Source: Acidiferrobacterales bacterium (GTDB lineage: Bacteria; Pseudomonadota; Gammaproteobacteria; Acidiferrobacterales; UBA6901). From it: a DNA stretch of 64,000 nt. Positions 1 to 64,000 of this stretch are shown piece by piece (the first letter of the stretch is position 1; each line of letters starts with the position of its first letter). Below the pieces are notes generated by a model. That model was not told the origin of the DNA and searched no databases. It saw nothing but the letters and a program-made list of their open reading frames with translations. The stretch is taken from positions 14,313 through 78,312 of the forward strand of contig DASWHF010000045.1 of the NCBI GenBank assembly GCA_036393295.1. The letters are read 5' to 3'. Made by a program: the position numbers and the translations under genes.

Positions 1-301
1 TGTCGACGGCGAGCCGGTTGGTGACGCGAAGCGTCACCGTGTCGCCCTCCCGCCAGCGCAGCGTGGGTGCCGGTATGGATCCGTTGATGGTGGTCGCGAG
101 CCGCGGGCGGCCGGTGAAATTCACCGGTGTTTCCGCGATGGTGAGATCGAACTCGGTGCCGCTGAGCACCTGCGGCGATCCGGTGGCGGTCCCCGTCGCC
201 GCCCGCGACGAGCCCGACGGCAGCCAAGGCGCGGCCCCCAGCAGCAGGCCGCCCGCGGCCAGGCCCTGAAGAAACCGCCGTCTCGGAAAATTCGGCGGCA
301 T
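1..301 (-). CDS. copA: multicopper oxidase, CopA/PcoA family, N-terminal part (gene continues past the left edge)
   Basis: Not in the ORF track because there is no stop in the window. Minus-strand translation from the ATG at 299-301 gives MPPNFPRRRFLQGLAAGGLLLGAAPW...LSGTEFDLTIAETPVNFTGRPRLATTINGSIPAPTLRWREGDTVTLRVTNRL. This shows a twin-arginine signal followed by the N-terminal cupredoxin motif typical of CopA. Confidence 0.85.
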   Translation of the reverse strand, partial: MPPNFPRRRFLQGLAAGGLLLGAAPWLPSGSSRAATGTATGSPQVLSGTEFDLTIAETPVNFTGRPRLATTINGSIPAPTLRWREGDTVTLRVTNRLAVD

Positions 302-380
302 GCGGAAAGTTTGTGTATGACGTTTCATTTCGGATAATCCTCGTCAGTGCATCGCGGCACGGCGGACCCATCGGTCCAAC

Positions 381-404
381 GGGAACGCGGGAACGCGGGA
401 ACGG
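381..404. repeat. tandem octamer GGGAACGC GGGAACGC GGGAACGG, 80-103 nt upstream of the copA ATG
   Basis: Read directly from the sequence: copies at 381-388, 389-396 and 397-404. Confidence 0.7.
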
Positions 405-623
405 TCTCCGGGTCGCGATGAATCGTGTCCGGTCCGATCATCGCGCCGCTGCGTGTCAAGCTGTCGACAATCAGCGCTTCAGTACCCACCATGCTTGCGA
501 CGGTCCGGTGCAACACCTGGTCGTGGAAAGCCTGTCCCCATCACCGGCGAATCGACGTGTCGACGACCGGTTACGCGCGGACGGCCGTTGCGCGCGATTG
601 GGAATGCTCGAAGAAAATGGAAC

Positions 624-998
624 TTAGACGGCGGGTAACTGCGGGGGTCGCGGATGCGGATCAGGCACCTCGGCGGAATGCAGCGCCGGGATCACGGGTG
701 ACTCCACGCTGCGCGCGGGCAGGTTGCCGGCGGGAAGCGTCGGCACCGCGCCGACCACGCAGTGCCCGCACGCGACACAGCATTTTCCATCACAGGTCTC
801 GTGCTGCGGGCAATTCTGCCGGTCGTCGTCGTTCACCAGCCGCGGATCACCGGCCCCGAGGTCGTAATGCGCCGCATGCGCGGCGGGCGCCATGGACATC
901 GGCGCGGACGGCGCGGCGGCGAACGCCGGCTGGCCGACGATCAGCGCCAGGGCGATCAGCATTGAAAACAGACGCCTTACGGGCCCGGGGTTGTGCAT
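624..998 (-). CDS. secreted Cys/His/Met-rich small protein, CopL-like by position
   Basis: Uses the internal ATG (996-998) of track ORF 624..1319. MHNPGPVRRLFSMLIALALIVGQPAFAAAP looks like a signal peptide. The mature part has PMSMAPAAHAAH and the cluster CPQHETCDGKCCVACGHC. It lies directly upstream of copA on the same strand. Confidence 0.45.
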   Translation of the reverse strand: MHNPGPVRRLFSMLIALALIVGQPAFAAAPSAPMSMAPAAHAAHYDLGAGDPRLVNDDDRQNCPQHETCDGKCCVACGHCVVGAVPTLPAGNLPARSVESPVIPALHSAEVPDPHPRPPQLPAV

Positions 999-1393
999 GG
1001 CGGAGACTCTAGCAGATCGCCGCACCCGCCGCCAAGCACCGGCGCGGGGAAAGTCGCACGGCCAGTAAGGCAAAGTCAGAGTTATGTGCCGCCGGCCCGG
1101 CGGCTGCTGGCCGATCCGGATGCGGTTGTCAGGAGCGTCGAGCAGGACTGGAAACAGAACGTGGCGTTGTTCCTCGGTATCACGCATTACCAGGATCCGC
1201 CCAAGCTGACCGGGCACCGGGGACGCGCTGCACGGGGAGAGTACGCGATGCGCCGCCCACCCGTCGGCGTTCAAGGGGGGACCGAGAAATGCGACGGGCC
1301 GACCGCACGGTCGACCCATCGCCCGTCGACTTCTCGAACATCCGCAACGCTATTAGTTAAGTGATGCGCCCGTACACCGTCGCGTAGCTGCTA

Positions 1394-2338
1394 ATGTCTC
1401 GCAGGCGCTTGTACGACAACCGCGGTTTCCCGAATCTCTATCCGGGACTGCACCTGCTGCCGAACCACGCGATCTTCTACTCGCGCACCGGCTGGGGCAG
1501 CGCCGGCGCCGGCGGCTCGGCGACCGCCGACAACCGTTCAGCGTACTTCACCTTCACCGGCCCGAACACCGGCACCTGGACGCCCATCACGAACGCCATG
1601 ACCAACCGCGCCAAGGGCATGTCGCTGACGCTGCTCAGCAACACCGCACCCTATGTACGCGTTCTGGCGCTGGGTGGGGTCGACAACGCCACCAACAACA
1701 CCTACGAAATCCTCGACGCCTCGGTGCTGTCGCCGTCCTCGGCCTGGAGCGCACCCATGGCCTTCCCCGACGGCGAGCACCGCAGCCTGTGCAGCGGCGT
1801 GCTGCTGCCGGACGGCAACGTGTTCGTCTGCGGCGGCATCCAGCGGACCAACTCGCCGTGCACCCTGTTCAATCCCCAGGCGAACACCTGGTCGGGGATG
1901 GCGGCGCTGCCGTCGATCCGGGATTACCACTCGGTCGCGCTACTGCTGCCGAGCGGCAAGGTGATGATGGCCGGCTGGAACAACAGCTCGATTGAGATCT
2001 TCAGCCCGCCCTACCTGTACCGCGGCGCGCGCCCGGTGATCTCGTCGGCGCCGGCGCTGGTGCACCACGGCCAGAGCTTCGTCATCGAGTCGCCGGACGC
2101 CGACAGCATCGTCAAGGTCGTGCTGGTACGTCCGATGGCGGTCACCCACCAGACCGACTCGGAGCAGAAGATCCTGGAGATGCCCTATATCCACGACCAC
2201 GCCCGGCCGACGCGGCTCGCTCTCACCGCACCGCACGGCGGCCATCCGCATTCGCTGGCGCAGCAGGGCTACTACATGATGTTCGCCATCAACAACAACG
2301 GCGTGCCGTCTGTCGCGAAGTGGATTTACCTGCATTGA
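1394..2338 (+). CDS. glyoxal/galactose oxidase-like protein (kelch blades plus DUF1929-like C-terminus), probably a 5'-truncated remnant
   Basis: Track ORF. Kelch-like blades are visible (DGNVFVCGG, SGKVMMAGW), with a C-terminal segment VVLVRPMAVTHQTDSEQKILEM...GYYMMFAINNNGVPSVAKWIYL as in copper radical oxidases. It is only 314 aa and has no signal peptide, while family members are usually about twice this length. Confidence 0.55.
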   Translation: MSRRRLYDNRGFPNLYPGLHLLPNHAIFYSRTGWGSAGAGGSATADNRSAYFTFTGPNTGTWTPITNAMTNRAKGMSLTLLSNTAPYVRVLALGGVDNATNNTYEILDASVLSPSSAWSAPMAFPDGEHRSLCSGVLLPDGNVFVCGGIQRTNSPCTLFNPQANTWSGMAALPSIRDYHSVALLLPSGKVMMAGWNNSSIEIFSPPYLYRGARPVISSAPALVHHGQSFVIESPDADSIVKVVLVRPMAVTHQTDSEQKILEMPYIHDHARPTRLALTAPHGGHPHSLAQQGYYMMFAINNNGVPSVAKWIYLH

Positions 2339-2454
2339 CGGCCCGTCACCCGAGGGCTGAACGGGGAACATTGGCGGCCCTCGCCGCGCATGTCGGCACG
2401 AGACGGGCGCGCGGCGGGCCGCCTGCGCCATGCAACAGCAGGTCTTTGTTGTCG

Positions 2455-2670
2455 TTATAGTGCTGAGCGTAGTGGGCGCGCGTACACTTGTGGGTGAGAA
2501 CGCCATGTGGAGCTGGTCGTGACACTGATCGCCTGCGATTTACAGAGAGCCGCCTGGGACAGGCCGCTGCGCGCCTGCTCATCGATCAGCCTTGCGATTC
2601 GCTGCGACTGCGCCAAACATGGCGGCGGGACGTCTCGCTCATCGGTGCTTGCCCCTCGGTGATGAATCAC
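2455..2670 (-). pseudogene. transposase accessory (IS66 TnpA-like) helix-turn-helix remnant
   Basis: Track ORF segment RIARLIDEQARSGLSQAALCKSQAISVTTSSTW resembles the N-terminal HTH of small IS accessory proteins (pattern ..li.eq..SGlsq.afC...gis...f..W). No catalytic transposase gene follows. Judged by eye only. Confidence 0.3.
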
Positions 2671-2900
2671 CGGGGCACGATAGCGCGAGGGCTGATGGCG
2701 CGGAAGAACGGTGCGGTTTGAACGGTTACCTTAGTCGAGGGCTTTTCAGGCAATTCTGCCAGTCCCGCAGCTCGCTGTCGGTAGCGGCATTTTCTTGATT
2801 TGTGAGAGAAATCCAAGGCACGCCGCTGACCACTGACCGCGCGGTCACCCACCAGGCGCACAATCTGAAGGCAACTTCTATCCCAGCACGATTTTCGACA

Positions 2901-3223
2901 TAGTTCGCTAACAGGATGTTGAAAAAGTCGATCCGCGACTTTTTCAACCACGCAAAGCAAAAATGCGATTCTTGCTTTGCTCCATTTTTCAAACACTTAC
3001 GTGTTTGAAAAATGCCGGTCGATCCATCGACCGTCTAGCAGGATGTTGATAAACGAGTTTATCAACATCCTGCTAACCGTGTACGACACAATTAGTTCGC
3101 TTGTACCTGGAGACAGTGCATTTAGTTCGCGGTTGTGGCGGGCGCACGACTGATGGGCTTAGTAGGTTTTTATATAATAATCAGTCATTTACGGTTTATA
3201 TCGAAAATTGACTTTTAGTTCGC
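2901..3223 (+). repeat. four same-orientation copies of TAGTTCGC in a low-GC spacer
   Basis: Exact copies at 2901-2908, 3093-3100, 3123-3130 and 3216-3223, each preceded by A/T-rich bases. Confidence 0.6.
2918..3075. repeat. cluster of five distinct perfect palindromes/hairpins
   Basis: Arm pairs: 2918-2930/2936-2948 (13 bp), 2952-2960/2972-2980 (9 bp), 2985-2996/3001-3012 (12 bp), 3016-3023/3026-3033 (8 bp), 3036-3054/3057-3075 (19 bp). All have no mismatch. Confidence 0.85.
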
Positions 3224-3590
3224 CCAGCACCCATTTCATTTATGAAAGCGGCTCGCTCGCATTTTGAAAAGAACTACACGCCTTCCTGTACTTTGAGCCG
3301 CTACAGCAGCAGTGCCGGGCCACGTCCTCGCCCTGCGCCCGCCCGATTCAATCGGAGCAAGAAATACGGAATAGATGCAAGGCCTGTCACGTCATGTTTG
3401 GAGCGAAGAACGGCGAATATTGCTTGTCACCTTTGCAGGGCGTGTGTTTGAATGCCGGCACGCTCGTCACCGATGCGGTCGTGATTATAAGAATATAAGG
3501 GAACGATAAATCGCCGGGGGGTGGGGTTTCATTTGCACAGATCCTTCCTTCGGCACGATAACCACCACCACAAGCTAGGAGGGGTCGTAA

Positions 3591-5144
3591 ATGACATACA
3601 CGAAGAAGACTCCCTGGACTCTCATCATTGGCATTATCCTCGCTGCATACGCTTGGTTGATACACCAGGGCCATCTCAATGTAATGATGGAAGCCCTCAA
3701 GACCACGAAGTTGGCCGGAGAGATGTACACCCTCGGCTATATCTTCGGCGCCATCGGCATCGTCGTCGGCCTGTGGCAACTGTTCTACAAACACAAATCC
3801 GGACATGCCGACTATTTCCTCTCCACCGTCGGCGGCGCCCTGCTTATCATTCTATGCGTTTTCGTCGTCAAGTTCGGTGCCGAGCCGCTGTTCAAGATGT
3901 GGGGCGCGATGTCGTACAAGGCGATCGGCTGGGATTTCGCCAAGACCCTCGGCTTCAACTACATCCTGCTCGGCATCATCACCGGCATGGTGGTGGTGAA
4001 CGTCTTCAAGGTCCCGGACTGGGCGGAGAACGGCGTGCGGCTGTCGCGTCTCGGCCTCAAGACCGGCGTCATCCTGCTGGGCGCCCTGTACAGCGCCGCC
4101 GAGCTGGCCGAGTACTCGAAATGGTCGGTCGGCCTGATCTTCGTATTCGTGCTCGGCTCGGTCGGCCTCACCCTGTGGCTGGGCCGCCTGCGCAAAATCT
4201 CGAACTCGATGGGCGGCGTGCTCTCGGCCGGTCTCGGCGTGTGCGGCGTCTCCGCGGCGGTGGCCTCGGCGCCGGTGGTGAATGCCAAGTCGAGCGAGAT
4301 CGCCTACACCATCGGCACCATCCTGTTGTGGGGCGTGCTGATGATGTTCATCTTCCCGCCGGTCGGCCGTGCCCTCGGGCTCACCTATGAGCAGTTCGGG
4401 GCCTGGGCCGGCACCGGCATCCTCAACTCGGCGCAGGTGGCGGCCGCCGCCCTCATCTACCAGCCGCACGGCATCGAGACCCTCAAGGTCGCCGAGATCT
4501 TCAATATCACCCGCATCCTGGCGCTGCCGATCATCGTGCTGTGGCTGGCGGTGTGGTACGTGGAGCGCGAGCAACACGCCGTCAAGGTCAACCTGCTGCA
4601 GGTGATCGTCGGTAAGTTCCCGCTGTTCGTGCTGGGCTTCATCGTGCTGTTCCTGTTGTCCACCACCGGCATGTTCATGCCGGAAAGAAATGACGGCAAG
4701 GGCAAGTACATGGACCCGGTCAAGGCCAAGGCGCTGAAGGACGAGCAGATCGTGGCCTTGCAGGAGGAACTGCCGAGGGTCGCCAAGCCCGAGGAACAGG
4801 CCGCCCTGCAGCGCCTGATCGAGACCAAGACGGTGCAGAGCCGGGCGGACGATGTGTTGTTGCGCGACTTGGCGTCGCTCGAGACCACCTCCAAGCCGGC
4901 GGTCGCGGCCCTCAAGGATGCGCACAAAAACGCCTGGATGACGGCGCCGCGCGTGGCCTGGTTCCGCGACGTGATCGTCTGGTTCTTCGCCTTCGGCCTC
5001 ACCGGCCTCGGCATGCAGATCACCTTCAAGTCGATCGCCCAGGCCGGCGGCCAACCGTTGTTCATCGGCACCGTGGTCGGCAGCGTCAAGGCGGTCGGCG
5101 CGCTGATCGCGATCCTGTTGCTCAAAGACCTGATCAACCCCTAA
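3591..5144 (+). CDS. YeiH/UPF0324-family membrane transporter (putative sulfate-exporter family) with a ~90-aa hydrophilic insertion
   Basis: Track ORF with Shine-Dalgarno AGGAGG 8 nt upstream. It is multi-TM. Family-like motifs GLGVCGVSAAVASAP and GAWAGTGILNSAQVAAAA are present. Residues ~363-455 are charged and helical rather than membrane-like. Confidence 0.75.
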   Translation: MTYTKKTPWTLIIGIILAAYAWLIHQGHLNVMMEALKTTKLAGEMYTLGYIFGAIGIVVGLWQLFYKHKSGHADYFLSTVGGALLIILCVFVVKFGAEPLFKMWGAMSYKAIGWDFAKTLGFNYILLGIITGMVVVNVFKVPDWAENGVRLSRLGLKTGVILLGALYSAAELAEYSKWSVGLIFVFVLGSVGLTLWLGRLRKISNSMGGVLSAGLGVCGVSAAVASAPVVNAKSSEIAYTIGTILLWGVLMMFIFPPVGRALGLTYEQFGAWAGTGILNSAQVAAAALIYQPHGIETLKVAEIFNITRILALPIIVLWLAVWYVEREQHAVKVNLLQVIVGKFPLFVLGFIVLFLLSTTGMFMPERNDGKGKYMDPVKAKALKDEQIVALQEELPRVAKPEEQAALQRLIETKTVQSRADDVLLRDLASLETTSKPAVAALKDAHKNAWMTAPRVAWFRDVIVWFFAFGLTGLGMQITFKSIAQAGGQPLFIGTVVGSVKAVGALIAILLLKDLINP

Positions 5145-5155
5145 GGAGACCGACC

Positions 5156-5290
5156 ATGACCGACAAACTGAAATTCGACCGGGGTACCGCGCTGTCGATC
5201 TTCAAGAGCGACCGCATGGAAGACGTCATGGCGCTGCTGGCGGCGCTGGCGATCGTCGTCATCGTCGTGATCACGGTTCCGATTTCCTGA
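5156..5290 (+). CDS. 44-aa single-pass membrane microprotein (below the ORF-track size cutoff)
   Basis: AAGGAG at 5143-5148, 7 nt before the ATG at 5156. Product: MTDKLKFDRGTALSIFKSDRMEDVMALLAALAIVVIVVITVPIS. It starts 12 nt after the YeiH-like stop and is followed by a strong terminator. Confidence 0.55.
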   Translation: MTDKLKFDRGTALSIFKSDRMEDVMALLAALAIVVIVVITVPIS

Positions 5291-5305
5291 TCTTCCCGCC
5301 CACCT

Positions 5306-5343
5306 CCCGGAGTCCGCGCAAGCGCGGGCTCCGGGGTTTTTTT
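5306..5343 (+). terminator. rho-independent terminator
   Basis: A 13-14 bp GC stem (cccggagtccgcgc / gcgcgggctccggg, one G-U pair) followed by TTTTTTT at 5337-5343. Confidence 0.8.
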
Positions 5344-5354
5344 GCGCCGCATTC

Positions 5355-5819
5355 ATGAAAATGACACCGAAACGCATTCTGATCGCCAGTCACGGCACCC
5401 CCGGGGCACGTGCCGCCGAGAAGGCCGCACTGGCGCTCTGCCCGCGCGGCGGCACGCTCAGCCACCTGATCGTCGTGCCCGACTTCTGGAAGGGCATGCA
5501 GGGCGACGACTGGCTCAACAACGCCGCCACCCGCGACGTGTTCGCGCGCTACGTGGAGTCCACCCTCGAGGGTGAGGTGCGCGCCGAGGTCACGCGGCTG
5601 TCGCGGCTCGCCGCGAGCCGCGGCCTGCGCTATCGCCCCACCATCACCCTCGGCGACCCGACCCAGTGCCTGATCGATCGTGCCGCCAAGGGCGCTGACC
5701 TCGTGGTCATCGGCGCGCCGCGGCCGCGCGGCCGGGCCGGCCTGCGCTCGCGCCTGGACACCGAGAAACTGGCGCGCGCCCTGAAGGTGCCGCTGATGAT
5801 CATCCCCCACCCGAAATGA
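5355..5819 (+). CDS. universal stress protein (UspA) family protein
   Basis: Track ORF. Usp-like layout: ILIASHGTPGARAA at the N-terminus and DLVVIGAPRPRG...VPLMIIP at the C-terminus. Confidence 0.7.
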   Translation: MKMTPKRILIASHGTPGARAAEKAALALCPRGGTLSHLIVVPDFWKGMQGDDWLNNAATRDVFARYVESTLEGEVRAEVTRLSRLAASRGLRYRPTITLGDPTQCLIDRAAKGADLVVIGAPRPRGRAGLRSRLDTEKLARALKVPLMIIPHPK

Positions 5820-6421
5820 CCGATGCGCCCGCCCCGGCCGAAGACAGGGCCTGGGTCAAGATTGAAACCCCGCTGTCGTCGGCCGAGCTGCGTGAGTTCT
5901 GCCGCGATATCGAGCGCCTGTACCGCATCAATCCGCGGTTGGAGTTTCGCGCCTGGCGGGCGTCGGGCCCGGGTCGCTTCCACGCCGAATGGCGGAACCT
6001 CAGCAACGATCGGGAAGAGTCGCACGACCTCGAGGTCGTGCGCGAATCGGACTGGGCGTTCCGGGTCGACTACGCCGGCGGTATCAAGGCGCTGACGCGA
6101 TTTGCAGTCGAGCAGAACGCCGCCGGCGCGCGCCTGACCATCACCGATGACTACAGCCGCCTGCCCGAGGCCGAACGTGCCCAACGCCTCGACGAGGTCG
6201 ACCGCAGCCTGGTGCCCTGGGGCCAGGGCCTCCATCGCTACCTGCGCCGCCAGCGGCGCTGGGGCTGGTTCCCGCCCTGGCGCTGGTACATGCGTCGCCT
6301 GTGGCTGCCGATGCGGCCCATGGCGCGGCGCATCGTCTGGTGGCTGTGGGTGATTACGCTCGTGGAGATCGCGCTCTTTCTGTTCGTGATGCTGGTCTAC
6401 ATTATCGAGCGCAACGCCTGA
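5816..6421 (+). CDS. hypothetical membrane-anchored protein with a Trp/Arg-rich segment
   Basis: Track ORF with an ATGA overlap with the usp gene. A soluble N-terminal domain is followed by RRWGWFPPWRWYMRRLWLPMRPMARRIVWWLW and a C-terminal TM helix VITLVEIALFLFVMLVYII. Confidence 0.55.
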   Translation: MTDAPAPAEDRAWVKIETPLSSAELREFCRDIERLYRINPRLEFRAWRASGPGRFHAEWRNLSNDREESHDLEVVRESDWAFRVDYAGGIKALTRFAVEQNAAGARLTITDDYSRLPEAERAQRLDEVDRSLVPWGQGLHRYLRRQRRWGWFPPWRWYMRRLWLPMRPMARRIVWWLWVITLVEIALFLFVMLVYIIERNA

Positions 6422-6458
6422 CCGCGTACGCCGGTTTCCGTCCGGCGCCGCGGCACCG

Positions 6459-7205
6459 TCAACGGCCGGTCGCCGTTCCGGATGGCGGAGCGAACAACGC
6501 CGGCACCAGCGCCTCGGCCGGCCCCAGGCGTTGTTCCTGAAACGCCGGATTGGGGAAGTCCATCGGCTCGAGATTGACGAGCAGCGTCCTTGCGCCCGCC
6601 AGGGCCGCGGCACGCACGAAGCTCGCCGCCGGCTCGACCGCGCCGGAGGTGCCGATCGCGACGAACAGATCGCAATCCGCGAGTGCGTCCTGGATGCGCT
6701 GCATGGCGTCGCGCGGCACATACTCCCCGAACAGCACGATGTCCGGACGCAGCACCGCGCCGCAGGCCGCGCAGGTCGGCACACGGCTTTCATAGGTCTC
6801 GCGGTCCTCGAACGGCGCGAGCGCGCAGCCGGGGTTGCTGCAACGCGTGCGATGCACGCTGCCGTGCAGCTCGATGACGTCCGGGCTGCCGGCGCGCTGA
6901 TGCAGGCCGTCGATGTTCTGGGTGATGAGCGTGAACCGGCGTTCCGCGGGCAGGCGCCGGGCGAACTCGGCGAGCGCGCGATGTGCGGCGTTCGGAGTCG
7001 CCGCGTTCGCCGCCGCACGTATCGCTCCGAAATGCCGCCACAGGCCGGCCGGGTCGATCGCGACGATCGATGCCTGCGAATAGCGGATGTTGTCGCCCTG
7101 ATCCCATACGCCGTCGGCGCCGCGATAGGTGCGCAGGCCGGATCCGACCGACACACCGGCGCCGGTGAGAACGACGATACGGGAGTAGACATGGGGATCG
7201 AGCAT
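6459..7205 (-). CDS. cobB: NAD-dependent protein deacylase, Sir2 family (CobB type)
   Basis: Motifs GAGVSVGSGLRTYRG, QNIDGLH, ELHG and the zinc ribbon CSNPGC...CAACG. Confidence 0.85.
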   Translation of the reverse strand: MLDPHVYSRIVVLTGAGVSVGSGLRTYRGADGVWDQGDNIRYSQASIVAIDPAGLWRHFGAIRAAANAATPNAAHRALAEFARRLPAERRFTLITQNIDGLHQRAGSPDVIELHGSVHRTRCSNPGCALAPFEDRETYESRVPTCAACGAVLRPDIVLFGEYVPRDAMQRIQDALADCDLFVAIGTSGAVEPAASFVRAAALAGARTLLVNLEPMDFPNPAFQEQRLGPAEALVPALFAPPSGTATGR

Positions 7206-7281
7206 ATCCTGAGTTGCAAGATATTCAGATCGCGATCAACGCACAAGTCCCGCGCGCCAATGCAGCGCGGCAACGCGAGGG

Positions 7282-8394
7282 TCAGTCGTGGGGGCCGCAG
7301 GCCGCAGCCACCATGGCCTTCCACGCCTTGGGCGTGATGCCGAGGTCGACCGGCCGGTAGCCGGATTGATCGGCCAGGCCCTGAAGCCGGGCGATACGGT
7401 CGCGGGTTGCCGGGTGGGTGGAGAGGTAGCCCAGCGGGCCGGGATCCGGCCCGTCGTGTTTCTCCAGGACCCCGAAGAACTCGACCATGCCCCGGGCGTC
7501 CAGCCGCGCCCCCTGCATCATGTGCATGCCGCGCACGTCCGCCTCGGTTTCCGCGGCGCGACTGTAGCTCAAGCCGTGCAGCGACTCGGCGGTTTCCAGC
7601 ACCGTCGCGGTGGCGCCGCCCAGATCGCCGACCAGCAGTGACAGCAACAAACGGTTCGACATGCGGCGGAACAGGGATTTGGTGCCGTGGCGCTGCAGCA
7701 CGTGCTGCATCTCGTGGGCCAGCACGCCGGCGAGCTGTTCGGGGCGCGTGGTGTCCTGGAGGAGCCCGGAAAACACCACGATCCCACCGCCGGGCGCCGC
7801 CAGGGCGTTGACCGTCGGATCATCGACCAGGGTGACCCGGAAGTCGTAGGGATGCGCCGGCGCCGCACGGTCGAGGCGCGCCACCAGATCGTCGATCACC
7901 GGTCGGACCGCCCCACCCTCGCAGACCTTGAGGTCCCCGACCAGGCTCTCGACCACGGTATCGCCGAGCTTCTCCTCCCACTCCACCGGCACCCGTTCGG
8001 CCATCGCCTCGGCGGCCGCCGGAATCCCCCACAGATACAGCGCCGCGCCGGCCAGGATGCCGCCGACCGCCGCCGCCGCGACCCACAGCGGCCGGCCGCG
8101 ACGGCGCGCCGGATTGTGCAGCCGGCGCGCCGCCTGCGGCGCGGTCGCGTGAATGGCCGCGAGAAAGGCGATGTCGTCGACAATGATGGCGTCGACCGGG
8201 ACCTGCGTGCCGCGCTCGAGGCGCACCGGCTCGCCGGCGTAGCGCCCCTGGGTCTGGGTGATGTCGGCGTAGCGCCAGATCATCACCCCCGCGGGCGCGG
8301 CAATGCGCAGCGCCTCGCGGCCGATGCCGATCTCGACGTCCACCGTCCCGGCGCTGACGCCGTCGAGGTAGCGCCCGCTCCAGAGCCGCTGCAT
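7282..8394 (-). CDS. M48-family zinc metallopeptidase with N-terminal domain and TM segment
   Basis: HEMQH (HExxH) motif and a central TM segment WVAAAAVGGILAGAALYLW. It lies immediately downstream of the DUF898 gene. Confidence 0.8.
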   Translation of the reverse strand: MQRLWSGRYLDGVSAGTVDVEIGIGREALRIAAPAGVMIWRYADITQTQGRYAGEPVRLERGTQVPVDAIIVDDIAFLAAIHATAPQAARRLHNPARRRGRPLWVAAAAVGGILAGAALYLWGIPAAAEAMAERVPVEWEEKLGDTVVESLVGDLKVCEGGAVRPVIDDLVARLDRAAPAHPYDFRVTLVDDPTVNALAAPGGGIVVFSGLLQDTTRPEQLAGVLAHEMQHVLQRHGTKSLFRRMSNRLLLSLLVGDLGGATATVLETAESLHGLSYSRAAETEADVRGMHMMQGARLDARGMVEFFGVLEKHDGPDPGPLGYLSTHPATRDRIARLQGLADQSGYRPVDLGITPKAWKAMVAAACGPHD

Positions 8395-8400
8395 GCGCGG

Positions 8401-9357
8401 CTAACCGAGCGCCGAACCGATATCCAGCGCGTCCGCCAGGCCCTCGCCGGTGGCGCCCACGCGCGCCTGGGCGTCCTGCTGCACGCGCGTCCAGTCGACC
8501 TGGCCCTCCATCAGCGTGTTGTCGAACTGGTAGCGCAGCGTGCGGATCAGCACCCAGGGGAAGGCCAGGCCGAGGGTCACGACGACCAGCAGCAGATTGC
8601 TGATCGTCAGCCACAGCAGGCCGCCGCCGGTGTAGGTCGAGCGGAACGGCGCCTCGGCAAATTGGGTATGCGCCCAATCGAAGCGATGCACCTTGGCGGC
8701 GAACCAGAACCAGACGAGATACAGGGTCGGGATCGTCAGCAGGATGGCCAGCAGGTAGCCGCCGATCAGTTCCTTGGCATCGGCCTGAAAGCGGAACGGC
8801 GTGTTGCCGAAATAGGTGTTGTTCACCCAGTAGCTGCGCATGCGGGTGCGGAACCACGGGTAATAGATGCCGAGGGTCAGCAGGGTCAGCAGCATGCCGC
8901 CCAGGTAGGTGCTGATGCACTCCTTGAGGTCGCCGCGAAACGAGAAGCGGATGCCGCGCCAGGAGGTGCGGCTCAGCGCGTAGCGCATGGCGCCGTAGAG
9001 CGCAAACGGGATCGCCACCAGGATGGCGAGATACAGCAGCAGCACGGCGACGTCGCCGATCAGCATCTGCGCGATCACCAGCAGCACATAGAACAGCACG
9101 ATCAGGCCGAAGGCCTTGAGCGCGCCGATGAACAGTTCCTTGCCGCGGCCGTGGTAGGCGAAGCGATCGCCGGTGAACTCGGTCTGGCCATAGAGATAGC
9201 GCCGCACCCGCACCTTGGCCCAGAAACTGTAGATGCCGAGCGTGACGATGGTGAGCAGCAGATTGACGATCTGTATGCCGAACAGGGTCCCGCCCTGGCC
9301 GTGGAAACGCAGGCGCTGCGGGGTGGCCGCGCGGGCGGCCGGTGCCGTACTGGTCAT
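8401..9357 (-). CDS. YjgN/DUF898-family inner-membrane protein
   Basis: Repeated TM hairpins with TLGIYSFW / TLGIYYPW / TLGLAFPW motifs, characteristic of DUF898. Confidence 0.75.
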   Translation of the reverse strand: MTSTAPAARAATPQRLRFHGQGGTLFGIQIVNLLLTIVTLGIYSFWAKVRVRRYLYGQTEFTGDRFAYHGRGKELFIGALKAFGLIVLFYVLLVIAQMLIGDVAVLLLYLAILVAIPFALYGAMRYALSRTSWRGIRFSFRGDLKECISTYLGGMLLTLLTLGIYYPWFRTRMRSYWVNNTYFGNTPFRFQADAKELIGGYLLAILLTIPTLYLVWFWFAAKVHRFDWAHTQFAEAPFRSTYTGGGLLWLTISNLLLVVVTLGLAFPWVLIRTLRYQFDNTLMEGQVDWTRVQQDAQARVGATGEGLADALDIGSALG

Positions 9358-9513
9358 GGTGGTCCTCGCCTTGGTCAGTGAGAATTATTAATTGAACCGG
9401 CCGACGGCCGGCGCTGCTCTTGAGTTTAGCAAAGGATCCGGCCGCCGCCGGGCGCCCTGGACCGTCGGCGGCGCGGCGCGTAGTATCGGCGTTTTTTTTC
9501 GGAGCCCGCCCCC

Positions 9514-10653
9514 ATGTCCGATCTGGACGACCTGCTCGAGCAGGAATTCCCGGTGGAACGGAATTTCCGCTACCTCAACCATGCCGCGGTCGCGCCCTGG
9601 CCGTTGCGCACCGGCAACGCGGTGCGCGCGTTCGCCGCCCAGAACGTCGACATGGGCGCGCGCGACTACAACGACTGGGTCGAGACCGAGCAGGGCCTGC
9701 GCCGCCGGCTCGCCGCGCTGGTCCATGCCCCCTCCCCCGACGACATCGCCCTTACCAAGAACACCTCCGAGGCGCTGTCCATGGTGGCCCACGGCTTTCC
9801 CTGGAACGACGGCGACAACGTGGTGATCGCCGCCGAGGAGTTCCCCTCCAACCGCATCGTCTGGGAATCGCTCGCGGGGCGCGGTGTGACCACGCGCCCG
9901 GTGACGCTGACCGGCGTCGACGATCCCGAGACGGCGCTGCTCGCGGCGATCGACGGGCGCACGCGGATCCTGGCGGTGAGCTCGGTGCAGTATGGCCTCG
10001 GCCTGCGGGTGAAACTCAAGAAGCTCGGCGCCGCCTGCCGCGCGCGCGGCGTGGCCTTCTGCGTCGACGCCATTCAGGGTCTCGGCGTGTTCGACCATAA
10101 TGTGCAGGCGGCGAACATCGATTTCCTCATGGCCGACGCCCACAAGTGGCTGCTCGGTCCGGAGGGCATCGCGGTGTTCTACTGCTCGGCGGCGTGGCGC
10201 GAGAAACTGACTCTGCATGAATACGGCTGGCACATGGTCGAGGACCTCTACGACTTCGAGCGCCGCGCCTGGCGGCCGGCGCGTTCGGCACGACGTTTCG
10301 AATGCGGCAGCCCCAACATGCTCGGCATCCACGCCTTGAGCGCCAGCCTGTCGCTGTTCGAGGAGATCGGGCTTCCGGTGATCGAGAAGCGCGTGCTGGC
10401 GCGCGCCGAATACCTGTTCGAGATCATCAAACAGTATCCCGATCTGGAGCTGTTGAGCGACCCGCGCCCCGGGCGCTATGCCGGCATCGTCACCTTCCGC
10501 CACCGTCGCCATGCCGTCGACAAGCTGTACGACGCGCTGCGCGGCCAGAATGTCGTGTGCGTGCCGCGCGGTGGCGGCATCCGCTTCTCGCCGCACTGCT
10601 ATACGCGCATCGAGACCCTCCAGGAGGCGCTGGAGATCGCAAACTTATCTTAG
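9514..10653 (+). CDS. aminotransferase class V / cysteine-desulfurase-like PLP enzyme
   Basis: Track ORF with class V fold motifs, including the DAHKW PLP-lysine region. Confidence 0.75.
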   Translation: MSDLDDLLEQEFPVERNFRYLNHAAVAPWPLRTGNAVRAFAAQNVDMGARDYNDWVETEQGLRRRLAALVHAPSPDDIALTKNTSEALSMVAHGFPWNDGDNVVIAAEEFPSNRIVWESLAGRGVTTRPVTLTGVDDPETALLAAIDGRTRILAVSSVQYGLGLRVKLKKLGAACRARGVAFCVDAIQGLGVFDHNVQAANIDFLMADAHKWLLGPEGIAVFYCSAAWREKLTLHEYGWHMVEDLYDFERRAWRPARSARRFECGSPNMLGIHALSASLSLFEEIGLPVIEKRVLARAEYLFEIIKQYPDLELLSDPRPGRYAGIVTFRHRRHAVDKLYDALRGQNVVCVPRGGGIRFSPHCYTRIETLQEALEIANLS

Positions 10654-10696
10654 TAATATCAATATATTACAAGTTATTTTTAATGTGACGCCGCGT

Positions 10697-11479
10697 TCAG
10701 GCGGCGCGGCGCGCGGCGCGGAACAGCGTGAAGAAATTATCGGTAGTGACTTCAGCCATCTGTTCCAGGCTCACCCGGCGCAGCTCGGCCAACTGCTCGG
10801 CGACATGGCGCACATAGGCCGGCTCGTTGGTCCGGCCGCGATGCGGGACCGGCGCCAGGTAGGGCGAGTCGGTCTCGATCAGCAGGCGGTCCGCGGGCAC
10901 CCGGCGGGCGACCTCGCGCAGCGCCTCGGCGTTGCGGAAGGTGACGATGCCGGAGAAGGAAATATAGAAATTCATATCGAGCGCCGCGCGCGCCGTCTCC
11001 CAGCTCTCGGTGAAGCAGTGCATCACCCCGCCGATGTCGGCGGCGCCCGCGTCGCGCATGAGGCGCAAGGTGTCGGCGGCGGCCTCGCGCGTATGGATAA
11101 TGAGCGGCTTGCCGCAGGTCTTGGCGGCCGCGATGTGGCGGCGGAAGCGCTGCTGCTGCCAGCCCATGTCGCCCTGCGAGCGGTAGTAATCGAGCCCGGT
11201 CTCGCCGATCGCCACCACGCGTTCGTCGTCGGCCAGCGCGATCAGCTCCTCGGCGCTCGGATCGCGCCCGTCGCGCTCGTTGGGGTGCACGCCGACCGAG
11301 GCATAGATATGGTCGTGCGCATGCGCCAGCGCCCGCACCTGCGGGTAGTCCTCGAGATTCACCGCCACGCACAGCATGTAACCCACGCCCAGGTCCCGGG
11401 CGTTCTGCAGGACTTGCGGGAGTTGCTGGTGGAGGGGCTCGAAGTTGATGTGACAGTGCGAGTCGGTGAGCGGCGCCAT
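10697..11479 (-). CDS. tatD: TatD-family metal-dependent hydrolase
   Basis: DSHCHINF N-terminal motif, and the conserved position after holB-pilZ. Confidence 0.85.
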   Translation of the reverse strand: MAPLTDSHCHINFEPLHQQLPQVLQNARDLGVGYMLCVAVNLEDYPQVRALAHAHDHIYASVGVHPNERDGRDPSAEELIALADDERVVAIGETGLDYYRSQGDMGWQQQRFRRHIAAAKTCGKPLIIHTREAAADTLRLMRDAGAADIGGVMHCFTESWETARAALDMNFYISFSGIVTFRNAEALREVARRVPADRLLIETDSPYLAPVPHRGRTNEPAYVRHVAEQLAELRRVSLEQMAEVTTDNFFTLFRAARRAA

Positions 11480-11480
11480 G

Positions 11481-11837
11481 TCACATCGTGTGGGTCGGTT
11501 TGTCGGAGTGCAGTTGGCCGGCCAGCAGTCCTTCGATCTTGTTGCGCGCCGCGCCCGAGTCCTTCTCGCTGAACTGGATGCCGATGCCGGCGGCGCGGCT
11601 GCCCTGGGCGCCGACCGGCGTCACCCAGACCACGTGCCCGGCGACCGGGATCTTTTCCTTGCTGTCCATGAGCGTCAGCAGCATGAACACCTCGTCGCCG
11701 ATCTTGTAAGGTTTGCTGCTCGGGATGAAGATGCCGCCGCCCTTCACGTACGGCATGTAGGCGGCGTACAGGGCGCTTTTGTCTTTGATCGTCAGGGAGA
11801 GTACTCCCGGACGCGCGATGTTCGGCACGGGCTTCAT
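11481..11837 (-). CDS. pilZ: type IV pilus assembly PilZ-domain protein
   Basis: 118 aa with a PilZ-like sequence (LSLTIKDKSALYAAYMPYVKGGGIFIP). It sits in the holB-pilZ-tatD position known from Pseudomonas and Xanthomonas. Confidence 0.8.
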   Translation of the reverse strand: MKPVPNIARPGVLSLTIKDKSALYAAYMPYVKGGGIFIPSSKPYKIGDEVFMLLTLMDSKEKIPVAGHVVWVTPVGAQGSRAAGIGIQFSEKDSGAARNKIEGLLAGQLHSDKPTHTM

Positions 11838-11841
11838 TCAG

Positions 11842-13463
<1,622 letters not shown>

Positions 13464-14528
13464 CTAACGCGCCGCCCGCGTGGTGCGCGTGCCGGCTGGC
13501 GGCGCGCCCTTCGCGGACCCGGCGTTCGGGCGCTTGCGGCCCTGGAGCTGGTACTTCTCGACGGCGCGGTTGTGCTGCTCCAGGGTCTCGGAGAACTCGT
13601 GGCTGCCGTCGCCCCGCGAGACGAAATACAGGGCGCGCGTGGTCTCGGGATTGACCACCGCCTTGAGTGCCGCGCCGCTCGGCATGGCGATCGGGGTCGG
13701 TGGCAGGCCCTTGATGACATAGGTGTTGTAGGGCGTGGGGCCGCGCAGGTCGCGGGTGCGGATACGGCCGGTATAGGTATCGCCGAGGCCATAAATCACC
13801 GTCGGGTCGGTCTGCAGCCGCATCCCCATGCGCAGGCGGTTGGTGAACACGCCGGCGATCAGGCCACGCTCCCCGGCGAGCCCGGTCTCCTTTTCGACGA
13901 TGGACGCCAGGATCAGCGCCTCGTCCGGAGACTCGAGCGGCAGATCGGCGGCGCGGTTCGCCCAGGCCTCGTGCAGGTGCCGATCCATTTTGTCGAAGGC
14001 ACGCTGCAGGATCAGCAGGTCCGACATGCCGGCCGGATAGTAATAGGTATCCGGATAGAAGCGCCCTTCCGGATGCATGCCCGGGTAACCGAGGCTCGCC
14101 ATGACCTGTTCCGGCTTGAGGTTGTGCAGTGTGCGCGTCACGCGCGGCGCTGCCGCCAGCGCCTGCATCATCTGCTTGAAGTTCCAGCCCTCGATGACGG
14201 TGAACGGGTATTCGACGACGCGCCCGGCGACCACCTGATCGAGCAGCTCCATGGCGGTGATGCCGGTGCGGAACCGGTACTCGCCGGTCTTGAGTTGACG
14301 CTGCTGGCCCTTGAGATAGGCGAGCACCACCAGGGTGTGGGGATCCGGCAGGACGTTCTGCTCATAGAGCTGCCGCGAGAAGGCCTTGAGCGCGGTACCC
14401 GGCTCGACGACGTAGATCCGCGCCTCGGGCGCGAGGTGCGTAACGCTGAACCAGTAGAGATAGCCGCCGGCGATCAGCAGCACGGCGGCGATGCCGGCCG
14501 CAAAGGCCTTCAGGAAGAAATTAATCAT
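13464..14528 (-). CDS. mltG: endolytic murein transglycosylase MltG (YceG family)
   Basis: Start chosen at MINFFLKAFAAGIAAVLLIAGG (N-terminal TM), overlapping the pabC stop by 8 nt. YceG-like body. Confidence 0.85.
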   Translation of the reverse strand: MINFFLKAFAAGIAAVLLIAGGYLYWFSVTHLAPEARIYVVEPGTALKAFSRQLYEQNVLPDPHTLVVLAYLKGQQRQLKTGEYRFRTGITAMELLDQVVAGRVVEYPFTVIEGWNFKQMMQALAAAPRVTRTLHNLKPEQVMASLGYPGMHPEGRFYPDTYYYPAGMSDLLILQRAFDKMDRHLHEAWANRAADLPLESPDEALILASIVEKETGLAGERGLIAGVFTNRLRMGMRLQTDPTVIYGLGDTYTGRIRTRDLRGPTPYNTYVIKGLPPTPIAMPSGAALKAVVNPETTRALYFVSRGDGSHEFSETLEQHNRAVEKYQLQGRKRPNAGSAKGAPPAGTRTTRAAR

Positions 14529-15351
14529 ATTGCCGGAAGCACTGCGCACCAGCAGTCGCCTTCTGTAGCGTTTGCGTAAGCTCGCCAATCGGAAAGTCCC
14601 GGTCGTCCAATCGCCGCACCGGCCACAGGCCGATGAGGCTGTTGGTCAGAAACATCTCGTCCGCCGCCGCGAGTTCCGCGGCCGGCACACCGCGCTCCGC
14701 CACGGCGATGCCCAGGGCGCGCGCCGCCTCCAGCACCTCGGCGCGCATCACGCCGGCGACGCCGGATTGTGACAGGTCCGGCGTGATTAGGGTACCCCTC
14801 GACACCAGGAACAGGTTGCTCATCGTGCCCTCGATGACGCAGCCGTCGGCGTCGCTGAGCAGCCCTTCGGCGAATTCATCGCGCCATTCGCGGCGCGCCA
14901 GCACCTGCTCGAGGCGGTTGAGGTGCTTGATGCCGGCGAGCAGCGGATTGCGGCCGATCGTCGTGCGACAGCGGCGCACCATTACGCCGCGCACGGCGCT
15001 CAAAGGGTCGTGATCCGGCCACGGCAGGCTGAGCAGGATGCGCCGCGTGCGGGCGTCGTCCGGCGGCGCGTAGCCGCGCCCGCCGCCGCCGCGCGTCACG
15101 ATGAGCTTGACGACGGCGCGCGGCCCCGCGTCCCGGCACAGCGCGGCGAGCTCGTCGCTCAAGCCTTGCGCGTCGGGCGCGAGCAGGCCGAGGCGCGCGC
15201 AGCCGCGGCGCAGGCGTTCGAGGTGCCGCTCCCACAACAGCGGCCGCCCGGCGCACACCGCCACGGTCTCGAACACGCCGTCGCCGTAGTGCAGGCCGCG
15301 GTCGTCGAGCGGCAGGCTGTCGGCTGCTCGGCCGTCGACCAGCGCCTTCAT
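14521..15351 (-). CDS. pabC: aminodeoxychorismate lyase
   Basis: Uses the internal ATG (15349-15351), with an ATGA overlap with the pabB stop. MKALVDGRAADSLPLDDRGLHYGDGVFET shows a class IV aminotransferase fold. Confidence 0.85.
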   Translation of the reverse strand: MKALVDGRAADSLPLDDRGLHYGDGVFETVAVCAGRPLLWERHLERLRRGCARLGLLAPDAQGLSDELAALCRDAGPRAVVKLIVTRGGGGRGYAPPDDARTRRILLSLPWPDHDPLSAVRGVMVRRCRTTIGRNPLLAGIKHLNRLEQVLARREWRDEFAEGLLSDADGCVIEGTMSNLFLVSRGTLITPDLSQSGVAGVMRAEVLEAARALGIAVAERGVPAAELAAADEMFLTNSLIGLWPVRRLDDRDFPIGELTQTLQKATAGAQCFRQYD

Positions 15352-16718
15352 GCGGTCGCCTCGGCGGGGCACAAGGCGTTCAACAGCCCGCGCGCCTTCG
15401 CGCGGGTCTCGTCGAGCTCGCGCTCGACCTGCGAGTCGGCGACGATGCCGCCGCCGGCGCGCCAGGCGATCGTGGCGCCGTCCTGCACCAGTGTGCGGAT
15501 GAGGATATTGAGATCCAGGCTGCCGTCGCGGTTGAGATAACCCATCGAGCCGGTGTAGGCGCCGCGCGCACCGTCCTCCAGTTCGGCGATGATCTGCATG
15601 GTGCGCACCTTCGGGCAGCCGGTGATGGTGCCGCCGGGGAACACCGCGCGGATCACCTGCGCCGGGGTCACGCCGGCGCGCAGGCGGCCCTCGACCTGCG
15701 AGACGATATGGTGCACATGCCGGTAGCTCTCGACCACGAGGCGCTCGGCGACCCGCACGCTGCCGGTGGCGCACACCCGGCCGAGGTCGTTGCGCTCCAG
15801 GTCAAGCAGCATGACGTGCTCGGCGCGCTCCTTGGGATTGCGCGGCAGCTCGCGCGTGCGGGCGAGGTCGTCCGCGGCGTCGCGACCGCGCGGATAGGTG
15901 CCGGCGATCGGGCGCGTCACGATGCGGCCGTCGCGCACGCTCACCAGCCGCTCGGGCGAGGAGCTGATCACCGCGCGCTCCGCGTCGAGCCGCATCAGGC
16001 CGGCGAACGGCGCGGGATTGGCGGCCCGCAGTCGCCGGTAGACGTCGACCGGGCGCGGGGCCCGCGCCAGCCGCGCATGCCAGCCGCGCGACAGGTTCAC
16101 CTGGAACACGTCGCCGGCGCGGATGTAATCGAGCACGCGCGCGATGCGCGCCCGGTACCGGTCCGGGTCCTCCTCCTGCCAATCGACCAGCTCGACGTCC
16201 GCCGGCGAGGCGCGTAGCGTCGCGAGGTCGGCACGCATGCGGGCCAGGCGTGCGTCGGCGCGGTCGTCGTCCTCGCTGACCAGCCAGCAGCGGCGCTCGA
16301 CATGATCGCGGACGATCGCCGCCGGAAAACGCGTCGCCAGCGCGACCGGCAGGCGCGCATCGCGCCTGAGCGGCGCCAGACACGGCTCGATCGACTCGGC
16401 CAGCTCGTAGCTCAGGAACAGGAACCAGCCGCCGCTGAACGGCAGTGCCGAGGGCGGCGCCGGTGCGCGCGACTCGGCCCGCCACCAGCCATCGAGGGCG
16501 TCGAGGAAACCCTCGCCGCGCGCAACCCCGTCCAGCGCGACGACCGCGCCGTCCCACCTGAGGTGGGCGCCCGGAAAGGCGAACAGAATGTCATGGCGTG
16601 CCTGCGGCGTACCGCGCGCGACGCTCTCGAGCAGATGCGGGTAGCGTTCGGGAAATCCCGCGTGCAGATCGGCGAGATCGGGAAAACCGTCGAGACTGAC
16701 GCAGCGTGGGTCGGACAT
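15348..16718 (-). CDS. pabB: aminodeoxychorismate synthase component I
   Basis: Start at MSDPRCVSL (16716-16718). Chorismate-binding C-terminus (GTITGCPKVRTMQIIAELE, GAYTGSMGY). Confidence 0.85.
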   Translation of the reverse strand: MSDPRCVSLDGFPDLADLHAGFPERYPHLLESVARGTPQARHDILFAFPGAHLRWDGAVVALDGVARGEGFLDALDGWWRAESRAPAPPSALPFSGGWFLFLSYELAESIEPCLAPLRRDARLPVALATRFPAAIVRDHVERRCWLVSEDDDRADARLARMRADLATLRASPADVELVDWQEEDPDRYRARIARVLDYIRAGDVFQVNLSRGWHARLARAPRPVDVYRRLRAANPAPFAGLMRLDAERAVISSSPERLVSVRDGRIVTRPIAGTYPRGRDAADDLARTRELPRNPKERAEHVMLLDLERNDLGRVCATGSVRVAERLVVESYRHVHHIVSQVEGRLRAGVTPAQVIRAVFPGGTITGCPKVRTMQIIAELEDGARGAYTGSMGYLNRDGSLDLNILIRTLVQDGATIAWRAGGGIVADSQVERELDETRAKARGLLNALCPAEATA

Positions 16719-16738
16719 GGGCCGCGGCGCGGCCGCGC

Positions 16739-17980
16739 TCAGGCGATGCGGCGCATCACCAGCGTGCCGTTGGTGCCGCCGAAGCCGAAGGAGTTGGACA
16801 GCGCCACGTCGATGTCGAGATCGCGCGCGGTGTTCGGCACGTAGTCGAGGTCGCACTCCGGGTCGGGGGTGATGAGATTGATGGTCGGCGGCGCCACGCG
16901 GTGGTGGATGGCGAGCGCGGTGTACACCGCCTCGATGCCGCCGGCGGCGCCCAGCAGGTGGCCGGTCATGGACTTGGTCGAGCTCATCGCGACCCGGCGC
17001 GCGTGATCGCCGAACGCGAGCTTGGCGGCCGCGGTCTCGGCCTTGTCGCCGAGCGGCGTGGACGTGCCGTGGGCGTTGACGTACTGCACCTGGTCGGGAT
17101 TGACGCCGGCGTTGCGCAGCGCGTTGCGCATGCAGCGCGCTGCGCCCTCGCCGCCCGGCGCCGGGCTGGTCATGTGATAGGCGTCGCCGCTCATGCCGAA
17201 ACCGGCGAGCTCGGCATAGATGCGCGCGCCGCGCCGGCGGGCATGCTCGTACTCCTCCAGCACCACGATGCCGGCGCCCTCACCCAGCACGAAACCGTCG
17301 CGGTCCTTGTCCCAGGGGCGACTGGCGGTGGCCGGGTCGTCGTTGCGCGTGCTGAGCGCCCGCGCGTTGCCGAAGCCGGCCATGCCGGTCGGCGTGACCG
17401 AGGACTCGGCGCCGCCGGCGACCATCACATCGGCGTCGCCGTACTCGATGAGCCGTCCGGCGTCGCCGATGGCATGGGTGGCGGTGGTGCAGGCCGTCAC
17501 CATCGCCAGGTTCGGGCCCTGCATGCCGTACAGGATCGACAGATTGCCGGAGATCATATTGATGATGCTCATCGGGATGTAGAACGGCGAGATGCGGCGC
17601 GGACCCTTCTCGATCAGGGTGCGCGTGCCGGCCTCGATGGTGTGCAGGCCGCCGATGCCGGAGCCGATGTGTACGCCGATGCGCTCGGCGTTCGCCTCGG
17701 TGACGGTAATTCCCGAATCCTTGATCGCTTCGATACCGGCGGCCATGCCGAGCTGCATGAAGCGGTCCATCTTGCGCGCTTCCTTCTCCGACAGGAATAC
17801 CGTCGGATCGAAGCCCTTGACCTCGCCGGCGATCATCGACGGGAAGCCGGTGGCGTCGAACTGCGTGATCAGCCCGATGCCGTTGCGGCCCTCGACGATG
17901 CCCTGCCAGTTGTCACGGAGACCGATCCCGAGCGGGGAGACGATGCCCATGCCGGTGATCACGACGCGCCGCTTGCTCAA
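16739..17980 (-). CDS. fabF: 3-oxoacyl-ACP synthase II
   Basis: MSKRRVVITGMGIVSPLG, the active-site ACTT region and HGTSTPLGD. Confidence 0.95.
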   Translation of the reverse strand: MSKRRVVITGMGIVSPLGIGLRDNWQGIVEGRNGIGLITQFDATGFPSMIAGEVKGFDPTVFLSEKEARKMDRFMQLGMAAGIEAIKDSGITVTEANAERIGVHIGSGIGGLHTIEAGTRTLIEKGPRRISPFYIPMSIINMISGNLSILYGMQGPNLAMVTACTTATHAIGDAGRLIEYGDADVMVAGGAESSVTPTGMAGFGNARALSTRNDDPATASRPWDKDRDGFVLGEGAGIVVLEEYEHARRRGARIYAELAGFGMSGDAYHMTSPAPGGEGAARCMRNALRNAGVNPDQVQYVNAHGTSTPLGDKAETAAAKLAFGDHARRVAMSSTKSMTGHLLGAAGGIEAVYTALAIHHRVAPPTINLITPDPECDLDYVPNTARDLDIDVALSNSFGFGGTNGTLVMRRIA

Positions 17981-18047
17981 TGCTGGTGCCTCTTAACCGC
18001 TATGGAAGAGAAGGATGCGTCCGGCCCCTGACCGGGCGCCGGAAACC

Positions 18048-18082
18048 AAAAAGGCCGCCGCCACGCGCTGTGGTCGGCGGCC
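18048..18082 (-). terminator. intrinsic terminator/attenuator after acpP
   Basis: On the minus strand: ggccgccg(a)ccac-agcgc-gtggcggcggcc followed by TTTTT. Confidence 0.6.
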
Positions 18083-18108
18083 CGATCAGACACGACAATC
18101 CCGACGAC

Positions 18109-18345
18109 TTATTTGAGATGCGCGTTGATGTAATCGATCGCCTGCTTGACGGTGGTGATCTTCTCGGCTTCCTCGTCGGGGATTTCGCAATCGAACTCCT
18201 CCTCCAGGGCCATGACCAGCTCCACCGTATCGAGCGAGTCCGCGCCGAGGTCGTCGACGAAAGACGATTCCTTGGTGACTTCGCTCTCGTTCACGCCGAG
18301 CTGCTCCACGACGATCTTCATGACGCGCTCATCTACACTGCTCAT
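18109..18345 (-). CDS. acpP: acyl carrier protein
   Basis: [18 protein letters not shown]...[20 protein letters not shown] (DSLD phosphopantetheine site), 78 aa. Confidence 0.95.
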
Positions 18346-18458
18346 AGTTGCTTTGTCCTCCAACAGATTGCCGAAAATGGGCTGACCGGCCTCGGAAGGC
18401 CGCATAGTAAACACGAATCACCCGGTTTAGTCCACCCGCACGCCGCGCGCGGGGAAAA

Positions 18459-19202
18459 TCAATTCATGTACATGCCGCCGTTCACGTGCAGGGTGATGCC
18501 GGTGATATAGCCGGCCTGCGGCGAGGCCAGGAAGGCGACCGCATGCGCGATGTCCTCGGCCTGCCCCAACCGCCCCAGCGGAATCTGCTGGATCAGCGCG
18601 CCGCGCTGCTCCTCGGAGAGCGCGCGCGTCATGTCGGTGTCGATGAAGCCCGGCGCCACCGCGTTCACCGTGATGTTGCGCGAGCCGATCTCGCGCGCCA
18701 GCGCCCGCGTGAAACCCATCACCCCGGCCTTGGCGGCGGCATAGTTGGTCTGGCCGGGATTGCCCGTGGCGCCGACCACCGAGCCGATGCTTATAATACG
18801 TCCTTTACGGGCCTTGGTCATGGCGCGCAGGCAGGCCTTGGACATGCGGTAGAGGGACTTGAGGTTGGTCTCCATGATGGCGTCCCACTCCTCGTCCTTC
18901 ATGCGCATCAACAGGTTGTCGCGGGTGATGCCGGCATTGTTCACCAGGATGCTGGGGGCGCCGGCGCCTTTCTGCATATGTTCGAGGAGCTGATCGATCG
19001 ATGCCGGATCGGTCACGTTGAGCACTGCACCCTCGCCTTTAATTCCGTTTTCTTTCAATATATTGCTAATCTTTTGTGCGCCATCACTTGAGGTTGCGGT
19101 GGCGATCACCGTGGCGCCCTGCCGGCCCAGCTCGAGGGCGATGGCCCGGCCGATGCCGCGGCTCGCGCCCGTCACCAGGGCGATCTCTCCAGTCAATGAC
19201 AT
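18459..19202 (-). CDS. fabG: 3-oxoacyl-ACP reductase
   Basis: TGASRGIGRAIA Rossmann motif, YAAAK catalytic motif, and position in the fab cluster. Confidence 0.95.
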   Translation of the reverse strand: MSLTGEIALVTGASRGIGRAIALELGRQGATVIATATSSDGAQKISNILKENGIKGEGAVLNVTDPASIDQLLEHMQKGAGAPSILVNNAGITRDNLLMRMKDEEWDAIMETNLKSLYRMSKACLRAMTKARKGRIISIGSVVGATGNPGQTNYAAAKAGVMGFTRALAREIGSRNITVNAVAPGFIDTDMTRALSEEQRGALIQQIPLGRLGQAEDIAHAVAFLASPQAGYITGITLHVNGGMYMN

Positions 19203-19218
19203 TTCGCGTGCGTCCCTC

Positions 19219-20172
19219 TTATTTCGCCGGCCGGGCGGCCGCTCCCACGGCGCCCAGGGCCAGCTTCAGGCTGTCGTCGTCGTACACCGGCAAGGTCGTG
19301 GCCTCCTTGGCGATGCGCTTGTTGAGCCCGGTCAGCACCCGGCCCGGGCCGCATTCTACCAGCTTGTCGACCCCGTCGGCGGCCATTTTCCGGACGATTT
19401 CCACCCAACGTACCGGCGACTCGATCTGCCGGACGAGCGCCTGCTTGATGGCCTCCGGGTCCTGCTCGGCGCGCACGTGGGCGTTGTGCAGCACCGGAAT
19501 CGCCGGCTTGCGCAGGCTGATGTCGGCAAGCCGCTCGGCCATGCGCTGCGCGGCCGGCTTCATCAGGGCACAGTGCGACGGCACGCTGACCGGCAGCATC
19601 ACGGCGCGCTTGGCGCCGGCGGCCTTGGCCTGCTCGACGGCCCGTTCCACCGCCGCCGCCGTGCCGGCGACCACCACCTGGCCCGGCGAATTGAAATTGA
19701 CCGGCGCCAGCACCTCGCCCTCGGCGGCCGCCTCGCATAGCTGCTTCACCTGCTCGTCTTCCAGGCCCAGGATCGCCGCTATGCCGCCCTGCCCCGGCGG
19801 CACCGCCTCCTGCATGTAGCGACCGCGGTCGGTGACCAGCTTGACGGCGGCGATGAAGTCGAGCGCCCCGGCGCAGGTCAGGGCCGTGTACTCACCGAGG
19901 CTGTGGCCCGCCATCACCACCGGCGCCGGCCCGCCGGCCTCACGCCACACGCGCCACACGGCGACTCCGGCCGCCAGCATCGCCGGCTGGGTATGTTCGG
20001 TCTGGTTGAGCCGCTCTTCGGGCCCGTCCGCGACCAGCTTCCACAGATCGTAGCCGAGCGCGCCCGAGGCCTCGGTGAAGGTGTCCTTCACCTGCGGGTG
20101 CCGGGCCGCCAGGTCGGTGAGCATGCCGACCGATTGCGAGCCCTGTCCGGGGAAAACGAATGCCAATGACAT
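19219..20172 (-). CDS. fabD: malonyl-CoA:ACP transacylase
   Basis: FVFPGQGSQ and GHSLGEY motifs. Confidence 0.95.
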   Translation of the reverse strand: MSLAFVFPGQGSQSVGMLTDLAARHPQVKDTFTEASGALGYDLWKLVADGPEERLNQTEHTQPAMLAAGVAVWRVWREAGGPAPVVMAGHSLGEYTALTCAGALDFIAAVKLVTDRGRYMQEAVPPGQGGIAAILGLEDEQVKQLCEAAAEGEVLAPVNFNSPGQVVVAGTAAAVERAVEQAKAAGAKRAVMLPVSVPSHCALMKPAAQRMAERLADISLRKPAIPVLHNAHVRAEQDPEAIKQALVRQIESPVRWVEIVRKMAADGVDKLVECGPGRVLTGLNKRIAKEATTLPVYDDDSLKLALGAVGAAARPAK

Positions 20173-20214
20173 AATTTTAAGGCCCGTATGGAATCTGCGT
20201 GATTTTCCGGCGCA

Positions 20215-21183
20215 TCAAAAAGTGAGCAGCACCGAGCCCCAGGTGAAGCCGCCGCCGAAGGCCTCCATGAGCACGGTATCGCCGCGCTCGATGCGGCCGT
20301 CGCGCACCGCCTCGTCGAAGGCCAGCGGGATCGAGGCGGCCGAGGTGTTGCCGTGCCGGTCGACCGTCACCACCACATGGTCCATGGACATGCCGAGCTT
20401 CTTGGCGGTGGCGCTGATGATGCGGATATTGGCCTGGTGCGGCACCAGCCACTTGACGTCGCTCTTCTGCATCTTGTTGGCCTCGAGGGTCTCGTCGACG
20501 ATGCGCCCGAGGGTGTTGACCGCGACCTTGAAGACCTCGTTGCCCTGCATCTGCACGTAGGCCTCATTGCGCATGACCTGGTCGTAACCCTGCGAGATGC
20601 CGGCCGGCACCGTCAGCAGCTCCTTGTACTGGCCGTCGGCGTGCAGGTGCGAGGAGATGATGCCCGGACGCGCGTCGGGCTTCAGCACCACCGCGCCGGC
20701 GCCGTCGCCGAACAGCACGCAGGTGCCGCGGTCGGTCCAATCGACGATGCGCGACAGCGTCTCGGCGCCGACCACCAGCGCGCACTTCGCGCTGCCGAGC
20801 CGCAGGAACTTGTCGGCGATGTCGAGCGCGTAGACGAAACCGGTGCACACCGCCTGCACGTCGAAGGCCGCGCAGCCGTGGATGCCGAGCCGCTCCTGCA
20901 GCAGGCAGGCGGTGCTGGGGAAGATGCGGTCGGGCGTGGTGGTGGCGACGATGATGAGGTCGATCTCCGCCGGATCGGTGTCGGCCGCGGCCAGCGCCTT
21001 GCGCGCGGCCCGTTCGGCCAGGTCGCAGGTGGTCTCGCCGTCGGCGGCGATATGGCGCTCGCGGATGCCGGTGCGCGAGACGATCCACTCGTCCGTGGTA
21101 TCGACCATCTTTTCCAGATCGGCGTTGGTCAGGACCTTGTCGGGAAGGTGACCGCCGGTGCCGACGATGCGTGAATGTGTCAT
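20215..21183 (-). CDS. fabH: 3-oxoacyl-ACP synthase III
   Basis: Full-length KAS III-like ORF ([10 protein letters not shown] active-site Cys region). ATGA overlap with the plsX stop. Confidence 0.95.
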
Positions 21184-22214
21184 GCGGTCTCGCTGGTGCT
21201 CTGCGGGGTGCTCAGCATGGATGCCAGACGGCGGCCGATCAGCTGCGGAACCTCCTTGTGCGCCTCGGACAGCGCCACCAGGATGGCGCGCTCGAAGGCG
21301 TAGGCATCGGCGCTGCCATGGCTCTTGATGACCACGCCGTTGAGGCCCACCAGGGTCCCGCCATTGTAGTGGCGCGGATCCACGCTGCGCCGGAAGGCCT
21401 TGATCACCGGCAGCGCGATCAACCCGGCCAGCCGGGTAAAGGTATTCCGCATGAATGCCTGCTTCATCATCTGCGAAATCATCTTGGCCAGCCCCTCGCT
21501 CGCCTTCATCGTCACGTTGCCGACGAAGCCGTCACAGACAATGACGTCGGCCTTGCCGGTGAAGATCTCGTCGCCTTCCACATAGCCGCCGTAGTGGATG
21601 CCGCTGGCGCGCAGCAGCTCGGCGGCCTTCTTTACGGTGTCGTTGCCCTTGATGTCCTCGACGCCGATGTTGAGTAGGCAGACCTTGGGGTCGGGCTTGC
21701 CCTCGATCGCGCCGACCAGCAGCGACCCCATGATGCCGAACTGCAACAACTGTTCGGGCGTGGAGTCGACGTTGGCGCCGAGATCCAGTATGTGCACGTG
21801 ACCGTGCAGGGTCGGCCAAGCGGTGATGATCGCCGGCCGGTCGATGCCCGGCAGCGTCTTGAGCACGAAGCGCGCCGTGGCCATGAGCGCCCCGGTGTTG
21901 CCGGCGCTGACGCAGGCATCGGCCGCGCCCTCCTTGACGAGATTGATGGCCACGCGCATGGACGAATCCTTCTTGCCGCGCAGCGCCTGGGCCGGCGGCT
22001 CGTCCATGCCGACCGTCTCGGAGGCGTGCCGGATGATCAGGCGCGGCCCCTCGGTGCGGCGCCGGGCCGCCAACGCCTCGCGCAGCGCGTCCGCGCGCCC
22101 GACCAGTATCAGCTTGAGGTCGGGCTGCCGGTCGTGCACCGCCAATGCGGCGGGAACGGTGACGCTGAGGCCATGGTCGCCCCCCATGGCGTCCAGAGCG
22201 ATGGTGACGGTCAA
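21180..22214 (-). CDS. plsX: phosphate acyltransferase PlsX
   Basis: [16 protein letters not shown]-terminus and conserved position. Confidence 0.95.
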
Positions 22215-22252
22215 GGGCGACTACCCCGCATCGGCCTCAGAGCCCGCTCGGG

Positions 22253-22432
22253 TCAGTCGGACTTCGTGTCGATGACCTTGCGCCCGCGATAGAAGCCGCT
22301 GGCGCTGACATGGTGGCGTCGGTGGGTCTCGCCGCTGGTCGGCTCGATGGAGAAATTGGGCGTCTTCAGAGCATCGTGCGAACGGCGCATCCCGCGTTTC
22401 GACGGCGTCTTGCGACTCTTTTGAACTGCCAT
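22253..22432 (-). CDS. rpmF: 50S ribosomal protein L32
   Basis: The internal ATG of the track ORF gives [22 protein letters not shown], 59 aa. Confidence 0.95.
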
Positions 22433-22467
22433 TTGATGTTCCTCGTTCCAGAACTGACAAAAATTCG

Positions 22468-22992
22468 TTACCGCTGGTCCTTCTTGCCGCGTTTCAGCTG
22501 CCGAAGCCCCGCGAACGGGTGCGGCCGTCCACCGCCGGCATCGTCCTCGGCGACGGCCGCGGTCCGGCACGTACCGGGCGCGTGCCGCGCGAACATCGGC
22601 AGCGCCAGGATCAGCTCGTCCTCGACCAGCGCCGCCAGGCTCAAGGGGCCCGGCACCTCGAGCGCCTCGTCGGACTCATCGGCCCCATCGGCCGAACGCG
22701 CCGTCTCGCCCGGCCGGCGCAGCAACAGCATGACGTCGGCGTGCACCGGACAGCTCACCGCTTCGAGGCAGCGCTGACAGGTGAAGCTCAGCTCGGCATC
22801 GAGCCGGCCGCGCATCAGCCGCTGGCCCTCACTGCTGCGTTCGAAACTCAGGTCCAGCACCACCTGCCCGCCGGGGTCGCGGCACAGCGCGAGCAGCCGC
22901 GGCATGGCCTCCGGCGACAACTCCCCTTTGAGGCGCACGCCCTCGTCGGCGAGCCTCAGCGGGTCGATGATCGCGGGCAAGCTGCCGAACAT
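22468..22992 (-). CDS. yceD: YceD/DUF177 family protein
   Basis: Conserved position upstream of rpmF. DUF177-like sequence with CQRCLE...HAD. Confidence 0.85.
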
Positions 22993-23167
22993 AAGCCGCG
23001 CATCATATAACTGCGCGTATTCGCTGTCAAAATTACCTTACCCCGGCCCGGGAATATTGACACCCCCGCCACCCTTCCGTAAAAAGGTCGGTCCCGGCTG
23101 CCCGCCGCCCCCAGCCGGCGCGCCTCCGGCCCGGAAACCGGCACGCCACCGCCCACAGGAGCCCGGC

Positions 23168-24586
23168 TTGATCTCGAAGATCCTGGTAGCCAATCGCGGC
23201 GAGATCGCGGTCCGCATCGTACGCGCCTGCGCCGAGCTCGGCATCACCTCGGCGGTGATCTATTCCGACGCCGATCGCAGCGCCCTGCACGTCAAGAAGG
23301 CCGATGAGGCCTACAGTCTGGGGCCGGACCCGGTGGGCGGCTATCTCAACGTTCACCGCATCGTGAACCTCGCAGTCACCGCCGGCTGTGACGCCCTGCA
23401 TCCGGGTTACGGCTTCCTGTCGGAGAATCCCCAGCTCGCCGAGGTCTGCGCGCGCCGCGGCGTCCGCTTCATCGGCCCCAGCGCGGAGGTCATCCGCCGC
23501 ATGGGTGACAAGATCGAGGCGCGCCGGGCCATGATCGCCGCCGGCATCCCGGTGGTGCCCGGCAGCGATGCCAGCCTCGCGGACCTGGACGAGGCCCTGG
23601 CCCTGGCCGGGCGCATCGGCTACCCGGTGATGCTCAAGGCCACCACCGGCGGCGGCGGGCGCGGTATCCGCCGCTGCGAAGACGAAGCCGAGCTCGAGCG
23701 CAATTTCGAGCGCGTCGTCTCCGAGGCCGGCAAGGCCTTCGGCTCGGCCGATGTGTTCGTCGAGAAGTTCGTCAGCCGCCCGCGCCATATCGAGGTGCAG
23801 GTGCTCGGCGACAGCCACGGCAATCTGGTGCACCTGTTCGAGCGCGACTGCTCGATTCAGCGGCGCAACCAGAAGCTGGTGGAGATCGCGCCCTCGCCGC
23901 AGCTCAGCGACGCACAGCGCACCGAGGTCTGCGCGCTGGGGGTGCGCGCGGCGCGCGCCGTCGGTTACGAGAATGCCGGCACCGTGGAGTTCCTGCTCGA
24001 CCGCGACGGGCATTTCTATTTCATGGAGATGAACACCCGCCTGCAGGTCGAGCACACCGTCACCGAGCAGATCACCGGGGTCGACATCGTCCAGGAGCAG
24101 ATCCGCATCGCCGCCGGCGAGCCGCTGTCCTACACCCAGGACCGGATCCAGCGGCGCGGCTACGCCATCCAGTTCCGCATCAATGCCGAGGACCCGAAGA
24201 ACGATTTCCTGCCGAACTACGGGCGAATCACGCGCTATTACTCGCCCGGCGGCCCCGGCGTGCGCACCGACGCGGCGATCTACACCGGCTACGAGTTTCC
24301 GCCGTACTACGATTCAATGTGCGCCAAGCTCACGATCTGGGCGCTCGACTGGGAACGCGCGCTGGCGCGCGCCCGGCGCGCGTTGCGCGACATGGGCGTG
24401 TCGGGCGTGAAGACCACCATCCCCTATCACATGCAGATCCTCAAGGCCGAGGCCTTCCGCAGCGCGCAGTTCGATACCGGGTTCGTCGAGCAGCATCCGG
24501 AGCTGATAAACTACTCGCAGCGGCGCCCGCCGGCGCATCTCGCGGCCGCCATCGCCGCCGCGATCGCGGCGCATCACCGTCTGTAA
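23168..24586 (+). CDS. pycA: biotin carboxylase subunit of two-subunit pyruvate carboxylase (PycA-like)
   Basis: TTG start at 23168 with AGGAG 6 nt upstream, in frame with track ORF 22781..24586. ISKILVANRGEIAVRIVRA and the ATP-grasp body are present, and the carboxyltransferase/biotinyl subunit gene follows. Confidence 0.85.
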   Translation: MISKILVANRGEIAVRIVRACAELGITSAVIYSDADRSALHVKKADEAYSLGPDPVGGYLNVHRIVNLAVTAGCDALHPGYGFLSENPQLAEVCARRGVRFIGPSAEVIRRMGDKIEARRAMIAAGIPVVPGSDASLADLDEALALAGRIGYPVMLKATTGGGGRGIRRCEDEAELERNFERVVSEAGKAFGSADVFVEKFVSRPRHIEVQVLGDSHGNLVHLFERDCSIQRRNQKLVEIAPSPQLSDAQRTEVCALGVRAARAVGYENAGTVEFLLDRDGHFYFMEMNTRLQVEHTVTEQITGVDIVQEQIRIAAGEPLSYTQDRIQRRGYAIQFRINAEDPKNDFLPNYGRITRYYSPGGPGVRTDAAIYTGYEFPPYYDSMCAKLTIWALDWERALARARRALRDMGVSGVKTTIPYHMQILKAEAFRSAQFDTGFVEQHPELINYSQRRPPAHLAAAIAAAIAAHHRL

Positions 24587-24599
24587 TCAGGCAGCGCGC

Positions 24600-26435
24600 A
24601 TGGCATCGAAAAACAAGGTCCACATCACCGAGCTGATCCTGCGCGACGCGCACCAGTCGCTGATCGCGACCCGGCTGCGCACCGAGGACATGCTGCCAAT
24701 CTGCCCGAAGCTGGACCAGGCCGGTTTCTGGTCGCTCGAGGCCTGGGGCGGTGCGACCTTCGATGCCAGTATCCGCTTCCTGAAGGAGGACCCCTGGGAG
24801 CGGCTGCGCCGGCTCAAGGCCGCGTTGCCCGCGACGCCGATCCAGATGCTGTTGCGCGGCCAGAACCTGCTCGGCTACCGGCATTACTCCGACGACGTGG
24901 TGCGCGCCTTCGTGGACAAGGCGGCCGAGAACGGGGTGGACGTGTTCCGCATCTTCGACGCCATGAACGATCTGCGCAACCTCACGGTCTCGGTGCAGGC
25001 GGTGATCGACGCCGGCAAGCACGCCCAGGGGGCGATCTGTTACACGACCAGCCCGGTGCACACCATCGAGCACTTCGTCGCCCAGGCCGTCGCGCTGGAG
25101 AAGATGGGCTGCCACTCGATCGCCATCAAGGACATGGCCGGGCTGCTCACCCCGGCGCGCGCCGCCGAGCTGTTCCGCGCGCTGGCGAAGGCGGTCGGGC
25201 TGCCGCTGCACTTCCATTCGCACAGCACCGTGGGCGTGGCCAACATCGCCATGTACGAGGCGGTCGCCAACGGCTGCCGGCACGTCGACACCGCGTTGAG
25301 CGCCATGTCCTGGGGCACCAGCCATTCGCCGACCGAGAGCATGGTGGTGGCGTTCCGCGACACGCCCTACGACACCGGTCTCGACCTCGAGCGGCTGCAG
25401 GAGATCGGTTTCTACTTCCACGAGGTGCGCAAGAAATACCACCAGTTCGAGAGCGACTTCAACGGCGTCGACACGCGCGTGCAGATCAACCAGGTGCCGG
25501 GCGGCATGATGTCCAATCTCTCGCACCAGTTGAAGGAGCAAGGCGCGCTGCACCGCATGAGCGAGGTGCTGGCCGAGATCCCGCGGGTGCGCGAGGACCT
25601 GGGCTACCCGCCGCTGGTGACGCCGACCTCGCAGATCGTCGGCACCCAGGCGGTGCTGAACGTGCTGACCGGCAGCCGTTACAAGAGCATCACCAACGAG
25701 GTGAAGTTCTACCTGCAGGGCCGCTACGGCCGCGCGCCGGGTACGATCAACGACGCCGTGCGCAAGATGGCGATCGGCGACGAGACGGTCATCACCTGCC
25801 GCCCGGCCGACCAGCTGAGTCCGGAAATGGACCGGCTGCGCCACGACATCGGCGCGCTCGCCCGCAGTGAAGAGGACGTGCTGACCTACGCGATGTTCCC
25901 CGAGGTCGGGCGCGCCTTCCTCGAGGGCCGCGCCGCCGGCACGCTCACGCCCGAGCCGCTGCTGCCGCCGCCCGGCGCGCAGGCCCCGGTGCATCCGCTC
26001 GCGCCCACCGAGTTCAACGTCACGGTGCACGGCGAGACCTATCACCTGAAGATCACCGGCGCCGGCCACCGCAGCGAGGAGCGCCGGCCGTTCTACGTAT
26101 CGGTGGACGGCGTGCCCGAGGAGATCCTGGTGGAGACGCTCATGGAGGTCGTGCCCACCGAGGGCGGCGTGGTCGATACCCGGCGCGTGTCGAAGGACTC
26201 GCGCCGCCCCAGGGCCTCCCAGGAGGGCGACGTCACCAGCTCCATGCCCGGCACCGTCGTCGATGTGCTGGTGAAAGTCGGCGACAAGCTGAAGGCCGGC
26301 GATCCGGTGCTGGTGATCGAGGCCATGAAAATGGAGAACGAGGTCCCGGCGCCGATCGCCGGCACCGTCAAGGCCGTCAACATCGCCAAGGGCGACAACG
26401 TCAATCCGGACGAGGCGTTGGTGGAAATCGAATAG
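24600..26435 (+). CDS. pycB: pyruvate carboxylase subunit B (carboxyltransferase plus biotinyl carrier; OadA-like)
   Basis: ITELILRDAHQSL TIM-barrel carboxyltransferase N-terminus, and a C-terminal EAMKMEN biotinylation motif. Confidence 0.85.
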   Translation: MASKNKVHITELILRDAHQSLIATRLRTEDMLPICPKLDQAGFWSLEAWGGATFDASIRFLKEDPWERLRRLKAALPATPIQMLLRGQNLLGYRHYSDDVVRAFVDKAAENGVDVFRIFDAMNDLRNLTVSVQAVIDAGKHAQGAICYTTSPVHTIEHFVAQAVALEKMGCHSIAIKDMAGLLTPARAAELFRALAKAVGLPLHFHSHSTVGVANIAMYEAVANGCRHVDTALSAMSWGTSHSPTESMVVAFRDTPYDTGLDLERLQEIGFYFHEVRKKYHQFESDFNGVDTRVQINQVPGGMMSNLSHQLKEQGALHRMSEVLAEIPRVREDLGYPPLVTPTSQIVGTQAVLNVLTGSRYKSITNEVKFYLQGRYGRAPGTINDAVRKMAIGDETVITCRPADQLSPEMDRLRHDIGALARSEEDVLTYAMFPEVGRAFLEGRAAGTLTPEPLLPPPGAQAPVHPLAPTEFNVTVHGETYHLKITGAGHRSEERRPFYVSVDGVPEEILVETLMEVVPTEGGVVDTRRVSKDSRRPRASQEGDVTSSMPGTVVDVLVKVGDKLKAGDPVLVIEAMKMENEVPAPIAGTVKAVNIAKGDNVNPDEALVEIE

Positions 26436-26440
26436 CCTGC

Positions 26441-26496
26441 GTAGGGTGGGGCCCTGCCCCACCATAACCTTTCGGTGGGGCACGGCCCCACCCTAC
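26441..26496. repeat. REP doublet, family II (GTAGGGTGGGGCCCTGCCCCACC ... GGTGGGGCACGGCCCCACCCTAC)
   Basis: Inverted pair with a GTAG head and CTAC tail. Each unit is an 8-bp G-rich stem plus a 3-nt loop. A second copy of the family is at 54736-54809. Confidence 0.85.
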
Positions 26497-26518
26497 TCCT
26501 ACACTGGTCACTGCATTT

Positions 26519-27094
26519 ATGCGCCTAATACTCGCCTCCACCTCCCGCTTCCGCCGCGAGCTGTTGTTGCGGCTGCTGCTGCCGTTCGAGGTGGTGGCAC
26601 CGGACGTCGACGAGGCGCCGCGGGCGGGCGAGTCGCCCGAGGCGCTGGTCGAGCGCCTGGCGGTCGCCAAGGCCGAGACGGTGGCGGCGGCACATCCGGG
26701 GGCGCTGGTCATCGGTTCCGACCAGGTCGCGGTGCAGCGCGGGGAAATCGTCGGCAAGCCCGGCAACCATGCCGGGGCCGTGGAGCAACTGCGTGCGGCC
26801 TCCGGTCAGCGTGTCACGCTGTACACCGGATTGGCGCTGGTCAACGGCGCGACCGGGAGGGTTCGGCGCGAAGTGATCCCCTACAGCACGCAGTTCCGCA
26901 CGCTCACGGACGCGCAGATCGAGCGTTATCTGAAACGCGAGCAGCCCTACAACTGTGCCGGCAGCCTGCGCTCGGAAGGATTGGGCATTGCCCTGTTGGA
27001 GCGCTTCGCGGGCGACGACCCGACGGCCCTCATCGGCCTGCCGCTGATACGGCTGGTGCGCATGCTCGAGGCCGAGGGCGTTGAGGTGATTTGA
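26519..27094 (+). CDS. maf: Maf-family nucleoside triphosphate pyrophosphatase (YceF type)
   Basis: MRLILASTSRFRRELL N-terminus; full-length Maf-like ORF. Confidence 0.88.
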   Translation: MRLILASTSRFRRELLLRLLLPFEVVAPDVDEAPRAGESPEALVERLAVAKAETVAAAHPGALVIGSDQVAVQRGEIVGKPGNHAGAVEQLRAASGQRVTLYTGLALVNGATGRVRREVIPYSTQFRTLTDAQIERYLKREQPYNCAGSLRSEGLGIALLERFAGDDPTALIGLPLIRLVRMLEAEGVEVI

Positions 27095-27106
27095 AACATA
27101 ATAATT

Positions 27107-27175
27107 GTAGGCGGGGCTTCCAGCCCCGCCGTGTTCGGATTTGCACGGCATCGCGGGGCTAGAAGCCCCGCCTAC
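27107..27175. repeat. REP doublet, family I (GTAGGCGGGGCTTCCAGCCCCGCC ... GCGGGGCTAGAAGCCCCGCCTAC)
   Basis: Inverted pair with GTAG/CTAC ends. Each unit is a 9-bp stem plus a 3-nt loop. Other copies are at 41617-41686 and 48345-48443. Confidence 0.85.
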
Positions 27176-27181
27176 AGTTTA

Positions 27182-28159
27182 TTACTTCATCACCGGCGTG
27201 CGCTGCAGGATCTCGGTGCCGAGACCGCGCGCCATGGCGGTGCCGAGGCGCCGGGCGAAGCGGTCGAAGAAGCCCGGCTGGACGGTGAAGTCGACGATGT
27301 CCTCGGCGCCGATCACCTCGCGCGCGACGTAACCGGCGCTGCCGAACTCGTCGATGAGACCGAGCGCGCGGGCCCTGTCGCCGGTCCAGAACAGACCGCT
27401 GAACAGATCCTTGTCGTCCTTGAGCGCCTCACCGCGCCCCTCCTCGACGGTGGCGATGAACTGCTCGTGGATCTCCTTGAGCAGCGTCTCGGCGTGGCGG
27501 CGCGACTTGGCGTCGAGCGGCGAGAACGGGTCGAGCATGCCCTTGTTCTCGCCGGCGGTCAGCAGGCGCCGCTCGATGCCGAGCTTTTTCATGCCGTCGA
27601 CGAAGCCGAAGCCGTCCATCAGCACGCCGATCGAGCCGACGATGCTGGCGGGATTGGCGTAGATCTTGCGCGCGCCGGCGACCGCGTAGTAACAGCCGGA
27701 GGCGCAGATGTCGCCGACCACGGCGTACAACGGCACCTCGGGATACAGTTCCTGCAGGCGCTTGATCTCGTCGTAGATATAGGCGGCCTGCACCGGGCTG
27801 CCGCCCGGGCTGTTGGTGCGCAGGATCACGCCGACCGTGCCCTTGTCCTCGAAGGCGGCGCGCAGGCCGGTGATCACGTTGTCGGCGCTGGCGTCGCCGC
27901 CGAACTCGATCACGCCGTCGAGATCGACCAGCGCGGTGTAGCGCTTGGCGAGCGGACGGTCGCCCCAGCCGCCGGCCAGGAACAGGATCAGCAGCAACAG
28001 CAGATAGGCCGCCAGGAACAGCTTGAAGAAAATTCCCCAACGCCGCGCCCGGCGCTGCTCGATCAGCGACTCCGCCGCCAGGCGTTCGAGGACCTGGCGC
28101 TCCCAGCCGCCGCCCGGCGACGTCGATGCTCCCGATGAGGATATGGTGTTCTCGCTCAT
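27182..28159 (-). CDS. sppA: signal peptide peptidase SppA, 36K type (S49 family)
   Basis: Start at MSENTISS. N-terminal TM followed by an S49 body (ASGCYY, SIGV). Confidence 0.85.
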   Translation of the reverse strand: MSENTISSSGASTSPGGGWERQVLERLAAESLIEQRRARRWGIFFKLFLAAYLLLLLILFLAGGWGDRPLAKRYTALVDLDGVIEFGGDASADNVITGLRAAFEDKGTVGVILRTNSPGGSPVQAAYIYDEIKRLQELYPEVPLYAVVGDICASGCYYAVAGARKIYANPASIVGSIGVLMDGFGFVDGMKKLGIERRLLTAGENKGMLDPFSPLDAKSRRHAETLLKEIHEQFIATVEEGRGEALKDDKDLFSGLFWTGDRARALGLIDEFGSAGYVAREVIGAEDIVDFTVQPGFFDRFARRLGTAMARGLGTEILQRTPVMK

Positions 28160-28178
28160 GTTCGTGTCTTCCGCAGTG

Positions 28179-28592
28179 TCATTCGGCGCCCGGCGCGACC
28201 GCGCCGTCGTCCAGGTCACGGTGCCGGCCGAGCAGCAGCCGCCCGCCCCGCTCCAGCACCGGCAGGGCGACGAGGCCCAGGCCCGCGCACGGCCCGCCCA
28301 GGCAGGTGCCGGTGGCGGGATGATAGCGCGCGCCGTGCGTGGCGCATATCAGTTCGCTTCCCGCGGCGTCGAAGAATTCGCCCTCGATCCAATCGAGCTC
28401 GACGGCGCGGTGCGCGCAGCGGTTCAAGTAGGCTTGCGCCCGGCCCGCATGGCGCACGGCAAAGGCCGGCGCCGGCAGGCCGCGCCAGCGTACCCGGAAG
28501 CGCACCCCCGGCCCGCCGTCGCGTAGCGCCGCGCTGGCGCAGATCGCCTCGCCGGCGGCGAGCGGCCGGTCGGCGCGGCCCGTCGTCGTCAT
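28179..28592 (-). CDS. small Rieske (2Fe-2S) domain protein
   Basis: CAHRAVELD (CxH) and CATHGARY (CxxH) motifs. ATGA overlap with the upstream HAD gene stop. Confidence 0.8.
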   Translation of the reverse strand: MTTTGRADRPLAAGEAICASAALRDGGPGVRFRVRWRGLPAPAFAVRHAGRAQAYLNRCAHRAVELDWIEGEFFDAAGSELICATHGARYHPATGTCLGGPCAGLGLVALPVLERGGRLLLGRHRDLDDGAVAPGAE

Positions 28593-29239
28593 CCGAGCCA
28601 CGCGCACACCGCGTCGAAGCTGTCCAGGCAGGCCAGCGCGCCGTTCGCCAGCAGCGACTCGCGGGTGTGCACGCCGTAGCTCACGGCCAGCGCCGGCAGG
28701 CCCGCGTTGCGCGCCATCGCCATATCGTAGACCGTGTCGCCGACCATGAGGGCGCGGGCGACCTCGACGCCGGTGACCTCCAGGATCTCCTCGAGCATGC
28801 GCGGGTGCGGCTTGGAGCAGGTCTCGTCGGCGCAGCGCGTGGCGGCGAAGTAACGGCGCGTGGCGGTGTCGTCCAGCACCCGCTCGAGGCCGCGGCGCGC
28901 CTTGCCGGTCGCCACCGCCAGCAGGAAGCCGCGGTCGGCGAGCGCCGCCAGCCCCGCATCGACGCCGGGGAACAGCGGCATGGCGCCCTGATCGTGCACC
29001 AGGAAGTGCTCGCGGTAACGTTCGGCCAGCTGCGCCCGGGTGGTCACGTCGCAGCGCGGAAACAGCGCGGCCAGCGCCTCGCCGAGGCCGAGGCCGATGA
29101 TATGGCGCACCGCCTCCTCGCCCGGCACGGCGATGTCGAGGTCGACCGCGGCGGCGCGCATGCAGCGCACGATCTTGGCCTCGGAATCCATCAGCGTTCC
29201 GTCCCAGTCGAACACGATGAGGTCGTAAGACCGGCTCAT
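28589..29239 (-). CDS. HAD-IA family hydrolase (phosphoglycolate-phosphatase-like)
   Basis: Start at MSRSYDLIVFDWDGTLMDS (DxDGT motif). ATGA overlap with the rluC stop. Confidence 0.85.
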   Translation of the reverse strand: MSRSYDLIVFDWDGTLMDSEAKIVRCMRAAAVDLDIAVPGEEAVRHIIGLGLGEALAALFPRCDVTTRAQLAERYREHFLVHDQGAMPLFPGVDAGLAALADRGFLLAVATGKARRGLERVLDDTATRRYFAATRCADETCSKPHPRMLEEILEVTGVEVARALMVGDTVYDMAMARNAGLPALAVSYGVHTRESLLANGALACLDSFDAVCAWLG

Positions 29240-30240
29240 GTCTCGATCTCCGGTTGCACCAGCCGCTCGAGCAGTCCCGAAAGCTCCGCCGGCAGCGGCG
29301 CCTCGAGCGCCAGCGCCGCGCCGCTCAGCGGATGGCGGAAACGCAGCGTGCTGGCATGCAGGAACAGCCTTGTCAGGCCGAGCGCGCGCGTCGCGCGGTT
29401 GAAGGCCGGGTCGCCGTATTTGTCGTCGCCGGCGATCGGATGGCCGATATGCGCGGCGTGCACGCGCGCCTGATGGGTGCGGCCGGTGAGCAGCCGGATC
29501 TCGACCAGGGTCGCCGCCAGCGTACCGTGCCGATAGACGCGCCGCGGCGTGAAACGGCTGGCCGACTCCTTGCCGCCGTCCTCGACATTGACCCGCCGCT
29601 CGCCCGAGGCGAGCTGGTATTTGGCGAGCGCCGCCTCGACGCTCCGCGCCTTGCCGGACCAGGCGCCCGACACCAATGCGAGGTAGCGCTTGTCGACGCC
29701 GCCCTCGCGCAGCTGGGCGTGCAGGCCGGTGAGCGCCGAACGTTTCTTGGCGATCAGCAGGCAGCCGGAGGTGTCGCGGTCGAGCCGGTGCACCAGCTCC
29801 AGCATCGGCGCGTGCGGGCGCAGGCGGCGCAGCGATTCGATCAACCCTAAGCTCACGCCGCTGCCGCCGTGGACCGCCAGGCCCGAGGGCTTGTCGACCG
29901 CGACCAGCGCCTCGTCCTCGTAGAGCACGCGCGTATCCAGCCACTCGAGGTTTTCGCAGGCTGCCGCCCCCGGCAGGTGACGGGCCTGGGCCTCGCGGGT
30001 GCGGACCGGCGGGATGCGCACCACGTCGCCGGCCGCGAGGCGGGTGTCCGGCCGGCAGCGGCCCTTATTGATGCGCACCTCGCCCTTGCGGACCAACCGG
30101 TAGATATGGGTCTTGGGCACCCCCTTGAGCTGACCGATCAGGAAATTGTCGAGGCGCTGCCCGGCGTGGGCGGCGTCGATCTCGAGGTGGCGGACTGCGG
30201 GTTTGGGCGGCCCGGCCCGGGCGGTCTTGGCGGCGCTCAT
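29236..30240 (-). CDS. rluC: 23S rRNA pseudouridine synthase RluC
   Basis: Start at MSAAKTARAG. S4 domain (HIYRLVRKGEVRINKGR) and HRLDRDTSG catalytic motif. Divergent from rne, as in E. coli. Confidence 0.88.
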   Translation of the reverse strand: MSAAKTARAGPPKPAVRHLEIDAAHAGQRLDNFLIGQLKGVPKTHIYRLVRKGEVRINKGRCRPDTRLAAGDVVRIPPVRTREAQARHLPGAAACENLEWLDTRVLYEDEALVAVDKPSGLAVHGGSGVSLGLIESLRRLRPHAPMLELVHRLDRDTSGCLLIAKKRSALTGLHAQLREGGVDKRYLALVSGAWSGKARSVEAALAKYQLASGERRVNVEDGGKESASRFTPRRVYRHGTLAATLVEIRLLTGRTHQARVHAAHIGHPIAGDDKYGDPAFNRATRALGLTRLFLHASTLRFRHPLSGAALALEAPLPAELSGLLERLVQPEIET

Positions 30241-30668
30241 AAGGGAAAAATCATAGCAGAATTGCAGGGATGCGGGCGCACTGCTATATTGCAAGGGCTG
30301 GACCCGAGGTCTTGAGACCGACGGCCACCGGCAGGAACGAGTACCGATCCGGTGCCAACACCGCTTACGCGACCGCACCGATCACAGCAGTCCGCGTGCA
30401 GACCGCAGGCAGGCCAACGGCCGCCGCGACGACCTGGGCGGACGCGACGGGTTTAGCATTGCTCACCCCCTGTAAGAGCATTGCACAAGAATCGTGACGC
30501 TCCGGGCGGAAGGCCCCGAGCGCGGGGATCGCCTAAAGATTTTCCAGCCTACGACCCATCCGGGCCGGCCGCGGAAACACCGCGGCCGGCCGGCGCGGGT
30601 CGCTGACGGACTCGAGGTGGTCCGCGCCGGGTACGGGCATGCCGTACCGGGCGTCCGGGACAGACACA
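30241..30668 (+). promoter_or_regulatory. rluC-rne divergent region, including a long rne 5' leader
   Basis: A 428-nt non-coding gap before the rne ATG. In enterobacteria, long structured rne leaders mediate RNase E autoregulation. No structure was computed here. Confidence 0.4.
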
Positions 30669-33059
30669 ATGAAAAGAATGTTGTTCAACGCGACTCACAC
30701 TGAGGAGTTGCGCGTGGCTATCGTCGACGGTCAGAAACTCCTCGACCTCGATATCGAATCCGCCAGCTACCAGCAGAAGAAAGGCAATATCTACAAGGCC
30801 AAGATCACCCGCGTCGAGCCGTCGCTCGAGGCGTGCTTCGTCGACTACGGCTCCGAGCGCCAGGGCTTCCTGCCGCTCAAGGAGATCTCGCGCATCTACT
30901 TCCGCGATTTCGACAATCGCACCCCGATGGCCCAGGTGCGGATCAAGGACGTCGTGAAGGAAGGCCAGGAGCTGGTCGTCCAGGTGGAGAAGGAGGAACG
31001 CGGCAACAAGGGCGCGGCGCTCACCACCTTCGTGAGCCTGGCCGGCCGCTACCTGGTGCTGATGCCCAACAACCCCAAGGGCGGCGGCATCTCGCGCCGC
31101 ATCGAGGGCGAGGAGCGCGCCGAGATGCGCGAGGCGCTCGCCCAGCTCAACCTGCCCCAGGACTACTCGGTGATCGTGCGCACCGCCGGCATCGGCAAGA
31201 GCGCCGAGGAGCTGCAGTGGGACCTCGACTACCTGGTGAGCCTGTGGGACGCGATCAGCCAGGCCGGCGCCCAGCGCGCCGCCCCGTTCCTGATCTACCA
31301 GGAGAGCAACCTGGTGATCCGCGCGATCCGCGATTACCTGCGCCAGGACATCGGCGAGATCCTGATCGACAACGCGGAGATCCACGAGCGCGCGCTCAAG
31401 TTCATGCAGCAGGTGATGCCGCAGAACATCCCGCGCCTGAAGCTCTACACCGACGACACGCCGCTGTTCTCACGCTTCCAGATCGAGCACCAGATCGAGT
31501 CGGCGTTCTCGCGCGCGGTGCGCCTGGAATCCGGCGGCGCGGTGGTGTTCGACCACACCGAGGCGCTGGTCACGATCGACGTCAACTCGGCGCGCGCCAC
31601 CAAGGGCGCCGACATCGAGGAGACCGCGCTCAACACCAATCTCGAGGCGGCCGACGAGATCGCCCGCCAGCTGCGGCTGCGCGACCTCGGCGGCCTGATC
31701 GTCATCGACTTCATCGACATGACCCCGGCGCGCAACCAGCGCGCCGTCGAGAACCGCCTGATCGAGGCCCTGAAGGCCGATCGCGCGCGCGTCCAGGTCG
31801 GGCGCATCTCGCGCTTCGGCCTGCTGGAGATGTCACGTCAGCGCCTGCGGCCGTCGCTCGGCGAGTCCAGCACCCTGGTCTGCCCGCGCTGCGAGGGCAG
31901 CGGCCATATCCGCGGCGTGCAGCCCTCGGCGCTGCACATCCTGCGCTTCATCCAGGAAGAGGCGATGAAGGAGAACACCGCGGCCTTGCATGTGCACCTG
32001 CCGGTCGAGACCGCGACCTTCCTGCTCAACGAGAAGCGCTACGAGATCGCTCAGATCGAGTCGCGCTTCGGCACGCCGCTGTTCATCATGCCCGACCCGG
32101 AGATGGAGACGCCGCACTTCCAGATCCGCCGCCTCAAGACCGAGGAATACGAGCAGGAGATGGACATCCCGAGCTACGAGATCGAGCCGGTCGAGGAGGA
32201 AGAGGAAGAGGACGTGAAGGCCCGGCCGGGCACGCCGGCGCCGCCGGAGACACCGGCGGTCGCGCCGCTCACCCATGCCCCGGCCCCGCCGCCCCCGGCG
32301 CCGGCGGCGGCCCCGGCCGCCGTCGGGCTCGTCAAGCGCCTGCTGAAGCGCCTGTTCGGCGGCGGCAGCACGACCGAAGCGCCCCGCAAGCCGCAGGCGC
32401 GGCCGGCAGCGCGTCCCGGCGGCACACCACGTCCGGGCGGCCGTCCGCCGCACGGCGGCGGGCGCCGGCCCGACCCGCGCGCCTCGCGCGGGCCACGCCC
32501 CCAACCGGGCGGCGGCAAGCGCCCGGAGGCCAAGCCGGGCGAACCACGCCCGGCGACGCCCGAGGCGGCCGCCGAGCCGCGTGCCGGTGGCGCGCCGCGG
32601 GAGCGTGCCGAAAGCAGCGGCCGCGGGGGGCGCCGCGGCCGTCGCGGGCGCCGCGGACGCGGCAGCCAGCGTCAGGCCGAAGGCGGACAGCGCCCGGCGG
32701 GCGGCACCGAGGGCCAACCTGAAAACAGTGCACCCCGTGAAAACAGTGCACCCATGGAGACACGCGGCGAAACACGGCGTGATCGTCCGGAACGGTCGCC
32801 CGGCGGACACCGCAATGGCCAGGGCAACGGCGCGCAAACCGCCGAGTTGCGCACCGAGCCGCGTCCCGAATCCGGCCGGCCGGAGCACCCGGAGCACAAC
32901 GAGTCGGTAGGCAACGAATTCGCACGCGAGGCCCCGCCCGCGCCGGCCGCGGTTCGCAGCGAACCGCCGGCCGCGAGTCCGGCGCCGGCGCCGCTGGTCG
33001 AGGTCGAGACGCACGAACCGGCGGAAAACGCCGAGACCCACAAGATCGAAAATCAGTAA
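30669..33059 (+). CDS. rne: ribonuclease E
   Basis: [25 protein letters not shown]-terminus, an S1/catalytic core, and a long Arg/Pro/Gly-rich C-terminal scaffold. Confidence 0.95.
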
Positions 33060-33071
33060 GCGGTCGTCGCT

Positions 33072-33097
33072 GACCGGCCCGCTGCCGCGGGCCGGTC
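33072..33097. terminator. GC hairpin between convergent rne and the LMW-PTP gene
   Basis: Perfect 11-bp stem gaccggcccgc / gcgggccggtc with loop tgcc. There is no clear T-tract. Confidence 0.4.
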
Positions 33098-33102
33098 CGC
33101 CG

Positions 33103-33576
33103 TCAGAGATGTTCGCGACGGATATGCGCGAGCAGGCCGTGGGCGGCCTCCTCGACCATGTCCAGCACCCGGTCGAACCCGCTGTCCCCGCCGAAATAAG
33201 GATCCGGAACCTCGCGCTCCGGACGGTGCGGCGCGAACTCCAGCAACAGGCGGATTTTTGTCTCCAGGCCCGGCGGACAGATGTCCAGGAGATGCTCGTA
33301 GTTCTCGCGGTCCATCGCCAGCACGTAGTCGAAGCTCTCGAGGTCGCGGCGTGTCGCGCGACGGCCGCGCAGCGCGCTCAGATCGATCCCGCGGCGCGCC
33401 GCCGCCGTCTGGGCGCGCACGTCCGGCGGCTCGCCGACGTGATAGGCATGGGTGCCGGCCGAATCGATGATGACGCGCTCGGCGAGCCCGGCGTCGCTCA
33501 CGACCTTGCGGAACACGCCCTCGGCGGTCGGTGAGCGGCAGATGTTTCCCAGACAGACGAATAGAACCTTTATCAT
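33103..33576 (-). CDS. low-molecular-weight protein-tyrosine phosphatase
   Basis: Start at MIKVLFVCLGNICRSP (CX5R(S/T) P-loop). DPYF motif near the C-terminus. Confidence 0.88.
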   Translation of the reverse strand: MIKVLFVCLGNICRSPTAEGVFRKVVSDAGLAERVIIDSAGTHAYHVGEPPDVRAQTAAARRGIDLSALRGRRATRRDLESFDYVLAMDRENYEHLLDICPPGLETKIRLLLEFAPHRPEREVPDPYFGGDSGFDRVLDMVEEAAHGLLAHIRREHL

Positions 33577-33586
33577 CGTTACCTCA

Positions 33587-33725
33587 GAGAAAAGTAAAAA
33601 GAGTAAAGAGAAAAGAGAAAGCTGCACATTGCAGTGCCGTTACTTTTCTCTTTTCTCTTTACTCTTTTCTCTTTCCTCTGTAGTGCTATTACTTTTCTCT
33701 TTTCTCCTTACTCTTTTCTCCGTAG
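33587..33725. repeat. heptamer-periodic AT-rich repeat: one inverted copy (33587-33621) and two direct copies (33640-33684, 33689-33725)
   Basis: Copy A is GAGAAAA GTAAAAA GAGTAAA GAGAAAA GAGAAAG. Copies B and C are its reverse complement: 32 nt aligned with 1 mismatch, and B carries one extra heptamer. A and B form a long hairpin around the mini-palindrome ctgcacattgcag. Confidence 0.85.
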
Positions 33726-34450
33726 TAATCTCTTACACGCTCCAGGTCCTCCGGCGTATCGACGCCGCCCGGCGGCGCGTCGGGCGTGATGTGGACCGCG
33801 ATCCTGCCGCCGTGCCACAGCACGCGCAGCTGCTCGAGCGACTCGATGCGTTCCAGCTCGCACGGCGGCCAGGCGGTGTAGCGCCGCAGGAATCCGGCGC
33901 GATAGGCGTACAGGCCGATATGGCGCAGCGCGCCCGCCGCCGGCGCCGTGCCCGGCGCGTTGCGCGGCCAGGGTATGGTCGCGCGGCTGAAATACAGCGC
34001 CAGGCCGTCGGCGTCGACCACCACCTTGACCACGTTCGGGTTGGCGAAGCTCTCCGCGTCGTGAATCGGGTGCGCGGCGGTGGCCATCACCGCCGCCGGG
34101 TGCCGCGCCAGGCTGTCGGCGACGCTGCGGATCAGCGCCGGCGGCATCAGCGGCTCGTCGCCCTGCAAATTGACCACGACCGCGTCGTCGCTGAACCCCA
34201 GCCGCTCGACGATCTCGGCGATGCGGTCGCTGCCGCTCGGGTGGTCGGCGCGGGTCAACAGCGCCTCGCCGCCGGCCGCGTTGACCGCCTGCTCGATCCG
34301 CCCGTCATCGGTCGCGACGATCACGCGCTCGGCGCCGCTTGCGCGCGCCTGATCCAGCACGCGCAGGATCATCGACCGGCCGGCGATGTCCAGCAGCGGC
34401 TTGCCGGGGAGCCGTGTTGCCGCGTAACGGGCCGGAATGACGACGTACAT
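33689..34450 (-). CDS. kdsB: 3-deoxy-manno-octulosonate cytidylyltransferase
   Basis: Start at [19 protein letters not shown]. The last ~10 codons ([10 protein letters not shown]) and the stop lie inside repeat copy C. Confidence 0.9.
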
Positions 34451-34555
34451 GGTGCTAGTCCGGGAAAGCCCAACGTCCGGGTGAACAGACGCCACGAAGC
34501 GCGGGGACGCTCATGTCGAGCTGCTCCGCGTCGTGGCACCCCGGCGCCGGGTGTT

Positions 34556-34738
34556 TCACTTCCCCAGTTCCTCGTCGGAGACTTTCCGTGCCTCGTCCTC
34601 CAGCATCACCGGAATGTCGTCGCGAATCGGATAGGCGAGCCGGTCCGCCTTGCAGATCAGCTCGGCCTTGGCCTTGTCGTATTTCAGCGGCCCCTTGCAG
34701 ATCGGGCAGACCAGGATATCAAGCAGTTTTTTGTCCAC
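34556..34738 (-). CDS. ycaR: Trm112/YcaR (UPF0434) family small zinc-ribbon protein
   Basis: A GTG start at 34736-34738 gives (M)[20 protein letters not shown], 60 aa. It sits in the conserved position between lpxK and kdsB. Confidence 0.8.
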
Positions 34739-35717
34739 GTTTGTCTCTCTCAAGGCGTGACAACAATGCGTCCGCGACGGCGGGCGCGAGGCGTGCCTCA
34801 ACCGCCACGGCCCACATGCGCGCGTCGGCGAAGCGACGGCATTTTACCCCATCCTTCTCGGTCATGAGCACCGGACGTCGATCGGGGAAATCCAGGTCCC
34901 CGGGCCGGTAGGGATGGTGGTCGGGAAAGGCGTGCTCCTCGACGCTGAGGCCGGCGTCGCGCAGCATCCGGAAAAAGCGCGACGGATGGCCGATGCCGGC
35001 GACCGCGTGCACCGGCGCCTCGGCCGCGAACTCGCTCAAGGGCCGGCGGCGGCCGTCGGCGAGACGGTAGGCCTCGATCACGGCCAGCGCCATCCCCGCC
35101 TCGCCGGCGCGTGCCTCGCCCTGCACCACTTGGATATCCACCTGGCGCACGCGCGAGCGCGGCTCGCGCAGCGGTCCGGCCGGCAGGCAGCGGCCGTTGC
35201 CGTAGCGGCGCTCGCCGTCCAGCACCGCGATCTCCAGATCGCGCGCCAGGCGATAGTGCTGCAGGCCGTCGTCGCTGACGATGATGTCGCAGTCCTGCGC
35301 GGCCAACAGCGCGCGCGCCGCCGCCACACGGTCGGGACCGACGCACACCGGACAGCCGCTGCGCCGGGCGATCAACACCGGCTCGTCGCCGACCTGCGCC
35401 GGATCGGACCCGGCGCTGACCGGCTGCGGCCAATGCGCGGCGCGTCCGCCGTAACCGCGCGCCACCACGCCGGGGCGGAAGCCCGCGGCGCGCAGGCGCT
35501 CGCACAGCCAGATCGTGAGCGGCGTCTTGCCGGTACCGCCGACGGTGAGATTGCCGACCACGATCACCGGCACCGGCAGCCGCACGCTTTTCAGCACGCC
35601 GGCGCGGTACAGCGCGCGCCGCAGGGTCATCACCGCGCAGTACAGCCAGGCCAGCGGCTGCAGCACGCGGCTCAGCCAGCCGTCCCGGTACCAGTGTGCC
35701 GCGAGGCCGGCGCTCAT
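34719..35717 (-). CDS. lpxK: tetraacyldisaccharide 4'-kinase
   Basis: [13 protein letters not shown]-loop. ATGA overlap with the msbA stop. Confidence 0.9.
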
Positions 35718-37516
35718 GCCGGCGGGCGCGGGGTTTGGCGCCCCGGGCCCGCCGGGAGCGCGGTGGGCTCGCTGAACTGGATGCGATACAGCCGCGCATA
35801 GCTGCCGTCGCGCGCCAGCAGCTCGCCGTGCGTGCCGCTCTCCACCACCCGGCCGCGCTCCAGCACCACGATGCGGCTGGCGCTCTCGATGGTCGACAGG
35901 CGGTGCGCAATCACCAGGGTGGTGCGGTTTTCCATGAGCCTCTGCATGGCCTCCTGCACGAAGCGCTCGGATTCGGCGTCGAGCGCCGAGGTCGCCTCGT
36001 CGAGGATCAGGATCGGCGCGTTCTTGTAGAGCGCGCGCGCGATGGCGATGCGCTGGCGCTGGCCGCCCGACAGGCGCACGCCGCGCTCGCCGACCACGGT
36101 ATCGAGGCCCTCCGGTTGCTGCTCGGCGAAATCGAGCACATGCGCGGCGCGCGCGGCGCTCTCGATGCGCGCGTCGTCGATCTCGCCCTGCAATCCGTAG
36201 GCGATGTTGTTGCGGATGCTGTCGTCGAACAGTACCGTCTCCTGGCTGACCAGGGCGATGTGGCCGCGCAGGTTGTTGAGCCGGAGCGCGTTGACGTTGA
36301 CGCCGTCGAGCAGGATCTCGCCGCTCGCGACCATGTAGAAGCGCGGCAGCAGGTTCGCCACCGTGGTCTTGCCGCTGCCGGAGGCGCCGACCAGCGCCAG
36401 GGTCTCGCCCGGCTCGATGCGGAACGACACGTCGTCGAGCACCGGACCGGTGGACACCGGGTAGCGGAAGCCCACCGCGCGATACTCCACCCTGCCCTGC
36501 GCGCTCGCCAGCTCGCGCGTGCCGGGGTCGTGCTCGGGCGCCTCGTCCATCAGGCTGAACACGCTGCCGGCCGCGGCGAGCCCGGTCTGCACTACCTCGT
36601 TGACCATGCTCAGGCGCTTGATCGCCGGCATCAGCAGCGCCATGGCGGTGATATACGAGGTGAACTCACCGGCCGTCAGGCGCCCGACCGCCGACTGCTG
36701 CATGGCGAAATAGATCGCCAGCGCCACGCCGATCGCCGCCAGCAGCTCGATCACCGGGACGTTGACCGCGGCCGCGGTCGCCTTCTTCATCGCCTGCTTG
36801 AGATTGCGGCGGTTGACCTGGTCGAAGGCCCGGATCTCCGCCTGCTGGGCGCAGAAGGTCTTGACCACGCGCTGGCCCTCGATGGCCTCCTGCACCACGT
36901 GGGTGATGTCGCCCATCGATTGCTGGATCAGGCGGCTGGTCTTGCGGAAGCGCTTGCTGATGGCGCGCACCGACAGCGCGATCACCGGCGCCAGCAGCAG
37001 GAACAGCAGCGTCAGCTGCCAGTTGTACACCAGCATCAGCGTCAGCAGCACCAGCACCGACAGGCTGTCCTTGACCAGCGAGCTGAACGCCTTGGTGGCG
37101 GCGTTCATCACCTGCTCGACGTCGTAGATCAGCTTGGAGATCAGGATGCCCGAGGAACTGGCGTCGAAGAACCGGCTCGGCAGGTGCACCAGGCGCGCGA
37201 ACATCTCGCTGCGGATGCGGAAGATCACCTGGCGACCGACCCAGTTGGTCGCATAATTGGCGATGAAGCCGAACAGGCCGCGCGCCACGAAGATGGCGAC
37301 GATCAGCATCGGCACGAAGCGGATGCTGCTGGCGTCGTTCTTGACGAAGCCGCCGTCGATCAGCGGCTTCATCACCCAGGCAAAGGCGCCTTCGGTTATC
37401 GAGGTCACGGCCATGCCGAGCACCGAACCGAGGAACACCCACTTGTAGGGCCAGACATAGCTCATCAAGCGGCGGTAGACCCGCACGCCGGATTCGAGGT
37501 CTGCGTGGCGGTTCAC
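35714..37516 (-). CDS. msbA: lipid A export ABC transporter permease/ATPase
   Basis: Six-TM N-terminal half, Walker A GASGSGKTT, signature LSGGQRQR. Conserved msbA-lpxK order. Confidence 0.92.
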   Translation of the reverse strand: MNRHADLESGVRVYRRLMSYVWPYKWVFLGSVLGMAVTSITEGAFAWVMKPLIDGGFVKNDASSIRFVPMLIVAIFVARGLFGFIANYATNWVGRQVIFRIRSEMFARLVHLPSRFFDASSSGILISKLIYDVEQVMNAATKAFSSLVKDSLSVLVLLTLMLVYNWQLTLLFLLLAPVIALSVRAISKRFRKTSRLIQQSMGDITHVVQEAIEGQRVVKTFCAQQAEIRAFDQVNRRNLKQAMKKATAAAVNVPVIELLAAIGVALAIYFAMQQSAVGRLTAGEFTSYITAMALLMPAIKRLSMVNEVVQTGLAAAGSVFSLMDEAPEHDPGTRELASAQGRVEYRAVGFRYPVSTGPVLDDVSFRIEPGETLALVGASGSGKTTVANLLPRFYMVASGEILLDGVNVNALRLNNLRGHIALVSQETVLFDDSIRNNIAYGLQGEIDDARIESAARAAHVLDFAEQQPEGLDTVVGERGVRLSGGQRQRIAIARALYKNAPILILDEATSALDAESERFVQEAMQRLMENRTTLVIAHRLSTIESASRIVVLERGRVVESGTHGELLARDGSYARLYRIQFSEPTALPAGPGRQTPRPPA

Positions 37517-37938
37517 GGCGCGTCGCCGTCGGCGGCCTTCTGCGTGGCGAAGGTAAGGTGGGTGTAACCCAGGCGCCGCGACACGTCCATGACGCGGATC
37601 ACCGCGCCGTGCGGGGTCTGGCGGTCGGCCTGCACGACGATCACCGGGTCCTTGCGGCCGCCGACCGCCTGCAGCAGGGCGTCGCGCAGCACCTCGGCGC
37701 TGTCGTTGAGCAGCTGGCGGTCACCGATGAAGTACTGGCCGCGCGCGTCGATGGAAATGCGCACCGTCGCGTCCTCGAGCCTGGCCTCGGCGCTCGCCTC
37801 CGGCAGCTGCAGGCGCAGCTGCGACTGGTCGGAGAAGCTCGTGGTCACCAGCAGGAAGATCAGCGCCAGCAGCAGCACGTCGATCAGCGGGATCAGGTTG
37901 ATCTCGGGTTCTTCGGGGCGCGAGGGTCGGAACTTCAT
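37513..37938 (-). CDS. exbD: ExbD/TolR-family biopolymer transport protein
   Basis: 141 aa with N-terminal EINLIPLIDVLLLALIFLLV. Confidence 0.85.
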   Translation of the reverse strand: MKFRPSRPEEPEINLIPLIDVLLLALIFLLVTTSFSDQSQLRLQLPEASAEARLEDATVRISIDARGQYFIGDRQLLNDSAEVLRDALLQAVGGRKDPVIVVQADRQTPHGAVIRVMDVSRRLGYTHLTFATQKAADGDAP

Positions 37939-37950
37939 CGCCGCGCCCGG

Positions 37951-38565
37951 TCAGTCCTTTTCCCGCTGTCCGTGCAGGATCTCGAACAGCTTGAGCGCCT
38001 CCTGCTCCATGTGCACGAGCAACTCATCGACGCGACCGCGGAAGTATCGGTAGAACATCAGGCTCGGGATGGCGACCGTGAGGCCGGCCGCGGTCGCCAT
38101 CAGCGCCTGCGAGATGCCGGCGGCGACGATCGACGGATCGCCCAGGCCGTGACTGCCGATGCCGGCGAACATCTTGATCATGCCGAGCACCGTGCCGAGC
38201 AGGCCGAGGAAGGGCGAGATCGCGGCGATGGTGCCGAGCGTATTGAGGTAGCGCTCCAGCTCCGGCACCACCTGGTGGCCGGCGTCCTCGATCGCCTCCT
38301 TGATGATCTCGCGCTCGTGCGTGCGGTTCACCAGGCCGGCCGCCAGCACCTTGCCGAGCGGCGAGCTGTCGCGCAGCAGCGCCAATCGCTCGTTGTCGAG
38401 CTCGTGGCGCGCCAGCCACTGGCGCACCTGCTCCAGCAGTATCCCGGGGGCGACGTATTTCTTCTGCAGGGACCACAGACGCTCGCCGATGATGGCGAGG
38501 GCGGCGATGGAGCACAGGATCAGCGGGATCATGACCCAGCCGCCGGCTCTGACCAGTTCGAACAC
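37951..38565 (-). CDS. exbB: MotA/TolQ/ExbB proton-channel family protein
   Basis: 204 aa with three TM segments and GLLGTVLGMI. Confidence 0.85.
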   Translation of the reverse strand: MFELVRAGGWVMIPLILCSIAALAIIGERLWSLQKKYVAPGILLEQVRQWLARHELDNERLALLRDSSPLGKVLAAGLVNRTHEREIIKEAIEDAGHQVVPELERYLNTLGTIAAISPFLGLLGTVLGMIKMFAGIGSHGLGDPSIVAAGISQALMATAAGLTVAIPSLMFYRYFRGRVDELLVHMEQEALKLFEILHGQREKD

Positions 38566-38638
38566 GATGCAACACCTGAGAGTGGATCAAAAAAGTGTGC
38601 GTAATCTATCAGAGCCGCGCCCGACCTGAAAGCCTCGC

Positions 38639-40984
38639 TCAGCGCGCGTGCCAGTAGCGCCGCGCGCGCTCGCGCCAGGCCTCGACCCGCGGCGCGCCGC
38701 CGGCCCAGCGCAGCGCGAGCGCGCCGTGCCGTGCCGAGTCGTACTGGTCGATCCCAGCCTCGGCATAGCGCGTGACCACACTCGGATGCGGGTGACCATA
38801 GGGATTGCGGTAGCCGGCCGGGATCAGCACCGCCTGCGGCGCGACCGCCGCCAGCAGCTCGGGGCTGGACGAGGTCTTGGAGCCGTGATGCGGCGCCACC
38901 AGCACCGACGCGGCGAGCGCATCGCCATGGCGCGCGACCAGCGCCCGCTCGGCGGCGACGCCGATGTCGCCCGGCAGCAGTACGCCGCCCGCGGCGGACT
39001 CGATCTTGAGCACGCAGCTCGAGTCGTTGCCCGGCCCGGGCAGCGGCGGATGCAGCAGGCGGAACTCGACCCCGTCCCAGCGCCAACCGTCCGGCGCCTG
39101 GCAGGGCGCCGCGCCCGGCAATTGCTCCGGGACGCTGGTCAGCATCCGCCCCACCGGCAGTGCCGCGCGCAACGCCGCCGCGCCGCCGAGGTGGTCGTTG
39201 TCGCCGTGACTCACGACCAGGGTATCCACCCGGCCGATACCGTGGTAGCGCAGATAGGGCACCAGCACGGCGCTGCCGGCATCGAAGCTCGGGCTGAAGC
39301 GCGCGCCGGTGTCGTAGACCAGGGTGTGGCCGGCAGTCCGGGCGACCACCGCCAGCCCCTGCCCCACGTCCAGCAGAGTCAACCACAGCTCACCCGGCGC
39401 CGGGCCGGCCGGCCGCACCGCCAGGAGCGGCAGCAGCCAGATCGCACCCAGCCAGCGTCCGGGCCAGCCGCGCGGCGCCAGCAGCAGGGCCACCCCGAGC
39501 GCCGCGCAGGGCAGCGCCCACGCCGGCGGCTGCGCCGCGCTCCACATCACCCCGTCGACGCCGGCCAGGGCCTCCAAGGGCCGCCACAACAGGTCGAGAC
39601 TCCATGCGGCGAACTGGAACAGCCCGCCGGCCAGGACGGCCAGGCCGGTCATCTCCACGGCCACACCCAGCAGGGTCGCGGGTATGGTCGCCATCCCGAT
39701 CACCGGGATGGCCAGCAGATTGGCCAGCGGCGCCGCCAGGCTGACTTGTTGGAACAGCACGATCAACACCGGCAGCAGGCCGATCGTCACGGCCCACTGC
39801 ACCCGGACGAGCTCGCGGCCGTACTGGCGGAGCCCGCGCGCCCGCCCGACCCCATGCACGACGTAGAGGATCGCCGCCACCGCCAGGAACGACAGCCAGA
39901 AGCCGCCGGCCATGACCGACAGCGGGTCGAAGATGAGCACCGCGAGCAGCGCCAGCGCCAGCAGCTGACCGGTGGCGACCTGGCGCAGCAGGATACCGGC
40001 GCTCAGGCCCGCCGCCAGCATCACCAGGGCGCGCTGGGTGGGAATGGCGAAGCCGGCCAGGGCGGCGTAACCGGCCCCCGCCAGCAGCGCGATCAGCGCC
40101 GCCGCCTGCGGCGCCGGCAGCCACAGCGGCGCGCGCCCGGCCAACGCCCACAGGCGGCGCGCGACCAGGAACACCGCCCCGGCCACCAGGCCGATGTGCA
40201 TGCCGGAGATCGCGATCAGGTGGGTGGTGCCGGTGCGGCGCAGCGCCTCCCATTGGGCGGAATCGATGCCGCTGCGGTCGCCGTTGGCGAAGGCCGTGAT
40301 CATGCCGGCATAGCGGTTGTCCGGCAGCCGCTCGGCGATGTCGCGGCTGACGCGGGCCCGCAGCCGCGCCAACGGATAAGCCGTCGCGTCCTGCTCGACC
40401 CGCTCCGGTGGGGGATGGGCGCGCACATAACCGAACGCCCGCAGCCGCTGTTGAAACAGGTGTGCTTCGTAGTCGAAGCCGCCGGGATTGCGGAAGCCGT
40501 GCGGACGCTTGAGCCGCGCCGTGAGCCGCAGTCGCTGGCCGGCCTGCGGCCGGAACCCGGGATCGTAAGTGCTGAGCTGCACGCGGTGCGGAACGGTCAC
40601 CGGCGCGTCATCGTCGCGGGCCGCGATCACGTCCAGGACGAAGCGCGTGCCGCGCTCCCGGGTCACCGGCAGGTCGGCGACATGGCCGTCCAGGCGCAGA
40701 TCGCGCCCTTCGAGCTCGGCCGGCAGCTGCTCGTCCAGCACCCAGCCGGCGCGCAGGCTGACCCACAAGGCGCCGGCGACCAGGAACACCACCGGCAAGG
40801 CGACGCGCCGATACCGCGCGAGCGCCAGCGCGGGGAGCAACAACCATCCCCAATGCAGATCGGGCAGCGTGTCGAGCTGCTGCACCCAGAGTATGCCGGC
40901 GAGAAACGCCAGAGCGGAAACGCGCACGGTGCCTCCTTGCACCCTCCCGGCACCGCGACGCGTACGCACCGGCGGCGCGGGCAC
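38639..40984 (-). CDS. comEC: DNA internalization competence protein ComEC/Rec2
   Basis: Polytopic competence domain plus a C-terminal metallo-beta-lactamase fold (VSHGDNDHLGG). The exact start is uncertain. Confidence 0.88.
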   Translation of the reverse strand: MPAPPVRTRRGAGRVQGGTVRVSALAFLAGILWVQQLDTLPDLHWGWLLLPALALARYRRVALPVVFLVAGALWVSLRAGWVLDEQLPAELEGRDLRLDGHVADLPVTRERGTRFVLDVIAARDDDAPVTVPHRVQLSTYDPGFRPQAGQRLRLTARLKRPHGFRNPGGFDYEAHLFQQRLRAFGYVRAHPPPERVEQDATAYPLARLRARVSRDIAERLPDNRYAGMITAFANGDRSGIDSAQWEALRRTGTTHLIAISGMHIGLVAGAVFLVARRLWALAGRAPLWLPAPQAAALIALLAGAGYAALAGFAIPTQRALVMLAAGLSAGILLRQVATGQLLALALLAVLIFDPLSVMAGGFWLSFLAVAAILYVVHGVGRARGLRQYGRELVRVQWAVTIGLLPVLIVLFQQVSLAAPLANLLAIPVIGMATIPATLLGVAVEMTGLAVLAGGLFQFAAWSLDLLWRPLEALAGVDGVMWSAAQPPAWALPCAALGVALLLAPRGWPGRWLGAIWLLPLLAVRPAGPAPGELWLTLLDVGQGLAVVARTAGHTLVYDTGARFSPSFDAGSAVLVPYLRYHGIGRVDTLVVSHGDNDHLGGAAALRAALPVGRMLTSVPEQLPGAAPCQAPDGWRWDGVEFRLLHPPLPGPGNDSSCVLKIESAAGGVLLPGDIGVAAERALVARHGDALAASVLVAPHHGSKTSSSPELLAAVAPQAVLIPAGYRNPYGHPHPSVVTRYAEAGIDQYDSARHGALALRWAGGAPRVEAWRERARRYWHAR

Positions 40985-41026
40985 GGTGTAGTCGCGGTGT
41001 GCGCGCCACTATACACTATTGGCGAT

Positions 41027-41620
41027 ATGGCCAGAAAATTCATCAAACGCCTGCTGCCTGACTTTCATTTCGTCCGGACGCACAGGAACCTGCAGTTCTT
41101 CGGCAAACGCTTGCACGATCCCAATCTTTGGCATCTGAACCGCCGCTCGGCCTCCGGCGCGATGGCCATCGGCCTGTTCTGGGCGTTCATCCCGATGCCG
41201 TTCCAGATGGTGCCGGCCGCGGCGTGCGCGATCTGGCTGCGCGTCAACCTGCCGATCTCGGTGGTGCTGGTGTGGATCACCAATCCCTTCACCATGCCGC
41301 CGATCTTCTTTTTCAACTACAAGCTCGGCAGCTGGATTCTCGACCATCCGTTGAAGAAGCTGAACATCGAGGTGTCCGACGTCACGTTCGAGCTGTCGCT
41401 GCGATGGGTCATGAACGAGATGGGCGCGATCTGGCAGCCGCTGCTGCTCGGCTCGTTGATCGTCGCGGTACTGAGCGCGCTGCTCGGGTACTGGGGCATG
41501 CGCTGGTTCTGGCGCACCCAGGTGGTACGCGAATGGGAACGCCGCAAGAAGGCGCGCCTGCTGCGCCGCGCGCTGCACAAGCATCCGCCCGATCACCGAC
41601 CCCGCGACAATTCCTTGTAG
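41027..41620 (+). CDS. DUF2062-family membrane protein
   Basis: Only the last 197 codons of track ORF 38648..41620 are used: MARKFIKRLLPDFHFVRTHRNLQFFGKRLHDPNLWHLNRRS... Conserved neighbour of comEC and lolD. The stop codon lies in the GTAG head of a REP. Confidence 0.8.
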   Translation: MARKFIKRLLPDFHFVRTHRNLQFFGKRLHDPNLWHLNRRSASGAMAIGLFWAFIPMPFQMVPAAACAIWLRVNLPISVVLVWITNPFTMPPIFFFNYKLGSWILDHPLKKLNIEVSDVTFELSLRWVMNEMGAIWQPLLLGSLIVAVLSALLGYWGMRWFWRTQVVREWERRKKARLLRRALHKHPPDHRPRDNSL

Positions 41621-41686
41621 GCGGGGCTTCCAGCCCCGCCGCTCCGTTGCCAGGCCGTGCAAAGCGGGGCTGGAAGCCCCGCCTAC
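41617..41686. repeat. REP doublet, family I
   Basis: GTAGGCGGGGCTTCCAGCCCCGCC ... GCGGGGCTGGAAGCCCCGCCTAC. The spacer shares GCCGTGCAAA with the reverse complement of the 27107-27175 copy. Confidence 0.85.
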
Positions 41687-41692
41687 AATATA

Positions 41693-42376
41693 CTAGCCCG
41701 GCTGCAACACGCCGTCCTCGAGCCGCAGGATGCGATCCATGCGCGCGGCCAGCGCCGGGTCGTGCGTGGCGATGACGAAGCTCGTGCCCTGCGCGCGCTG
41801 CAGCTCCAGCATCTGGCCGTAGACGCCTTCCGCGGTCTTGCGGTCGAGATTGCCGGTCGGCTCGTCGGCCAGCACGCACAGCGGCTCGGTCACGAGCGCG
41901 CGCGCCACCGCCACGCGCTGGCGCTCGCCGCCCGACAGCTCGCCGGGCTTGTGCGCCAGGCGGTGGTCGAGCCCGACTTTGGCGAGCATGGTGCGCGCCC
42001 GGTCGAAGGCCTCGCGCGTTCGGCTTCGACGCACGATCAGCGGCATCGCGACGTTCTCGAGCGCGGTGAATTCCGGCAGCAGGTGGTGAAACTGGTAGAC
42101 GAAGCCGAGACTGCGGTTGCGCAAGTCGCCGCGCGCCGCGTCGCTCAGCGTGCTGAAGTCCTGACCGCCGAGCTCGACGCTGCCGGCGCTCGGCAGGTCG
42201 AGACCGCCGAGCAGGTGCAGCAGCGTGCTCTTGCCGGCGCCGCTCGCCCCCACCACCGCCACGGTCTCGCCGCGCGCCACGGACAGATCGACGCCGCGCA
42301 GCACCGGCACCGACAATTCACCCTGCTCGAAGGTCTTGGCAAGACCGCGGCAGGCCAGGACGGTTTCGGTCTTCAT
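41693..42376 (-). CDS. lolD: lipoprotein-releasing ABC transporter ATP-binding protein
   Basis: Start at [12 protein letters not shown], with an ATGA overlap with the lolC stop. Walker [10 protein letters not shown], signature LSGGERQR. Confidence 0.9.
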
Positions 42377-43620
42377 TCGTAGCGCAGCGCCTCGGCCGGC
42401 TGGGTGAGCGCCGCGCGCCGCGCGGGATAGAGTGTCGCCAGGAAACACATCAGCAGCGAGGCGCCGCTGATCACCGTGACGTCCGACCACAGCAGCCGCG
42501 ACGGCAGCTCGCTGATGTAGTAGACGTCGGCCGACAGGAACTGGGTCTTGAACAGGCGCTCCAGGAACGGCACGATGGTCTCGAGATTGGTCGCGAGGCC
42601 GATGCCGCCGAGCGCGCCCAGCAGCGTGCCGAAGATGCCGATGATCGAGCCCTGCACCATGAAGATCCCCATGATGCTGCCCGGGCGCGCGCCGAGCGTG
42701 CGCAGGATGGCGATCTCGGCGCGCTTGTCGGTCACCACCATCACCAGCGTCGACACGATGTTGAAGGCCGCAACCGTCACGATCAGGAGCATGATCACGA
42801 ACATCACGGTCTTCTCCATTTTCAGCGCGCGGAAGAAGTTGCTGTGCTCCTGCGTCCAGTCGCGCACCCGGAATTCATCGTTCATCGCCTCGCGCAGCTC
42901 CCAGCCGACGCGCGGCGCGCGGTAGACGTCGGCGAGCTTGACGCGCAGCCCGGAGACACGTTCCGGCATCTGGTAGAGGCGCTGCGCGTCGTCCAGATGA
43001 ATCAGCGCCAGCCCGCTGTCGAATTCGTGCATGCCGATATTGAAGATGCCGACCACGTTGAAGCGCTTGAGGCGCGGCAGCAGGCCGGCCGGCGTGATCT
43101 GGCCCTCGGGCGTCACCAGCGTCACCGCGTCGCCGACCTCCACGCCCAGCCGCCAGGCGAGCTCGCGCCCGAGGATGATGCCGAAGCCGCCGGGTTTGAG
43201 GTCGCCGAACGCGCCGCTCTCCATCTTGCGGTCGATCTCGGCAACGCGCGGCTCGGTCTCCGGCAGGATGCCGCGCACGACGATGCCGGAAGCGATCTTG
43301 CCGCGCGTCAGCATGCCCTGCCCCTGAATGTAAGGCGCGGTCGCGAGCACGTCCGGGTGCCGCTCGACGGTACCGGCCGCCGCACGCCAGTCGGCAAGCT
43401 GCCCACCCGGACCGGACACGGTCAGGTGCGACACCACGCCGAGGATGCGCACGCGCAGCTCCTCGCCGAAGCCGTTCATCACCGACAGCACCGTGATCAG
43501 CACCGTGACGCCGAGCGCGATGCCGACGATCGAGATCAGCGAAATGAAGGAGATGAAATGGTTGCGGCGCTTGGCGCGCGTGTAGCGCAGGCCGACGTAG
43601 AGCTCATAGGGGCGGATCAT
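42373..43620 (-). CDS. lolC: lipoprotein-releasing system permease (LolC/LolE family)
   Basis: Start at [25 protein letters not shown]. MacB-like periplasmic domain and FtsX C-terminus. Confidence 0.88.
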
Positions 43621-43680
43621 GGGGCGCCATTTAACCACACCGGCGGCGGCGGGAGAACCGGCGAGCGCCGCGGCGATGCC

Positions 43681-44823
43681 TCAGCGCCCGGCCGCGGCCG
43701 CGGCGATCGGAGTGAGCTGCGCAACCCCGTCGCGGTTGACCAGCACCGTGCCGTGCGGCGCCGACAGCTCCTGCAGGTGCGCCACGACCCGGTCGGCCCG
43801 GTCGCGCGGCAGGACTTGCGGCTGGAAGTTGACCTCGAAATTGTGCACGTTGATGGGGACCAGCGTCAGCTCGTGGAAGCGGTGATCGACGAAACGCAGT
43901 TGCGCCACGACGCTGTCGCGCGAGCGCGGGCTGTAGGAGCCGAAGGCGAAATTGCCGAGGCTGTAGAGGATCACGCCGTCCTTGTAGCGCTCCACGCCTT
44001 GCAGGATATGCGGGTGGTGGCCGATGACCGCCTGGGCGCCGGCGTCGATCGCCGCGCGACCGAGTCGCGGCTGGTATTCACGCAGGGTCGTCTTGCCCTC
44101 CTGGCCCCAGTGGAATGACACGATCACGATGTCGGCCTGCGCGCGCGCCGCCGCGACGTCGGCGCGCACCTGTTGCTCGTGGCCGTAGGCGGTGCCGGGC
44201 CGTTCGCGCCCGGCGAAGAAGCTTTCGGGCAGGGTCAGCGAATACGCCAGCACCGCGACCCGGGTTCCGTCGATCGTCAGCACGGCCGGACGCCGCGCCG
44301 CCGCCAGGTTCATGCCGGCGCCGGCATGGGCGATACCGGCCGCGTCGAGCGCCGCCATGGTGTCGGCCAGGCCGTCGACGCCGTAGTCGAGCGTGTGATT
44401 GTTGGCGAGCGAGACCACGTTGAAGCCGGCGCGCTTCAGGGCCGGCGCGACCGCATCCGGCGGCGAGCGGAAGCTGTACTGCTTGCCGGGATCGGCGCTG
44501 CCGCGCCCGGTCAGGGGGCCTTCGAGATTGCCCAGCACGATCTGCGAATCCCGGAACAGTTCGCGCATGTGAACGAACGGATAGTCGTAGCCGTGTTCGA
44601 CCATCAGCGCCCGCGCCGAGCCGTCGAGCATGATGTCGCCGACCGCGCTCAGCAGCAGCTCGCGCGCCGGCGCCGGCGTCTCCCGGACGACCTCGGCCGG
44701 CGCTTCCGCCTGGGCCGGCGTGGGCGGCCCGGCCGGACGCGGCGCGCTCACGCAGGCCGCGAGCAGGATGGGCAGGACGCCGAGCAGCCACGGCGCCCGG
44801 TTCGAGGTCAGAGTCGGAATCAT
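43681..44823 (-). CDS. CapA/PGA_cap-family metallophosphoesterase lipoprotein
   Basis: Lipobox LLAAC. Motifs GDIMLD, NLEGP, ANNHTLDYG and GHHPH. Confidence 0.75.
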   Translation of the reverse strand: MIPTLTSNRAPWLLGVLPILLAACVSAPRPAGPPTPAQAEAPAEVVRETPAPARELLLSAVGDIMLDGSARALMVEHGYDYPFVHMRELFRDSQIVLGNLEGPLTGRGSADPGKQYSFRSPPDAVAPALKRAGFNVVSLANNHTLDYGVDGLADTMAALDAAGIAHAGAGMNLAAARRPAVLTIDGTRVAVLAYSLTLPESFFAGRERPGTAYGHEQQVRADVAAARAQADIVIVSFHWGQEGKTTLREYQPRLGRAAIDAGAQAVIGHHPHILQGVERYKDGVILYSLGNFAFGSYSPRSRDSVVAQLRFVDHRFHELTLVPINVHNFEVNFQPQVLPRDRADRVVAHLQELSAPHGTVLVNRDGVAQLTPIAAAAAGR

Positions 44824-44841
44824 AAGTTGCGGGTCGTCCCT

Positions 44842-45294
44842 TCAGGCCTCGCGTTTGCGGTCGCGCGCCAGTCGCTGGAGCGCGGCCTTGAGATCCGGGT
44901 CGCCGATATGCGTCGCGGTGGTCTCGAGCAGCACCCGTGACCGCTCCGACGGCAAGCGCGCCCGCGCGCGGCGCGCGGCCCGGCCGGGCCGCTCGACCGG
45001 CGCCACGCCGATGCTGAGCCGTTCCACGCCGCGCAGCGCGGGCGAGGCGCGCAGCTGCGCCAGCAGGCTCGACTGCTGATGACGCAGCCGGCTCGCCCAC
45101 ACCGCGCCGTCGGCGCGCAGGGTCAGGACGCCGGCGTGAAAGCGGATCGGCCGCACATGCGCCGCCAGCGCCTCGCCCGCCGCTGCATCCCAGGCCGCGC
45201 ACACCGCGGGCAGCTCGGCGAGATCACGCGGCATGCCGAGACGCGCCAGGGCCTCGGCGGAGAAGTAACTGCCTAACGGGCGGCTGCGGCTCAT
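44842..45294 (-). CDS. DUF721/DciA-like protein (putative replicative helicase operator)
   Basis: Start at MSRSRPLGSY. The core AGVLTLRADGAVWASRLRHQQSSLLAQLR matches the DUF721 pattern by eye. Confidence 0.55.
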   Translation of the reverse strand: MSRSRPLGSYFSAEALARLGMPRDLAELPAVCAAWDAAAGEALAAHVRPIRFHAGVLTLRADGAVWASRLRHQQSSLLAQLRASPALRGVERLSIGVAPVERPGRAARRARARLPSERSRVLLETTATHIGDPDLKAALQRLARDRKREA

Positions 45295-45413
45295 GGGCGG
45301 GACATCGGCGCAAGGCACTATCAATAGACCTGTAGACACGATATTCCGGGAACCGGCAAAAAGCAAAGCCTCCGGTCGGACGCCGGCGCCGGGTCGGCGC
45401 TATACTGCGCGCC

Positions 45414-46136
45414 ATGAGCGCCGAAGCCGATCCGCGAAGCGTGGCCGACCGCTTGCGCGCCGTGCGCGCCCACATCGCCGAGGCCGCCACGGCCGCCGGG
45501 CGCGCACCGGCCGACGTGCGGCTGATCGCCGTCTCCAAGACCCATCCGGTCGCGCTGATCGAGGCCGCGGCCGCCGCCGGCCAGCGCGCCTTCGGCGAGA
45601 ACACCGTGCAGGAGGCGCTGGCCAAGATCCCCGCCTTCGCCGGGCGCGGCCTGGAATGGCATTTCATCGGCCATCTGCAGTCCAACAAGGCGCGGTTCCT
45701 GCCGGGCAATTTCCACTGGTGGCATTCGCTCGACGCGCTATCGTTGGCACGGCGCGTGGCGCGGCTCGCGCACGCGCAGGCCGCCACCCTCGACGCGCTG
45801 ATCGAAGTCAACGTGAGCGGGGACCCGCGCAAGCACGGCATCGCCCCCGACGCCCTGCCGGCGCTGCTGGAGGAATTGCTGCGCGAACCCCTGCCCGGCC
45901 TGCGCCTGCGCGGCCTGATGACCGTCGGCCCGCACCCGGCCGGCGAGGCCGAACGGCGCGCGGCCTTCGCGCGGCTGCGCGGCTTGCGCGACGACGCGCG
46001 GGCGCGCTTCGGCCTGGCGGACTTCGACGAGCTGTCGATGGGCATGAGCGGCGACTATGTCGAGGCGATACGCGAGGGCGCGACGCTGGTGCGGATCGGT
46101 TCGGCGATCTTCGGGGAGCGGGATTATTCGGGATGA
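45414..46136 (+). CDS. yggS: YggS-family pyridoxal-phosphate homeostasis protein
   Basis: LIAVSKTHP (PLP lysine), FGENTVQEA and SMGMSGDY motifs. Confidence 0.9.
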   Translation: MSAEADPRSVADRLRAVRAHIAEAATAAGRAPADVRLIAVSKTHPVALIEAAAAAGQRAFGENTVQEALAKIPAFAGRGLEWHFIGHLQSNKARFLPGNFHWWHSLDALSLARRVARLAHAQAATLDALIEVNVSGDPRKHGIAPDALPALLEELLREPLPGLRLRGLMTVGPHPAGEAERRAAFARLRGLRDDARARFGLADFDELSMGMSGDYVEAIREGATLVRIGSAIFGERDYSG

Positions 46137-46166
46137 CCGGTTCGGCGCCGCGGCAGCGCGTGCGGC

Positions 46167-47051
46167 TCAGCCCTTGGGCCCCACGGTGGCGCGCGCCACC
46201 AGATAGGCGCCCGTCACGATCAACGCCCCGCCGAACCACTCGCGCGCCGTGACGATCTCCTCGGTCAACAGCTGCTGCGACGCCGCCCCCGCCACCAGCT
46301 CGACCAGCGCCAGCACCGCCGAGCGGTGCACCGGCATATGCGTCACGCCGTACTGCACCAGCACCGTCATGACCAGGATGCCGAACAGCCCGAGCGCGAC
46401 CGCGCCGAGAAAGATGTCGCCGCCGGCGCGCGGCGCCGGCAGGCCCCAGACGCCGATCAGCACCGCGGCCAGCACCGTCACGCCGAACCACACCGCCAGG
46501 GATTTGGCCGACACCGAGACGTTCTGCGCCTTGCGCACGATCACGTTCGACAGCGCGAACGCGAAGCCCGCGGACAGCGCATACCAGTCGGCGCCCGAGC
46601 GCGGCCAGGGCGCGCCGAGCGCCGGGTTCCACAGCATCACCAGCGCGCCGCTCATGGCGATCGCCAGGCTCGCGAACGCCAGGCGCGAGATGCGCTCGTG
46701 GAGAACCAGCCGCGCCATCAGCACCGCCCACAGCGGCGACAGGTAGAACAGCAGCAGCACGCGCAGGATGTTGCCGTTGAGCACCGCCTCGACGAAGGCG
46801 ATATTGGTCCAGCCGGCGGCGGCCATCAGCAGCAGCATGAGCCGCGGGCTCGCGCGCCACTCGGCGACGCCGCGCCAGGTGCGCGGCAGGCTGAAGGCGA
46901 GCGCGCTGGCGTAGATCACCAGCGTCAGCCACAGGCCGGCCAAACCGCCCTGGTCCAGCAGCCGCATCGGATACCAGACCACGCCCCACATCGAGGCGCC
47001 GGCCAGCACGCAGGCCACCGGCAGCCAGCGCGTTGTCGGATTGGCCGTCAT
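46167..47051 (-). CDS. EamA/DMT-family transporter
   Basis: Ten-TM profile with two EamA-like halves. Confidence 0.75.
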   Translation of the reverse strand: MTANPTTRWLPVACVLAGASMWGVVWYPMRLLDQGGLAGLWLTLVIYASALAFSLPRTWRGVAEWRASPRLMLLLMAAAGWTNIAFVEAVLNGNILRVLLLFYLSPLWAVLMARLVLHERISRLAFASLAIAMSGALVMLWNPALGAPWPRSGADWYALSAGFAFALSNVIVRKAQNVSVSAKSLAVWFGVTVLAAVLIGVWGLPAPRAGGDIFLGAVALGLFGILVMTVLVQYGVTHMPVHRSAVLALVELVAGAASQQLLTEEIVTAREWFGGALIVTGAYLVARATVGPKG

Positions 47052-47100
47052 TCCGGGCTTACCGTATAATGCGCGTTTTTGTGCAAACAGATCTCACCTT

Positions 47101-48303
47101 ATGAACGCCCGGCTGGACCGGCTTCAACCCTACCCGTTTCAGAAGCTCGCGGCGCTGCTGGCCGGCGCGACGCCACCGGCGGACCGCAGCCCGATACGGC
47201 TGTCGGTGGGCGAGCCTCAGCATGCCGTACCGCCGGCGGTTTTGGAAGCCATGGCGGCCAGCCTCGCCGCGCTGTCGCACTATCCGCTGACGCGCGCCTC
47301 CTCGGCGCTGCGCGAGAGCGTCGCCGCCTGGGCGACGCGGCGCTTCCATCTGGAGGCCGGCGCGCTCGATCCGGAGCGGCATGTGCTGCCGGTCGCCGGT
47401 ACGCGCGAGGCGCTGTTCTCCATCGCCCAGGCGGTGGTCGATCACGCCCGCGACGCCGCGCCGGTGGTGATCATGCCGAACCCGTTCTACCAGATCTACG
47501 AAGGCGCGGCGCTGCTCGCCGGCGCCGAGCCGTATTTCATCAACACCGTGGCCGACGACGGCTACCGCATGGACTTCGGCGCGGTGCCCGACGAGATCTG
47601 GGAGCGCACCCAGCTCGTCTATGTGTGCTCGCCCGGCAACCCGAGCGGTGCGGTGTTGAGCGCCGAGGATTATGCCGAGCTGATCGCGCTCGCCCACCGC
47701 TGGGATTTCGTGATCGCCTCGGACGAGTGCTATTCCGAGATCTATTTCGACGACGCCGCGCCGCCGCTCGGGGTGCTGCAGGTCTGTCAGCAAATGGGCA
47801 TCGCCGGCTTTCGCCATTGCCTGGCCTTCCACAGCCTGTCGAAGCGCTCGAACCTGCCGGGGCTGCGCTCGGGTTTCGTCGCCGGCGACGCCGGCATCCT
47901 CGACCGGTACTTCCACTACCGCACCTACCAGGGTTGCGCGCTGCCGCCACCGACCCAGGCGGCCAGTGTCGTCGCCTGGGACGACGAGACGCATGTCGCG
48001 GCCAACCGCACGCTCTACCGCGAGAAGTTCGACGCCGTCCTGGACCTGCTCGCGCCGGTCCTGGACGTGGCACGGCCGGCGGCCGGTTTTTATCTCTGGC
48101 CGCGCACGCCGGTCGACGACGAGGCATTCACGCGCGAGCTGTACCGGCGCGAGAACGTGCTGGTGCTGCCCGGCGGCTATCTGTCGCGCAGCGCCCACGG
48201 CGTCAATCCCGGCCGCGGCCGCGTGCGCCTGGCCCTGGTCGCGCCGCTGACCGAATGCATCGAGGCCGCCCAACGCGTCCGGAATTATGTAGAATCGCTA
48301 TGA
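47101..48303 (+). CDS. dapC: succinyldiaminopimelate transaminase
   Basis: Start at MNARLDRLQPYPFQKLAALL. Class I aminotransferase (SLSKRSN PLP-lysine region). Lies directly upstream of dapD and dapE. Confidence 0.8.
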   Translation: MNARLDRLQPYPFQKLAALLAGATPPADRSPIRLSVGEPQHAVPPAVLEAMAASLAALSHYPLTRASSALRESVAAWATRRFHLEAGALDPERHVLPVAGTREALFSIAQAVVDHARDAAPVVIMPNPFYQIYEGAALLAGAEPYFINTVADDGYRMDFGAVPDEIWERTQLVYVCSPGNPSGAVLSAEDYAELIALAHRWDFVIASDECYSEIYFDDAAPPLGVLQVCQQMGIAGFRHCLAFHSLSKRSNLPGLRSGFVAGDAGILDRYFHYRTYQGCALPPPTQAASVVAWDDETHVAANRTLYREKFDAVLDLLAPVLDVARPAAGFYLWPRTPVDDEAFTRELYRRENVLVLPGGYLSRSAHGVNPGRGRVRLALVAPLTECIEAAQRVRNYVESL

Positions 48304-48344
48304 TTGTCACCCAACGCAAAGGTGCAAAGAGAACACTTACCACT

Positions 48345-48443
48345 GTAGGCGGGGCTTCCAGCCCCGCCGGCCGCGGGATCGACTCCAGCCGACGGCCCGT
48401 GTTCCACCGGGCGCCGTCCGGCGGGGCTGGAAGCCCCGCCTAC
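48345..48443. repeat. REP doublet, family I, long-spacer variant
   Basis: GTAGGCGGGGCTTCCAGCCCCGCC ... GGCGGGGCTGGAAGCCCCGCCTAC with a ~52-nt spacer. Confidence 0.85.
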
Positions 48444-48490
48444 AAAAGAACATTTTATTGCGTTGAGCAGTCCAAATAGAGGAACACGAC

Positions 48491-49312
48491 ATGAGCGACA
48501 TCCAGGCGATCATCACCGAGGCCTTCGAGCGGCGCGCGAGCATTACGCCGCGCAGCGTCGAGACCCACGTCAAGGACGCGGTGCACGAGGCCGTCAATCT
48601 GCTCGACGCCGGCAAGGCGCGCGTCGCCGAGAAGCACGGCGGCAAGTGGGTGGTGAACGAGTGGCTCAAAAAGGCGGTGCTGCTGTACTTCCGCATCGAG
48701 GACAACAGCTTCATCAAGGGCGGCTACACCAATTACTGGGACAAAGTGCCGTCGAAGTTCGCCGATTACAACAGCAAGAACTTCCGCGACGGCGGCTTCC
48801 GCGTGGTGCCGCCGGCGGCGGTGCGCAAGGGCGCCTACATCGCGCCGAGCGCGGTGCTCATGCCGAGCTATGTGAATATCGGCGGCTACGTCGACGAAGG
48901 CACGATGGTCGACACCTGGGCGACGGTCGGCTCGTGCGCCCAGATCGGCAGGCACGTGCACCTGTCGGGCGGGGTCGGCATCGGCGGCGTGCTCGAACCG
49001 GTGCAGGCCGCACCGACCATCATCGAGGACAACTGCTTCATCGGCGCACGCTCCGAGATCGTCGAGGGCGTGATCGTCGAGGCCGGCTCGGTGATCTCGA
49101 TGGGCGTGTACATCGGCCAGAGCACCAAGATCTACGACCGCGAGACCGGCGAGGTCAGCTACGGCCGCGTCCCGGCCGGCTCGGTGGTGGTGTCCGGCAA
49201 CCTGCCGTCCCAGGACGGCAAATATTCATTGTACTGCGCGGTGATCGTCAAGAAGGTCGACGAGAAGACCCGCTCCAAGGTCGGCATCAATGAGCTACTG
49301 CGGGACATCTGA
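48491..49312 (+). CDS. dapD: 2,3,4,5-tetrahydropyridine-2,6-dicarboxylate N-succinyltransferase
   Basis: Full-length ORF with a left-handed beta-helix hexapeptide region ([40 protein letters not shown]). Confidence 0.92.
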
Positions 49313-50494
<1,182 letters not shown>

Positions 50495-50628
50495 CCGCCC
50501 GGCAGGTTTTTGCAGAAAATTTAATAATTTAACTCTGGTTTCGCTTGCGGTGCCCGACCCGGATGTACTATTTTTCCTGTATGCAGCGCGCTGAGCCACA
50601 CAACTAAACAGGCCGGGGACCGGGGGTC

Positions 50629-53187
50629 ATGGCCAAAGGGGGGTTCCTCAAACGGGACGCGCTCGTCGCCCTGGTCCTGGCGTTGGTGTTCATCGTGGCG
50701 GTGATCGCCGACCTGCGCCTGCTGAGCAACCTCGAGGCCATCGCCTACGACGCCGGCGTCGGGATGACCGGCCGCAAGCCGGGCGCCTCCGAGCAGATCG
50801 CGCTCATCACCATCGACGACGACAGCATCCGCGAGCTCGGCCGCCTGCCGTGGCCGCGCAACGTGCTCGGCGACATGATCCTCAAGCTCTCCCAGGCGCG
50901 CGCGCGGCTGATCGCGCTGCAGATCCTGCTGAGCGAACCCCAGACCGATCCCGGCCTCGTGCAGCTGCGCGAGATCGAGCAGTTCGTCACCGACAACGCC
51001 GGCCTGCGCCGGCGCGCCCCGCGCGAAGCCGCCGAGCTGCGCAACCGGCTGGCGCGCGCGACGCGCGAGCTCGATGTCGACGCGCAGCTCGCCGCCGCCT
51101 TGCCGCGCGCGCGCAACGTGCTGATGCCGATGTTCTTCCAGGAAGGCCGCCCGCTCGGCCGCGCCGACCAGCCGCTGCCGGATTTCGTCCAGCGCAACCG
51201 CCTGACACGGGTCGTGATCCCACCGAACAGCGGCGCCCGCGCCCCGACCGCGGTCGACGCCACCGTGCCGCTCGAGATCTTCGGTCGCCACATCGCCGGC
51301 GTCGGTCATCTCAACGTCCTGCCCGACAGCGACGGCGCGGTGCGCACCGATGCCCTGGTGATGCAGTACTACGACGAGTACTACCCGTCGCTGGCGCTGA
51401 TGATCGCGGCGCGCTCGCTCAACCTCGACGCCCGGGACATCAGCGTGACGCTCGGCGAGCACGTGACGCTCGGCAAACTCACGCTCGAGACCGACGACCG
51501 TGCGCGTTTGTACTCGGGTTTCTATCCGCGCAGCGAGCGCCGTGAACCGCCGTTCGCGCGGTACTCCTTCCACGAGGTGCTGAGCGGCAAGATCGATGCG
51601 CGCACCTTCCGCGACAAGATCGTCCTGATCGGCGCCACTGCCCAGGGCGTCGGCCATCGTCTGGTGACGCCGGTGGACCGCGCGATGCCGGAGCTCGAGC
51701 TGACCGCCAACAGCGTGGCCAGCATCCTCAACGAGGATTTCTACCGCCGGCCGGAGTGGGCGCTGTGGGCGGAAATGGGCATCTGGCTCACGATCGTCCT
51801 GTATCTCATGTTCATGCTGCCGCGCGTCGCCGCCGGGCCGGGCGGGTTCGTGTCCTTCGTGCTGTTCGCCGGCCTGCTGACCGGCGCGCACTATCTGCTG
51901 GTCACCCAGCAGTTGTGGCTGCAGACCGTGGCGCCGGCGCTGCTGCTGCTCACCGGCCACCTGGTGCTGGTCACCAAGCGCTTCTTCGTCACCGAGCGGC
52001 TCAAAGTGCAGGTCGAAGCCGATTCCGCCCAGACCAACCGCATCCTGGGCCTGAGCTACCAGGGCCAGGGCCAGCTCGACTCGGCGATGGACAAGTTCCG
52101 CTCGCTGCCGGTCGACGATTCGGTGCTCGATCTGATCTACAACCTGGCGCTGGATTTCGAGCGCAAGCGCCAGTTCAACAAGGCCGCGGCCGCCTACGAC
52201 TACATCCTCGAGCACCGCGACAAGTTCCGCGACGCCGCGGAGCGCCGCGAGCGCGCCCGTCAGGCCGAGAACAGCTTAATCATCGGCGGCGGTCGCGCCG
52301 GACCGGGCGGCACGCTGATCCTCGACGGCGCCGACCAGAAGCCGACGCTCGGCCGCTATGAGCTCGACCGCGAGCTCGGCAAGGGCGCGATGGGCGCGGT
52401 CTACCTGGGGCGCGACCCGAAGATCAATCGGGTGGTCGCGATCAAGACCATGGCGCTGTCCGAGGAGTTCGCCGGAAGCGACCTGGCCGACGTCAAGGCG
52501 CGCTTCTTCCGCGAGGCCGAGACCGCCGGCCGCCTCAACCACCCCTATATCGTCACCATCTACGACGCCGGCGAGGAGCACGACCTCGCCTACATCGCCA
52601 TGGAATACCTGGAGGGCAAGGACCTGACCGAATTCATCCGGCCCGACCGGCTGCTGCCGGTGCACGAGGCGGTCGACATCGTCTGCAAGGTCGCCGAGGC
52701 CCTGGACTATGCCCACCAGAACGACGTGGTGCACCGCGACATCAAACCGGCCAATATCATGTATGATCAGGCCAAGCAGTCGGTCAAGGTGACGGACTTC
52801 GGCATCGCCCGCATCACCGCCTCGAGCCGCACCAAGACCGGCGTGATCCTCGGCACGCCGTCCTACATGTCGCCGGAGCAACTCGCCGGCAAGCATCTCG
52901 ACGGGCGCACCGATCTGTTCTCGCTGGGGGTCACCTTGTTCGAGCTGCTCACCGGCGGGCAGCCGTTCAATGGGGATTCGATGGCGACGTTGATGTACCA
53001 GATCGCGAATGAGCGTCACCCGGACGTCACCCGACTCCGCGAGGGTCTCCCATCCTGCTTCAAGACCGTGCTCGACAAAATGCTCAACAAAAATCCCGAT
53101 AAACGCTATCAGAGCGGCATCGAGCTGCGCGACGCGCTGCTCCGCTGCCAGCGCGCCACCGTGCCACGCAAGGCGGGGGCGTCATGA
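50629..53187 (+). CDS. CHASE2 sensor domain / TM / TPR-like linker / Hanks-type Ser/Thr protein kinase
   Basis: N-terminal TM plus a CHASE2-like periplasmic region (IALITIDDDSIRELGRLPWPR), three TM helices at ~aa 385-460, a helical repeat linker, and a kinase domain (GKGAMGAVYLG, AIK, HRDIKPAN, DFGIA, SPE). Confidence 0.85.
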   Translation: MAKGGFLKRDALVALVLALVFIVAVIADLRLLSNLEAIAYDAGVGMTGRKPGASEQIALITIDDDSIRELGRLPWPRNVLGDMILKLSQARARLIALQILLSEPQTDPGLVQLREIEQFVTDNAGLRRRAPREAAELRNRLARATRELDVDAQLAAALPRARNVLMPMFFQEGRPLGRADQPLPDFVQRNRLTRVVIPPNSGARAPTAVDATVPLEIFGRHIAGVGHLNVLPDSDGAVRTDALVMQYYDEYYPSLALMIAARSLNLDARDISVTLGEHVTLGKLTLETDDRARLYSGFYPRSERREPPFARYSFHEVLSGKIDARTFRDKIVLIGATAQGVGHRLVTPVDRAMPELELTANSVASILNEDFYRRPEWALWAEMGIWLTIVLYLMFMLPRVAAGPGGFVSFVLFAGLLTGAHYLLVTQQLWLQTVAPALLLLTGHLVLVTKRFFVTERLKVQVEADSAQTNRILGLSYQGQGQLDSAMDKFRSLPVDDSVLDLIYNLALDFERKRQFNKAAAAYDYILEHRDKFRDAAERRERARQAENSLIIGGGRAGPGGTLILDGADQKPTLGRYELDRELGKGAMGAVYLGRDPKINRVVAIKTMALSEEFAGSDLADVKARFFREAETAGRLNHPYIVTIYDAGEEHDLAYIAMEYLEGKDLTEFIRPDRLLPVHEAVDIVCKVAEALDYAHQNDVVHRDIKPANIMYDQAKQSVKVTDFGIARITASSRTKTGVILGTPSYMSPEQLAGKHLDGRTDLFSLGVTLFELLTGGQPFNGDSMATLMYQIANERHPDVTRLREGLPSCFKTVLDKMLNKNPDKRYQSGIELRDALLRCQRATVPRKAGAS

Positions 53188-53981
53188 GCGGGCTCGCCAT
53201 GAGCGGCCTCACCCATCCCGGGCAGGTGCGCGACCGGAACGAGGACGCCTTCCTGCTCGAGCCCGCCAACGGCATCGCCGTGCTCGCCGACGGCATGGGC
53301 GGCCACCAGGCCGGCGAGGTGGCGAGCGCCATGGCGGTCGATCTCATCACCCGCCACCTGCGCGAGGCGGCGGATGCGCGCGCCCCGGGCAAGCCCCGCC
53401 CCGCGACCGCCCTGGGCGACGCGGCGATCGACGCGATCCGCAGTGCCAACCAGGCGATCTTCGACGCCGCGCGCAGCAAACCCGAATACGCCGGCATGGG
53501 CACGACCGTGGTGGTCGCGTTGTTCGACGCCAACAAACTGTGGGTGGCGCATGTCGGCGACTCGCGGCTGTATCGCTTCCGCGGCGGCCGGCTCAGCCAG
53601 ATCACCGTCGATCACTCCATGGTCCAGGAACTGCTCAACCGCGGGCTGATCAGCGAGGAGGAGGCGCGCACCTCGGCCAACAAGAACCTGGTGACGCGCG
53701 CGCTCGGCGTCGATACGCAGGTCGAGCCGGACGTCCAGGAGCAGACATTTCTCAAGGGCGACGTCTACCTCCTGTGCTCCGACGGGCTCACCGACGTCCT
53801 GCCGGACGCGGACATCGAGCGCATCCTGCAGCAGCATCGCGACGCGCTCGACACCGCAGTCCAGCAACTGGTCGACGAGGCCAACGCGCGCGGCGGCCCG
53901 GACAACGTTTCCGTCGTGCTGGTGCGCACCGACAAGCGCTTCGCGCGCGACAAACAGCCGTCGGCGGACGCCACGGCTTGA
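53184..53981 (+). CDS. PP2C-family Ser/Thr phosphatase
   Basis: ATGA overlap with the kinase gene. Motifs RDRNEDAF, LADGMGGH, GTTVV and CSDGL. Confidence 0.88.
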   Translation: MSGLAMSGLTHPGQVRDRNEDAFLLEPANGIAVLADGMGGHQAGEVASAMAVDLITRHLREAADARAPGKPRPATALGDAAIDAIRSANQAIFDAARSKPEYAGMGTTVVVALFDANKLWVAHVGDSRLYRFRGGRLSQITVDHSMVQELLNRGLISEEEARTSANKNLVTRALGVDTQVEPDVQEQTFLKGDVYLLCSDGLTDVLPDADIERILQQHRDALDTAVQQLVDEANARGGPDNVSVVLVRTDKRFARDKQPSADATA

Positions 53982-54045
53982 CAAACCGGTATCGACTTTA
54001 TTCAATGCCCAATCAAAATGCCGCACGCTTAAGCGAGATGCAACC

Positions 54046-54705
54046 ATGGCGAAAATAACGATCAAATTTGACGACGTGGTGATCGACCAGCTGGTCATCA
54101 AACCGGGGGACATGTCCATCGGCCGGCGCCCCGGCAGCGACATCTTGCTCGACAACCTCGCGGTCAGCGGCAACCACGCCACGATCTTCACGGTCGGCGA
54201 GGATTCCTTCATCCAGGATCTCAACAGCACCAACGGGACCTTCGTCAACAACGTCAAGATCACCAAGCACCATCTCAAGGACGGCGACACCGTCGTGATC
54301 GGCAAGCACGCGCTGGTCTACAACAACGAGAACGCCGCGCGCGCGCCGGCCGACAATCTCGCCAAGACCATGATCATCACGCCGCCGCGCAAGGCCGACG
54401 ACGCAGTGACCGATCCGCGCCCGGCGGCCGGCGCCGAGCCGCGCCGCGGCTCCATTTTCGTGCTGAGCGGCGCGAACAGCGGCAAGCGCATCGAGATCAC
54501 CAAGGCGGTCACCAACCTCGGCCACGGCGGCAAAGTCGCCGGCGTGATCAACCGCAACGCCAGCGGCGGCTACATCCTGGTGCCCGGCGGCCAGGGCGAG
54601 TTGCTCAAGCTCAACGGCAACCCGGTGCCGGGCCGCGGCGAGACGCTCAAGAACGGCGACGTCATCGAGATCGCCGGATCGCGCATGCAGTTCTATCTCA
54701 AATAG
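54046..54705 (+). CDS. FHA-domain protein (canonical N-terminal FHA plus degenerate C-terminal FHA-like domain)
   Basis: N-terminal SIGRRPGSDILLDNLAVSGNHATIF...NSTNGTFVNN...GDTVVIG. The C-terminal 85 aa have FHA-like spacing (NGNPV...LKNGDVIEIAGSRMQF) but lack the SR/H/S..NG phosphopeptide-binding residues. Confidence 0.8.
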   Translation: MAKITIKFDDVVIDQLVIKPGDMSIGRRPGSDILLDNLAVSGNHATIFTVGEDSFIQDLNSTNGTFVNNVKITKHHLKDGDTVVIGKHALVYNNENAARAPADNLAKTMIITPPRKADDAVTDPRPAAGAEPRRGSIFVLSGANSGKRIEITKAVTNLGHGGKVAGVINRNASGGYILVPGGQGELLKLNGNPVPGRGETLKNGDVIEIAGSRMQFYLK

Positions 54706-54735
54706 ACCTTAGGAAAACCTCACGCAGAGGCGCAT

Positions 54736-54809
54736 GTAGGGTGGGGCCCTGCCCCACCAGCGGCATGCAGGCCTGGTCGACACAATGGTGGGGCAGGGCC
54801 CCACCCTAC
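54736..54809. repeat. REP doublet, family II
   Basis: GTAGGGTGGGGCCCTGCCCCACC ... GGTGGGGCAGGGCCCCACCCTAC, lying between the convergent FHA gene and radA. Confidence 0.85.
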
Positions 54810-54815
54810 CCTTGT

Positions 54816-56183
<1,368 letters not shown>

Positions 56184-56212
56184 GGCGGGTAATTTATCAG
56201 AAAACCCGACGC

Positions 56213-57307
56213 TTAAGGCGCACCGACCTCGACCCGCGGCACGCGCGCAGTGACGCGGCACAGCAGCTCATAGGATATCGTCCCGGCCGCGGCGGCGATC
56301 TCGTCGACCGGCAGTTCCTCGCCCCACAGCACCACGCGGTCGCCGACGCGCGGGTCGCGGACCCCGCGCAGGTCCACCGTGATCATGTCCATCGACACCC
56401 GGCCGATCAAGCCGGCGCGCCGCCCGTTGACCAGCACCGGCGTGCCGGCCGGCGCATGGCGCGGATAGCCGTCGCCGTAACCGGCGGCCGCCACGCCGAC
56501 CGGCATGTCCTCCGGACAGGCCCAGTCGCCGCCGTAGCCGATCAGCTCACCCTTGCGGCGTTGATTCACCGCGATCAACTCGGTTTCGAGCGTCATGACC
56601 GGCTTCAAGCCCAGCTCGCGCGCCGGCTGGCCGATCAACGGCGCGCCGCCGTAGAGCATGATCCCGGGCCGCACCCAGTCGAAATGGCTGGCCGGCCAGG
56701 CGACGATGCCGGCGGAGTTCGCGAGGCTGCGCTCACCGACGACCTCGCCGCCCAGCTCCGCGGCCAGCTGGAGAAACCGGTCGATCTGCATCGGGGTGGC
56801 CGCGTCGAAGCGGTTATCGGCGTTGGCCAGGTGCGACAGGAGCCGCAGCCTGCCGAGGCCGGGGAGCTTGTTGAGCCGTTGCGCCGCGTCGACGGCCGCT
56901 TCCGGCACGAAACCCAGGCGATGCATGCCGGTGTCGACCTTGAGCCATACGTCCAGACCGGCGAGCCCGGGGGTGTTCTCCATATCCCACAACTGACTCT
57001 TATGATGCACCGCCGGCGACAGCTGTGCCTTGACGATGGCGGGCAGTTCCTCGGCGTCGAAGAAGCCCTCGAGCAGGCAGATCGGCTGCCGCACGCCGGC
57101 GGCACGCAGCGCGGTGCCCTCCTCGACGCTCGCGACCCCGAAGGCGTCGGCCGCGCCCAGAATCCCGGCGGCCCAGGCCAGGCCGTGGCCGTAGGCATCG
57201 GCCTTGACGACCGCCATCACCCGCGCGTCGGGCGCGAAATCGCGCACCCGGGAGAGGTTGTCGCGCAGCGCATCGGCCGACAGCAGGGCACGGATCGGTC
57301 TAGCCAT
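56213..57307 (-). CDS. alr: alanine racemase
   Basis: VVKADAYGHG PLP-lysine motif; full-length ORF. Confidence 0.92.
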   Translation of the reverse strand: MARPIRALLSADALRDNLSRVRDFAPDARVMAVVKADAYGHGLAWAAGILGAADAFGVASVEEGTALRAAGVRQPICLLEGFFDAEELPAIVKAQLSPAVHHKSQLWDMENTPGLAGLDVWLKVDTGMHRLGFVPEAAVDAAQRLNKLPGLGRLRLLSHLANADNRFDAATPMQIDRFLQLAAELGGEVVGERSLANSAGIVAWPASHFDWVRPGIMLYGGAPLIGQPARELGLKPVMTLETELIAVNQRRKGELIGYGGDWACPEDMPVGVAAAGYGDGYPRHAPAGTPVLVNGRRAGLIGRVSMDMITVDLRGVRDPRVGDRVVLWGEELPVDEIAAAAGTISYELLCRVTARVPRVEVGAP

Positions 57308-57358
57308 GGCGCGGTCGATACAAATCGCCTTGCGTGCGATGACGGGAGGAGAAACAGC

Positions 57359-57476
57359 TTAGCCACGGGGGGCACGGGGAGCACGGGGAAATGCGGGGCC
57401 GGTCGTCGGCGAGCCCACGATGCGCGGCGATATCCAAATTGATTATCCCCGTGTCCCCCGTGCCCCCCGTGGCTAA
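57359..57476. repeat. 31-nt inverted repeat built from tandem 9-mers (CACGGGGGG CACGGGGAG CACGGGGAA), arms 57359-57389 and 57446-57476
   Basis: The arms are complementary apart from one AG/GA dinucleotide swap. The spacer is 56 nt. It lies between the dnaB stop and the alr start. Confidence 0.85.
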
Positions 57477-57494
57477 CACACGATACCTCAAGCG

Positions 57495-58886
57495 CTAATA
57501 TCCTTCTTCGTAGCCGGGGCTGATGTAGTTCTCGAAGCGGGTGTACTCGCCGAGGAAGGTCAACCGCACCTTGCCGACCGGGCCGTTACGCTGCTTGCCG
57601 ATGATGATCTCGGCCGTGCCCTTGTCCTGGCTGTCCTCGTTGTAGACCTCGTCGCGATAGATGAAGAAGATCACGTCCGCGTCCTGCTCGATGGCGCCGG
57701 ATTCGCGCAGGTCGGACATCACCGGGCGCTTGTTGGGGCGCTGCTCCAGGCTGCGATTGAGCTGCGACATGGCGATCAGCGGCACGTTGAGCTCCTTGGC
57801 CAGGCCCTTGAGCGAGCGCGTGATGCCGGAGATCTCGGTGGCGCGGTTCTCGTTCGATTCCGGCGACTGCATGAGCTGCAGGTAGTCGACCACGATCATA
57901 CCGAGTCCGTGCTCGCGCTTCAGGCGCCGCGAGCGCGAGCGCAGCTCGAGCGGCGTCAGGGCCGGCGTGTCGTCGATGAAGATCGGCGCGTCGGCCAGCA
58001 GACCGATCGCCGAGGTCAGTCGCGGCCAGTCGTCGTCGTCGAGCTTGCCGGTTCGCACCTTGTGGGCGTTGATGCGTCCGAGCGAGGCCATCATGCGCAT
58101 GGCGAGCTGCTCGCCGGGCATCTCCATGCTGAACACCGCCACTGGCAGCTTCTGCCCGACGGCGGCGTTCTCGGCGACATTCATCGCGAATGAGGTCTTT
58201 CCCATGCTTGGTCTTCCGGCGACGATCACGAGATCGCCCGCCTGCAGGCCGGAGGTCATGGCGTCGAGGTCGCTGAAGCCGGTCGGCACGCCGGTGATCG
58301 CGCTCTCCGAACGGAACAGCGTGTCGATGCGGTCGACCGCGGCGGTCAACAGGGTCTTGAGCGGATGGAAGCCGCCGCGCCGGTGCGCGCCCTGCTCGCT
58401 GATGTCCATGATGCTCTTCTCGGCCAGGTCCAGCAGCTCGCCGGCCGAGCGCCCCTCGGGGCTGTAGGCGCTGTGGCCGATCTGGGTGGTGACGCGGATC
58501 AGGTTGCGCAGCACCGCGCGCTCGTGGACGATGTCGGCGTAGGCGAGGATATTGGCGGCGCTCGGCGTATTGTTGGCGAGCGCGCCGAGATAGGCCAGCC
58601 CGCCGGCGTTGCCCAGCTCGCCGTTGCTCTCCAGCCATTCCGAAACGGTCACGACGTCGGCCGGCTGGTTGTCGTCGCACAGCGCGGCAACGGCCCGGAA
58701 AATCAGCCGGTGTTCCTTGCGGTAGAAATCGTTCGGACCGAGGCGGTCGGCGATGCGGTCCCAGCTCTGGTTGTCGAGCATGAGGCCGCCCAGCACCGAC
58801 TGCTCGGCCTCGATGGACTGCGGCGGGACTTTGAGTACTTCCGTGGCGGCATCGGAGCTGCTGATCGAATAGGCGCGTTCTTCCAT
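57495..58886 (-). CDS. dnaB: replicative DNA helicase
   Basis: PPQSIEAEQSVLGGLM N-terminal motif and Walker A GRPSMGKTSFA. Confidence 0.95.
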   Translation of the reverse strand: MEERAYSISSSDAATEVLKVPPQSIEAEQSVLGGLMLDNQSWDRIADRLGPNDFYRKEHRLIFRAVAALCDDNQPADVVTVSEWLESNGELGNAGGLAYLGALANNTPSAANILAYADIVHERAVLRNLIRVTTQIGHSAYSPEGRSAGELLDLAEKSIMDISEQGAHRRGGFHPLKTLLTAAVDRIDTLFRSESAITGVPTGFSDLDAMTSGLQAGDLVIVAGRPSMGKTSFAMNVAENAAVGQKLPVAVFSMEMPGEQLAMRMMASLGRINAHKVRTGKLDDDDWPRLTSAIGLLADAPIFIDDTPALTPLELRSRSRRLKREHGLGMIVVDYLQLMQSPESNENRATEISGITRSLKGLAKELNVPLIAMSQLNRSLEQRPNKRPVMSDLRESGAIEQDADVIFFIYRDEVYNEDSQDKGTAEIIIGKQRNGPVGKVRLTFLGEYTRFENYISPGYEEGY

Positions 58887-58922
58887 CGACCCTCCGCGTC
58901 GTAGTAATAATTATGCCGGCCC

Positions 58923-58950
58923 ATTATACCCGGCCGGTCGCGCGCGTCAC
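58923..58950 (-). promoter_or_regulatory. candidate sigma70 promoter for dnaB
   Basis: On the minus strand: GTGACG, 16-nt spacer, TATAAT. The -10 hexamer is a perfect consensus. The -10 lies 37-42 nt upstream of the dnaB ATG, which has a GGAGGG Shine-Dalgarno. Confidence 0.4.
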
Positions 58951-59143
58951 GTCAAAAATTTTCCGCGCGCCGACGACCTGCCTTGACAGGAACGCGCGGT
59001 CCATCAGCGTCGATCGATATACCCGGGGCTACGACTGAACGTGAAGCGCGCGCGACGAAACGCAGAATGACGCAAAGCAACGAAGATCAAAGCGGTTCTT
59101 CGCGTCCTGGCGTCTTCGCGTTGGGATTTCTACGAAAATCGCC

Positions 59144-59593
59144 TCAGGCCTCGGCGACGATCGACACAATGATGTCGAAATTGACCTCGGAGTGCAGCGA
59201 GACCGGCACCGCGTGATCGCCGAGGGTCTTGAGCGGGCCCTGCGGCAGGTGCAACTCGGCGCGCTCCAGCGGGAAGCCCATGCGGGTCACCGCCTCGGCG
59301 ATATCGGCGGTGCCGATCGAGCCGAACAGCTTGCCTTCGTCGCCGGCCTTGGCCGTGATCTGCACCGTCACGCCGGCCATCGCCTCGGCGCGCGCCTTGG
59401 CCTGGTTGAGCGCCTCGGCCTGCGTCATTTCGAGCTCGGCGCGCTGCGCCTCGAACTTCGCCTTGTTCCCGGCATTGGCGATAACCGCCTTGCCTTTCGG
59501 GATCAGGTAATTGCGGCCGTAGCCGGCGCGCACCTTGACCTGGTCGCCGAGACCGCCGAGGTTACGAACCTTTTCCAGCAATATGATATCCAT
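59144..59593 (-). CDS. rplI: 50S ribosomal protein L9
   Basis: MDIILLEKVRNLGGLGDQVKVRAGYGRNYLIP. Confidence 0.95.
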   Translation of the reverse strand: MDIILLEKVRNLGGLGDQVKVRAGYGRNYLIPKGKAVIANAGNKAKFEAQRAELEMTQAEALNQAKARAEAMAGVTVQITAKAGDEGKLFGSIGTADIAEAVTRMGFPLERAELHLPQGPLKTLGDHAVPVSLHSEVNFDIIVSIVAEA

Positions 59594-59610
59594 GATTCAG
59601 TCCCCCGCGC

Positions 59611-59838
59611 TCAACGATGGCTGTCGCTGTACGGCAACAAGGCCAGAAAACGCGCCAGCTTCACGGCGCGCGTCAACTGGCGCTGGTAACGCGCCTTGGT
59701 GCCGGTGTTGCGGCTCGGAATGATCTTGCCGGTCTCGGTGACATAGCCCTTGAGCGTGGCGATGTCCTTGTAGTCGATCTCCACCACGCCTTCGGCGGTG
59801 AAGCGGCAATACTTCTTGCGGCGGAAAAAACGTGACAT
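59611..59838 (-). CDS. rpsR: 30S ribosomal protein S18
   Basis: [25 protein letters not shown]. Confidence 0.95.
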
Positions 59839-59858
59839 GACGTGTTCCTCGTGTTCGG

Positions 59859-60281
59859 TCAGGCCGGCTGCTCGGCCTCGGTGCTCTCGTCTTCGCTGCT
59901 GTCGTCGCGGTCGTCACCGCCGCCCTTGTCGTCGCGGGCACCGGCACCACGCGCCTCTTCCTGGCCGTCCTTGACGAGCGGCGACGGCGTGGTGACGGCC
60001 GATTTGCGCGCCAGGGTCAGCGAGCGGATCACCGCGTCGTTGAAGCGGAAGGCGGTCTCGAGCTCGCGCAGGATCTCCTGCGTGCACTCGATGTTCATCA
60101 GCACGTAGTGGGCCTTGTGGATCTTATTGATGGGATAGGCGAGCTGGCGGCGACCCCAGTCCTCGAGACGGTGGATCTTGCCGTCGCCGGCCTCGATCAT
60201 GGCGCGGTAGCGCTCGATCATGGCGGGCACCTGCTCGCTCTGGTCCGGATGGACCAGGAACACGACTTCGTAATGACGCAT
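59859..60281 (-). CDS. rpsF: 30S ribosomal protein S6 (with acidic C-terminal tail)
   Basis: The internal ATG of the track ORF gives [25 protein letters not shown]. Shine-Dalgarno AAGGAAG is upstream. Confidence 0.95.
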
Positions 60282-60370
60282 TGTGGCTTCCTTGTGGCTT
60301 AAAGCCTCCCAGAACGCGCTGGTGAGGCAAGGAACCGGTCGGCGCTTAGGCGAGGCCGGAAAGGGGTGGC

Positions 60371-60399
60371 ATTCTAAAGTAGCAAGTAGCAAGTGGCAA
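60371..60399 (-). promoter_or_regulatory. candidate sigma70 promoter of the rpsF-rpsR-rplI operon, embedded in a heptamer repeat
   Basis: On the minus strand: TTGCCA (60399-60394), a 17-nt spacer cttgctacttgctactt, then TAGAAT (60376-60371). The predicted leader is ~80 nt. Confidence 0.5.
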
Positions 60400-60435
60400 G
60401 TAACAAGGAAAACAATCCCTTGCTACTTGCTATTT
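60376..60435. repeat. heptamer-periodic inverted repeat (GTAGCAA GTAGCAA GTGGCAA GTAACAA ... CCTTGCTACTTGCTATTT)
   Basis: Four tandem 7-mers at 60379-60406. The right arm at 60418-60435 is complementary to the first two. The right arm contains the rlmB stop codon. Confidence 0.8.
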
Positions 60436-61181
60436 GGCGCTCTTTGTCTGACGACTTCGAACAGACAAATGCCCGCCGCCACTGAGACATTCAGGCTCTC
60501 AACGGAGCCCGCCATCGGAATTCTGGCCAGAAAATCGCAGCGCTCCCGCGTCAGGCGCCGCAGCCCCCGCCCCTCCCCGCCCAGGACCAGGGCCAGGGGG
60601 ACGGTGAGGTCCAGGGTATAGACCGCCTGCTCGGCGTTGCCGTCCGCCCCCACCAGCCACACTCCCGCCTCCTTGAGCTGGTCCAGGGCGCGCGCCAGGT
60701 TGGTGACGGCGAGCAGCGGCAGCACCTCGGCGGCACCGCTGGCCGCCTTGCGGGCCGCCGCGGTGAGCGGCGCGGCATTGTCCTTGGGAACAATGACGGC
60801 CTGGGCGCCGGCGGCGGCCGCGCTGCGCAGGCAGGCGCCGAGATTGTGGGGGTCCTGGACACCGTCCAGCACCAGCAGGAACGGCGTCGCCTCGAGCCCG
60901 GCCAGAAACGCCGGCAGGTCCTCGGATACCACCGGCGCGCCGGCGCGCAGCACGGCCGCCACTCCCTGGTGCCGGGCCCCGGCGGCCAGCGCATCGAGCC
61001 GGGCGCCGGGCACGCGCTCGACCGGGATGCCGCGGGCGCGCGCGGCGTCCAGCAGTTGCTGGGGCCGCGCGCCCTGGTGCTTGATGTCCAGCCAGATACG
61101 CTCGAGGCGCTCGGGATGGCGGGCGAGCGCCGCGCGCACCGCATGCCAGCCGTACAGCGAGGCCTCGGGCATGGCGGGCAC
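60423..61181 (-). CDS. rlmB: 23S rRNA (guanosine-2'-O)-methyltransferase RlmB (SpoU family)
   Basis: SpoU/TrmH motifs (LVLDGVQDPHNLGA, LVLGGEGRGL, IPMAGSVESLNVSVA). A GTG start at 61181 abuts the rnr stop. An alternative ATG lies at 61172. Confidence 0.9.
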   Translation of the reverse strand: MPAMPEASLYGWHAVRAALARHPERLERIWLDIKHQGARPQQLLDAARARGIPVERVPGARLDALAAGARHQGVAAVLRAGAPVVSEDLPAFLAGLEATPFLLVLDGVQDPHNLGACLRSAAAAGAQAVIVPKDNAAPLTAAARKAASGAAEVLPLLAVTNLARALDQLKEAGVWLVGADGNAEQAVYTLDLTVPLALVLGGEGRGLRRLTRERCDFLARIPMAGSVESLNVSVAAGICLFEVVRQRAPNSK

Positions 61182-63505
61182 TAGCGCCGGCGGCGCTTGG
61201 ACCGGCCGCGGCGCTTGCCGGCCTTGCCGGGTTCCGTCTTGGCCGCGGCCGCGCGCGCCGGCTTGGCGGTCTTGTGTTTGCCGCGCCGGCCGCCGCGCGT
61301 GCGTCCGCCGTCCGGCGACGCGGCCCGCGCCACCAGCTCGAAATCGAGCTTGGCCTCGTCGAGATCGACACGCACCACGCGCACCTTGAGCGGGTCCCCG
61401 AGCCGGAATACCTCGTTGCTGCGCTCGCCGATCAGGCGGTGCTTGGCGGCGTCGAAGTGATAATAGTCGTTGCCGAGCGAGCTGATGTGCACCAACCCGT
61501 CGACATAGATCTCGGCCAGCTCCACGAACAGGCCGAAGCTGGTGACGCCGCTGATGATGCCATCGAACTCCTCGCCGATCTTGTCCTGCATGTACTCGGC
61601 CTTGAGCCAGCGGATCACGTCGCGGGTCGCGTCATCGGCGCGCCGCTCGGTCACCGACAGGTGCTCGCCCTGACCCAGCGCCTCGGCATCGGTGATGCGC
61701 GCCGGCCTGCGCTGGAGAATCGACTTGATGGCGCGGTGCACGATCAAATCCGGATAGCGCCGGATCGGCGAGGTGAAGTGCGCGTAGTTCGGGTAGCCGA
61801 GCGCGAAGTGCCCGATGTTGTCGGGGCTGTAGATCGCCTGGCTCAGGGAACGCAGCATGACGGTGTGGATGAGGCGCGCGTCCGGGCGCTCGCCGACCGT
61901 CGCCAGCAGCCGGGCGTAGTCGCGCGCCTGCGGCTCGTCGCCGCCGCCGAGCTCCAGACCCAGCTCGGACAGGAACTCGCGCAGCGCCGCGAGCTTCTCG
62001 GGCGTCGGGCCGGCGTGCACGCGGAACGGCACCGGCATCTTGTGCTCGATCAGGAGCTCCGCGGCGCAGACGTTGGCCGCGAGCATGCACTCCTCGATCA
62101 GCTTGTGCGCGTCGTTGCGCACCACCGGCTCGATGCGCTCGATCTTGCGTTCCGCGTTGTAGACGATGCGCGTCTCCGGCAGCTCGAAGTCTACCGCGCC
62201 GCGCTTGGCGCGCGCCTCGTGCAGCACCTGGTAGAGCGCGTACAGGGTCTCGAGGTGCGGCACCAGTGGCGCGTATTGCCTGCGCAAGGTCGCATCGCCG
62301 TCGACCAGCATCGCCGCCACCTGGGTATAGGTGAGGCGCGCTTGCGAGCGCATGACCGCCTCGAAGAAGCGGAAGTCCTCGATCCGGCCGCGCGCGCTGA
62401 CCTTCATCTCGCAGGCCATGCACAGCCGGTCGACTTCCGGGTTGAGCGAGCACAGCCCGTTCGACAGGATCTCCGGCAGCATCGGGATGACGTGGTTGGG
62501 AAAATACACCGAGTTGCCGCGCTGATAGGCCTCGGCGTCGAGCGCGCTGCCGGGCTTGACGTAGCTGGCGACGTCGGCGATCGCCACGATCAGCCGGAAG
62601 CCCTTGCCGACGCGCTCGCAGAACACCGCATCGTCGAAATCGCGCGCGTCCTCACCGTCGATGGTGACGAGCGGCGTGGCGCGCAGGTCTTCGCGGCCAT
62701 GCTTGGCGGACTCCGGCACCTGCGGATCGAGCCCCGACACCTCGCCCTGCACGGCGTCCGGCCACTCGTGCGGCAGCTCGTACATGCGGATCGCGACTTC
62801 GATCTCCATGCCCGGCGCCATATGATCGCCCAGCACCTCGACGATCTTGCCCTGCGGCTGGCCGCGCCGGCTCGGCTGTTCGACGATCGCCGCGACCACG
62901 ATCTGGCCGTCGCGCGCGTCGCCGGCCGCGCCCTGCGGGATGAGAATGTCCTGGTTGATGCGCTTGTCGGACGGCACCACGACGCCGATGGCGTTCTCCT
63001 GCACGTAGCGACCGACCACCGTGCGGTGGGCGCGCTCCAGCACCTCGATGATCGCACCCTCCTTGCGGCCGCGCGGATCGACGCCGGCGACGCGCGCCAC
63101 CGCCCGGTCGCCGTGCAGCAGCTGGCGCATCTCGCGCGGGCTCAGGAACAGGTCCTCGCCGCCCTCGTCCGGCACCAGGAAGCCGAAGCCGTCCGGGTGC
63201 CCGATCACCCGGCCGCGCACCATGTCCATCTTGTCGATCAGCGCGTAGCGGCCGCGCCGGTTCTTGAGCAGCTGGCCGTCGCGCTCCATGGCGCGCAGCC
63301 GGCGGCTGAAGGACTCGATGTCGCGCTCGCCGTCGACGCCGAGCCCCTGGGCCAGGCGTTTGAGGGACAGCGGCTCGCCGCACTCCGCCAAATGGCTGAG
63401 CACCGCCTCGCGGCTCGGCACCGGGTGCTCGTATTTCTGCGCCTCGCGCTCGGCCATGGGATCGGCCTGCGAACTGTCTGAGCCGGCGGGTTTCTGCGTT
63501 GACAT
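61181..63505 (-). CDS. rnr: ribonuclease R
   Basis: Cold-shock-like N-terminus, RNB core, an S1 domain and a Lys/Arg-rich tail. Conserved rnr-rlmB order. Confidence 0.95.
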   Translation of the reverse strand: MSTQKPAGSDSSQADPMAEREAQKYEHPVPSREAVLSHLAECGEPLSLKRLAQGLGVDGERDIESFSRRLRAMERDGQLLKNRRGRYALIDKMDMVRGRVIGHPDGFGFLVPDEGGEDLFLSPREMRQLLHGDRAVARVAGVDPRGRKEGAIIEVLERAHRTVVGRYVQENAIGVVVPSDKRINQDILIPQGAAGDARDGQIVVAAIVEQPSRRGQPQGKIVEVLGDHMAPGMEIEVAIRMYELPHEWPDAVQGEVSGLDPQVPESAKHGREDLRATPLVTIDGEDARDFDDAVFCERVGKGFRLIVAIADVASYVKPGSALDAEAYQRGNSVYFPNHVIPMLPEILSNGLCSLNPEVDRLCMACEMKVSARGRIEDFRFFEAVMRSQARLTYTQVAAMLVDGDATLRRQYAPLVPHLETLYALYQVLHEARAKRGAVDFELPETRIVYNAERKIERIEPVVRNDAHKLIEECMLAANVCAAELLIEHKMPVPFRVHAGPTPEKLAALREFLSELGLELGGGDEPQARDYARLLATVGERPDARLIHTVMLRSLSQAIYSPDNIGHFALGYPNYAHFTSPIRRYPDLIVHRAIKSILQRRPARITDAEALGQGEHLSVTERRADDATRDVIRWLKAEYMQDKIGEEFDGIISGVTSFGLFVELAEIYVDGLVHISSLGNDYYHFDAAKHRLIGERSNEVFRLGDPLKVRVVRVDLDEAKLDFELVARAASPDGGRTRGGRRGKHKTAKPARAAAAKTEPGKAGKRRGRSKRRRR

Positions 63506-63527
63506 AAATGGGGTCTCTCGGTAGAGT
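63499..63527 (+). promoter_or_regulatory. candidate sigma70 promoter for tRNA-Leu
   Basis: TTGACA (63499-63504), a 17-nt spacer, TAGAGT (63522-63527), then the GC-rich discriminator gcgcggcc. It lies ~50 nt upstream of the tRNA. Confidence 0.5.
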
Positions 63528-63576
63528 GCGCGGCCTGATCCGGGGATGCTAGCGCATTTTTCGGATCGGGGAATAA

Positions 63577-63663
63577 GCCGAGGTGGCGGAACTGGTAGAC
63601 GCGCTAGGTTCAGGTCTTAGTGGGGGCAACCCCGTGGAGGTTCAAGTCCTCTCCTCGGTACCA
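63577..63663 (+). tRNA. tRNA-Leu (anticodon CAG), CCA encoded
   Basis: 87 nt. Acceptor GCCGAGG/CCTCGGT, anticodon loop TTCAGGT, long variable arm TGGGGGCAACCCCGT, T-arm GGAGGTTCAAGTCCTCT. Near-identical layout to the E. coli Leu(CAG) tRNA. Confidence 0.92.
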
Positions 63664-64000
63664 CAATTATTTCGGGTCGTCGCATCCACGTCGACGAGCC
63701 GCAGGACGCCGGCGTAGTTCCCCGTCAGCTCGGCCTCCAGGTGCCCGTCCCGCGGGTGCAACGGCACCTCGCCGATGAGGCGGCGCAGCTGCGCCCGGGC
63801 GCGCGTCACGTCCCGGAGCGTGACCGCTTCCAGGTTCTCCACCATGTCGCGGAACCGCTCGACCGCCCGCGGCAGGATGTGACCCACCTTCTCCAACTTG
63901 CGCGCCCCAGAGCTCAAGGATGCGAGCAGCTTGTCGCGCTCGGATTCCAGCCGCTCGAGCTCGCCCTTCGTCGTCGGCGTGATGACGCCGGCCCGGATCG
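63642..64000 (-). CDS. large serine recombinase, C-terminal ~118 codons (gene continues past the right edge)
   Basis: The minus-strand frame is open to the window edge: ...IRAGVITPTTKGELERLESERDKLLASLSSGARKLEKVGHILPRAVERFRDMVENLEAVTLRDVTRARAQLRRLIGEVPLHPRDGHLEAELTGNYAGVLRLV... This is the coiled-coil and C-terminal tail pattern of large serine recombinases. The track ORF 63642..63917 is only its TTG-delimited end. Confidence 0.6.
   Translation of the reverse strand, partial: IRAGVITPTTKGELERLESERDKLLASLSSGARKLEKVGHILPRAVERFRDMVENLEAVTLRDVTRARAQLRRLIGEVPLHPRDGHLEAELTGNYAGVLRLVDVDATTRNNCGTEERT

Follow-up and report, generated by a model that had tools for sequence, protein, structure and literature searches.

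Three co-directional genes of the + strand occupy positions 50629-54705 of the window (the whole 64-kb stretch of DNA that was analysed), between dapE and a REP doublet, and encode a CHASE2 receptor kinase, a PP2C phosphatase and an FHA protein (Table 1). The coordinates of the three ORFs are exactly those given in an earlier, sequence-only reading of this DNA, and the placement of the triad that it proposed is confirmed. The GC3 of the ORFs (0.92-0.93) represents a strong coding signal, and the GC content of the locus is that of the surrounding DNA. The dapE-kinase intergenic region yielded no sigma-70 consensus match, no Rfam match and no conserved motif shared with loci L001, L004 and L005. 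The two 24-nt REP arms (54736-54759 and 54786-54809, 26 nt apart) are 100% complementary, and a second copy of the REP unit, again a doublet, was located at 26441-26496, against a chance expectation of 0 matches. The doublet may act as a transcript-end hairpin; a scan for consensus terminators gave nothing exceeding background.

Table 1. Features of the triad locus (window coordinates; aa, residues of the respective protein)
Feature	Position	Strand	Basis or remark
dapE-kinase intergenic region	50495..50628	+	Locally AT-rich (genome 68% GC); presumed triad promoter region
CHASE2 receptor Ser/Thr kinase, 852 aa	50629..53187 (incl. stop codon)	+	Pfam CHASE2 and Pkinase
Periplasmic CHASE2 sensor, aa 22-395	50692..51813	+	Pfam PF05226, 182 bits (cutoff 26.3 bits); preceded by TM1 (aa ~11-31)
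Three TM helices, aa ~378-449	51760..51975	+	Kyte-Doolittle segments 378-398, 403-426 and 429-449; chain back to cytoplasm
Cytoplasmic helical TPR-like linker, aa 450-576	51976..52356	+	Sub-threshold TPR matches; highly conserved
Hanks-type kinase domain, aa 577-827	52357..53109	+	Pfam PF00069, 197 bits
Stp1/IreP-type PP2C Ser/Thr phosphatase, 265 aa	53184..53981	+	NCBIfam NF033484, Pfam PP2C
FHA1, aa 1-99	54046..54342	+	Canonical phosphothreonine-binding FHA; Pfam FHA 75.7 bits, residues 24-86
Disordered linker, aa 100-130	54343..54435	+	pLDDT <50 over residues 100-130
FHA2, aa 131-219	54436..54705 (incl. stop codon)	+	FHA fold, degenerate phosphothreonine pocket
REP-like inverted doublet	54736..54809	.	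Separates convergent FHA gene and radA

The kinase is 100% identical to a protein of an Acidiferrobacterales MAG and has 731 homologues with E<=1e-20. Pfam and hydropathy analyses upheld the domain anatomy that had been proposed for it, namely a CHASE2 sensor, TM helices, a helical linker and a Hanks domain. The three TM helices of that proposal do follow the sensor, but one more lies at the N-terminus, and the resulting 1+3 topology, as judged by hydropathy, would place the kinase domain in the cytoplasm. "TPR-like" is a fair description of the linker but falls below a Pfam-level call: the TPR_2 match has an E-value of 3.6e-4, and its 20.9 bits do not reach the cutoff of 27. Residues D63, S66, G71, P74, W75 and R77 of the CHASE2 signature DxxS...G.WPWPR are invariant or nearly so. 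CHASE2 ligands had been described as uncharacterised, and no report of a direct ligand was found in the literature consulted. Within the catalytic region, K606, H702-R703-D704, N709, D723-F724-G725, T735/T737 and S748-P749-E750 are invariant in 24 kinase orthologues. Among the triad loci, the activation-loop position T735 (codon 52831-52833) is Thr in 33/33 and T737 (codon 52837-52839) in 31/33; T737-G-V-I also matches the pTxxI pattern. Residue T562 (codon 52312-52314), in the linker motif G-G-T-L-I-L-D, is invariant in the 24 orthologues; across the wider family the position is Thr in 16/33 and Ser in 4/33 and is conserved in the Gamma/Beta clade only, a restriction that counts against the phospho-switch proposed below.

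The second gene product matched the NCBIfam Stp1/IreP model with 264.5 bits (cutoff 230), and the metal-binding motifs NED, DGMGGH, GDSR, SDG and DN are readable in its translation. The ATGA overlap of the kinase and PP2C genes, already pointed out in the sequence-only reading, could be read directly at the junction, and the phosphatase is predicted to be translationally coupled to the kinase through it.

The third gene encodes a 219-aa adaptor (54046-54705) with two FHA-fold domains. FHA1 retains every pThr-contact residue across 30 orthologues, in which G26, R27, S41, H44, N63, G64 and T65 are invariant. Its best PDB matches were GarA, OdhI, FhaA and the Rv1747 FHA (TM 0.8-0.9, target-normalised), and these are also its nearest relatives in sequence. 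Pfam alone detects FHA1 only, the other half of the protein being sub-threshold (E=0.15); the description "double FHA" was nonetheless substantiated by a model of FHA2 alone (pLDDT 89, pTM 0.81), for which the top 50 PDB matches were all FHA domains (OdhI/GarA, TM ~0.8), and by an hhalign comparison with FHA1 using a diverse alignment (probability 97%, E~1e-10). Of the FHA2 pocket the G-[R/K] position alone is retained, both SxxH and NGT having been lost; the window protein carries H160 where most orthologues have R/K, so even the remaining pocket position varies. The linker between the two domains is hypervariable except for the invariant motif A106-K107-T108-x-I110-I111, with T108 (codon 54367-54369) invariant in 30 orthologues. 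In 31 triad loci spanning Beta-, Gamma-, Zeta- and Deltaproteobacteria, at least 90% of the FHA proteins carry an equivalent Thr, within the cross-phylum consensus [FL]-x-[KRE]-T-[MV]-[VI]-[IL], in which the +3 residue is always hydrophobic. T108, which the sequence-only reading had not pointed out, is a candidate phospho-acceptor in a pTxxI-type motif, and the obvious candidate substrate.

The three protein classes are those of the Pseudomonas aeruginosa H1-T6SS threonine-phosphorylation pathway, in which the membrane Hanks kinase PpkA, the PP2C PppA and the FHA protein Fha1 form a reversible switch. The sequence-only reading had drawn this comparison while stating that no T6SS lies nearby. 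The second statement held: there are no T6SS genes anywhere in the 64-kb window or in the Pfam-annotated flanks of 10 related loci. The comparison itself was not supported. The adaptor matched TIGR03354 (VI_FHA/TagH, Fha1) weakly and over FHA1 only, its 37 bits lying far below the cutoff of 120, and it lacks the C-terminal region of TagH; when 131 proteins encoded next to 24 triads were grouped by family, none of the recurrent families was a T6SS one. The loci examined differ from PpkA/PppA/Fha1 in having no T6SS linkage, and the sensor of the window kinase is CHASE2, that of PpkA being a von Willebrand A domain. We consider it very improbable that the triad is a PpkA/PppA/Fha1-like post-translational switch for a T6SS cluster elsewhere in the genome.

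Among other known systems, the adaptor resembles two actinobacterial ones. Rv1747 of Mycobacterium tuberculosis, a precedent for the switch proposed below, comprises FHA-1, a disordered linker with the PknF targets T152 and T210, and FHA-2, and phosphomimetics compact this module (PMC8339232). The window adaptor resembles it in its two FHA domains, its disordered linker with a candidate acceptor Thr and the adjacent kinase gene, and FHA1 has the Rv1747 FHA as one of its top hits by sequence (E=2.7e-10). The tandem FHA of Rv1747 is, however, fused to an ABC transporter, whereas the window adaptor is a free protein whose linker of ~30 residues bears just one invariant Thr and whose FHA2 is degenerate; in addition, the window triad has a CHASE2 sensor on the kinase and a PP2C within the operon. 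GarA/OdhI, which FHA1 and FHA2 alike match best in structure, is likewise a small stand-alone FHA protein; as is proposed for the adaptor, it is a dedicated Hanks-kinase substrate, whose own pThr is bound by its own FHA to switch partner binding. In contrast to the window adaptor, it has a single FHA domain and an N-terminal ETTS acceptor, the candidate acceptor of the window protein being C-terminal to FHA1 and followed by a second FHA. With 58.6 bits against a cutoff of 200 for the NCBIfam OdhI model, the adaptor is not an OdhI member, and the 2-oxoglutarate-enzyme partners of GarA/OdhI find no support for it. Stk1/Stp1 (PknB/PstP-type) pairs also encode a Hanks kinase together with an Stp1-family PP2C, but the window kinase lacks PASTA domains (PknB_PASTA model, 311 bits against a cutoff of 450), and the window order is kinase, phosphatase and then a dedicated FHA adaptor. 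Lastly, the sensor architecture of a TM helix, CHASE2 and three TMs is shared with cyanobacterial CHASE2 proteins and with the CHASE2 adenylate cyclases CyaD1, CyaD2 and CyaK of S. meliloti, the latter differing in having a cyclase rather than a Hanks kinase as output. These cyclases respond to an external protein cue via an outer-membrane partner (PMC13001267), and CHASE2 Ser/Thr kinases have been catalogued in cyanobacteria (PMC2176072).

The triad lies between dapCDE and radA-alr-dnaB in 7/7 sampled relatives, down to 55% kinase identity. This shared position identifies it as a vertically inherited core locus rather than a translocated copy, and the neighbourhood survey therefore spoke against orthologues residing inside a known system from which this copy had moved. 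The triad is a core-genome locus of an Acidiferrobacterales-like gammaproteobacterial clade. The label "orphan" was apt in that the neighbours of this copy include no obvious target genes and reveal no output, but does not fit the fixed dapE/radA position. Beyond this clade, the order kinase-PP2C-FHA was found in at least 30 loci of Beta-, Gamma-, Zeta- and Deltaproteobacteria and Elusimicrobiota, never together with T6SS genes; this recurrence argues for a joint function of the three genes. The family to which the triad belongs is very large and spans phyla, a point that the sequence-only reading had not recorded. That the kinase might belong to an anti-phage defence system of the PD-T4-6 or MADS-like type was suggested by strong PADLOC matches to the PD-T4-6 and mad6 models (up to 320 bits) and by partial matches to NCBIfam MAD6 and PglW. 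We hold this to be extremely improbable: the matches are confined to the generic Hanks domain (residues ~570-845), PADLOC gave no match for the FHA protein and a weak one for the PP2C, and the triad is strictly vertically inherited without neighbouring defence genes, at a syntenic position among housekeeping genes in 7/7 relatives and with the GC of its surroundings, not in a variable island.

We propose, with moderate confidence, that the triad constitutes a self-contained, reversible Ser/Thr phospho-switch in which T108 is phosphorylated, read by FHA1 and reset by the PP2C. The gene and domain anatomy, the intact catalytic residues, both FHA folds, the invariant Thr, the conserved gene order and synteny and the lack of T6SS linkage are observed; all steps of phosphorylation and binding are inferred, as is what the output would be. 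The CHASE2 domain of this 4-TM receptor would perceive a periplasmic cue and thereby switch on the Hanks domain, which would autophosphorylate at T735/T737 and perhaps also at the juxta-kinase residue T562. FHA1 of the adaptor would then dock onto one of the pThr-x-x-(I/L) sites of the kinase, which would phosphorylate T108 within K-T-M-I-I. The resulting pT108 would be bound by FHA1 of the same or another molecule, altering what FHA1 and the degenerate FHA2 bind, such that the adaptor would engage or release a partner encoded elsewhere, until the Stp1-type PP2C strips the phosphates and resets the switch. Only ~10-13 residues separate the last strand of FHA1 from T108, which counts against the mechanism; this gap may be too short for easy intramolecular binding of pT108, and intermolecular binding is equally possible. 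Alternatively, T-[MV]-[IV]-[IL] could serve as a linear motif that needs no phosphorylation, or form a strand packing against a partner.

With regard to the output, the triad might regulate a housekeeping process encoded by its conserved neighbours, either DNA repair/replication (RadA, DnaB) or peptidoglycan-precursor supply (Alr; DapC/D/E, meso-DAP), with the adaptor binding one such protein. Genes that stay close despite rearrangement are classically taken to be functionally coupled, for which the mycobacterial cell-wall cluster fhaA-fhaB-pstP-rodA-pbpA-pknA-pknB is a precedent, and the radA/alr linkage is kept through at least five local arrangements in separate branches. These include triad> <radA<alr<dnaB (the window clade, 7/7), <radA triad> <alr<dnaB (L035, L044-46 and L049), the co-directional <FHA<PP2C<radA<alr<dnaB (L050) and kinase> <radA (L057 and L060). 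In Bacillus, radA is linked genetically and physically to the diadenylate cyclase DisA (PMC8645862). However, radA-alr-dnaB-rplI is in itself a housekeeping block that is conserved, and a single ancient insertion followed by local inversions would explain the same picture. Moreover, radA, alr and dap genes are absent beside most triads outside these lineages (among them the cyclase-linked clade, Zeta, delta and Elusimicrobiota), a DNA-integrity pathway would hardly be expected to take its input from a periplasmic CHASE2 sensor, and the triad is convergent on radA in the window, which excludes a common promoter. We regard regulation of a neighbour-encoded process as unlikely.

A further possibility, which would refine the proposed phospho-switch and which we put forward tentatively as having a modest chance, is that a membrane adenylate cyclase, its gene lying apart from the triad, is coupled to the CHASE2 kinase through the adaptor, so that Ser/Thr phosphorylation would gate cAMP synthesis and downstream GAF-domain effectors. 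In the sister Beta/Gamma clade a CHASE2 adenylate cyclase is the constant neighbour of the triad, and the linkage is reciprocal, an association absent from the sequence-only reading. At nine Beta/Gamma loci a CHASE2-TM-Guanylate_cyc gene adjoins the FHA gene, in either orientation, and 4/4 sampled members of the cyclase family on long contigs are convergent with a CHASE2-kinase/PP2C/FHA triad, their flanks differing. Several of these loci also encode a class-II cAMP phosphodiesterase of the PDEase_II type, together with a GAF-MshEN-T2SSE ATPase and a GAF-HD protein; at Delta loci a PP2C, an FHA-GAF-cyclase and an MshEN-T2SSE ATPase adjoin the kinase; and the neighbour families that recur most often at the 24 loci include GAF, T2SSE/MshEN and PDEase_II. 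A rough NJ tree placed the window clade as sister to the cyclase-linked clade. The best 120 cyclase homologues listed include none from contigs of the window clade. Against a coupling to cAMP, cyclase, PDE and GAF genes are missing near the triad in the window and in all seven sampled clade members; the partner genes known from relatives were found neither in the window nor, in close relatives, in the 10 kb around the triad. The cyclase shows no disordered, conserved Thr motif on which an FHA could dock, and in the deeper outgroups (Zeta, Desulfobacteraceae and Elusimicrobiota) no CHASE2 cyclase adjoins the triad, which makes it look as if one clade acquired the pairing later. In their CHASE2 regions the kinase and its partner cyclase share only ~25-30% identity.

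The best lead to the output of the proposed phospho-switch is this sister clade, in which genes for a CHASE2 adenylate cyclase and for cAMP turnover accompany the triad. Overall, we regard the triad as an intact membrane signalling switch held at a fixed housekeeping position and not tied to type VI secretion.

The three open reading frames of the triad were recovered with exactly the boundaries called in the sequence-only reading, and their GC3 of 0.92-0.93 in sequence of 68% GC is the bias of real genes. The product of the first gene has the features of a CHASE2 sensor protein. Its CHASE2 domain (PF05226, residues 22-395) scored 182 bits in Pfam against a cutoff of 26.3, and hydropathy analysis placed one transmembrane (TM) segment at the N-terminus (~11-31) and three C-terminal to it (~378-449), a layout that would put the CHASE2 domain in the periplasm and the kinase domain in the cytoplasm. 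The latter (PF00069, residues 577-827, 197 bits) carries the residues of a Hanks-type Ser/Thr kinase, since K606, H702-R703-D704, N709, D723-F724-G725 and S748-P749-E750 are invariant across 24 orthologues, as are T735 and T737 of the activation loop. The 125-residue linker that joins the CHASE2/TM region to the kinase domain is also highly conserved; all of its matches to TPR families were sub-threshold. Membership of the PknB/Stk1 family of PASTA kinases was rejected, as the NF033483 profile scored 311 bits against a cutoff of 450 and matched only the kinase domain (575-846), and no PASTA repeats were found in the protein using Pfam. The PP2C phosphatase belongs to the Stp1/IreP family (NF033484, 264.5 bits against a cutoff of 230, covering profile positions 2-231 of 232), and its metal-binding motifs are readable in the protein sequence.

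Coordinates of the triad and adjoining features in the window, and of features in related loci from other genomes (L handles)
Feature	Coordinates	Remarks
CHASE2 kinase gene	50629-53187	852 aa; ORF and Pfam
PP2C phosphatase gene	53184-53981	start overlaps kinase stop codon via ATGA
FHA protein (adaptor) gene	54046-54705	219 aa; Pfam: one FHA domain, N-terminal
Inverted doublet 3' of adaptor gene	54736-54809	perfect, 24 nt
Second inverted doublet	26441-26496	
Longest radA ORF	54816-56261	overlaps alr by 49 nt
alr	56213-57307	
CHASE2-less kinases	L044 9776-11206; L045 9371-10831; L046 9827-11137; L050 9986-11299; L058 9986-11407	~440-490 aa
Beta/Gamma cyclic-nucleotide clusters	L009 9573-15122; L014 14211-22366; L031 14307-21653; L006 4312-7423	
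Triad-linked CHASE2 cyclase	L006 5129-7423	
Deltaproteobacterial cyclic-nucleotide cluster	L028 2193-9790 (L029 equivalent)	second PP2C, then FHA-GAF-cyclase fusion; double-PAS membrane protein; MshEN-T2SSE ATPase with double zinc ribbon
radA/alr-linked loci	L049 8508-15353; L044 8315-14127; L050 12264-17639; L057 434-3252; L060 4498-7380; L035 1-3634	
Insertion between FHA gene and radA	L004 14571-17862	DUF2254 and DUF3185 genes
Gene directly after FHA gene, Desulfobacteraceae	L020 14170-15132; L023 7922-8881	~320 aa
Extended deltaproteobacterial adaptor	L024 13641-14960	439 aa

The adaptor was modelled with AlphaFold2 from an alignment of 30 orthologues, which gave two confident beta-sandwiches (residues 1-99 and 131-219) separated by a linker with pLDDT below 50. 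FHA1 (PF00498, 75.7 bits) has both the fold and the pocket of the family: the canonical phosphothreonine-contact residues G26, R27, S41, H44, N63, G64 and T65 are all invariant, and by sequence and structure the domain matches the FHA domains of GarA, OdhI, FhaA and Rv1747 (target-normalised TM 0.8-0.9). It is thus a canonical FHA domain and a predicted phosphothreonine reader. FHA2 returned only sub-threshold matches to FHA, YscD and S4_2 when searched alone against Pfam, and the S4/YbcJ labels that some sources give to it are probably spurious. An hhalign comparison with FHA1 based on close orthologues found a weak match of 24 columns, which was set aside as uninformative because that alignment was too shallow; with a phylum-spanning alignment the same comparison gave 97% probability (E~1e-10). 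Modelled alone, FHA2 reached a pLDDT of 89 and a pTM of 0.81, and the top 50 PDB matches were all FHA domains. The earlier description of a double FHA protein is therefore right as a statement about fold, FHA2 being homologous to FHA1, but does not extend to two canonical readers. In the hhalign alignment the pocket of FHA2 retains the Gly-Arg/Lys position alone (with H160 at the Arg/Lys position in the window adaptor), Ser-x-x-His and Asn-Gly-Thr being gone, and the domain probably does not read phosphothreonine in the canonical way.

Both the length and the sequence of the linker between the two domains are hypervariable; the exception is A106-K107-T108-x-I110-I111, which is invariant in the 30 orthologues. 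Across adaptors from 31 triad loci in at least four phyla, the Thr is retained in at least 90%, the residues that follow it are always hydrophobic and the +3 position is I, L or M. Bacterial FHA domains favour pThr-x-x-Ile/Leu/Val, and the T108 motif has the appearance that a dedicated phospho-acceptor and FHA ligand should have. The adaptor encoded in L024, a deltaproteobacterial locus, is extended at its N-terminus by a ~230-aa domain that matches nothing in Pfam; both of its FHA domains pass the Pfam threshold and the linker Thr is retained (A-E-K-T-M-Y-V).

On one side the triad is flanked by yggS, an EamA transporter gene, dapC, dapD and a dapE-type M20 peptidase gene, and on the other by radA, alr, dnaB, rplI, rpsR and rpsF, as identified from ORFs, from Pfam searches of dapE and radA and from Pfam-annotated syntenic loci. 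Conservation of RadA begins only at an internal Met (MAKPKSIYSCNECG), so the true start of radA probably lies near 56183, with radA and alr abutting rather than overlapping. The inverted doublet that follows the adaptor gene is built from the unit GGTGGGGCAGGGCCCCACCCTAC, which forms a second doublet in an unrelated intergenic region and is therefore a REP-like dispersed element; its four copies in the window, against none expected by chance, agree with the definition of a REP/BIME element. Rfam searches of the locus revealed no leader or riboswitch; the matches returned were to miRNA hairpins on the REP doublet, all of them below threshold and taken as artefacts. Consensus scans of the triad locus for sigma-70 promoters and terminators gave nothing above background, and an alignment of the upstream regions of four clade members contained no conserved motif.

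The window kinase has an identical counterpart in an Acidiferrobacterales MAG and 731 homologues at E<=1e-20, the best 120 of which are ~840-850 aa long and 55-65% identical to it. Seven independent members that lie on long contigs, the most divergent of the listed matches among them, were surveyed for synteny. The order EamA-dapC-dapD-dapE, kinase-PP2C-FHA, radA-alr-dnaB-rplI-rpsR was found in six of the seven. The exception was the L001 assembly, which comes from the complete genome CP070641.1 (GCA_020354085.1) and in which the upstream side is reduced to an M20 fragment of 81 aa and genes other than dap; in Logan contigs encoding the L001 protein, dapD and dapE are intact upstream. In L004, another locus of the survey, two genes have been inserted between the FHA gene and radA, and radA itself is broken into three ORFs, possibly by frameshifts or assembly errors. 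The label of orphan given to the module in the sequence-only reading does not hold, as the window copy occupies the normal position of the family in its clade. Nor did the seven loci place the orthologues inside a known system from which this copy had been translocated. Judged from these syntenic contigs, the window copy sits at the vertically inherited position of its clade and the triad is fixed in the core genome of these uncultured sulfur/iron-cycling Gammaproteobacteria.

The same context bears on a role in anti-phage defence. PADLOC matched the kinase to the PD-T4-6 and mad6 (MADS) defence kinases, with the matches confined to the generic kinase domain (residues 570-848), whereas the triad lies in a syntenic housekeeping block and not in a defence island; a defence role is very unlikely. 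Control of type VI secretion (T6SS), the role with which such triads were associated in the sequence-only reading, was also considered very unlikely. The adaptor resembles the T6SS protein TagH/Fha1 (TIGR03354) through FHA1 only, at 37 bits against a cutoff of 120, T6SS genes are absent from the related loci, and none was found across the 64-kb window, the remainder of which is housekeeping.

Beyond the clade, an exhaustive cluster search over 1.84 billion representatives identified more than 150 clusters (50% identity) whose alignments span the entire kinase with 37-59% identity, and proteins matching the adaptor number in the thousands. A scan with one genome per species yielded ~40 full-length loci, spread over the Beta-, Gamma-, Zeta- and Deltaproteobacteria, the Nitrospirae and the Elusimicrobiota; every triad locus recovered derives from a MAG. 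At least 30 of these retain the kinase-PP2C-FHA order, and there the adaptor aligns over its full length. The kinase, phosphatase and adaptor have been inherited together across phyla, and the intact window copy is a typical member of a large family. Some triads contain shorter kinases that lack CHASE2 and the TM helices, which indicates that the periplasmic sensor is dispensable for the kinase/PP2C/tandem-FHA core. In two of these short kinases (L044 and L046) the aligned region still takes in the helical linker of the window kinase.

In a Pfam census of 131 neighbouring proteins from 24 loci, the families that recurred were GAF, T2SSE/MshEN, PDEase_II, succinyl-CoA ligase and the domains of RadA, Alr and DnaB; none was a T6SS family. 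Cyclic-nucleotide genes are the first of two kinds of neighbour that recur. A gene for a CHASE2-TM-class III cyclase lies beside the FHA gene, in either orientation, in nine Beta/Gamma loci, several of which also encode a class-II cAMP phosphodiesterase (PDEase_II-type), a GAF-MshEN-T2SSE ATPase (PilB/GspE-like) and a GAF-HD protein. In two deltaproteobacterial loci a second PP2C, an FHA-GAF-cyclase and an MshEN-T2SSE ATPase are encoded beside the kinase, the ATPase gene of L028 being divergent from that of the CHASE2 kinase. The link is reciprocal. The triad-linked CHASE2 cyclases belong to a very large family of 7505 proteins (E<=1e-30), whose 120 best matches are ~745 aa long and 61-72% identical, and all four family members sampled on long contigs are convergent with a CHASE2-kinase/PP2C/FHA triad, with differing outer flanks. 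The triad-linked cyclases end in a helical tail followed by a conserved C-terminal F-x-T-K; apart from this motif their conserved Thr/Ser residues lie inside the catalytic fold, and no conserved disordered Thr docking motif was found in them. No window-clade contigs were seen among the best 120 of the 7505 homologues. When the window and up to 10 kb from the triad in close relatives were searched by tblastn with the CHASE2 cyclase, the phosphodiesterase, GAF-T2SSE, GAF-HD and FHA-GAF-cyclase proteins, only the kinase's own CHASE2 domain was matched. A rough neighbour-joining tree placed the window clade as sister to the cyclase-linked clade and showed deeper branches without an adjacent CHASE2 cyclase, which suggests that the bare triad is probably the ancestral core and that the cyclase was recruited later. 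Other lineage-specific neighbours resemble unrelated housekeeping genes, as read from their translations, Pfam confirmation applying to the recurrent families only. In two Desulfobacteraceae loci the gene immediately after the FHA gene encodes a conserved protein that has a zinc ribbon at its N-terminus and a single TM helix; it falls in no Pfam family and is a possible lineage-specific partner.

The kinase, PP2C and FHA genes are also linked to radA and alr, in at least five local arrangements from separate lineages. Outside the window clade, the triad lies between radA and alr-dnaB in L035, L044-46 and L049; in L050 the PP2C and FHA genes are co-directional and just downstream of dnaB-alr-radA; and in L057 and L060 the kinase gene abuts radA. 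This linkage reflects either ancestral synteny or functional coupling.

Taken together, the protein sequences establish a predicted signalling unit made of an intact sensor kinase, a translationally coupled and intact phosphatase of the cognate type, and an adaptor that combines a reader domain, a degenerate domain and an invariant Thr. In the mechanism that we propose, CHASE2-dependent activation of the kinase would be followed by autophosphorylation of its activation loop. FHA1 would then dock on a phosphothreonine of the kinase, the candidates being T737-G-V-I, which is universal, and T562-L-I-L, which is conserved in the Gamma/Beta clade only. Phosphorylation of T108 would allow its capture by FHA1, either within or between adaptor molecules, changing what the adaptor binds, and PP2C would reset the switch. 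As partner of the adaptor we rank first a cyclase or another cyclic-nucleotide component encoded elsewhere, second a neighbouring housekeeping protein, of which RadA is the most persistent, and third something not yet visible. The link of RadA to the DisA cyclase in Bacillus provides a precedent for the second candidate (PMC8645862).

A broader reading joins these observations. The triad would be the ancestral core of an undescribed, phylum-spanning system. The CHASE2 kinase would place one phosphothreonine on a free tandem-FHA adaptor, which in turn would gate a second CHASE2 receptor, the adenylate cyclase, and so couple Hanks-type phosphorylation directly to cAMP. The Acidiferrobacterales-like clade would either have lost this cyclase or never have gained it, and its adaptor would instead act on a housekeeping partner encoded next to it, RadA being the leading candidate. 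We regard this reading as speculative and, taken whole, rather unlikely; if true, it would describe a membrane-to-chromosome checkpoint analogous to RadA-DisA of Gram-positive bacteria.

The phospho-switch logic proposed here is shared with GarA/OdhI and with the regulatory module of Rv1747. The adaptor is nevertheless not a member of the GarA/OdhI family (NF041660, 58.6 bits against a cutoff of 200): GarA and OdhI have a single FHA domain and an N-terminal ETTS acceptor, whereas the adaptor starts directly with FHA1 and has its conserved Thr after it. With the Rv1747 module the match is one of architecture only. [quoted passage not shown] Unlike Rv1747, which is fused to an ABC transporter, the adaptor is a free 219-aa polypeptide without a transporter domain. 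CHASE2 Ser/Thr kinases have been catalogued in surveys only (PMC2176072; PMC2877116), and the function of CHASE2 has been studied mainly in cyclases, where a direct ligand was not reported (PMC13001267). Our literature search found no account of a CHASE2-kinase/PP2C/tandem-FHA unit, of its function or of its pairing with CHASE2 cyclases. To our knowledge, Actinobacteria, Firmicutes and the T6SS of Pseudomonas are the only settings in which bacterial Hanks kinases that have FHA partners are well understood.

The observation with which the sequence-only reading began was thus confirmed, and its interpretation was supported in part. The signalling logic is familiar; what is undescribed is the free tandem-FHA adaptor, the CHASE2 input, the fixation in the core genome and the pairing with cyclases in relatives. 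With one sensor, one eraser and one adaptor bearing a single invariant Thr, the triad is a compact and testable unit. In the sister clade, the mutual association of triad and CHASE2 cyclase provides the first concrete hypothesis, cAMP, for the output of this type of CHASE2 kinase, and the four-gene modules, with two paralogous CHASE2 receptors per operon, are favourable for a search for CHASE2 ligands. If the linkage to radA is functional, it would tie envelope sensing to recombinational repair.

Follow-up and report, generated by a model that had tools for sequence, protein, structure and literature searches.

An internally deleted large serine recombinase gene ending inside tRNA-Leu(CAG), and the probable fossil of its integrative element in an Acidiferrobacterales genome

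At the right-hand end of the DNA analysed here (the window, a whole stretch of 64,000 nucleotides), a minus-strand reading frame that is still open at the last nucleotide runs into a gene for tRNA-Leu(CAG) and stops there. A sequence-only reading of the window took this frame for a serine recombinase gene at the edge of an element integrated into the tRNA gene. Is the frame a recombinase gene, is that gene intact, and what lies between the tRNA and the next chromosomal genes? We examined these questions in the window, in a nearly identical contig that extends beyond it, and in related loci. Handles beginning with L denote loci or contigs and those beginning with P denote proteins.

The window-edge frame and its tRNA

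ARAGORN called a single tRNA in the window, tRNA-Leu(CAG), which scored 47.6 bits against Rfam RF00005 (gathering score 29); an intact tDNA is thus present at one end of the island described below. The neighbouring gene is rnr (Table 1). The tRNA adjoins rnr in L001, L002, L005, L010, L012, L013, and L014, that is, wherever the related contigs reach far enough, and the order tRNA-Leu-rnr-rlmB-rpsF is kept in L001, L012, and L014. Its acceptor stem opens with a G1-U72 wobble (GCCGAGG / CCTCGGT; 63577-63583 with 63653-63659), and the 12-nt 3' end that contains U72 did not vary among the related loci examined, nor does the displaced 12-nt copy described below depart from it. The RNase R product on record begins at Met17 (63457), the first ATG being at 63505; an exact database match was obtained from the shorter form only, and the product read from the first ATG gave none. 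Elsewhere in the window, a cluster of an FHA-domain protein, a PP2C phosphatase, and a CHASE2 Ser/Thr kinase lies downstream of radA and is also kept in L012.

Table 1 Features of the locus. Window positions marked eq. are window-equivalents of L008 positions beyond the window edge.
Feature	Window position	Strand	L008 position	Basis
rnr (RNase R), chromosomal anchor of the site, outside the element	61181..63457	-		ORF list; exact 758-aa product on L008
tRNA-Leu(CAG), intact, integration target (attB side)	63577..63663	+		ARAGORN; Rfam RF00005
Relic LSR gene, 3' 357 nt (118 codons + stop) of 221 codons	63642..64000	-		translation; homology to LSR C-termini
Relic LSR gene, full ORF	start 64307 (eq.)		9151-9816	
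ORF/tRNA overlap, 22 nt, T-arm + 3' acceptor strand	63642..63663	.		ARAGORN tRNA call + translation
12-nt direct repeat, tRNA-proximal copy, TCCTCGGTACCA on + / TGGTACCGAGGA on -	63652..63663	.	9795-9806	second exact copy in L008
12-nt direct repeat, far copy	65692-65703 (eq.)		7755-7766	
198-aa ORF	64324-64920 (eq.)		8538-9134	
FHA/PP2C/CHASE2 kinase cluster	~51181-54705		18753-22277	

The minus-strand frame is open from 63998 to 63642 and terminates in ..VDVDATTRNNCGTEERT at a TGA (63644-63642) in the T-arm. As had been proposed from the sequence, the frame is open at 64000 and ends inside tRNA-Leu(CAG), 22 nt in. In the overlap lie six complete codons (G T E E R T) and the stop, preceded by a single base of a Cys codon; the earlier count of seven codons plus stop was about one codon too many, which is immaterial. 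Homologous ORFs of eight other loci finish likewise inside the same tRNA. Furthermore, the 22-nt geometry was also found in intact genes of L013 and L014, at tRNA-Leu(CAG), and of a Nitrospira japonica large serine recombinase (LSR), at tRNA-Ala(CGC). A chance overlap of ORF and tRNA was considered and is ruled out, because the same overlap recurs in homologues at many loci.

Pfam alone was silent on the visible piece of the frame: its 118 residues gave no significant match, only a sub-threshold one to TBCA_PH. A word-indexed protein search with this fragment returned four short proteins of 76-100 aa (79-88% identity), two of which end in ..NNCGTEERT while a third carries ..GTEERT, and no full-length protein. 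An exhaustive HMMER (phmmer) search of 1.84 billion representatives gave 316 matches, many of them 540-590 aa long, and the fragment aligned to the last ~105 residues of these proteins with E ~1e-18 and ~50% identity (for example, P0012 with an E of 1e-18 and 53% identity). Resolvase, Recombinase, and Zn_ribbon_recom domains were present in all seven matches tested (P0012, P0029, P0035, P0043, P0060, P0076, and P0088). Because of this homology to full-length LSRs, the frame was assigned to the serine recombinase family: judged by its sequence, the window-edge ORF is the C-terminal tail of an LSR by descent.

The 221-aa relic and the 2.0-kb remnant

The gene was followed beyond the window edge in a proxy contig, L008 (metagenome contig ENA ERZ27256989, 31 kb), which was found via the exact RNase R product starting at Met17. 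In an ungapped alignment of 12,820 nt, L008 and the reverse complement of the window differ at 9 positions (99.93% identity), and the two are 100% identical across the tRNA/ORF junction, where the shared 601 nt were compared. Window position 64000 corresponds to L008 position 9458, and the DNA past 64000 in the window's own contig is presumably that of L008.

In L008, the full ORF encodes 221 aa and starts 307 nt past the window edge. The product is identical to NCBI HEX9626406.1, annotated as a 'recombinase family protein' on an Acidiferrobacterales MAG contig of 91,549 nt, and is present on two more contigs besides; L008, L009, L010, and L011 all have the 221-aa form. BLASTP of this protein against the intact 554-aa P0183 aligned residues 1-66 with residues 1-66 (85% identity) and residues 66-221 with residues 399-554 (74%). 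A further alignment agreed with this two-block map, and the intact three-domain proteins that align to the two blocks are 544-595 aa long. Therefore, parent residues 67-398 were removed by an in-frame deletion. Collinear homology to full-length three-domain LSRs is present in what is left, by phmmer and by BLASTP against P0183. The window sequence ends 106 nt before the deletion junction, and the 221-aa structure is taken from the 99.93%-identical L008 together with the exact match to HEX9626406.1.

Profile searches of the full ORF, which the sequence-only reading had put forward as a check, matched the Resolvase profile (PF00239) at positions 1-70 of 145 only. Pfam found neither a Recombinase domain (PF07508) nor a zinc beta-ribbon (Zn_ribbon_recom, PF13408) in the 221-aa relic; both were found in the intact P0183, P0179, and P0206. 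A complete N-terminal resolvase catalytic domain is absent from the relic: the YARYSS motif with its serine is kept, and the part aligned to SRLxRD is deleted along with all that follows within the catalytic domain. By what is established for serine recombinases, a protein missing the second half of its catalytic domain together with both DNA-binding domains is unable to recombine DNA. Because exactly these parts are gone, the 221-aa protein is predicted to be unable to bind or recombine DNA, and by domain content, the relic having no DNA-binding domains, a functional integrase is absent from the island. The description of the gene as a serine recombinase accordingly holds for its descent, as judged by homology, and fails for a working enzyme.

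Proceeding away from the tRNA, L008 carries the relic, a 198-aa ORF, an HTH_3 antitoxin gene (higA), a HigB-like toxin gene (PF05015), a far repeat, and purA, followed by the core genes hisZ, hflC, hflK, hflX, hfq, and miaA; purA and the core genes begin 2.2 kb from the tRNA. The repeat, TGGTACCGAGGA, matches the tRNA's final 12 nt when these are read as the reverse complement. Its second exact copy lies in the same orientation 2,040 bp from the copy in the tRNA and 138 nt past the purA stop. Shuffled sequences contained no second 12-nt copy, and none is expected by chance. When a longer tRNA-derived repeat was sought in L008 with a 25-mer and up to 3 mismatches, the tRNA itself was the sole match. 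GC content is 51-64% between the repeats and ~70% in the flanks, and the genes that separate purA from rnr, both core genes, constitute a break in gene content, being higBA, one orphan ORF, and the integrase relic. No tyrosine integrase of the Phage_integrase type was among the genes called from purA to the tRNA in L008 and L009.

The island is a remnant of 2.0 kb, because it comprises the relic, one ORF, higBA, and the 12-nt copy of the tRNA end, after which purA follows; the remnant should be immobile, judging from its gene content. In the proxy contig, then, the integration into the 3' end of the tRNA that the sequence-only reading had proposed is borne out. A second direct copy of the tRNA 3' end does lie to the right, exact over 12 nt and 2,040 bp away. 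This tRNA-derived repeat and the GC dip delimit the inserted DNA, and with the repeat and both a compositional and a gene-content break present in L008 the integration reading survives. The defence or other accessory cargo that had been expected outside the window is not there, since only ~2.0 kb with the relic, the 198-aa ORF, and higBA precede the core genes. Nothing in this content points to hidden defence cargo, and the toxin-antitoxin pair is the only cargo that can be recognised.

The 198-aa ORF, which lies between higA and the relic, has a GC content of ~51-57%, no Pfam match, and a charged middle section rich in Glu and Arg. The counterpart position in L013 is occupied by a Trypsin_2 protein, with no detectable similarity by BLASTP.

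Related loci, attachment sites, and competing explanations

Two related loci carry intact integrase genes at the same site. L013 has the gene order higB-higA-one ORF-LSR, the LSR being a 556-aa three-domain protein whose gene ends 22 nt inside tRNA-Leu(CAG). This order is that of L008, and HigB and HigA are 70-71% identical between the two loci. Because gene order and HigBA are shared with L013, we regard the stump at the window edge as the integrase-proximal end of an L013-like element. In L014 (GCA_040960175.1, contig JBFOMP010000424.1), phage-like genes precede a gene for a 525-aa three-domain LSR that ends 22 nt inside tRNA-Leu(CAG), with rnr-rlmB next; no far-end repeat of this intact element was found within the 10 kb examined. 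L013 contains a second LSR gene (365-2209, 614 aa), which crosses a 12-nt fragment of the tRNA-Leu end and carries on for ~30 codons in the element that follows. A second TGGTACCGAGGA lies inside the end of this gene at 2107-2118, as expected for tandem elements, and L013 looks like a tandem array in which an older integrase has gained a different C-terminal tail.

Other copies are in various states of decay. A scan of genome contigs gave one locus, L001, among the matches listed. This locus, from another Acidiferrobacterales MAG, holds a frameshifted remnant of ~85 codons, several toxin-antitoxin-like genes, and a displaced tRNA-end copy (19 nt exact, or 21/22 nt with one mismatch) 33 nt after purA. 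The repeat is 12 nt in L008, whereas identity to the tRNA extends over ~21 nt in L001; the two loci may therefore record different events or element variants. L005 has a higBA 92% identical to that of L008 and a 100-codon remnant, and by its sequence it derives from the L008-type arrangement by a further, nested deletion. L002 has a 76-codon remnant beside a PEP-CTERM gene. In L012, a 347-aa N-terminally truncated copy has kept the Recombinase and zinc-ribbon domains. The neighbour there is not purA, and the far side of the site has therefore been rearranged in that genome. Upstream of the truncated LSR gene of L012 (within 1-1714) lies a glutathione S-transferase gene, and the two share 4 nt at the stop of the latter.

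The far repeats offer a view of the attachment sites. In both L008 and L013, the far copy diverges from the tRNA directly after GAGGA and continues as AC(C/G)G(G/C)TAC, so that the break point and the flank motif are common to the two loci (GAGGA/AC.G.TAC, with the slash at the break). To reconstruct an attP, the end of the LSR gene was linked to the flank on the far side, which gave the form ..CGAAATAATTGTGGTACCGAG-GA-ACSGSTAC... This attP is an imperfect palindrome with the final GA as its centre; the L008 version is AATTgtGGTACCGagGAacCGGTACCtgAATT. With the centre picked after seeing the data, 15/25 positions are dyad-symmetric in L008 and 13/25 in L013, as against 5-11 in the junction sites and 7-8 in the reconstructed attB sites. 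For serine integrases, short att sites suffice and no host factors are needed. Short att sites with a non-palindromic central dinucleotide would fit both the 12-nt repeat and the dyad-symmetric attP, and the crossover dinucleotide is probably the GA of TGGTACCGAG-GA on the minus strand (63652-63653). A metagenome scan for the reconstructed empty attB gave 0 matches, and no free attP was found in the metagenome scans. The element-side arm, TGGTACCGAGGAACSGSTAC, had 12 matches in such a scan, in four unrelated flank contexts and none of them beside an integrase 3' end; these matches were rejected as chance because the flanks are unrelated and no integrase 3' end adjoins them.

A model can be drawn from these sites. 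In live relatives, the LSR gene is the element's last gene, converging on the tRNA and entering it by 22 nt. The attP would overlap the end of the LSR gene and have 12 nt (TGGTACCGAGGA) in common with the tRNA 3' terminus, and strand exchange would probably take place at the GA that closes this shared block. In that event the tRNA would owe its last 12 nt to the element, and the ORF would take its last three codons and its stop from the body of the host tRNA. The earlier proposal that the tRNA was rebuilt from an attP copy could in this case stand for the last 12 nt, not for the whole 3' half, as the last three codons and the stop apparently belong to the host tRNA. In the genome studied here, the in-frame deletion of parent residues 67-398 would have taken the Recombinase domain and the zinc ribbon as well as what remained of the catalytic domain. 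Most of the element would also have been lost, and between the tRNA and the displaced 12-nt end at purA only the relic, the 198-aa ORF, and higBA would be left.

We put the probability at about 0.85 that the right-hand edge of the window falls within a fossil element, a small integrative one, which was inserted by an LSR into the 3' end of tRNA-Leu(CAG) and of which a gutted 221-aa relic in a remnant of ~2 kb is left. Of what speaks for this reading, the homology and the deletion map were observed directly, as were the GC dip, the repeat, and the synteny with intact elements. Three other explanations were weighed against it.

The 221-aa protein might instead be a domesticated fusion of a dimerising N-terminus with a coiled-coil/C-terminal tail, which might block related integrases or guard the tRNA-Leu site. 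Indeed, the deletion is in frame, the start codon is kept, and the 221 codons contain no internal stop, none of which a long-dead pseudogene need keep. The identical protein occurs in at least 3 samples, the C-terminal pieces are open in P0001-P0004, and dN/dS over the shared C-terminal piece is 0.08 between L008 and L002 (dS ~1). However, the states of decay vary by genome, with the L001 copy frameshifted, and dN/dS reaches 0.33, on few substitutions, between L008 and L005, the closest pair (dS 0.2), which share the relic by descent. A low dN/dS is expected anyway if the pieces diverged inside functional elements, and such divergence, while the genes still worked in separate elements, would most simply account for it. 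Because the divergence may predate the decay, dN/dS is uninformative on domestication. We consider a domesticated role very unlikely.

The remnant might also be composite, with higBA, the 198-aa ORF, and the 12-nt repeat derived from one or more other elements, such as an older tyrosine-integrase island, and the LSR relic a later tandem arrival. No tyrosine integrase gene or fragment was called between purA and the tRNA, and the same higB-higA-ORF-LSR order stands beside an intact LSR in L013 with the HigB/HigA identity given above. Tandem LSR elements do exist in L013, and the repeats of L008 and L001 differ in length (12 nt vs ~21 nt); the common break point and flank of the far repeats in L008 and L013 nevertheless argue against separate origins, and we hold this explanation to be very unlikely.

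It is very unlikely that an intact LSR extends past 64000 at the head of a large island carrying accessory or defence genes: the frame is open at the window edge, where the window's own DNA stops, and L014 has an intact LSR with prophage-like genes at exactly the same site, but L008, L009, L010, and L011, the first of them 99.93% identical to the window, have the 221-aa form, the identical protein is annotated on the 91.5-kb Acidiferrobacterales MAG contig, and purA and the core genes lie 2.2 kb from the tRNA.

LSR genes that end in tRNA genes

When the best 120 homologues of the L012 protein were grouped by C-terminal tail, 85 of the 120 tails read as reverse-translated tRNA 3' ends. The most frequent class was ..VAGAGFEPxxFGL/FRL (39), followed by ..GTEERT (18), ..GGGQGS (13), and ..GSGGRI (7). 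Four tails end in ..GLEPPRGCPH, which is another frame of the tRNA-Leu 3' end, confirmed on L012 DNA; two in ..GEDLNL, which reads as the remaining frame of the same tRNA-Leu 3' end; and two contain ..G[FV]EPPTPTL. Of the other 35 tails, many open like one of the classes and part from it further on, which is what non-integrated or distal copies should show.

Individual loci extend the range of targets. In Nitrospira japonica (LT828648.1; L028, 10001-11740), the gene for a 561-aa three-domain LSR ends 22 nt inside tRNA-Ala(CGC), with TerL-bearing prophage genes upstream. In L027, a proteobacterial LSR gene ends 41 nt inside a tRNA-Met-like gene with the anticodon CAT (4231-4304). This gene scored 38.5 bits with Rfam, received no ARAGORN call, and has several broken acceptor-stem pairs; it may be a hybrid or decaying tRNA. 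A tblastn search against plasmids gave three Azospirillum matches of ~37% identity, beside tRNA-Met and with no annotated genes beneath them. The Azospirillum brasilense Sp7 locus L007 (NZ_CP012915.1, 3524-4441) contains an unannotated 294-codon ORF with 37% identity that ends inside tRNA-Met(CAT), and this ORF is probably an LSR remnant of the same clade.

On balance, these sequences lead us to favour the view that the relic descends, as a fossil, from a large LSR clade which has hardly been described and whose attB lies in tRNA genes (tRNA-Leu(CAG), tRNA-Ala(CGC), and tRNA-Met-like). In this clade, attP would lie in the last integrase codons and crossover ~10 nt from the CCA end, so that the protein tail and the stop would come from the host tRNA in the integrated state and from element DNA in the excised state.

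Characterised phage LSRs integrate in protein-coding genes and are not known to use tRNA genes. Compared with LSRs of the phiC31/Bxb1/A118 type, the relic has two blocks that align to intact three-domain proteins but lacks residues 67-398, and it is not a functional member of that group. It shares with Islander-type tRNA islands an intact tDNA, a displaced 3' fragment as direct repeat, foreign DNA in between, and an integrase beside the tDNA; unlike them, it is of the serine family, its repeat is only 12 nt, its integrase ORF overlaps the tRNA, and no tyrosine integrase is present. A PF05015 toxin and an HTH_3 antitoxin lie beside the relic, outside the window, and also beside the intact LSR of L013, as in HigB/HigA type II modules carried as mobile cargo, and the putative toxin-antitoxin pair on the relic side shows nothing unusual relative to known HigB/HigA modules.

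According to a 2015 reference work on tRNA islands (Hudson et al., PMC4383910), tRNA genes are not known as targets of serine integrases; the remark in the sequence-only reading that a serine recombinase at a tRNA is less usual than a tyrosine integrase is thus apt, and this is the less documented case. The closest parallel found is provided by the ssrA islands of Dehalococcoides (McMurdie et al. 2011, PMC3146451). In these islands, a ~540-aa serine integrase, DsiB, described as a CcrB homologue, adjoins attL, insertion is in the 3' end of the tmRNA gene, and short direct repeats and tandem arrays occur, with the repeat embedded in the integrase gene in a relative. Compared by published description, the likeness extends to the serine integrase by attL, the 3' end of a tRNA-like gene, the short repeats, and the tandem arrays. 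The target is ssrA there and a tRNA here, however, and the small serine recombinase DsiA and the conserved six-gene module of those islands were not seen here; no second small serine recombinase was found beside the LSRs of L013, L014, and L028. The main text of Durrant et al. 2022 contains 0 occurrences of tRNA. Beyond PMC4383910 and PMC3146451, we found no description of tRNA-targeting serine integrases in the literature. Examples of this kind may already be listed in large island databases, and the clade is therefore at most under-described and not demonstrably new.

The locus itself is ordinary, a dead remnant with a toxin-antitoxin pair, and the clade is more interesting than this copy. 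What the locus offers is a pointer to full-length serine integrases, hundreds in number, with genes that stop within tRNA genes. Such a clade would widen the rule that a tRNA island means a tyrosine integrase and, by aiming at universally conserved tRNA 3' ends, could give ready-made integration tools for many bacteria.
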